Of a DNA stretch of 25,111 bases, positions 1-25,111 are shown in pieces (position 1 is the first letter of the stretch; each line of letters begins with the position of its first letter). Position numbers and translations under genes: made by a program. A model generated the notes under the pieces. That model made no database searches. It worked only from the letters and a program-made list of their open reading frames with translations, and was not told the origin of the DNA. Source of the DNA: a virus (taxonomy: Duplodnaviria > Caudoviricetes); IMG/VR virus record IMGVR_UViG_3300030043_000110, positions 1 through 25,111 of that record. One strand, written 5' to 3'.

Positions 1-86
1 CCCCCCCCACTTCGCAATTGCATCTCATTATCATCTAGCTAGTACGAATCATTCTCATTCGCATTCAGTTAGTGGCTTGCTGTTAG

Positions 87-504
87 CTAGTTGTAAGTAT
101 TGATTGCATGAGCAATGATGGATATTGCTTACAGACTGTATTAATAGAATACTTACTCTAGAGAATATCAACATTTTTCTGCTGGATGACCTAAGATATT
201 AGTGCAGTTTGTTGTTTCGTAAGGCAGGTGATTCAAAGAGTAGATTTCGTTAGTAGTTGTAGTGAGTAAATGTAATGGGTCTCGTAAGTCTGTGAATGCC
301 AGACACGACGTACCAACGCCATTAGGCATGCTCTTGGTAGCTATTTCTTGATGCTACTGACAATTTGATAAACCGCTAGTAGCTAGTGGATTCGCTTTGT
401 AGTTCTCACCTGTCACTGACTGTCACTCATATGACAGGTGAGAGGCGATCCAACTAGCTCCTAGGATTGTGGGCATTCGCAGTGAGTACTCACAACACTA
501 GGAG
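87..504 (+). other. Structured non-coding terminal leader (tandem imperfect hairpins)
   Basis: Hand-folded stems: GTAAGTATT 93-101/AATACTTAC 148-156 with inner TGAGCAAT/ATTGCTTA; TCGT-GTCTG/CAGAC-ACGA at about 282-308; perfect 12-bp TCTCACCTGTCA/TGACAGGTGAGA inside 381-459; CTCCTAG 458-464/CTAGGAG 498-504. Confidence 0.55.
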
Positions 505-510
505 ATTGTT

Positions 511-618
511 ATGGATGATTTTGGTAATGTATTGGAATACACAAGTGCCACATTCGCATTCGCAATTGATGGTCTAACTTATGATTGGATTTATTGGTTG
601 CCACTGTGGGCAGATTGA
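511..618 (+). CDS. Small hypothetical protein (35 aa, MDDFGNVLEY...WIYWLPLWAD)
   Basis: AGGAG RBS at 500-504, ATG 511, TGA 616-618; below the ORF-track cutoff. Confidence 0.55.
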   Translation: MDDFGNVLEYTSATFAFAIDGLTYDWIYWLPLWAD

Positions 619-693
619 GTACTTGTAACTGCGTAATCAGATTGTAAGATTCTATTTTCTTTTTCAACCCCTAGATACTAAATAGGTGCAAAA

Positions 694-1347
694 ATGAGCA
701 ATATTTCAGATCGTCACATTTTCACTACTTACAACTCTAACGGCAAAGATAAATCTACTGCTCTTAGCGGTCAGAGATTAAGTGTGGTGAGATTCAAAAA
801 GGATAAGTCAGGAAGTAAGGCGAAAGATAGTCAGTGCGTATCTGTTCCAGTAACAGTGCTGAGTGCAGAGGACTATGAAGTACTGTCACCGCAGATCTCC
901 CAATGGTTTCATGGTGTACAGGATGAAATCATTCGCGAGGCATGTGTAGCTGATAAGGATGCAGTAACAAGTGAGGAAATCGATGTAGCTGCAGTGAAAT
1001 CCTATTTGGTGCAGCAAGCTGCAGGTGACAGACTTAATGGGGAACAGATCAAATACTGGTTCGATAGTGAACTGCAAGATATGTTACTTCTGGCATTTGC
1101 GGAGAAACTAGGTATCAGTGATGACTGCAGTGAAGAACAGACACAGAAATTGCAACAAATGTGCAATGTATATAGAGACTGCTTTGCAGCACTTGCTGGT
1201 GGAAGAACTGTATTTGCTGCAGATAAGAGAAGTAAATTGGAGAAAGCGCTCGGATTGGTAGATACAAGTGATGGAATTGGAGCTAGATTGATTGCTAAGT
1301 TGCAGGCTATGAAAGAAGTCAGTGTGGAAGAGATGTTAGGTTTGTGA
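694..1347 (+). CDS. Hypothetical early phage protein (217 aa)
   Basis: Long ORF with AGGT RBS; no motif recognised. Confidence 0.8.
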   Translation: MSNISDRHIFTTYNSNGKDKSTALSGQRLSVVRFKKDKSGSKAKDSQCVSVPVTVLSAEDYEVLSPQISQWFHGVQDEIIREACVADKDAVTSEEIDVAAVKSYLVQQAAGDRLNGEQIKYWFDSELQDMLLLAFAEKLGISDDCSEEQTQKLQQMCNVYRDCFAALAGGRTVFAADKRSKLEKALGLVDTSDGIGARLIAKLQAMKEVSVEEMLGL

Positions 1348-1356
1348 GCAATGATT

Positions 1357-1669
1357 AGGGGATAGGGTACCGGGTACACTCCAGTACTTTACCCCCTCCT
1401 CCCCTTACGAACACATTACAGACTTGTAGGCGTATATAAAGTGTAGTTAGTTATGTGCCTTCTAATAGACTTATAACTAACTATATAGGTATATCTTTAA
1501 TTTTTATTTTTTATACCCCCTAAAATATACGCGCAGTGTAGTGCTTTATATATAAGTTAGTTAGGGGGTATAGAAAGTAAGAAGGCATAAAACACAGATA
1601 CTAGATTCACCAATTTGGTGCTTGACGGGGGAGGGGTAAACCGGGTACTATACCCTATCCCCTGTACCC
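1357..1669. repeat. Nested inverted-repeat region with AT-rich core (candidate replication origin)
   Basis: AGGGGATAGGGTA 1357-1369/TACCCTATCCCCT 1651-1663 (perfect 13 bp); TTTACCCC 1388-1395/GGGGTAAA 1633-1640; TATACCCCCTAA 1512-1523/TTAGGGGGTATA 1561-1572; TAGTTAGTTAT 1444-1454/ATAACTAACTA 1473-1483; TGCCTTCT 1456-1463/AGAAGGCA 1580-1587. The origin role is inference. Confidence 0.7.
1622..1651 (+). promoter_or_regulatory. Sigma70-like promoter
   Basis: TTGACG 1622-1627, 18 bp spacer, TACTAT 1646-1651, about 40 bp upstream of ATG 1691. Confidence 0.55.
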
Positions 1670-1690
1670 AAATATCGATTGGTGAAACTA

Positions 1691-2005
1691 ATGAGCGATG
1701 AAAATACGTTAAGACTTAAGCTAACTTCATTTCAAGCTAGAACACTCTACACAATGATTAATGCTAGAGAGTGGGATGAAATTGAAGAAATGACATTAGT
1801 TGGTAGATTGAATAAATCAATTGAGGAATTTCTAATTCTTAAATGCGAATATACACGAGAAACTATTCGTGTTGAAGTTAAGAAACAGTTGACAGATATA
1901 GATTTTGCAGAAATTGAAGCACAAGCAATGCAGTTCGTTATAGATAACGGCGGTAGTATTGATGCTGTAAGTGTTGTTTCCGGTGATTATGATCCATACA
2001 ATTAG
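1691..2005 (+). CDS. Hypothetical protein (104 aa)
   Basis: ORF track 1679..2005; ATG 1691 preferred because GGTGA lies just upstream. Confidence 0.7.
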   Translation: MSDENTLRLKLTSFQARTLYTMINAREWDEIEEMTLVGRLNKSIEEFLILKCEYTRETIRVEVKKQLTDIDFAEIEAQAMQFVIDNGGSIDAVSVVSGDYDPYN

Positions 2006-2057
2006 GTAGTTAAAAGATTCAAATATTCAAAGGTTATTACGATATAAGGAGTTGTAA

Positions 2058-2246
2058 ATGAAACTCATATTAGTTTGTATCATTGTAAGTTGTATTTTAG
2101 CTTCCTTCCAAGGATGTGCATCACCCCAAATGTATATGAATTCAATGATTTATAGCACACAACCTGCACACAACTATGCATACGCGGGCCCATACCAGTT
2201 TCAATCTCACTCAGGAACTGAAACCCACCCAGGAGAAATGAAATGA
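2058..2246 (+). CDS. Putative small lipoprotein (62 aa)
   Basis: AAGGAG RBS; MK followed by a hydrophobic stretch and a lipobox-like FQG-C20. Confidence 0.6.
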   Translation: MKLILVCIIVSCILASFQGCASPQMYMNSMIYSTQPAHNYAYAGPYQFQSHSGTETHPGEMK

Positions 2247-2314
2247 AAACAGTAATCAATGGAATTGCATTTGCAGTCGGTGTAATTGTATTTCTTGCAA
2301 TATTTCACCCATAA
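2243..2314 (+). CDS. Small single-TM peptide (23 aa, MKTVINGIAFAVGVIVFLAIFHP)
   Basis: AGGAG at 2231-2235; ATGA overlap with the upstream stop; hydrophobic. Confidence 0.55.
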   Translation: MKTVINGIAFAVGVIVFLAIFHP

Positions 2315-2379
2315 CACAGCAATTGGTTTTATATCAAACAGCACACATCACATTTCGCATTCCTACAGGAAACCATATC

Positions 2380-3081
<702 letters not shown>

Positions 3082-3087
3082 TTGAAA

Positions 3088-3146
3088 TGTAATAGGTCGA
3101 AATGGTCGTGAGACCATCTAGTTGTTACGCAACTACTGATGAGACC
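3088..3146 (+). ncRNA. Type II hammerhead ribozyme
   Basis: Stem II GGUC 3095-3098/GACC 3143-3146; GAAA 3099-3102; stem III UGGUC-GUGA-GACCA 3103-3116; AUC cleavage triplet, cut after C3118; stem I UAGUUG-UUACG-CAACUA 3119-3135; CUGAUGA 3136-3142; loop I UUACG can pair with UGUAA 3088-3092. Confidence 0.93.
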
Positions 3147-3183
3147 ATTTAATTATACAATGAATCAATTTGGAGATTCTATC

Positions 3184-3309
3184 ATGTGGGATTTTATCAA
3201 CTCAGTATTTGATATGCTAGGTTTTGTATTCTTAGCTGTTATGGGAGCAATCACACTAGGAGGGGTTGTAGCATACTTAGTAGACTTAGGTGACCAGCAT
3301 TGGGATTGA
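3184..3309 (+). CDS. Small membrane protein (41 aa, MWDFINSVFDMLGFVFLAVMGAITLGGVVAYLVDLGDQHWD)
   Basis: GGAG RBS at 3172-3175; long hydrophobic segment; first ORF after the ribozyme. Confidence 0.65.
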   Translation: MWDFINSVFDMLGFVFLAVMGAITLGGVVAYLVDLGDQHWD

Positions 3310-3374
3310 GTGGGGGGAGGGGTTTACAGCTAATCCAACTCCAGTTTTTACCATAAATATGAGAGGTGACCATC

Positions 3375-3509
3375 ATGTTTCACTATGAACATATTTGGCT
3401 TGCAATTGCCTGTATCACAGTTTGTTATTACAAAACAACAGAAGGTAAATTCATTGGGAATTCTACAATGACTACCCATTTGTTTCCTAAATCATTAGTG
3501 TGGTGCTAA
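3375..3509 (+). CDS. Small hypothetical protein (44 aa)
   Basis: GAGGTG RBS, ATG 3375, TAA 3507-3509. Confidence 0.5.
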   Translation: MFHYEHIWLAIACITVCYYKTTEGKFIGNSTMTTHLFPKSLVWC

Positions 3510-3558
3510 AAGATGTCAAAAGATGCTAACAGCTACTCGACAGCTAGGGGAAATCACG

Positions 3559-4107
3559 ATGTCAACAACCATTAAAGATCCTAATAATCCATTGTGCGGA
3601 GCACTGTCAGATTCTACACCTAATCTCACACCAGAAACTACCAAGCAACAAGCTAAACGAAATGTATCTCTCAAATCCAAACTAATTGGATACATTTCTA
3701 GTTTGCATCCAACATATCAATTCAATGTATATGATTTAGCTGCAGAGTTAGGAACTACTAGAGGATCACTCAATCTATATCTACAAGATTTAGTAGCTTC
3801 TAGTCGCATCTATATAGTTCCGACTGGCCACGGTAGTAAGATGTATACATACCAGAAAGCGAAACCACATGCATTGAAACCAGTTACTATTCCAATCTCT
3901 AATCAATCAGATTTGTGGAATACAATGTTTTATTTTTGTGCCCCACCGCCGCCAGCTGAAACTGACTGGTCTGCAATCTTTGCTGGTATTAACCGATGGT
4001 CAGAAATTGTATGGTCAATTTGGGAAGCTAGAAATGCATGTAAGCAACGTGAAACTAGTGGAACTCTAACATCCAGTCTCACAATCATGGCAACAATAGC
4101 AAGATAG
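3559..4107 (+). CDS. Winged helix-turn-helix DNA-binding protein
   Basis: FNVYDLAAELGTTRGSLNLYLQDLVASSRIYIVPTGHGSKMYTY has a wHTH pattern (helix-turn-helix plus beta wing); AGGGG RBS before ATG 3559. Confidence 0.65.
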   Translation: MSTTIKDPNNPLCGALSDSTPNLTPETTKQQAKRNVSLKSKLIGYISSLHPTYQFNVYDLAAELGTTRGSLNLYLQDLVASSRIYIVPTGHGSKMYTYQKAKPHALKPVTIPISNQSDLWNTMFYFCAPPPPAETDWSAIFAGINRWSEIVWSIWEARNACKQRETSGTLTSSLTIMATIAR

Positions 4108-4206
4108 AAAGTGCTTTAAAGGATTGATTAGCAGAGGGTTAGGGAGTGAGATATAGACTACAATATCCTACCCACTGTCTAGATCAGTCCTTTAGCGCAT
4201 TTGCTA
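4097..4206 (+). promoter_or_regulatory. Long intergenic hairpin (possible RNase III site)
   Basis: UAAAGGAUUGAUU 4117-4129/GAUCAGUCCUUUA 4182-4194 (13 bp with G-U), plus further inner and outer pairing (UAGCAA/UUGCUA). Confidence 0.55.
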
Positions 4207-4231
4207 GAAGTTGTTATTTTGGAGAAACGAA

Positions 4232-4384
4232 GTGAACTCGCGCACAATCATCTGGCTGTTTTTTGCTGGTCTTAACTCCATTGTCTTTGGCTTGCTGCTA
4301 GATCAAGGGGTTCACCCTTATGCACAAGCAGTTTTGTTAGGCGGCTTTCTTGGCGCAGCGATCGAGCGGTTGTGTAGTAAATGA
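4232..4384 (+). CDS. Small two-TM membrane protein (50 aa)
   Basis: GGAG RBS at 4221-4224, GTG start; MNSRTIIWLFFAGLNSIVFGLLLDQGVHPYAQAVLLGGFLGAAIERLCSK. Confidence 0.6.
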   Translation: MNSRTIIWLFFAGLNSIVFGLLLDQGVHPYAQAVLLGGFLGAAIERLCSK

Positions 4385-4426
4385 TTCTTTAACAACTAAC
4401 CCAGAAACTCTCAGGAGTTATATACT

Positions 4427-4678
4427 ATGAATTTTATCCATGGCTCAGATAGACGATACGAAACCCGCGAACCTGAATTGATTCATTTCATAACAATAGA
4501 TGATTATGGTAACATTTGTTGTTTGTTAGATTCCCCCTACGATCACATCCACTATAAAGAATATGACTCCAAAGACCCATTTCTGGAAATATGGAATCTA
4601 GCAGATCGATATGCATATTTTTTCACCAGTAAATACTATGCATGCAATATCAAAACTACTGGTATAGATCCTATCTAA
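4427..4678 (+). CDS. Hypothetical protein (83 aa)
   Basis: AGGAG RBS; ORF track. Confidence 0.65.
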   Translation: MNFIHGSDRRYETREPELIHFITIDDYGNICCLLDSPYDHIHYKEYDSKDPFLEIWNLADRYAYFFTSKYYACNIKTTGIDPI

Positions 4679-4688
4679 TAGAGGCAAT

Positions 4689-5708
4689 ATGAAGATACTA
4701 TGTAAGTATTCTAGTATAGAATACGAAGTTTCACATTTTCCATTCTCACTGGAGTCGCGCGAAGTAGCACATCCAGTGTTTTCCATCCCACAATCTAAAC
4801 TGTTAGTTGTAATTTCTCGCCGATGGCCTGAGAAACTAACTCCGATTGATTCCTATCTAGGATTTCTATCCCTCATGCATTCTACAGGGAAAATAGATTG
4901 GAGAGTACCAGCATTTTATGTACCGGCACTAGATTCTACAGTTGCCCAAAATATGGAACTCCTATTACGTACTATAGGAACCATTAACGCAATTACACAC
5001 CCAGCATTTACTTATCCAGGTTTTGTAATGACTCCAGATACTAGAAGTCTACAAACTATAGGTCACTGGATAGCAATTCTAGGTGACTGCATTCGTGGAT
5101 TCCAAGAAGGAAATAAGCGAGCACAGCTACATGATAGAATTGTGCGGCGTGAACAAGCAATGGAGCGGATGATAAAAGATCCATCCAAGAATCCAGCTAA
5201 CTACGCAAATCAACTAGCTGAATGGGCAGCACTAGCTGGTGAGTTTCCAACAGGGTCAGTACCTGTAGACGGTGTACAGATTCCACTGGCAGATTACTGG
5301 AAAGCAATCATTAGGAAAGCAGCACGAGGTGAAGCAGTATTTTCCCTTAATGACACTGATTTGGCTGAACTGATAGAACATTGTGAAGATGCAATACCTC
5401 ATGGTTCTATCTATGCTCATGCATTGATGAATGTGCTTAGGAGCGCGGCTGATAAGAAATCAAATCTTTTAGGACTTGGAGATTTTGATGTTCGATCAGG
5501 TACTTATAGAATCTTGGATGATTCAGACACAGCAGAAAGAGCTAATTTGTTAGCTATGGTAGATTCAGCTCCTGTGGAGAAACCAGTAGAATACAACTAT
5601 CCTTCCAAGATAGCATTCTTGCGGGCTCTATACAAATGGAAAGCTGCACAACAAATTGGGGCTGAGATAGCTGGTGATTCTAGTAAGATTCTATTGGAGA
5701 AACTATAA
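4689..5708 (+). CDS. Hypothetical phage protein (339 aa)
   Basis: Long ORF with GAGG RBS; no motif recognised. Confidence 0.85.
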   Translation: MKILCKYSSIEYEVSHFPFSLESREVAHPVFSIPQSKLLVVISRRWPEKLTPIDSYLGFLSLMHSTGKIDWRVPAFYVPALDSTVAQNMELLLRTIGTINAITHPAFTYPGFVMTPDTRSLQTIGHWIAILGDCIRGFQEGNKRAQLHDRIVRREQAMERMIKDPSKNPANYANQLAEWAALAGEFPTGSVPVDGVQIPLADYWKAIIRKAARGEAVFSLNDTDLAELIEHCEDAIPHGSIYAHALMNVLRSAADKKSNLLGLGDFDVRSGTYRILDDSDTAERANLLAMVDSAPVEKPVEYNYPSKIAFLRALYKWKAAQQIGAEIAGDSSKILLEKL

Positions 5709-6019
5709 TGATTGAACATATTCATAAATTTGGAATTCCCAAATCTACCATGCACCACGCACTAATTAACCGCTTCGAGCTTACACAGGAACAAATAGAG
5801 GCATGTGAAAAATATTACATTCTGCGATGGACTGGAGCACATTTTAAGCATGTAATGCATTCAGGAGTTATACGACACCAAAATACAGAATACTTAGTAG
5901 TGTATAAAGACTGTAAACCAAGTGAGATTGCAACTAGCTCACAACTTTTTATGTCTTTCCGTAAACCAGCGCATGAATTCCACCTGCAAGCATATGTACT
6001 TGTGAGTATTGGATTCTGA
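5708..6019 (+). CDS. Hypothetical protein (103 aa)
   Basis: TAATG coupling with the upstream gene; GGAG RBS. Confidence 0.7.
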   Translation: MIEHIHKFGIPKSTMHHALINRFELTQEQIEACEKYYILRWTGAHFKHVMHSGVIRHQNTEYLVVYKDCKPSEIATSSQLFMSFRKPAHEFHLQAYVLVSIGF

Positions 6020-6061
6020 GTTAGATGCATTTCTTTACCACCTAGTCTCAGCTAAACAGAG

Positions 6062-6122
6062 CAATCTACAATAGATACGATATCGAAATCGCTTGACATG
6101 ATATCGTATCTATGATAGATTG
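6062..6122 (+). promoter_or_regulatory. Sigma70 promoter embedded in a long inverted repeat
   Basis: TTGACA 6093-6098, 17 bp spacer, TGn-TAGATT 6116-6121; perfect 14-bp IR ATAGATACGATATC 6071-6084/GATATCGTATCTAT 6100-6113, plus outer CAATCTA/TAGATTG. Confidence 0.8.
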
Positions 6123-6181
6123 ATTTGTATTATCCACCAAAAACCAATATTTTGTTCCCTACACAGCAGGAGAAATAACCA

Positions 6182-7933
6182 ATGGCAATTGATCATGAAA
6201 AGATACGACAGCTGTTAGCTGCCAGTAGATTGAAGCAAGAGACTAAATCAGTTGTTAGCGACAGTTCCAAAGGAACGAGAATGGAGCGTTTGGAGCTAAC
6301 AGACGTCCAAAAAGCTAATCTAGCAATCAATGGTTGTATTGGAACGGTTGAAGAAATAACTACTCCTAATCACAATGATTGGTCACAATCCATAGACAAA
6401 TATGGCAATGTAATCACCCTAAATGCTGAGCAAATTTCAGCAGTGGAACTGGCGGCTTCTGGCCAGTCTCTAGTTCTAATCGGGGCTGCTGGATCAGGGA
6501 AAACAACAACAAATAGACAAATTAATTCTGCACTCATAGAAACTGGAATCGCTGGAATTATGACTCTAACTGAGCATCGATACTTAGCTGATTCCACTCC
6601 TGGAATTGTGACGGTAGCTTATACTCGACGCGCAGTAGCTAATATGCAACGTTCAGTTTCAGACGACATGAAAGGGAATGTGATTACAATACATAAGCTG
6701 CTAGAATATCAACCAGTTTATGATACTGTAGAGGATGCTGAAACAGGCGAATCTCATACTAAGATGTCTTTTGTAGCTACTAGGAATAGATACAATCCAT
6801 TACCTGCTTCTATCAAATGTATTCAAATTGAAGAAGCATCTATGGTTTCAGTAGAACTATTTCAAGAGATTCTCGATGCGTGTCCACATAATCCGCAGTT
6901 CATTTTCCTTGGTGACATCCAACAATTGCCTCCAGTTTTCGGTTCGGCTATATTGGGATTTAAAATGCTTGAACTCCCAACTATTGAACTAACACAGATT
7001 TATCGGCAAGCTCTAGAATCACCAATCATTAGACTTGCACACAGAATTCTTTCTGGTAATCCAATTCCAGCTACTGAATTCAAAGAATGGAAAATACCCT
7101 CCCAACTAACTATTCATCCTTGGAAAAAGAAACTAGATGCTGATTTAGGTTGTATGATAGCAGCTAAATTCTTTATAGCAGCGATTGATTCAGGCGCTTA
7201 TAGTCCAGATTCGGATATGATCCTATGTCCATTTAATAAGTCTTTCGGGACTGAAGAATTGAATCGACACATAGCTCAGCATTTGTCTAGGCGGCGTAAG
7301 GCAGTTGTGTTTGAAATCATTGCTGGATTTAACAAATTCTATTATTCTGTAGGCGATAAAGTACTTGTGGAAAAAGAAGATGCTATCATTGTTGATATCA
7401 AACGTAATTCAGAATACATGGGGGCGAAACCTGCAACTCCTAGCCCGACGCTAGATTATTGGGGCGCGGAACAAGGAACTGCTCACCATATAGATGATTC
7501 AGAATCTAGTGATGATGATATCGATAGAATGATGGAATTGGCCGCTTCAGATTCTGAAGATCGTGTACGACAATGCTCACATACAATAACAGTACTTATG
7601 CAAGATACTGGTTTAGAGTTACAAATTAAGACTGCTTCAGAAGTGAATGCAATGCTTTTAGGTTACTGTCTTACAGTACACAAATCTCAGGGATCTGAAT
7701 GGAGAAAGGTATTTCTTGTTCTCCATAATACTCATGCAACAATGATTTCCCGTGAACTTATGTACACTGCAGTTACGAGGGCACGAGAAGAACTTTATGT
7801 GATTTGTGAACCAGAAACATTTGTAAAGGGTATTCTAAGTCAGAGAATTAAAGGAAATACACTAGCTGAGAAAGCAGAGTTTTTCAAAGGCAAAGTAGAA
7901 TCTGGTTATCTCTTGGAGAAAGTAAAATCATGA
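6182..7933 (+). CDS. RecD/Dda-like SF1B DNA helicase
   Basis: Motifs GAAGSGKTT (Walker A), IEEASMV (Walker B), GDIQQLPPV, LTQIYRQ, YCLTVHKSQGSEW and LMYTAVTRAR. Confidence 0.93.
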   Translation: MAIDHEKIRQLLAASRLKQETKSVVSDSSKGTRMERLELTDVQKANLAINGCIGTVEEITTPNHNDWSQSIDKYGNVITLNAEQISAVELAASGQSLVLIGAAGSGKTTTNRQINSALIETGIAGIMTLTEHRYLADSTPGIVTVAYTRRAVANMQRSVSDDMKGNVITIHKLLEYQPVYDTVEDAETGESHTKMSFVATRNRYNPLPASIKCIQIEEASMVSVELFQEILDACPHNPQFIFLGDIQQLPPVFGSAILGFKMLELPTIELTQIYRQALESPIIRLAHRILSGNPIPATEFKEWKIPSQLTIHPWKKKLDADLGCMIAAKFFIAAIDSGAYSPDSDMILCPFNKSFGTEELNRHIAQHLSRRRKAVVFEIIAGFNKFYYSVGDKVLVEKEDAIIVDIKRNSEYMGAKPATPSPTLDYWGAEQGTAHHIDDSESSDDDIDRMMELAASDSEDRVRQCSHTITVLMQDTGLELQIKTASEVNAMLLGYCLTVHKSQGSEWRKVFLVLHNTHATMISRELMYTAVTRAREELYVICEPETFVKGILSQRIKGNTLAEKAEFFKGKVESGYLLEKVKS

Positions 7934-8184
7934 ACAAAGAATCTGAAAATCCAGCAACTAAAGCGAATGAAACAGTCTCTCAAGCAACTCTAGATGGGGC
8001 ATTTCTACTTGCCTATCATGATGCAAGAGATAATTCCAACAGAGTAATGAATAGAGAAGATTTCAGGAAAGGTTGGAATCAATGTCTTATTGCATTTGGT
8101 ATGACAATGCAAGTGGGAGAGAAAGTTTGGGATAAGTATATGGGTACAGCTCAGTTGGCTTCCAAAGGAGTGAAAAGAAAATGA
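7930..8184 (+). CDS. Hypothetical protein (84 aa)
   Basis: ATGA overlap with the helicase stop. Confidence 0.7.
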   Translation: MNKESENPATKANETVSQATLDGAFLLAYHDARDNSNRVMNREDFRKGWNQCLIAFGMTMQVGEKVWDKYMGTAQLASKGVKRK

Positions 8185-8489
8185 GCATCATCGGTGAATA
8201 CATGGCAGATTCTCGTCTACCAGATTCCACAATTGGTTATGAGCAAGAATTTGCAATTGTAGATTTCCAAGAATCTATCTTACTCCATTTAGATCATCCA
8301 GAACCTATATACAATAATCGGGACTTTTGGCAACATTGTGTATGGTTAGCATCTGGATTGAAATCAGAGCTAGGAGATGAACAGAGACCATATCTTAAGA
8401 AGTGGATACAATCTAACTGGTTTTGGTTCACAGAAGAATTCTCGAAACGAGTTCAGATTGAGATTCAAAGGAAGCTACAATTTCTGTAA
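8181..8489 (+). CDS. Hypothetical protein (102 aa)
   Basis: ATGA overlap; AAGGAG upstream. Confidence 0.7.
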   Translation: MSIIGEYMADSRLPDSTIGYEQEFAIVDFQESILLHLDHPEPIYNNRDFWQHCVWLASGLKSELGDEQRPYLKKWIQSNWFWFTEEFSKRVQIEIQRKLQFL

Positions 8490-8498
8490 AAATTCCAC

Positions 8499-8527
8499 TT
8501 GACAAGGGCCCACTGCTGTGAGACTAT
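8499..8527 (+). promoter_or_regulatory. Possible sigma70 promoter
   Basis: TTGACA 8499-8504, 17 bp spacer, TGn-GACTAT 8522-8527, intergenic; weak -10. Confidence 0.5.
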
Positions 8528-8577
8528 ACCATTTCCAAAGCGGCCTCCAATAACTCATAACTTTCACAGGAAGAAAA

Positions 8578-8787
8578 ATGTATGAAGTAGCTTCTTGCGG
8601 TACTACTATTGACATTGTAGCTGATCTATTTTCTGCCTCTACAACATATGATCACTGCAATGGTCCCGAAGTTGTTCTCTACAAATATGATGGACAAGGT
8701 AATAAACGTATCATTCAGTCGAAGCAAAATAATATGCGAATTATGCATAGCAAAGCAGTAACCCCTAACCAACGGAATGGAGTTTAA
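8578..8787 (+). CDS. Hypothetical protein (69 aa)
   Basis: AGGA RBS; ORF track. Confidence 0.65.
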   Translation: MYEVASCGTTIDIVADLFSASTTYDHCNGPEVVLYKYDGQGNKRIIQSKQNNMRIMHSKAVTPNQRNGV

Positions 8788-8789
8788 TC

Positions 8790-9512
8790 ATGTCGGAAAC
8801 TCAAGTAGCAGCAATCAATGAAGCAAATGCAGGTACGGCTACTGCAGTAGAACCTGTTAAGTACACGGATGAACAGAAAGCAGGTTTCAAAGCAAGTATT
8901 GTAGCTAAATTCAACAATCTAGTAGATGTAAAGGAAATGCGTTTCTCCTTTAAATCTGACAAGGAAACCGGCTTCAAGCGTCCTACCGTTGAATTGCACT
9001 TGCCAGTTCTTTCTGCTGAAGGTGTAGTAGATATTCTCACCAACGGTGATACTCGTCCCAAGGAACTAGAATTGCTTCTGGAAGCTTTGGCCGATGTTGT
9101 AAATGGTCAAGCTCGCGCAATTGTTAATGACGACGAAAATATCAATCAAGAGAATTTCCCGCTTGATAAGGTGTCGTGGGCAGCAATTGCGAATATGCCG
9201 AAAGCAGAACGTCGCGGCGGTGGGATTGCTAAAGAGACGTGGGAAGAATTCTCCGCTGACTATCTTGCAGTTATGCCGCAAGCTACTGGCAAGAAGATTG
9301 AACAAGTTGGCTTGGCTGCTAAGCTTCTTGTTGGTCGCTTCTCACAAGTTAAAACTCAGAAACCTATCATCGAGAAGCTTGTTTCCCAACTTGGTATCTA
9401 TGTGAATGCATCACCTAATGCAGAACAGTTCACAGAAGTTATTGAATTCCTCACCAAGAAGGCAGAAACTCTGCTGAATATTTCTGAAGAAGAAATGTTG
9501 GCAGCTCTGTAA
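8790..9512 (+). CDS. Hypothetical phage protein (240 aa)
   Basis: GGAG RBS; long ORF; no family recognised. Confidence 0.85.
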   Translation: MSETQVAAINEANAGTATAVEPVKYTDEQKAGFKASIVAKFNNLVDVKEMRFSFKSDKETGFKRPTVELHLPVLSAEGVVDILTNGDTRPKELELLLEALADVVNGQARAIVNDDENINQENFPLDKVSWAAIANMPKAERRGGGIAKETWEEFSADYLAVMPQATGKKIEQVGLAAKLLVGRFSQVKTQKPIIEKLVSQLGIYVNASPNAEQFTEVIEFLTKKAETLLNISEEEMLAAL

Positions 9513-9522
9513 GAAGTGTGTT

Positions 9523-9556
9523 GCTGGTGTGGCACCTACCAGTTCAGAACAGGTGC
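9523..9556 (+). other. H-type RNA pseudoknot
   Basis: S1 GCUGGU 9523-9528/ACCAGU 9538-9543; S2 GCACCU 9532-9537/AGGUGC 9551-9556; loops of 3, 0 and 7 nt. Confidence 0.6.
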
Positions 9557-9609
9557 ATTTAGTAGAAGTGTTGGGTAGACACAATAAGCCTATAGCATTT
9601 CTACTAAAT
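9557..9609 (+). promoter_or_regulatory. Long intergenic hairpin (possible RNase III site)
   Basis: 17 contiguous bp, 9557-9573/9593-9609, including three G-U pairs. Confidence 0.6.
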
Positions 9610-9631
9610 CAGTTTCGATTCATAAAGTAAA

Positions 9632-9886
9632 ATGAGAACTTACGAACCTGCTTGGTTGGAGCTTAAAAAGAAAGGTAAAGTCAGACTGGCTGTGCCTAGA
9701 GCTTTACATGCACGTGTATTAAAAGCAGTTATCAAAGAGAAAGATATGGATGTAGGATATAAGCTGGAAATGCTTGAGAGTAAAATAAAGATGAGAATCA
9801 CACATAAGAGAGAAAATTCAGTATTAACTCTTACACTCACAAGATCTTACACATTTTTAGAATCTGTCTGTGCCAGCGAGATTTAG
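9632..9886 (+). CDS. Basic hypothetical protein (84 aa)
   Basis: ORF track; Lys/Arg-rich; weak RBS. Confidence 0.7.
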   Translation: MRTYEPAWLELKKKGKVRLAVPRALHARVLKAVIKEKDMDVGYKLEMLESKIKMRITHKRENSVLTLTLTRSYTFLESVCASEI

Positions 9887-9921
9887 TTGCTGGCATTTTC
9901 TATTTAAAGGAAAGAATTATC

Positions 9922-10173
9922 ATGAGAACTAGCGGCCCCACCACATATAAGAAATTATATGGATTCATAGTAGGAGAATCGGAGAAAGCTATTAAATTCA
10001 AAGTCGATATGCCAGGATATTTTATAAATGGGCTAATTTCTTGGTTTCCAATTTCGCAAATCAACTATACAAAACGTAGTCACTCTGCGTCTGAAGGCCT
10101 TGACGAAATTGATGTAGCTGATTGGTTGGTACAAAGGAAAGCTGAAGAATATGCTAATATTTCAGAGGAATAA
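9922..10173 (+). CDS. Hypothetical protein (83 aa)
   Basis: AAGGA RBS; small beta-rich pattern (ESEKAIKF...WFPISQI...VADWL). Confidence 0.75.
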   Translation: MRTSGPTTYKKLYGFIVGESEKAIKFKVDMPGYFINGLISWFPISQINYTKRSHSASEGLDEIDVADWLVQRKAEEYANISEE

Positions 10174-10175
10174 AT

Positions 10176-10439
10176 ATGAGCCCCATTGAACAACTCAGAG
10201 AAAAGGTTGGTACACTTCAGACTGCGCTTCTAGAAGCTCACCCGACTATGCCAGTTCTTCTTCGTGAAATACACCAGAATCTAAAACAAGATGAGGAAAT
10301 TGTTACTTTGCTCTCTGAAGAAGAGATTGGAATTATAGTTCAAGGCTTGATGAAGCAAACTAATACAGTGATCCTAGCAGGAATTGCCAAGAAGGGCACA
10401 GGTAAATCACTTAAGAAGACAACACTTGAAGATTTGTGA
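10176..10439 (+). CDS. Hypothetical helical protein (87 aa)
   Basis: GAGG RBS; ORF track. Confidence 0.75.
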   Translation: MSPIEQLREKVGTLQTALLEAHPTMPVLLREIHQNLKQDEEIVTLLSEEEIGIIVQGLMKQTNTVILAGIAKKGTGKSLKKTTLEDL

Positions 10440-10469
10440 GTAGCTCGTATTTACCTAGAGAGTAATTAA

Positions 10470-10913
10470 ATGGAAGAAACTAGTCTGGCTAAGTTGGTAG
10501 CTCTACAAACATATAACCAACCAGTTTCTTCCGTGAAATTATTGCGAATTCTGGCCCCATTTTTATATCAGCTTTCAAAACCAGCTACCAATAACTCACT
10601 ACGTATCCAAACAATCCATTGGCTTATGGAGAACTGGTATGAAAAACAAGCTAAGATCCACGATGTGTCTGATATTAGAACTGATTTATATAGCGGCTAC
10701 ACTGTCTGCTACAATTGTTGTAATATACTTGGTAGTGATATCTGCGGGCTTACATTATCTTGCGGTGAGTGTAGACAAGAACCGTCCCTTTCGTATTATT
10801 TTCTAGCAGATTTATTAGCTTTCAGCTACCAAATTCCACATCCAGTCACAGTTAAAATTCTTTCTGACTATTTAGGTAAAAGATATTATGAGCGACTCAC
10901 AGAATCAAACTGA
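10470..10913 (+). CDS. Hypothetical protein with putative Zn-binding motif
   Basis: CYNCC...CGEC (two CxxC-type pairs). Confidence 0.65.
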   Translation: MEETSLAKLVALQTYNQPVSSVKLLRILAPFLYQLSKPATNNSLRIQTIHWLMENWYEKQAKIHDVSDIRTDLYSGYTVCYNCCNILGSDICGLTLSCGECRQEPSLSYYFLADLLAFSYQIPHPVTVKILSDYLGKRYYERLTESN

Positions 10914-11814
10914 GGTAGATATTCGACTACGCCAACTCTCTTATTCCGGACTCTTAACACTTCATTCTTGCCCTAGACGCTTCCAACTAGATAAAATGAG
11001 AGGTACATATGAACGAGAATCTATTACCACCTTTGCATTTGGTCATTGCGTCGGATTGGGAATCCAGTTGTGCTTTGAAGGAAAGTCTGAGCAAGAGATA
11101 TTCTTTGCTATATTTCAAGAATGGGATGTTGATCTATTTGACGAAGCCGAAAAGCAACAAGAATCTTTCTGGCTTGCAATGTATGCAGTACAGAAATTTA
11201 TTGGAATGCGAAAAGCTGGATTTTTGGAAGACTACGAATTGGTGTTTCACGAAGGAAAACCAGCCTGTGAGCTCTCATTCGTCATTGAATTCCCTGATGG
11301 TTTTCGGTATAGAGGTTACGTCGACGCAGTATTGCGAAATAAATTCACAGATAGAGTGGCAGTCTTGGAAGTTAAGACAACAGGTCTTAATGATATTGAT
11401 GAATCTCTCTATAAAAATTCCGCACAAGCCATTGGTTATAGTATTGTTCTTGACGCAATCTTCCCAGGATTGAGTGATTACGAAGTGTTGTATTTGCCCT
11501 ACAAGAAAAAGACACATGAGTACGAACTCCGACCATACGCAAAGAGTTATTTGCAGCGGGCACTCTGGATCCAAGAGCTTTTGCTAGACATTGAAACTAT
11601 CAATATGTATTCAGCTGCAGAAGTTTTCCCGATGCGCGGTGAGAGCTGTTATAGCTTTTATAGACAATGTACTTATTTTGGCACCTGTACTTTGAGCAAT
11701 CAATATCTACTCAAACCAGTAAGTCAAAAAGAGCTTGACAACATTGAAGAAACAAAGTACAGTATCAATCTTACCTTGATGGATCTATTGAATTCTCAAT
11801 TGGAGAAAGTGTGA
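10888..11814 (+). CDS. PD-(D/E)XK exonuclease, Cas4/AddB-like
   Basis: LSYS...CPRR N-terminus, GYVD...EVKT catalytic motif, QxxxY (QAIGY), C-terminal Cys cluster CYSFYRQCTYFGTC. Confidence 0.88.
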   Translation: MSDSQNQTEVDIRLRQLSYSGLLTLHSCPRRFQLDKMRGTYERESITTFAFGHCVGLGIQLCFEGKSEQEIFFAIFQEWDVDLFDEAEKQQESFWLAMYAVQKFIGMRKAGFLEDYELVFHEGKPACELSFVIEFPDGFRYRGYVDAVLRNKFTDRVAVLEVKTTGLNDIDESLYKNSAQAIGYSIVLDAIFPGLSDYEVLYLPYKKKTHEYELRPYAKSYLQRALWIQELLLDIETINMYSAAEVFPMRGESCYSFYRQCTYFGTCTLSNQYLLKPVSQKELDNIEETKYSINLTLMDLLNSQLEKV

Positions 11815-12020
11815 TGACAGGCACTAATTGGGTTATGTTTGCAAAACAGTGTATTAATAAATTCCATATTTGCACAGTCTCTGTTAAGAAATCTGACACT
11901 TCAACTGATAATAGAATCATTCAAGTATCTATGTCTAATGGGCTAGTTCTAGAAGAATTCTATGGAGATGAAGCTGGAGCTACTATGGCATTTAAATTAC
12001 TGACAGGAGTAACAGAGTGA
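11811..12020 (+). CDS. Hypothetical protein (69 aa)
   Basis: Overlaps the stop and start of its neighbours; GGAG RBS. Confidence 0.65.
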   Translation: MMTGTNWVMFAKQCINKFHICTVSVKKSDTSTDNRIIQVSMSNGLVLEEFYGDEAGATMAFKLLTGVTE

Positions 12021-12907
12021 AACTATCTGAAAAGAAAGTAGCAGCCACTCACAGTGTTCTTCTCTTTGGCCCTCCTAAATCTGGTAAGACTGAATTAGCA
12101 GGTAAACTAGCAGAGCATTTTAATCTCATTTGGTTTGATCTTGAAAATGGATGGACTACTCTTTCAAAACTACCAGTAGAATGGCAAGATCGTATTGAAG
12201 TAATTTCTCTGCCAGATACTAGAGAGTTTCCAATTGCAATTGAAACAGTGATGAAAGTTCTTAAAGGATCTCCAGTACTTATTTGTGAGAAACACGGAAA
12301 AGTAGATTGCACTTTGTGTAAGAAAGAAAATCTTGCAACTATACGAGTAGCTTTGAATGAAATGGGTCCAGATTCAATTGTAGTTTTCGACTCCCTAACT
12401 CAGCTTACAAGTTCTGTGATTTCTCGTATCGCGCCCGTAGATAACTTAGAGTATAAATTCGAGTTTGATGATTACAGGAAGATGGGTGCATTACTAGATT
12501 TCTGTCTATCTAGAATCCAACAAGCTTCATACAATGTAATTTGTATCTCTCATGAGTCTGAAGTAGAGATGGAGGATGGAAAAAAGAAGCTAGTACCTAC
12601 GGCCGGCACTTCCAATTTCAGTCGTAATTCAGCAAAATACTTTGGTCATGTAATATATGTAGAAGTTAAAAACAAAGCACACAAAGCAGCTAGTTCTACA
12701 ACATTTGCAACTAATATTCTGACAGGTTCTAGAACAGGAGCAATTATTGAAGGAGATAAAGAAGCTAACTTACTGAGAATTTTCAAACCTGAATTGTTTC
12801 CAAATGAGCCAGTAGTACAAGATGCAAACACGAAAATACCAGGAGCAGTAGCTGGGAATAAGTTAGCTGAATTGAGAGAGCGAATGAAATCAGGAGGTGT
12901 AAAATAA
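12017..12907 (+). CDS. Sak4/AAA_24-like RecA-fold ATPase
   Basis: GPPKSGKT Walker A, WFDLENG, VVFDSLT Walker B, ICISHE; CEKH...CTLC insertion; GTG start with AGGAG RBS. Confidence 0.85.
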   Translation: MKLSEKKVAATHSVLLFGPPKSGKTELAGKLAEHFNLIWFDLENGWTTLSKLPVEWQDRIEVISLPDTREFPIAIETVMKVLKGSPVLICEKHGKVDCTLCKKENLATIRVALNEMGPDSIVVFDSLTQLTSSVISRIAPVDNLEYKFEFDDYRKMGALLDFCLSRIQQASYNVICISHESEVEMEDGKKKLVPTAGTSNFSRNSAKYFGHVIYVEVKNKAHKAASSTTFATNILTGSRTGAIIEGDKEANLLRIFKPELFPNEPVVQDANTKIPGAVAGNKLAELRERMKSGGVK

Positions 12908-13206
12908 TGAATGCAAATAGTATAAATGACCCAGTTAATCACCCAAACCACTACACTTCTCACCCATCGGGAATTGAGTGTATTGACATTACACGTCATA
13001 TGAGTTTCAATCTCGGTAATGCATTTAAATATATTTGGCGAGCTGATCTTAAAGGAGACTCTATCGAAGACTTGAAAAAAGCTGTTTGGTATTTGAATGA
13101 TGAAATTAAGAAACGTAGCATAGGAAGTGATCTTGAAAATGTAGCAACACAAGCAGCATTGGCAGCATCTAGTATTCTTTCTACTAATTCAATCAAAGGT
13201 ATTTAA
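12907..13206 (+). CDS. DUF3310 family protein
   Basis: DPVNHPxHY...IECID...GNAFKYIWRA..KG..IEDLKKAVWYL signature. Confidence 0.88.
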   Translation: MNANSINDPVNHPNHYTSHPSGIECIDITRHMSFNLGNAFKYIWRADLKGDSIEDLKKAVWYLNDEIKKRSIGSDLENVATQAALAASSILSTNSIKGI

Positions 13207-13209
13207 ATC

Positions 13210-13689
13210 ATGAGCGACGTTACTAATCTCGACAATCTTGATGACATCGATTCTCTTCTGGATAAGAATCTGGATGACATTGCTGATCTTCCTTCTTTCG
13301 ATACTTGGCCCAAAGGTGTACACAAAGCCATTATTACTTGGGAACGCAAGGATATCGAAAAGACTGTAGATGGTTCAAAGAAGAAAGTGCCCCACATGCA
13401 ATTGAATATGGCGTTTCTGGAAACTCTTGAACTCGAAGATACTTCTTTTTCTGGAAAACTTCCGCAAGTTGCAGATAAGATGAACACTGCCTATGATCTC
13501 ACAAATGAATTTGCATTGGGAGCTCTTAAGAAAGCAGTTGCTAGTCTCTCTCCGCGATTCAACGGAAATTTGAAGGAAACGATCAAAGGAACCAATGGCT
13601 TCGAAGTTGCAATTGTGTTGAAGCACCGTAAAGATAAGAATGATAAGGATCGCGTCTATCCACAGATTGAAGATATGATCCCTGCTTAA
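13210..13689 (+). CDS. Putative single-stranded DNA-binding protein (DUF669-like)
   Basis: Acidic N-terminus, PKGVHKAIIT beta pattern, terminal YPQI; position after the Sak4-like ATPase. Confidence 0.55.
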   Translation: MSDVTNLDNLDDIDSLLDKNLDDIADLPSFDTWPKGVHKAIITWERKDIEKTVDGSKKKVPHMQLNMAFLETLELEDTSFSGKLPQVADKMNTAYDLTNEFALGALKKAVASLSPRFNGNLKETIKGTNGFEVAIVLKHRKDKNDKDRVYPQIEDMIPA

Positions 13690-13694
13690 TGGTA

Positions 13695-13760
13695 GTTAGT
13701 TTCTAGTTTGAATGGCTTTCGGTTCACAAGACTGGAAGCCATTTTTGCATAGAAATTAGC
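13695..13760 (+). terminator. Intrinsic-terminator-like hairpin nested in a longer stem
   Basis: AAUGGCUUUCGGUU 13711-13724/GACUGGAAGCCAUU 13730-13743 followed by a U run; outer 11-bp stem 13695-13705/13750-13760. Confidence 0.6.
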
Positions 13761-13783
13761 AGTGAAAACCAATGGAGAGCTAA

Positions 13784-14068
13784 ATGAGCCAACTTGAAAT
13801 TAGTTTCGATGAACGTAAATATCCTTTGAAAGCTAAAGACATACCAGTGGGGGCTGTATTCAAAAAGGAAGGTCATCCAGCTGCTTACATGAAAGTTAAG
13901 TCAGTTAATTTCTTGAATAATTCAAATCTTCTCGCAGATGTCTTTGCTCGTGGAGACATTCTCACGGTTAATCTTCACAAAGGTACAGTCTTTGTTATGT
14001 CTGGGGAGACTGTAGTTGTGAAGCTTAAAGGTAAAATGCAACTGGAAAGAGTTAAGGAGAATGATTGA
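13784..14068 (+). CDS. Hypothetical protein (94 aa)
   Basis: GGAG RBS; abuts the polymerase gene. Confidence 0.75.
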   Translation: MSQLEISFDERKYPLKAKDIPVGAVFKKEGHPAAYMKVKSVNFLNNSNLLADVFARGDILTVNLHKGTVFVMSGETVVVKLKGKMQLERVKEND

Positions 14069-16327
14069 ATGGCGAAGCTCTTATATGTTGGATCTCCTGC
14101 AGATGAATCATATCTTCCTTATCTGAAAGGTTGCTGTTCGGGGGCCAGTGTAACTCCTTTGTGTAAATCAGACTTGATGCTAGCTCAGATTGAAGCAGTC
14201 TGTAAGTCCAGAGGATTCGAAGGAGTAATATGTAGCAATCAAAATATTCTGAAAAGATTACTTAGCTGGACTGACAACAGAAAAGATCCTAGTCTTGACT
14301 CCTACCAGGGTTCCATCTTTCTACACAACGGATTGGAATATTTAATTATCAATCCGTTATTCCATTTAACGGCGGTGAGCTATGGCCCATTTGTATTCAA
14401 GCGGTTTATATCTAAGTTGGCCGCTCGTGATAGTTGGCTGCCTAGTACTGCTTTCAATTGGGCCATTCTGGATGCTATTAATATTGGGGCAATCTTCGAT
14501 GAGTTCCAATCTGCTTACGCAATCGCAGTTGATATCGAAACTTTCTCAGAACCTCTATCCATTAGATGCATTGGGTACACAGCAATCTTCCTCAATGAAG
14601 GACAAATAAGAACTAAGTCTTGTGTCCTTCCGCTAGATTCTTTGTGGGCACTATCTTGGATGAGAAGATTCAATTGGGAACTGAAAGCTCCTAAGATTTT
14701 CCAGAATGGGAAATACGATAATGCATATCTATCTATGTTCAACTCAGTACCATATAATTGGCTATGGGATACTGCTACTTTGTTTCATTGTTGGTATTCT
14801 GAGCTACCTAAAGATCTTGCATTCCTTAATTCATTCTTTGTACGTGAGTCAATGTATTGGAAAGACTTGGCAAATACGACTGATTTGGAGCAATATTATC
14901 GTTACAATGCTCTTGATACTTGGGCAACTGCTAATGTTTGGATTGCTCAAATGATGCAGTTGCCTAGCTTCGCTATTGAAAACTACAAGATGGAATTCCC
15001 TCTAGTCTTTCCATGTCACTTGTCAGAAATGACTGGAATTAAACGAGACATGGAGGAAATGAAATTAGCTAGAGCAGATGCAGATAAAGAAGTAGCTGAG
15101 TTAAATCACAGTTTGGAAACTATGACAGCCACTCCAGGATTCAATGTCAATTCTGCTCCACAAATGAAAGCGCTGATGAAAGTATTTGGTCTCGGCGAGG
15201 TAGCTAGTTGTGATGATACCAATCTAAATAAATTCTCTCTCCGTCATCCATTAAATAATAGAATTATTAAAAAGATTCAATCACTACGGGAGAAAAGAAA
15301 GTACCGATCCATGTATATAAGGACTGATGATGACATCAAAAAATCTGGAGATAGAGGCTATAAAGAATATAAAGGAAGAATTCTTTACGCTCTCAATCCG
15401 CACGGAACCGACTCAGGACGCCTTGCGAGTAAGGAGTCTCATTTCTGGTGCGGACTACAAATCCAAAATATTACTCGGGGACCAAGTGTTAAAAGAACAT
15501 TGGTTGCCGATGACGGTTTTCGAATTGCAGAATGCGATCTGGAGCAGGCTGAGTCAAGAGATACTGCATACGCCGCAGGGGAAATTACACTTATCGCGGC
15601 AGTTGAGGGAGTGCGTGACTTCCATTCTGTTAATGCAAGCGCATTTTTTGGTATCCCGTACGAATCAATCTATGATGATGCTAGAAAGAAAACACTTGAT
15701 AAAATTCTCCGTGATTTAGCCAAGCGAGTCAACCACGGTGCAAATTATTGCATGGGAGGGAACGTACTAGTTCAGACTATGGGAGAAGATAAAATATGGA
15801 AAGCGAAAAGACTTTTGAAGTTACCTTCAGAATTTGGACTGAAACAGGTAGCAGAGTATTTACTTGCACAATTCCACAAGACATACCCAGGACTCTCGAA
15901 AGTTTTCTATCCTCATATTTGGCAAAACATTCGGACATATCGGATGCTGACTGGCCCCCAAGGTTGGACCAGGTATTGCTTTGGAAACCCAGATAAGAAT
16001 AAGCATGATGCAAATAGTTATGTAGCTCACGTTGCACAGTCAATGAATGCAATGACTTTGAATAAAGCATATATGAAGGTATTCTATGAAATTGCAATGC
16101 ATCCACAATATAAAATGCACTTCAAGCTGTGTGCTCAAATACACGACTCCATCCTATTCCAGTTTCGTGAAGGGCATGAGTACTTGGCTGATATGGTTCG
16201 AGAAAGAATGGAAATCCCAGTTACAATCAAAGGTGCCGACGGTATTACTAGGATGTTCACTGTTCCAGCTGCTATCAAAGCTGGGCCGGATGGAAAAGGA
16301 GCTCACAGGTGGAGTGAAACTGAATAG
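14069..16327 (+). CDS. polA: Family A DNA polymerase with 3'-5' exonuclease
   Basis: Exo motifs VDIET, FQNGKYD and YNALD; GTDSGRLAS; motif A DLEQAESR; motif B RDLAKRVNHGANY; motif C QIHDSI. Confidence 0.95.
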   Translation: MAKLLYVGSPADESYLPYLKGCCSGASVTPLCKSDLMLAQIEAVCKSRGFEGVICSNQNILKRLLSWTDNRKDPSLDSYQGSIFLHNGLEYLIINPLFHLTAVSYGPFVFKRFISKLAARDSWLPSTAFNWAILDAINIGAIFDEFQSAYAIAVDIETFSEPLSIRCIGYTAIFLNEGQIRTKSCVLPLDSLWALSWMRRFNWELKAPKIFQNGKYDNAYLSMFNSVPYNWLWDTATLFHCWYSELPKDLAFLNSFFVRESMYWKDLANTTDLEQYYRYNALDTWATANVWIAQMMQLPSFAIENYKMEFPLVFPCHLSEMTGIKRDMEEMKLARADADKEVAELNHSLETMTATPGFNVNSAPQMKALMKVFGLGEVASCDDTNLNKFSLRHPLNNRIIKKIQSLREKRKYRSMYIRTDDDIKKSGDRGYKEYKGRILYALNPHGTDSGRLASKESHFWCGLQIQNITRGPSVKRTLVADDGFRIAECDLEQAESRDTAYAAGEITLIAAVEGVRDFHSVNASAFFGIPYESIYDDARKKTLDKILRDLAKRVNHGANYCMGGNVLVQTMGEDKIWKAKRLLKLPSEFGLKQVAEYLLAQFHKTYPGLSKVFYPHIWQNIRTYRMLTGPQGWTRYCFGNPDKNKHDANSYVAHVAQSMNAMTLNKAYMKVFYEIAMHPQYKMHFKLCAQIHDSILFQFREGHEYLADMVRERMEIPVTIKGADGITRMFTVPAAIKAGPDGKGAHRWSETE

Positions 16328-16336
16328 GAGAATAGA

Positions 16337-16654
16337 ATGATTCATGTTTATGATTTCGAAGATACTTTGATTATTAGAATACCCAAAGAAGATAAGAAAG
16401 CATTTAGAGTAGCAATTGCTAGAGCTTGTAATGTATGGCCAGATGCGCCCGTAGAAATTAAAGAACTACACGATCTTGTAATTCATGGCCGCCCATTACA
16501 AGATTATGCTTCACAGCCAGTCTTTACTAAGCGAGAGGAATTACCTCCAGAAGTTAATCAGTTGCTAGATCGGCCATCAGTTTCTAAGACTGACTCTAAA
16601 ACTACAAAGAAAGTGGAACCATTTGAGACAGAAAATAAGGAACCAGGAACATAA
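16337..16654 (+). CDS. Hypothetical protein (105 aa)
   Basis: AGGAG RBS; ORF track. Confidence 0.7.
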   Translation: MIHVYDFEDTLIIRIPKEDKKAFRVAIARACNVWPDAPVEIKELHDLVIHGRPLQDYASQPVFTKREELPPEVNQLLDRPSVSKTDSKTTKKVEPFETENKEPGT

Positions 16655-16676
16655 GTAATAACTATCCAGAGGGGAT

Positions 16677-17951
16677 ATGCGAGAAGATTTTATAACCTCT
16701 TACTTACAGTATCGTTCTGATACTGAGCCACCAGTGTTCTTTCACAGGTGGGCAATACTTTCTGCTCTAGGAGCGTATCTGGCAAGAGATGTTAGTTTTG
16801 AATTAGGTAATTCACAAATCTATCCTAATATGTATTGCATGCTGATTGGTGTTCCAGGCACGCGGAAATCTACATCTATTAAAATGGCTAAGGAATTACT
16901 AGAGAGAACAGGATTTAATAAATTTAGTGCTGAAAAGACAAGTAAAGAAAAATTCATTCTAGATTTAGCTGGGGATTTAGATAGTGACGCGAAAGAATTA
17001 ATTGACGACAATCTGTGGGGAGAGGGTAATGGAAGTATATCTGAATGTTACATTGCTTGTGATGAGTTTAATAATTTTATTGGTAACGGCAATATTGAGT
17101 TTATCAGTCTTCTTGGCGAGTTGTGGGATAGAAACGGGAATTATTCAAATAGAATCAAGAATGGTAAATCTGTTTCTATTAGTAATCCTACTATCTCTAT
17201 TCTCGGAGGAAATACTTCTACTGGATTCAGTCTTGCGTTTCCTTCCCAAACAATTGGTCAAGGTTTTTTCAGTCGGCTTATTCTAATATATTCTGAACCA
17301 TCCGGACGCAAAATTACTTTCCCTAAAAGAGTCTCAAATCATGACACACAATGTATGGTCAACCAGTTACTTGCAATTAAATCTCTATCTTCTACTGGTT
17401 CTGTTACTCGTACGCATTCTGCTGAGTTACTGCTCGATAAAATATATAAGAGCGACAATCGTATTGATGATGTGCGTTTTGAGCATTATACTAATCGCCG
17501 CTTCACCCATCTTCTTAAACTCACGCTTATACATTGTTTGGCTAGAATGAGTCTAGAAATTTCTGAAGAAGACGTAGTTATTGCAAATACAGTTCTGAGT
17601 CACACTGAGAAACTTATGCCGAAAGCACTAGGTGAATTTGGTGAGAGTAGAAATTCAAATGTAAATCATAAAGTTCTGAGCGCACTAGAAAATGCAAAGT
17701 CGACAATGACATTGCCAGATTTGTGGAAAGCAGTTAGTTCAGATATGGAGAAACCATCAGAGTTGGGAAATGTAATTGGCGGACTCCTTATGGCAGGAAA
17801 GATTTTGAAGACTGAATCTGGTTTTCTGATTAGAAGATCTATGATGGAAGCTGAATATTCGGACGTAATAGACTATGGATTTTTAAGTAGTGAAGAGCAA
17901 GGCCCTATGGCTCAACCGGTAGTTACTCGAGTTAAATTGGAGGTAGTATGA
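16677..17951 (+). CDS. DUF3987/YfjI-like P-loop ATPase (candidate replicative helicase)
   Basis: EPPVFFHRW...YPNMYCMLIGVPGTRKST Walker A, IACDE Walker B, GFFSR Arg-finger-like motif, C-terminal wHTH-like segment. Confidence 0.8.
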   Translation: MREDFITSYLQYRSDTEPPVFFHRWAILSALGAYLARDVSFELGNSQIYPNMYCMLIGVPGTRKSTSIKMAKELLERTGFNKFSAEKTSKEKFILDLAGDLDSDAKELIDDNLWGEGNGSISECYIACDEFNNFIGNGNIEFISLLGELWDRNGNYSNRIKNGKSVSISNPTISILGGNTSTGFSLAFPSQTIGQGFFSRLILIYSEPSGRKITFPKRVSNHDTQCMVNQLLAIKSLSSTGSVTRTHSAELLLDKIYKSDNRIDDVRFEHYTNRRFTHLLKLTLIHCLARMSLEISEEDVVIANTVLSHTEKLMPKALGEFGESRNSNVNHKVLSALENAKSTMTLPDLWKAVSSDMEKPSELGNVIGGLLMAGKILKTESGFLIRRSMMEAEYSDVIDYGFLSSEEQGPMAQPVVTRVKLEVV

Positions 17952-18310
17952 GTGCAAATACATTTGATGATTATGAAGAAGCCGCAATGCGTACGGCTAA
18001 AGTCTTCGGTGAAGGTAAGAGATTTGGTCCAGAAGAAATGGATATGCTTCATGCGGCCTTGGGAGTTGCTAGTGACGCCGGTGAACTAGTAGACGCAATT
18101 AAAAAACATTTGATCTACGGTAAAGACTTAGATGTAGTTAATGTGCGCGAAGAGATTGGAGATGTAATGTGGTTTCTAGCTTTGATGTGTAAAGCTACTG
18201 GAATGGATTTGGATACAGTTTGCTTGAGAAACATCGCAAAATTGGCGAAGAGATATCCAGAGAAATATTCAGATGCATTGGCAGTATTGAGATTGGATAA
18301 AGCGGACTAA
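17948..18310 (+). CDS. MazG-like nucleoside triphosphate pyrophosphohydrolase
   Basis: LGVASDAGELVDAIKK...EEIGDVMWF...NIAKLAKRY signature. Confidence 0.88.
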   Translation: MSANTFDDYEEAAMRTAKVFGEGKRFGPEEMDMLHAALGVASDAGELVDAIKKHLIYGKDLDVVNVREEIGDVMWFLALMCKATGMDLDTVCLRNIAKLAKRYPEKYSDALAVLRLDKAD

Positions 18311-18314
18311 TAGT

Positions 18315-18509
18315 ATGGATGATTTCTTAGTCCACATAATTGCAGAAACTGTGAGAGATTCTCCTTGCATTCACAGTTGGATTCCAGTAGCTCCTATGTA
18401 TCGAATCTTAACTGATAGTATGACTGATGCAACTTACGTATGCCGTTACTGTGAATTCCAAATCAATAAACAAGTATTTGATGAAATAGGAAAGGAAAGA
18501 CAATCATGA
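18315..18509 (+). CDS. Small putative Zn-finger protein (64 aa)
   Basis: CIHSW...CRYC motif; ATGA overlap with the next gene. Confidence 0.6.
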   Translation: MDDFLVHIIAETVRDSPCIHSWIPVAPMYRILTDSMTDATYVCRYCEFQINKQVFDEIGKERQS

Positions 18510-19063
18510 GCAAGCATATTGTTTTGGATCTTGAAACACTGGGAACTAACCCAGGTTGTGTAGTTTTTGCTATTGGCGCGGTGGCCTTTGATACTGAAGT
18601 TGATACCCCCGGAAATTTTAGTAATCAATTCCATTCAGCGGTTTCTATTATGGACGCTATTGAACAAGGATTCACTATTAGCAGCAGTACGCTAAATTTC
18701 TGGAGGAATAAATATTCCGTAGAATATGAACTGGCTTGTAAATTAAGTGTAGGAATCTCTCCAGAAAAAGCTTGTAACTCTTTTAACAATTGGTATCAAA
18801 ATTTTTCATTGCACGGAAAAGAAAAAGTTTATGTGTGGGGCAATGGAAAAGAATTTGATAATGCAATTCTCAAGAATTATTTTGAACAATGCGGAGTAGA
18901 TCTACCGTGGACATTCAGAGAAGATATGGATTTTCGTACAGTCAAACTTTTATTCCCTCAATGCAAACCCAACGAGGATAATAAAGACCCGCATAATTCA
19001 TTAGCAGACGCAAAATATGAGGGTGAGTGGCTACAGAATATTTTGCGTCATATCGAGAAATAG
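18506..19063 (+). CDS. DEDDh 3'-5' exonuclease (Rv2179c-like exoribonuclease family)
   Basis: VLDLETLG, WGNG..FDNAIL, D.RT and HNSLADAKYE motifs. Confidence 0.88.
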   Translation: MSKHIVLDLETLGTNPGCVVFAIGAVAFDTEVDTPGNFSNQFHSAVSIMDAIEQGFTISSSTLNFWRNKYSVEYELACKLSVGISPEKACNSFNNWYQNFSLHGKEKVYVWGNGKEFDNAILKNYFEQCGVDLPWTFREDMDFRTVKLLFPQCKPNEDNKDPHNSLADAKYEGEWLQNILRHIEK

Positions 19064-19065
19064 AA

Positions 19066-19371
19066 ATGGCATACCATCAATATTTCCCACAAGAATGGAT
19101 TGATTTACAGATTGAACTCTCATATCACGAAGATGCAATTATCAAAGTGATGCAAGCAACTGATTATGTACAATCTAATCCATTCGAAAAAACAATTGGT
19201 ATGGGTGATCCGCAAGTTGCATTTCTTACAAAACTAGTTGCCATTTGTACCTATTGTGAAGTAGTTGTAGATGGGGAGTATAGTCCAAAGCAGATTAATG
19301 AACTGTGTACTATACTTACACATAAACTCAGAGGTATGAGAAAGGAATGGAGGGTAGATCATCATGAGTAG
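19066..19371 (+). CDS. Hypothetical protein (101 aa)
   Basis: ATG 19066 just after the upstream stop is preferred over 19027. Confidence 0.7.
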   Translation: MAYHQYFPQEWIDLQIELSYHEDAIIKVMQATDYVQSNPFEKTIGMGDPQVAFLTKLVAICTYCEVVVDGEYSPKQINELCTILTHKLRGMRKEWRVDHHE

Positions 19372-19645
19372 TTTCAGCCAAGCACTTGAACATTTACGTA
19401 TGGGAAAAAAATTAACTAGAGAAGGCCATGAGAAGCATTGGTTTATTTTTCTAGTTAACGGGTCTAAATTCACAGTCAACCGCGCCCCTTTAAATACAAT
19501 TCTTATTGAAGGAGCAGAAGTTAACTATCGCCCGCATATAGATATCATGTATGATCTAGGTACAATAGAAAATAAAATTGCAGTTTGGACTCCTAATATT
19601 ACAGAAATATTAGCTATGGATTGGGTAGTTCTTACTCAAGAGTAA
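19364..19645 (+). CDS. tad2: DUF2829 / Tad2-like protein (Thoeris anti-defence sponge family)
   Basis: F..AL..L..GKKLTR.G, FIFL, P.ID and W.P...EILA.DW pattern. Confidence 0.75.
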   Translation: MSSFSQALEHLRMGKKLTREGHEKHWFIFLVNGSKFTVNRAPLNTILIEGAEVNYRPHIDIMYDLGTIENKIAVWTPNITEILAMDWVVLTQE

Positions 19646-19673
19646 AAAAATGGCCCACTGTTTCTAGTGGGCC
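19644..19673 (-). terminator. Rho-independent terminator at the convergence of the two gene blocks
   Basis: GGCCCACT 19652-19659/AGTGGGCC 19666-19673 with A7 at 19644-19650 (U-tract on the - strand). Confidence 0.85.
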
Positions 19674-19717
19674 TAATTACAACAGGAGACTCAATTCTTT
19701 CTTACTAACTTCCCTCA

Positions 19718-20206
19718 CTACTGAATTGGTGGAAGTATCACAATAACTACATCACTCAGTACAAGTAACAAATCATCAGGAGCTATCTTATTCGCCGGTG
19801 CAACTAGCGGTAGCAAAAACCCAGCAGCTTCCAATCCAGCAGCTACAAGTTCGCTGCAAAACCAAGTATCTGGTTTCCTCCAATTCCTTCCTGCAACAAA
19901 TCCCATAATACCTTCTTCATCATACTCTTTTCCAATCTGATTAGTGATGAATTCATAATAATCTTTTTGAATTTGGTCACTAGTTTGGAGTGAGATTCTG
20001 AAAGTATTATCAGTTACAGAGAGATAATCTGCTGGTCTGATTTGTACTCCAGCCGGCTTCCCACCAGTTACGTCATCGCGGGATCCCAGTAGATTTCCAT
20101 CTGGTAGAACTGAATCTACGTGTGAGAATCTACCGTGATCGTACCACTCAATCACACGTGATCCGAGACTAGTAGCTGAACAGAATTGCAATACAATAGT
20201 TCCCAT
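19718..20206 (-). CDS. Permuted papain-like NlpC/P60 (YiiX/YaeF-like) enzyme
   Basis: FSHVD His precedes WFCSELV Cys; QIGKEYD motif. Confidence 0.82.
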   Translation of the reverse strand: MGTIVLQFCSATSLGSRVIEWYDHGRFSHVDSVLPDGNLLGSRDDVTGGKPAGVQIRPADYLSVTDNTFRISLQTSDQIQKDYYEFITNQIGKEYDEEGIMGFVAGRNWRKPDTWFCSELVAAGLEAAGFLLPLVAPANKIAPDDLLLVLSDVVIVILPPIQ

Positions 20207-20241
20207 GGCGGCCTCTAGTAGTTTTGAGTTGGCAAGACTTG

Positions 20242-20652
20242 TTACATATGGGAGCCGGTTTGCACTCCAGCCAGAATTTCAGGAGCTGCAGTAGGAGTCG
20301 GAGTTTGTGTAGATACTCCGCCAACAATTGAATTTCCAATCTGTTCACCAACTCCTGCAGCAGTTTCTCCAGCTCCTAGCGCTGCGAGTTTAGTTTGAAT
20401 TGCAGAGAAGATTCCGCCAATTACTTGAGCAGCTGCAGGTACTGCTGCATTCTCTGCAGGAATTACAGCTGCTACGATATTGGCAAGAGCTGCTTGAGCT
20501 TTAATTCCACCAGACACAGGATTAATCCATTCTTGAGGATTAGCTTCGATGTCTGCCAAAGTAGAATTGGCCGCTGCAAAAAGAGGAGGAAGAACATTAG
20601 TTGCTGCCAGTGCTGCAAGTTCACCAAAGATTTGAGAGACGGCATTCGACAT
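20242..20652 (-). CDS. Ala-rich hypothetical protein (136 aa)
   Basis: GGAG RBS; ORF track. Confidence 0.75.
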   Translation of the reverse strand: MSNAVSQIFGELAALAATNVLPPLFAAANSTLADIEANPQEWINPVSGGIKAQAALANIVAAVIPAENAAVPAAAQVIGGIFSAIQTKLAALGAGETAAGVGEQIGNSIVGGVSTQTPTPTAAPEILAGVQTGSHM

Positions 20653-20699
20653 GATAGACTCCAGTTGTAAAAAAGAAAAACTACGTTAGATACAACGAC

Positions 20700-21197
20700 C
20701 TACTTAACTCTTGTCCACGTAATAGTACCAATTGCATTAAGTGTTGACACTCCAAAATTAGCTTGACCTCCACATCTATATACAGTTGCAGTAGTCACAT
20801 TAACTAAAACAGGGGGCGACGATATGTACTGTCCCCCTCCTACAGTAAAAGTTGCCTGCAATTGAGTTGTAGTTTGCGGTGTATTGGGATCAGTATTAGC
20901 TACACTATTCACACCTGCGATAAGTGCAGAGACTGTAGTAGTGCCAGCAGGCGCGAAGAATATTGAACACTGTACATTCCAAACTCCTGGGTTCAGAGAC
21001 TGAGTAATTAAATCTGCGTAAGTAGCAGAAGTTAGTCCAGTAGAAGATCCAGTAAGAGTTCCGTGCTCCCCTAAAAACCCAGTCACTGCAGCAGTTCCAG
21101 TTTGGTCACCGTACACAGGACCTGGAACTTGATTAAGTCCAGCCTGTGAAGAAGTTGCAATTCCTGCAAGGAGAAGAGCAAGAAATAGTTTTTTCAT
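20700..21197 (-). CDS. Signal-peptide-bearing beta-rich protein (165 aa)
   Basis: MKKLFLALLLAGIATSSQA signal; G/T/S/A-rich beta-sandwich-like C-terminus; AAGGAG RBS. Confidence 0.75.
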   Translation of the reverse strand: MKKLFLALLLAGIATSSQAGLNQVPGPVYGDQTGTAAVTGFLGEHGTLTGSSTGLTSATYADLITQSLNPGVWNVQCSIFFAPAGTTTVSALIAGVNSVANTDPNTPQTTTQLQATFTVGGGQYISSPPVLVNVTTATVYRCGGQANFGVSTLNAIGTITWTRVK

Positions 21198-21208
21198 TTC
21201 ATGTCTCC

Positions 21209-21670
21209 TTATTTCTGTTTGGCTGTAAATGCTTGAGCTGTAGTAGCCCCAAAGATATTCACAGTTTGATTTGTTACAGTATTTTCTTCCATCACAAAAG
21301 ATGAATTTGGTAGGAGTAGAATAGAGCCAGATACTGCGGAGGCCGCACTACCAAAATTAATGTATAGATTACCAGTTGATAGATTCTGGATGAACAAGTA
21401 CTGTCTAGTTGTATTGGCTGCAAAAACTTGTTGTGATGTACCACCAGCTGTAATTGTACCAGACCCATCTGTGAGAGCCGCCGAAGTTCCCCCCCCAGAA
21501 GAAGTTACTGAGAGCGCCCCAGAACTGGAACAAGCAACATTGGGATAGAATGCAACTCCAGTTACAGGAGTAGAATATGTATCATTTGGGTCACATTGAA
21601 TGACAACTGCTTTAGCTTGACTGGTAGCCAGCAACGCAGTGATTAGAAGTAATTTCTTAAATACTTTCAT
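21209..21670 (-). CDS. Signal-peptide-bearing beta-rich protein (153 aa)
   Basis: MKVFKKLLLITALLATSQAKA signal; RQYLFIQNLSTGNLYINFG...G.LLLPN jelly-roll-like pattern. Confidence 0.75.
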   Translation of the reverse strand: MKVFKKLLLITALLATSQAKAVVIQCDPNDTYSTPVTGVAFYPNVACSSSGALSVTSSGGGTSAALTDGSGTITAGGTSQQVFAANTTRQYLFIQNLSTGNLYINFGSAASAVSGSILLLPNSSFVMEENTVTNQTVNIFGATTAQAFTAKQK

Positions 21671-24600
21671 TGCTGTGCTCCGATAGAAGGATTTTCTGAT
21701 GAGTACGACATACCTGAAACTGGATCAACTCTAGAACCATCTAGTGCGTAACCGCCGCCCATAATAGTTTGCATCGATTGAGAATACTTTCCATTAAGAT
21801 TCATTGCCAATCGATTTCCCTGAGAGACATTAGCTTGCTTCATTGCACTAAACATCCACTTGCTAAAATTACGTTGGTTACCACCATTAGCTGTATATTC
21901 ATGTGAGAAATTATTTACTTGATCTAGAGTTGGTTGCTCACCGGCGCGAAGTGTAGTTTTCAACGATTCACCAAGTTGGTTCTGAGCATCGACATCTGCG
22001 GCTTGATAAGCAGCTACTCTATAAGTGGCATCATTAGTAATAGCTTCATCTAATGGTCTACCTCCTGAGAGCCGCGCCAGTGTTGCAATGCTCATCAAAT
22101 CATTAGCTCCTAGAATATTTCCTTTAGCTGATGTAGAATAGGCAACACCGTTCCCAGTAGTAGCTTGCAATGTCTGAGCTAATCCTGCCAGTGGTCGAGA
22201 GATTGCATTGTGCTCTAGTCCACTCAGTAATGATTCCCATACATTTCCTCCCTGTGCAATCTTACTAGCTGTATCTTTTAGATTTCCAAAGAATCTACCC
22301 CAGGAGTTTACGATAGGAACATCAGAAAGTGACGTAGGGATTACTGTCATATTTCTAGGATTCAAATCTCCGCGACTATACAAGTTTGTTCGTAGGAGAT
22401 TTGACGGGAGTCCGTACATAAGAAAATCTCCCGCTGTCTTTCCAAGAATTCCGTACGTGGCATCATACAAATCCCGGTGCATCGGGTTGCCGCTGGCAGT
22501 TCCAACGATGTGTTGATTGATGAAATTAAACGCAGGCAACGATTGCATTCCATAGATTGTTCCTTGCAAACCAAGGAGTGTAGCAACATCCTTTCCACTA
22601 CCTTCGGCGACATGACGTAGCAATTGCTGGAGGATATTAAATTGATAGGTTTGAAAGAGACCAATTGCTTGTCCGATCGGCCCTTGGAACATAATAGGTC
22701 TTTGAGAAGCAAGCATATTTCCACGGACGCGATTGACAAAAGTGTTAATGTACGCACGGGCTTGTTCTGCATTTATGACTCCACCTTGCTGACCAATATC
22801 TGTGATCTGTCTCATTACATCTGCAGCTAGAAAACCTTGGAACTGTTCTGAGAGTTTTGAACCAGAATATTTTGCGCCAACCTCTGCTAAATCTTTAGCT
22901 TTTCCAAATGCGGATTGTAGTTTCTGGCTAAGAATTTGGTGAGTTTCAGTTCCATTAATTGTTAGATCATCTAAAAGTGATCTAAATGGAGCGGGCCCAT
23001 CTTTAATCCAGCCATTTTCACGATAAAAATCTGACAGGATTTTACCACTTGCTTTATTTGCTCCAGCTTCATCTACGAAATTTTTAATTGCATTACCGAT
23101 CAACTTACTTGGAGATCGAATAAAGTCTTGAATCTGAGGAAGTTTGACATTCTGCAATTTAGCTAGATCGCCAGCTACATCTCCATTTCCAGATCTAATA
23201 GCTCGGAGAAGCGAAGTCATTTCAGTTCCATTCAGAACTTGGTGACCAATTGCATAGTTTACAGAATTGAGAGGATCTAAACGTAGTGTAAGAGTGGCTA
23301 GTAGTGAATTCGCACGGCCAATGAAATTGCGAAGAACTCCTGAATTCGGAGATTTATTAGCTAGCGCGTAAGTAGCTGCATCTTGATATGCAGATTTCAA
23401 CCCATAAGATTGTAGTGCTGAATTCACTGCGTCTAGATCTTCTGGACTCTTAGCTGCATTAAATACATTGGAAATAGTATTCCACGCAGTACTAACTGCT
23501 CCATCTAGCTTATCATTCAAACCTTGCCAGAGCGGGTGTTCAGATACGCGACTAATATTGAGTGCAGATTTAACATAGCCTGTGTACGGATTCGCCGGTG
23601 CATCTTCCGCAAGTGGTAACTTTGAACCATAATGCGATGCATTCGTAATGTTCCACTGTTCACTTAGCCTCCGAAGTTCTGAGAACTCAGTTTGGTATTT
23701 CATATTAACTAGTTCGCGAGCCAATACATCACTGCCTCGTAAATGGAAATCTTTTAAGTCTTGTACAATCTTAACTGGATCAGTTTGTGGAAAGAACTGA
23801 GAATTAATACCTTTACTTTGAATCTCTGAATCAATATAATTCTCATGCAATGTACGGTCCCATTGATAGTCATCGATTGTTTTGTGAAACTCTTCAGACT
23901 GCGCCTTAGTAATTACTCGATATGGATCAGGAACTTTCTGAATCAATCCGTCCAAATCTGAGGCAGACTGCGCATGGATCATTTTAATGTGACCCGCACC
24001 AGTTACTGTAGGGTCAGTTACAAATGCGAAGTGTGGGTAGTCTTTAGGATTTGGTTTCAGTGGATAGAATGTATCGGCGTCCTTAGAATCTTCCAATCCT
24101 TGGGCAGCTCTAATTTCTTTCATTGTAGAAAGTCGATCACCGTTAGTTTCAATGTGTGCGCGAATTGCATCTGCTGTCTCTGCATTACCAATTGGAATTT
24201 GTACTCGAGCGCCAGGCTGTAATTGTGGAGCTTCTGCATCTTTACCGGTTGCGATTGCATCTTGATATCGTTTCCAGCTACGAGCTATTAGCTGCGGGCT
24301 TCCATTAGCATCTTCCCCCAATACATACTTTTCAGTGGTCTGAGACATTTCTGCATTGAGAGCGGAGAATTCAATAGCTGCTTGTGGCTTTGCGCCCAGT
24401 GCATACAGCGGTCCATCCATTCTAGTTCCTACATTCTCCTTCAGAAGCCGCTGAAGATCTGATGTAGCTTTCCCAATATTCTCAGTAAGCGAGGCCAAAG
24501 ATCCGTATGTGCCATTAGAGAAACGGAAAAAGCCAGGACCGCTACCAAATCTATTGGCTTTAAGAAGTGTTTGTTTTGGTATGGAGATAAATCTATCAAG

Positions 24601-25111
24601 TATGGATGAGTCGCCCACACCTTTCGCAAATACATTATCGAAAGATGTCTGTGCAACTTTTTGCATAGCCGCAATACGGCCCATACCACTAACGATATTT
24701 CCATTAGCATCTTGGTATGCCTTTGTGTTGTAAGCTACTTTAGCCCAGGAGGGTTTAGTATCTAAGTCGTAAACACCTTTTGCACTAGACCAAAGTTTGC
24801 GTTGAATTAGATCCTGTGTATATTTTTGAGCTACAGTTTGACGTGCAAGCAAATCTTGCACAGGATCTACAGAAGCTGTATGTTCTAGAGAATCGCGAGA
24901 TACATTAGTTGCTTTTGAAATCCAGTCAGTATTTTTTCCAGCTGCCAATAGATTTTGTGCAGTTGACATCTTAATTTCTTTCAATCGCTGCAGCATATCA
25001 GATGGAGTCTGCACAGTCGAAGAACTACCATCGGCCTCCTTAACTACTACAGGAGTTTTCTGCAAATATGCTTGTTCCAGCATTGGAATATCAGATCCAT
25101 CTATCTGTTGT
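21667..25111 (-). CDS. Large probable internal virion/ejection protein (5'-truncated, more than 1140 aa)
   Basis: Frame stays open from 25110 (QQIDGSDIP before M at 25083); helical A/Q/G/N-rich composition; late-strand position. The function is inference. Confidence 0.7.
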   Translation of the reverse strand, partial: QQIDGSDIPMLEQAYLQKTPVVVKEADGSSSTVQTPSDMLQRLKEIKMSTAQNLLAAGKNTDWISKATNVSRDSLEHTASVDPVQDLLARQTVAQKYTQDLIQRKLWSSAKGVYDLDTKPSWAKVAYNTKAYQDANGNIVSGMGRIAAMQKVAQTSFDNVFAKGVGDSSILDRFISIPKQTLLKANRFGSGPGFFRFSNGTYGSLASLTENIGKATSDLQRLLKENVGTRMDGPLYALGAKPQAAIEFSALNAEMSQTTEKYVLGEDANGSPQLIARSWKRYQDAIATGKDAEAPQLQPGARVQIPIGNAETADAIRAHIETNGDRLSTMKEIRAAQGLEDSKDADTFYPLKPNPKDYPHFAFVTDPTVTGAGHIKMIHAQSASDLDGLIQKVPDPYRVITKAQSEEFHKTIDDYQWDRTLHENYIDSEIQSKGINSQFFPQTDPVKIVQDLKDFHLRGSDVLARELVNMKYQTEFSELRRLSEQWNITNASHYGSKLPLAEDAPANPYTGYVKSALNISRVSEHPLWQGLNDKLDGAVSTAWNTISNVFNAAKSPEDLDAVNSALQSYGLKSAYQDAATYALANKSPNSGVLRNFIGRANSLLATLTLRLDPLNSVNYAIGHQVLNGTEMTSLLRAIRSGNGDVAGDLAKLQNVKLPQIQDFIRSPSKLIGNAIKNFVDEAGANKASGKILSDFYRENGWIKDGPAPFRSLLDDLTINGTETHQILSQKLQSAFGKAKDLAEVGAKYSGSKLSEQFQGFLAADVMRQITDIGQQGGVINAEQARAYINTFVNRVRGNMLASQRPIMFQGPIGQAIGLFQTYQFNILQQLLRHVAEGSGKDVATLLGLQGTIYGMQSLPAFNFINQHIVGTASGNPMHRDLYDATYGILGKTAGDFLMYGLPSNLLRTNLYSRGDLNPRNMTVIPTSLSDVPIVNSWGRFFGNLKDTASKIAQGGNVWESLLSGLEHNAISRPLAGLAQTLQATTGNGVAYSTSAKGNILGANDLMSIATLARLSGGRPLDEAITNDATYRVAAYQAADVDAQNQLGESLKTTLRAGEQPTLDQVNNFSHEYTANGGNQRNFSKWMFSAMKQANVSQGNRLAMNLNGKYSQSMQTIMGGGYALDGSRVDPVSGMSYSSENPSIGAQQ

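Follow-up and report, generated by a model that had tools for sequence, protein, structure and literature searches.

Type II hammerhead ribozymes were described in 2011 as common in bacteria, where they often flank prophage genes, and the processing of long phage transcripts was proposed as their role (Perreault et al., PMC3088659). In that report, polycistronic RNA was cut by tandem prophage hammerheads both in vitro and in E. coli, the pseudoknot of the type II fold uses the 3' tail, and a 5' end was mapped near the cut of HHphage, the hammerhead of haloviruses HF1 and HF2. In full-length hammerheads, the U seven nucleotides past the cut forms a trans-Hoogsteen pair with an A of loop II (PMC9217987, PMC6155905). 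The role of hammerheads in phages is described as open (PMC6765202, PMC6155905).

The motif analysed here lies in a 25,111-nucleotide stretch of an uncultured phage (Caudoviricetes; IMG/VR record IMGVR_UViG_3300030043_000110), referred to below as the window. The earlier note, made from the letters alone, had claimed a complete type II hammerhead at 3088-3146, and this was borne out: the segment is a complete, compact type II hammerhead with all core and stem features present, including the three stems and the GUGA loop (Table 1). The hammerhead core was found in full, with C3 U4 G5 A6 N7 G8 A9 at 3136-3142, G12 A13 A14 and A15.1 at 3099-3102, U16.1 at 3117 as the partner of A15.1, and H17 at C3118. 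The core-adjacent pairs G3143-C3098, U3119-A3135 and A3102-U3117 carry no mismatch, and in stem III a U15.2-A16.2 pair replaces the usual C-G. Stems I and III are loop-closed and stem II is open, and only the type II descriptor matched. The AUC triplet and the predicted cut after C3118 likewise agreed with canonical numbering.

Table 1. Coordinates of the hammerhead elements and of the neighbouring genes in the window
Feature	Position	Strand	Remarks
Ala-repeat gene	2380..3081	+	probable start at 2380, preceded by an AGGA motif; frame open from 2323; stop codon 3079-3081
5' flank UGUAA	3088..3092	+	complementary to loop I; with 3093-3095 can make a 7-bp helix with 3122-3128
A 5'-adjacent to stem II	3094	+	putative partner of U3125 in a stem I/stem II tertiary pair
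Stem II, 5' strand	3095..3098	+	pairs with 3143-3146; C11.1 = 3098
Core G12 A13 A14 A15.1	3099..3102	+	GAAA
Stem III hairpin	3103..3116	+	3103-3107/3112-3116 plus A3102-U3117; GUGA tetraloop 3108-3111
AUC triplet	3116..3118	+	C17 = 3118; predicted scissile bond C3118/U3119 by canonical numbering
Stem I (6 bp) and 5-nt loop	3119..3135	+	3119-3124/3130-3135 around UUACG 3125-3129; U3125 = position 1.7
Core C3 U4 G5 A6 U7 G8 A9	3136..3142	+	CUGAUGA
Stem II, 3' strand	3143..3146	+	4-bp stem II; G10.1 = 3143
GGAG motif and 41-aa hydrophobic ORF	3172..3309	+	GGAG 3172-3175; ATG 3184; stop codon ends at 3309

The structure exceeds what chance would give, since none of 300 dinucleotide shuffles matched at the stem lengths of this motif, and loose settings gave 0.02 matches per shuffle (both strands). 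Minimum-energy and centroid folds are both the hammerhead, and the folding energy by itself is weak evidence (z = -2.09, with 10 of 200 shuffles folding equally well). The motif sequence was identical in contigs from all four DNA runs, three of them possibly the window's source, and also in L230 and L232, and assembly error was thus excluded. The region is also present on a 44,049-base contig in two runs, and the 24 holders listed are labelled peat metagenome. As a side observation, stem III repeats stem II sequences (3095-3117 and 3141-3148), and the arms may swap partners; a similar stem III is found in L043, L056 and L038. An 11-bp outer helix between 3076-3086 and 3148-3158 was also considered and was rejected, as 135 of 300 flank shuffles paired as much.

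The motif is solitary. A descriptor covering all three hammerhead topologies found this single site on both strands of the window, and no second or degenerate hammerhead was present there, the next covariance-model match scoring 8.5 bits (E 0.83). No hammerhead was found in the overlapping contig L001 either. A tandem array, that is, at least two ribozymes close to each other, was not seen in the window or L001, which cover all but about 15 kb of the roughly 44-kb genome.

When the window was scanned with Rfam, a check that the earlier note had proposed for the hammerhead models, the expected match was not obtained at gathering score or at E values up to 10. The motif did not reach the gathering threshold of RF02276 (37 bits), and the Rfam matches that appeared by E value in the window were dismissed as the Ala repeat or chance. 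Compared with the type II hammerheads of Perreault et al. (PMC3088659, RF02276), the motif shares the permutation, the core, the intergenic position among small phage genes and the proposed role. However, stem II has 2 bp and loop I is longer in the RF02276 consensus, whereas the window motif has a 4-bp stem II, a 6-bp stem I and a 5-nt loop; its 3' tail offers three pairs for the published pseudoknot, and it is solitary, not tandem (PMC3088659). By every sequence test, the motif is a hammerhead of type II, but it is not RF02276 by score and it does not follow the 3'-pseudoknot consensus.

Relatives of this compact form were numerous. A pattern that fixed only stem II and the core was searched in 12 of the 64 parts of the viral collection and returned 123 viral loci, from which about 640 stretches are estimated for the whole collection. 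There were 130 distinct matches outside the window, of which 124 had the full topology and 6 were dropped. In prokaryotic genomes, a second pattern gave 82 stretches, 77 of them distinct and 73 with the full topology, carried by Acidobacteriota, Paraburkholderia, Synergistota, Gastranaerophilales and others. Two matches, L252 (full topology) and L266, lie in genomes labelled as archaea (Methanobacteriaceae and Thaumarchaeota). The exact pattern of the window's own stems II and III was present in no viral stretch, and blastn of the motif against isolated phages gave only three short chance matches.

An alignment was made of 94 of the 125 motifs, the window among them, chosen for a short stem III and sufficient flank. 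Paired cells make up 99.8% in stem I and 98.4% in stem III, and double changes occur at 6/6 and 5/6 of their pairs, respectively. The 17-nt stem I stem-loop is present in 117 of the 124 relatives. The window shows the features of the subfamily, namely a 4-bp stem II, a 6-bp stem I, a 5-nt loop, U1.7, an A before stem II and an intergenic sense position, and it scores 71.4 bits with the subfamily covariance model, a value that is not independent since the window is one of the 94 training sequences. The subfamily is common and is poorly covered by RF02276, whose gathering score was reached by only 2 of 28 members in 15 loci. In the literature search, which left most subscription journals outside, no paper devoted to this compact subfamily or to its coupling with stop codons was found. 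A term search of the text supplements of PMC3088659 gave no matching alignment rows, and the subfamily may well be included in Figures S4 and S5 of that report or in alignments that are gapped or cut.

The genomic context of the relatives was counted in the 80 that had 400 bases on either side. An upstream stop codon lies within 25 nt in 67/80, and an SD-like motif with a start codon follows within 90 nt in 60/80, compared with 2/80 on the antisense side; the median distance to the SD-led start is 21.5 nt. A mechanical ORF on the same strand contains 11 of the 80, and one on the opposite strand contains 27. The ORF downstream has a median of 86 aa (n = 52). The gap from stop codon to stem II is most commonly 2 nt (22/80) and lies between -1 and 5 nt in 57/80, compared with 13 nt in the window. 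The stop codon thus usually abuts stem II (L013-L135), where a terminating ribosome would cover the first strand of the ribozyme.

At least two such ribozymes occur in 13 of 105 viral loci, and arrays of three to four hammerheads among small genes, over about 2 kb, were observed in L056, L110, L132, L274 and L288. Pairs of this kind could excise a gene-sized RNA, which raises RNA circularisation or cassette mobility as a function. For the locus described here, such a function is extremely unlikely, as the window holds one ribozyme and hence no unit to excise, and Perreault et al. report that no spliced or circular products were detected (PMC3088659).

The earlier note had also read a 5-bp pairing between loop I and UGUAA 3088-3092 as a structural element. 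The complementarity is real, with four Watson-Crick pairs and one GU pair that take in the whole loop, but the relatives do not support the pairing as a working contact. Loop I and 5'-flank cells of the alignment pair in 44.5% of cases, compared with 98-100% for stems III and I, and no loop/flank column pair is enriched among 117 relatives, three of which reach four pairs when aligned in this register. Four or more Watson-Crick pairs to the 5' flank are present in 13/124 relatives, compared with 11.0 in flank-swapped controls, and a 5-bp partner for this loop is expected by chance in 2-3.5% of 10-mers. The 3'-tail pairing of Perreault et al. fared similarly: its best run in the window is three pairs, and at least four occur in 9/124 relatives, compared with 7.0 in swapped controls.

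A different candidate contact was conserved instead. U1.7 together with an A just before stem II, neither of them fixed in the search pattern, is present in 123 of the 124 relatives and corresponds to U3125 and A3094 in the window. The lone exception, L102:293-361 (- strand), has the two bases swapped, with A at 1.7 and U before stem II, possibly a compensatory change and a single event. This conservation suggests that U3125 and A3094 form a stem I/stem II tertiary contact, in agreement with the trans-Hoogsteen pair known from full-length hammerheads (PMC9217987, PMC6155905). A pair of the U1.7-A type is reportedly sufficient alone for fast cleavage, as O'Rourke et al. are said to have found in 2015. 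The type I hammerhead of S. mansoni and the type III hammerhead of sTRSV likewise have U1.7 and an A before position 11.4 of a 4-bp stem II (PMC6155905, PMC9217987); unlike in those ribozymes, the A of the window stands in the open 5' flank and not in a loop, and conservation is what points to the pair.

The conserved pair would need U3125 and therefore compete with the pseudoknot. That the loop I/5'-flank pseudoknot is itself the activating contact, as a mirror of the published 3'-tail version, is a structural model that would fit any role of the ribozyme. In its favour, the complementarity spans the entire loop, the flank continues the would-be loop II strand and so probably lies near loop I, and the fold in long context leaves the flank unpaired in an 8-nt bulge. 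Considering the lack of enriched columns, the low share of pairing cells, its occupation of U3125 and the use of the 3' tail in the published type II version (PMC3088659), we regard this model as rather unlikely; a shortened pseudoknot alongside the U-A pair is possible.

The AUC triplet was found in none of the 124 viral and none of the 73 genomic relatives. A targeted metagenome scan for it gave 16 records; two belong to this phage, and the others comprise 11 distinct cores, each with an A before stem II. AUC favours catalysis, but through pairing with the CUGAU core it can trap the RNA kinetically and slow cleavage during transcription (PMC1636495). The same AUC/CUGAU pairing, which extends stem I, was seen in suboptimal folds of the window, a natural phage type II motif, whereas the ELVd-(+)-AUC ribozyme of that study is an engineered viroid variant (PMC1636495). 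Combined with an 8-bp helix between 3100-3107 and 3143-3150, it gives an inactive fold 0.6 kcal/mol above the active one in the context 3082-3160. The predicted share of the fold with the 8-bp helix varies with the flank included, from P 0.00 to 0.53, and this and the following fold shares are nearest-neighbour predictions that do not count tertiary contacts. The share of the active fold is ordinary, at 0.53, 0.41 and 0.33 compared with medians of 0.53, 0.36 and 0.17 in 120 other relatives. Special attenuation at equilibrium was rejected, as the active fold has the same or a smaller share in 63-76 of the 120 relatives.

A second competing structure is a predicted 7-bp helix between 3089-3095 and 3122-3128, which is nested, contains the pseudoknot pairing and displaces stem I. 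For transcripts that stop at 3135-3142 it dominates, at P 0.60-0.89; it weakens upon completion of stem II and is gone without the flank; an equally strong flank effect is shown by 8 of 123 relatives. Cutting could on this basis be gated by translation. The 5' flank would then act as an anti-ribozyme strand that, together with the rare AUC, traps nascent stem I and loop I and holds the RNA inactive until a ribosome terminating at 3079-3081 masks the flank, and cutting would follow translation of the Ala-repeat gene. In the same transcripts ending at 3135-3142, stem I has P 0.10-0.35 with the flank and 0.99-1.0 without it, with values this low in just 8 of 123 relatives; the distance from stop codon to stem II is 13 nt, roughly one ribosome edge given the size of the ribosome footprint. 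On the other hand, the trap is favoured over the on-path fold by only about 0.3 kcal/mol, stem I recovers once stem II is complete (P 0.63-0.95 at 3146 and 0.98-0.99 at 3160), and a loop partner of this kind can arise by chance, as the 10-mer frequency and the flank-swapped controls above indicate. Gating by the ribosome is unlikely, and if true it would mean that the early mRNA of the phage is cut only after the upstream gene has been read.

The site is intergenic and in the early region, as the earlier note had described it, and lies between two small genes of a plus-strand block. The stop codon of the Ala-repeat gene ends at 3081, 6 nt before 3088, and ATG 3184 sits 65 nt past the predicted cut; a further in-frame ATG at 3160 has no SD-like motif. 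The identifiable genes between 694 and about 19,600 (helicase, exonuclease, polymerase and primase) are all on the plus strand and come after small ORFs of no assigned function. In contig L001, the order is a divergent 526-aa gene, a non-coding gap and then the plus-strand block, and this upstream gene is, from its motifs, presumably the terminase large subunit. From the gene layout, the block can fairly be read as an early plus-strand operon. Long non-coding stretches, at 1348-1678 of the window and 3659-4572 of L001, open the early region; they probably bear promoters, and no Rfam or hammerhead match was found in them. Promoter-like sites stayed at chance level (13 compared with 19.9 by chance), and a terminator scan of 400-6300 on the plus strand, also at chance level, gave stem III itself as the sole terminator-like match. 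Just past the 41-aa ORF, a G-rich imperfect hairpin at 3314-3350 is followed by a short U run (-10.3 kcal/mol), a structure that the terminator scan did not call; should it act as a terminator, cutting would free a single-gene RNA of about 230 nt with a hairpin at either end.

With HHphage of HF1 and HF2, the motif has in common that it is single and lies upstream of a start codon in what would be the early polycistronic region of a lytic phage (PMC3088659). HHphage, however, comes from an archaeal virus, is a structural variant and precedes a helicase gene by 13 nt, whereas the window motif has a canonical core and its next gene is the hydrophobic ORF (PMC3088659). The product of that ORF would probably reside in the membrane, judging by its hydrophobicity, and its 56-aa form matched no PHROG or Pfam family. 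The Ala-repeat gene likewise matched no PHROG or Pfam family, and its relatives are 62-65% identical proteins in other viral contigs (L137-L139) and unnamed viral clusters in a protein atlas. Its protein consists of a conserved N-terminal domain, a long low-complexity Ala tract, which breaks assemblies, and a short conserved C-terminal motif; among named atlas clusters the nearest is Imm5-like, at 0.82, a lead only. The helicase of the phage has its best matches in Polaromonas phage Tiera, EBPR podovirus 3 and Pseudomonas phages 119X, PaMx41 and PaP2 (36-39% identity).

Distribution in the phage group was followed with a 339-aa early protein, the alignment of which gave 103 relatives; 80 loci were kept, and in 51 of them (48 clusters) the interval from terminase to marker is covered. 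No hammerhead was detected in the 80 loci with the covariance model at E values up to 5, and the 51 that span the whole early region all lack the motif; the model is biased towards the stem II sequence of this motif, identity to the relatives is low (35-48%), and other ribozyme classes could have escaped it. A weak type III descriptor match in L158 was taken as chance, as the covariance model did not match it. Tblastn of four flanking early ORFs (1679, Ala-repeat, 3184 and 3523) gave no match in the same 80 loci. Absence from the related loci indicates that the hammerhead is not essential to this phage group; the motif is sporadic and lies in a variable accessory region. Linkage between the Ala-repeat gene and hammerheads is unsupported, as 1 of 219 hammerhead loci (L037) has an Ala-repeat relative. 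In L037, a hammerhead of the same subfamily with the same loop I (2001-2051, - strand) lies directly upstream of that relative, and in the window it lies downstream. No hammerhead was found within 3 kb of the Ala-repeat relatives in L137 and L138, and L139 ends inside the gene.

This sporadic occurrence raises the explanation that the ribozyme is active but incidental, having arrived with an accessory-gene cassette and having no selected role in this phage. The absence of the motif and of its four flanking ORFs from the related loci and the lack of nearby hammerheads in L137 and L138 are in line with such an origin. Nevertheless, all 16 pairs are intact, including the double change to U15.2-A16.2, and stem I is AU-rich like the 39.6% GC genome, compared with a GC-rich stem I in most relatives. 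Intact pairs together with an AU-rich stem I suggest selection on the fold in this lineage, and an incidental presence is therefore held to be unlikely.

The reading we favour, with moderate confidence, is a constitutive co-transcriptional cut at C3118/U3119 that splits the early mRNA for separate stability and translation of the neighbouring accessory genes. The splitting of a polycistronic mRNA had been put forward in the earlier note, is the role that Perreault et al. proposed in 2011 (PMC3088659), and is retained as the likely one. It is supported by a structure beyond chance, the covariation of stems I and III, the conserved U1.7 and A, the sense-strand intergenic context of the family, the all-plus gene block, the ordinary active-fold share and the published cutting by tandem prophage hammerheads (PMC3088659); the AUC trap, the two competing predicted folds, the chance-level promoter-like sites and the absence from related loci count against it. 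In the proposed mechanism, the early transcript would be cut once, without protein, between C3118 and U3119, parting the Ala-repeat gene from the small downstream genes, and fast folding would likely rest on the single U3125-A3094 pair and not on the pseudoknot. On the upstream side, the RNA would finish with the stem III hairpin and carry a 2',3'-cyclic phosphate; the downstream RNA would open with a 5'-OH and the stem I hairpin, at 65 nt from the 41-aa ORF. The type II topology would leave both products with a terminal hairpin, and since they would be joined just by the short stem II and weak AU-rich flank pairing, the cut should be effectively one-way. Separate mRNA stability and translation of adjoining accessory genes would be the likely purpose.

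RNases E, Y and J1 prefer 5'-monophosphate ends, so protection by the 5'-OH end, as put forward in the earlier note, is plausible (PMC10503654). Such stabilisation would depend on the host and its RNA decay pathway. Predicted access to the SD motif and start codon rises modestly after the cut, with the mean unpaired value going from 0.29-0.33 to 0.46. The opposite outcome would be a destabilising cut as in glmS, where cleavage leads to decay by cellular RNases (PMC6765202): the downstream RNA would be passed to host nucleases and the following genes turned down. This is very unlikely here, given the end preference of the RNases (PMC10503654), the base-paired hairpin with which the product would begin, and the usual position of family members about 20 nt before an SD-led start.

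As an intergenic phage hammerhead, the motif is an ordinary fresh example, such elements and the role proposed for them being already known in phages. Alone, it leaves the present picture unchanged, coming from an uncultured phage and being accompanied by hundreds of similar motifs. A useful by-product is the compact subfamily itself, for which RF02276 is a poor model. The closeness of stem II to the stop codon in most of its members makes a coupling between termination and self-cleavage directly testable. Being small, solitary and clean, the motif is suited to a reporter test of mRNA splitting, of the type II U1.7-A contact and of the co-transcriptional behaviour of a natural AUC hammerhead.
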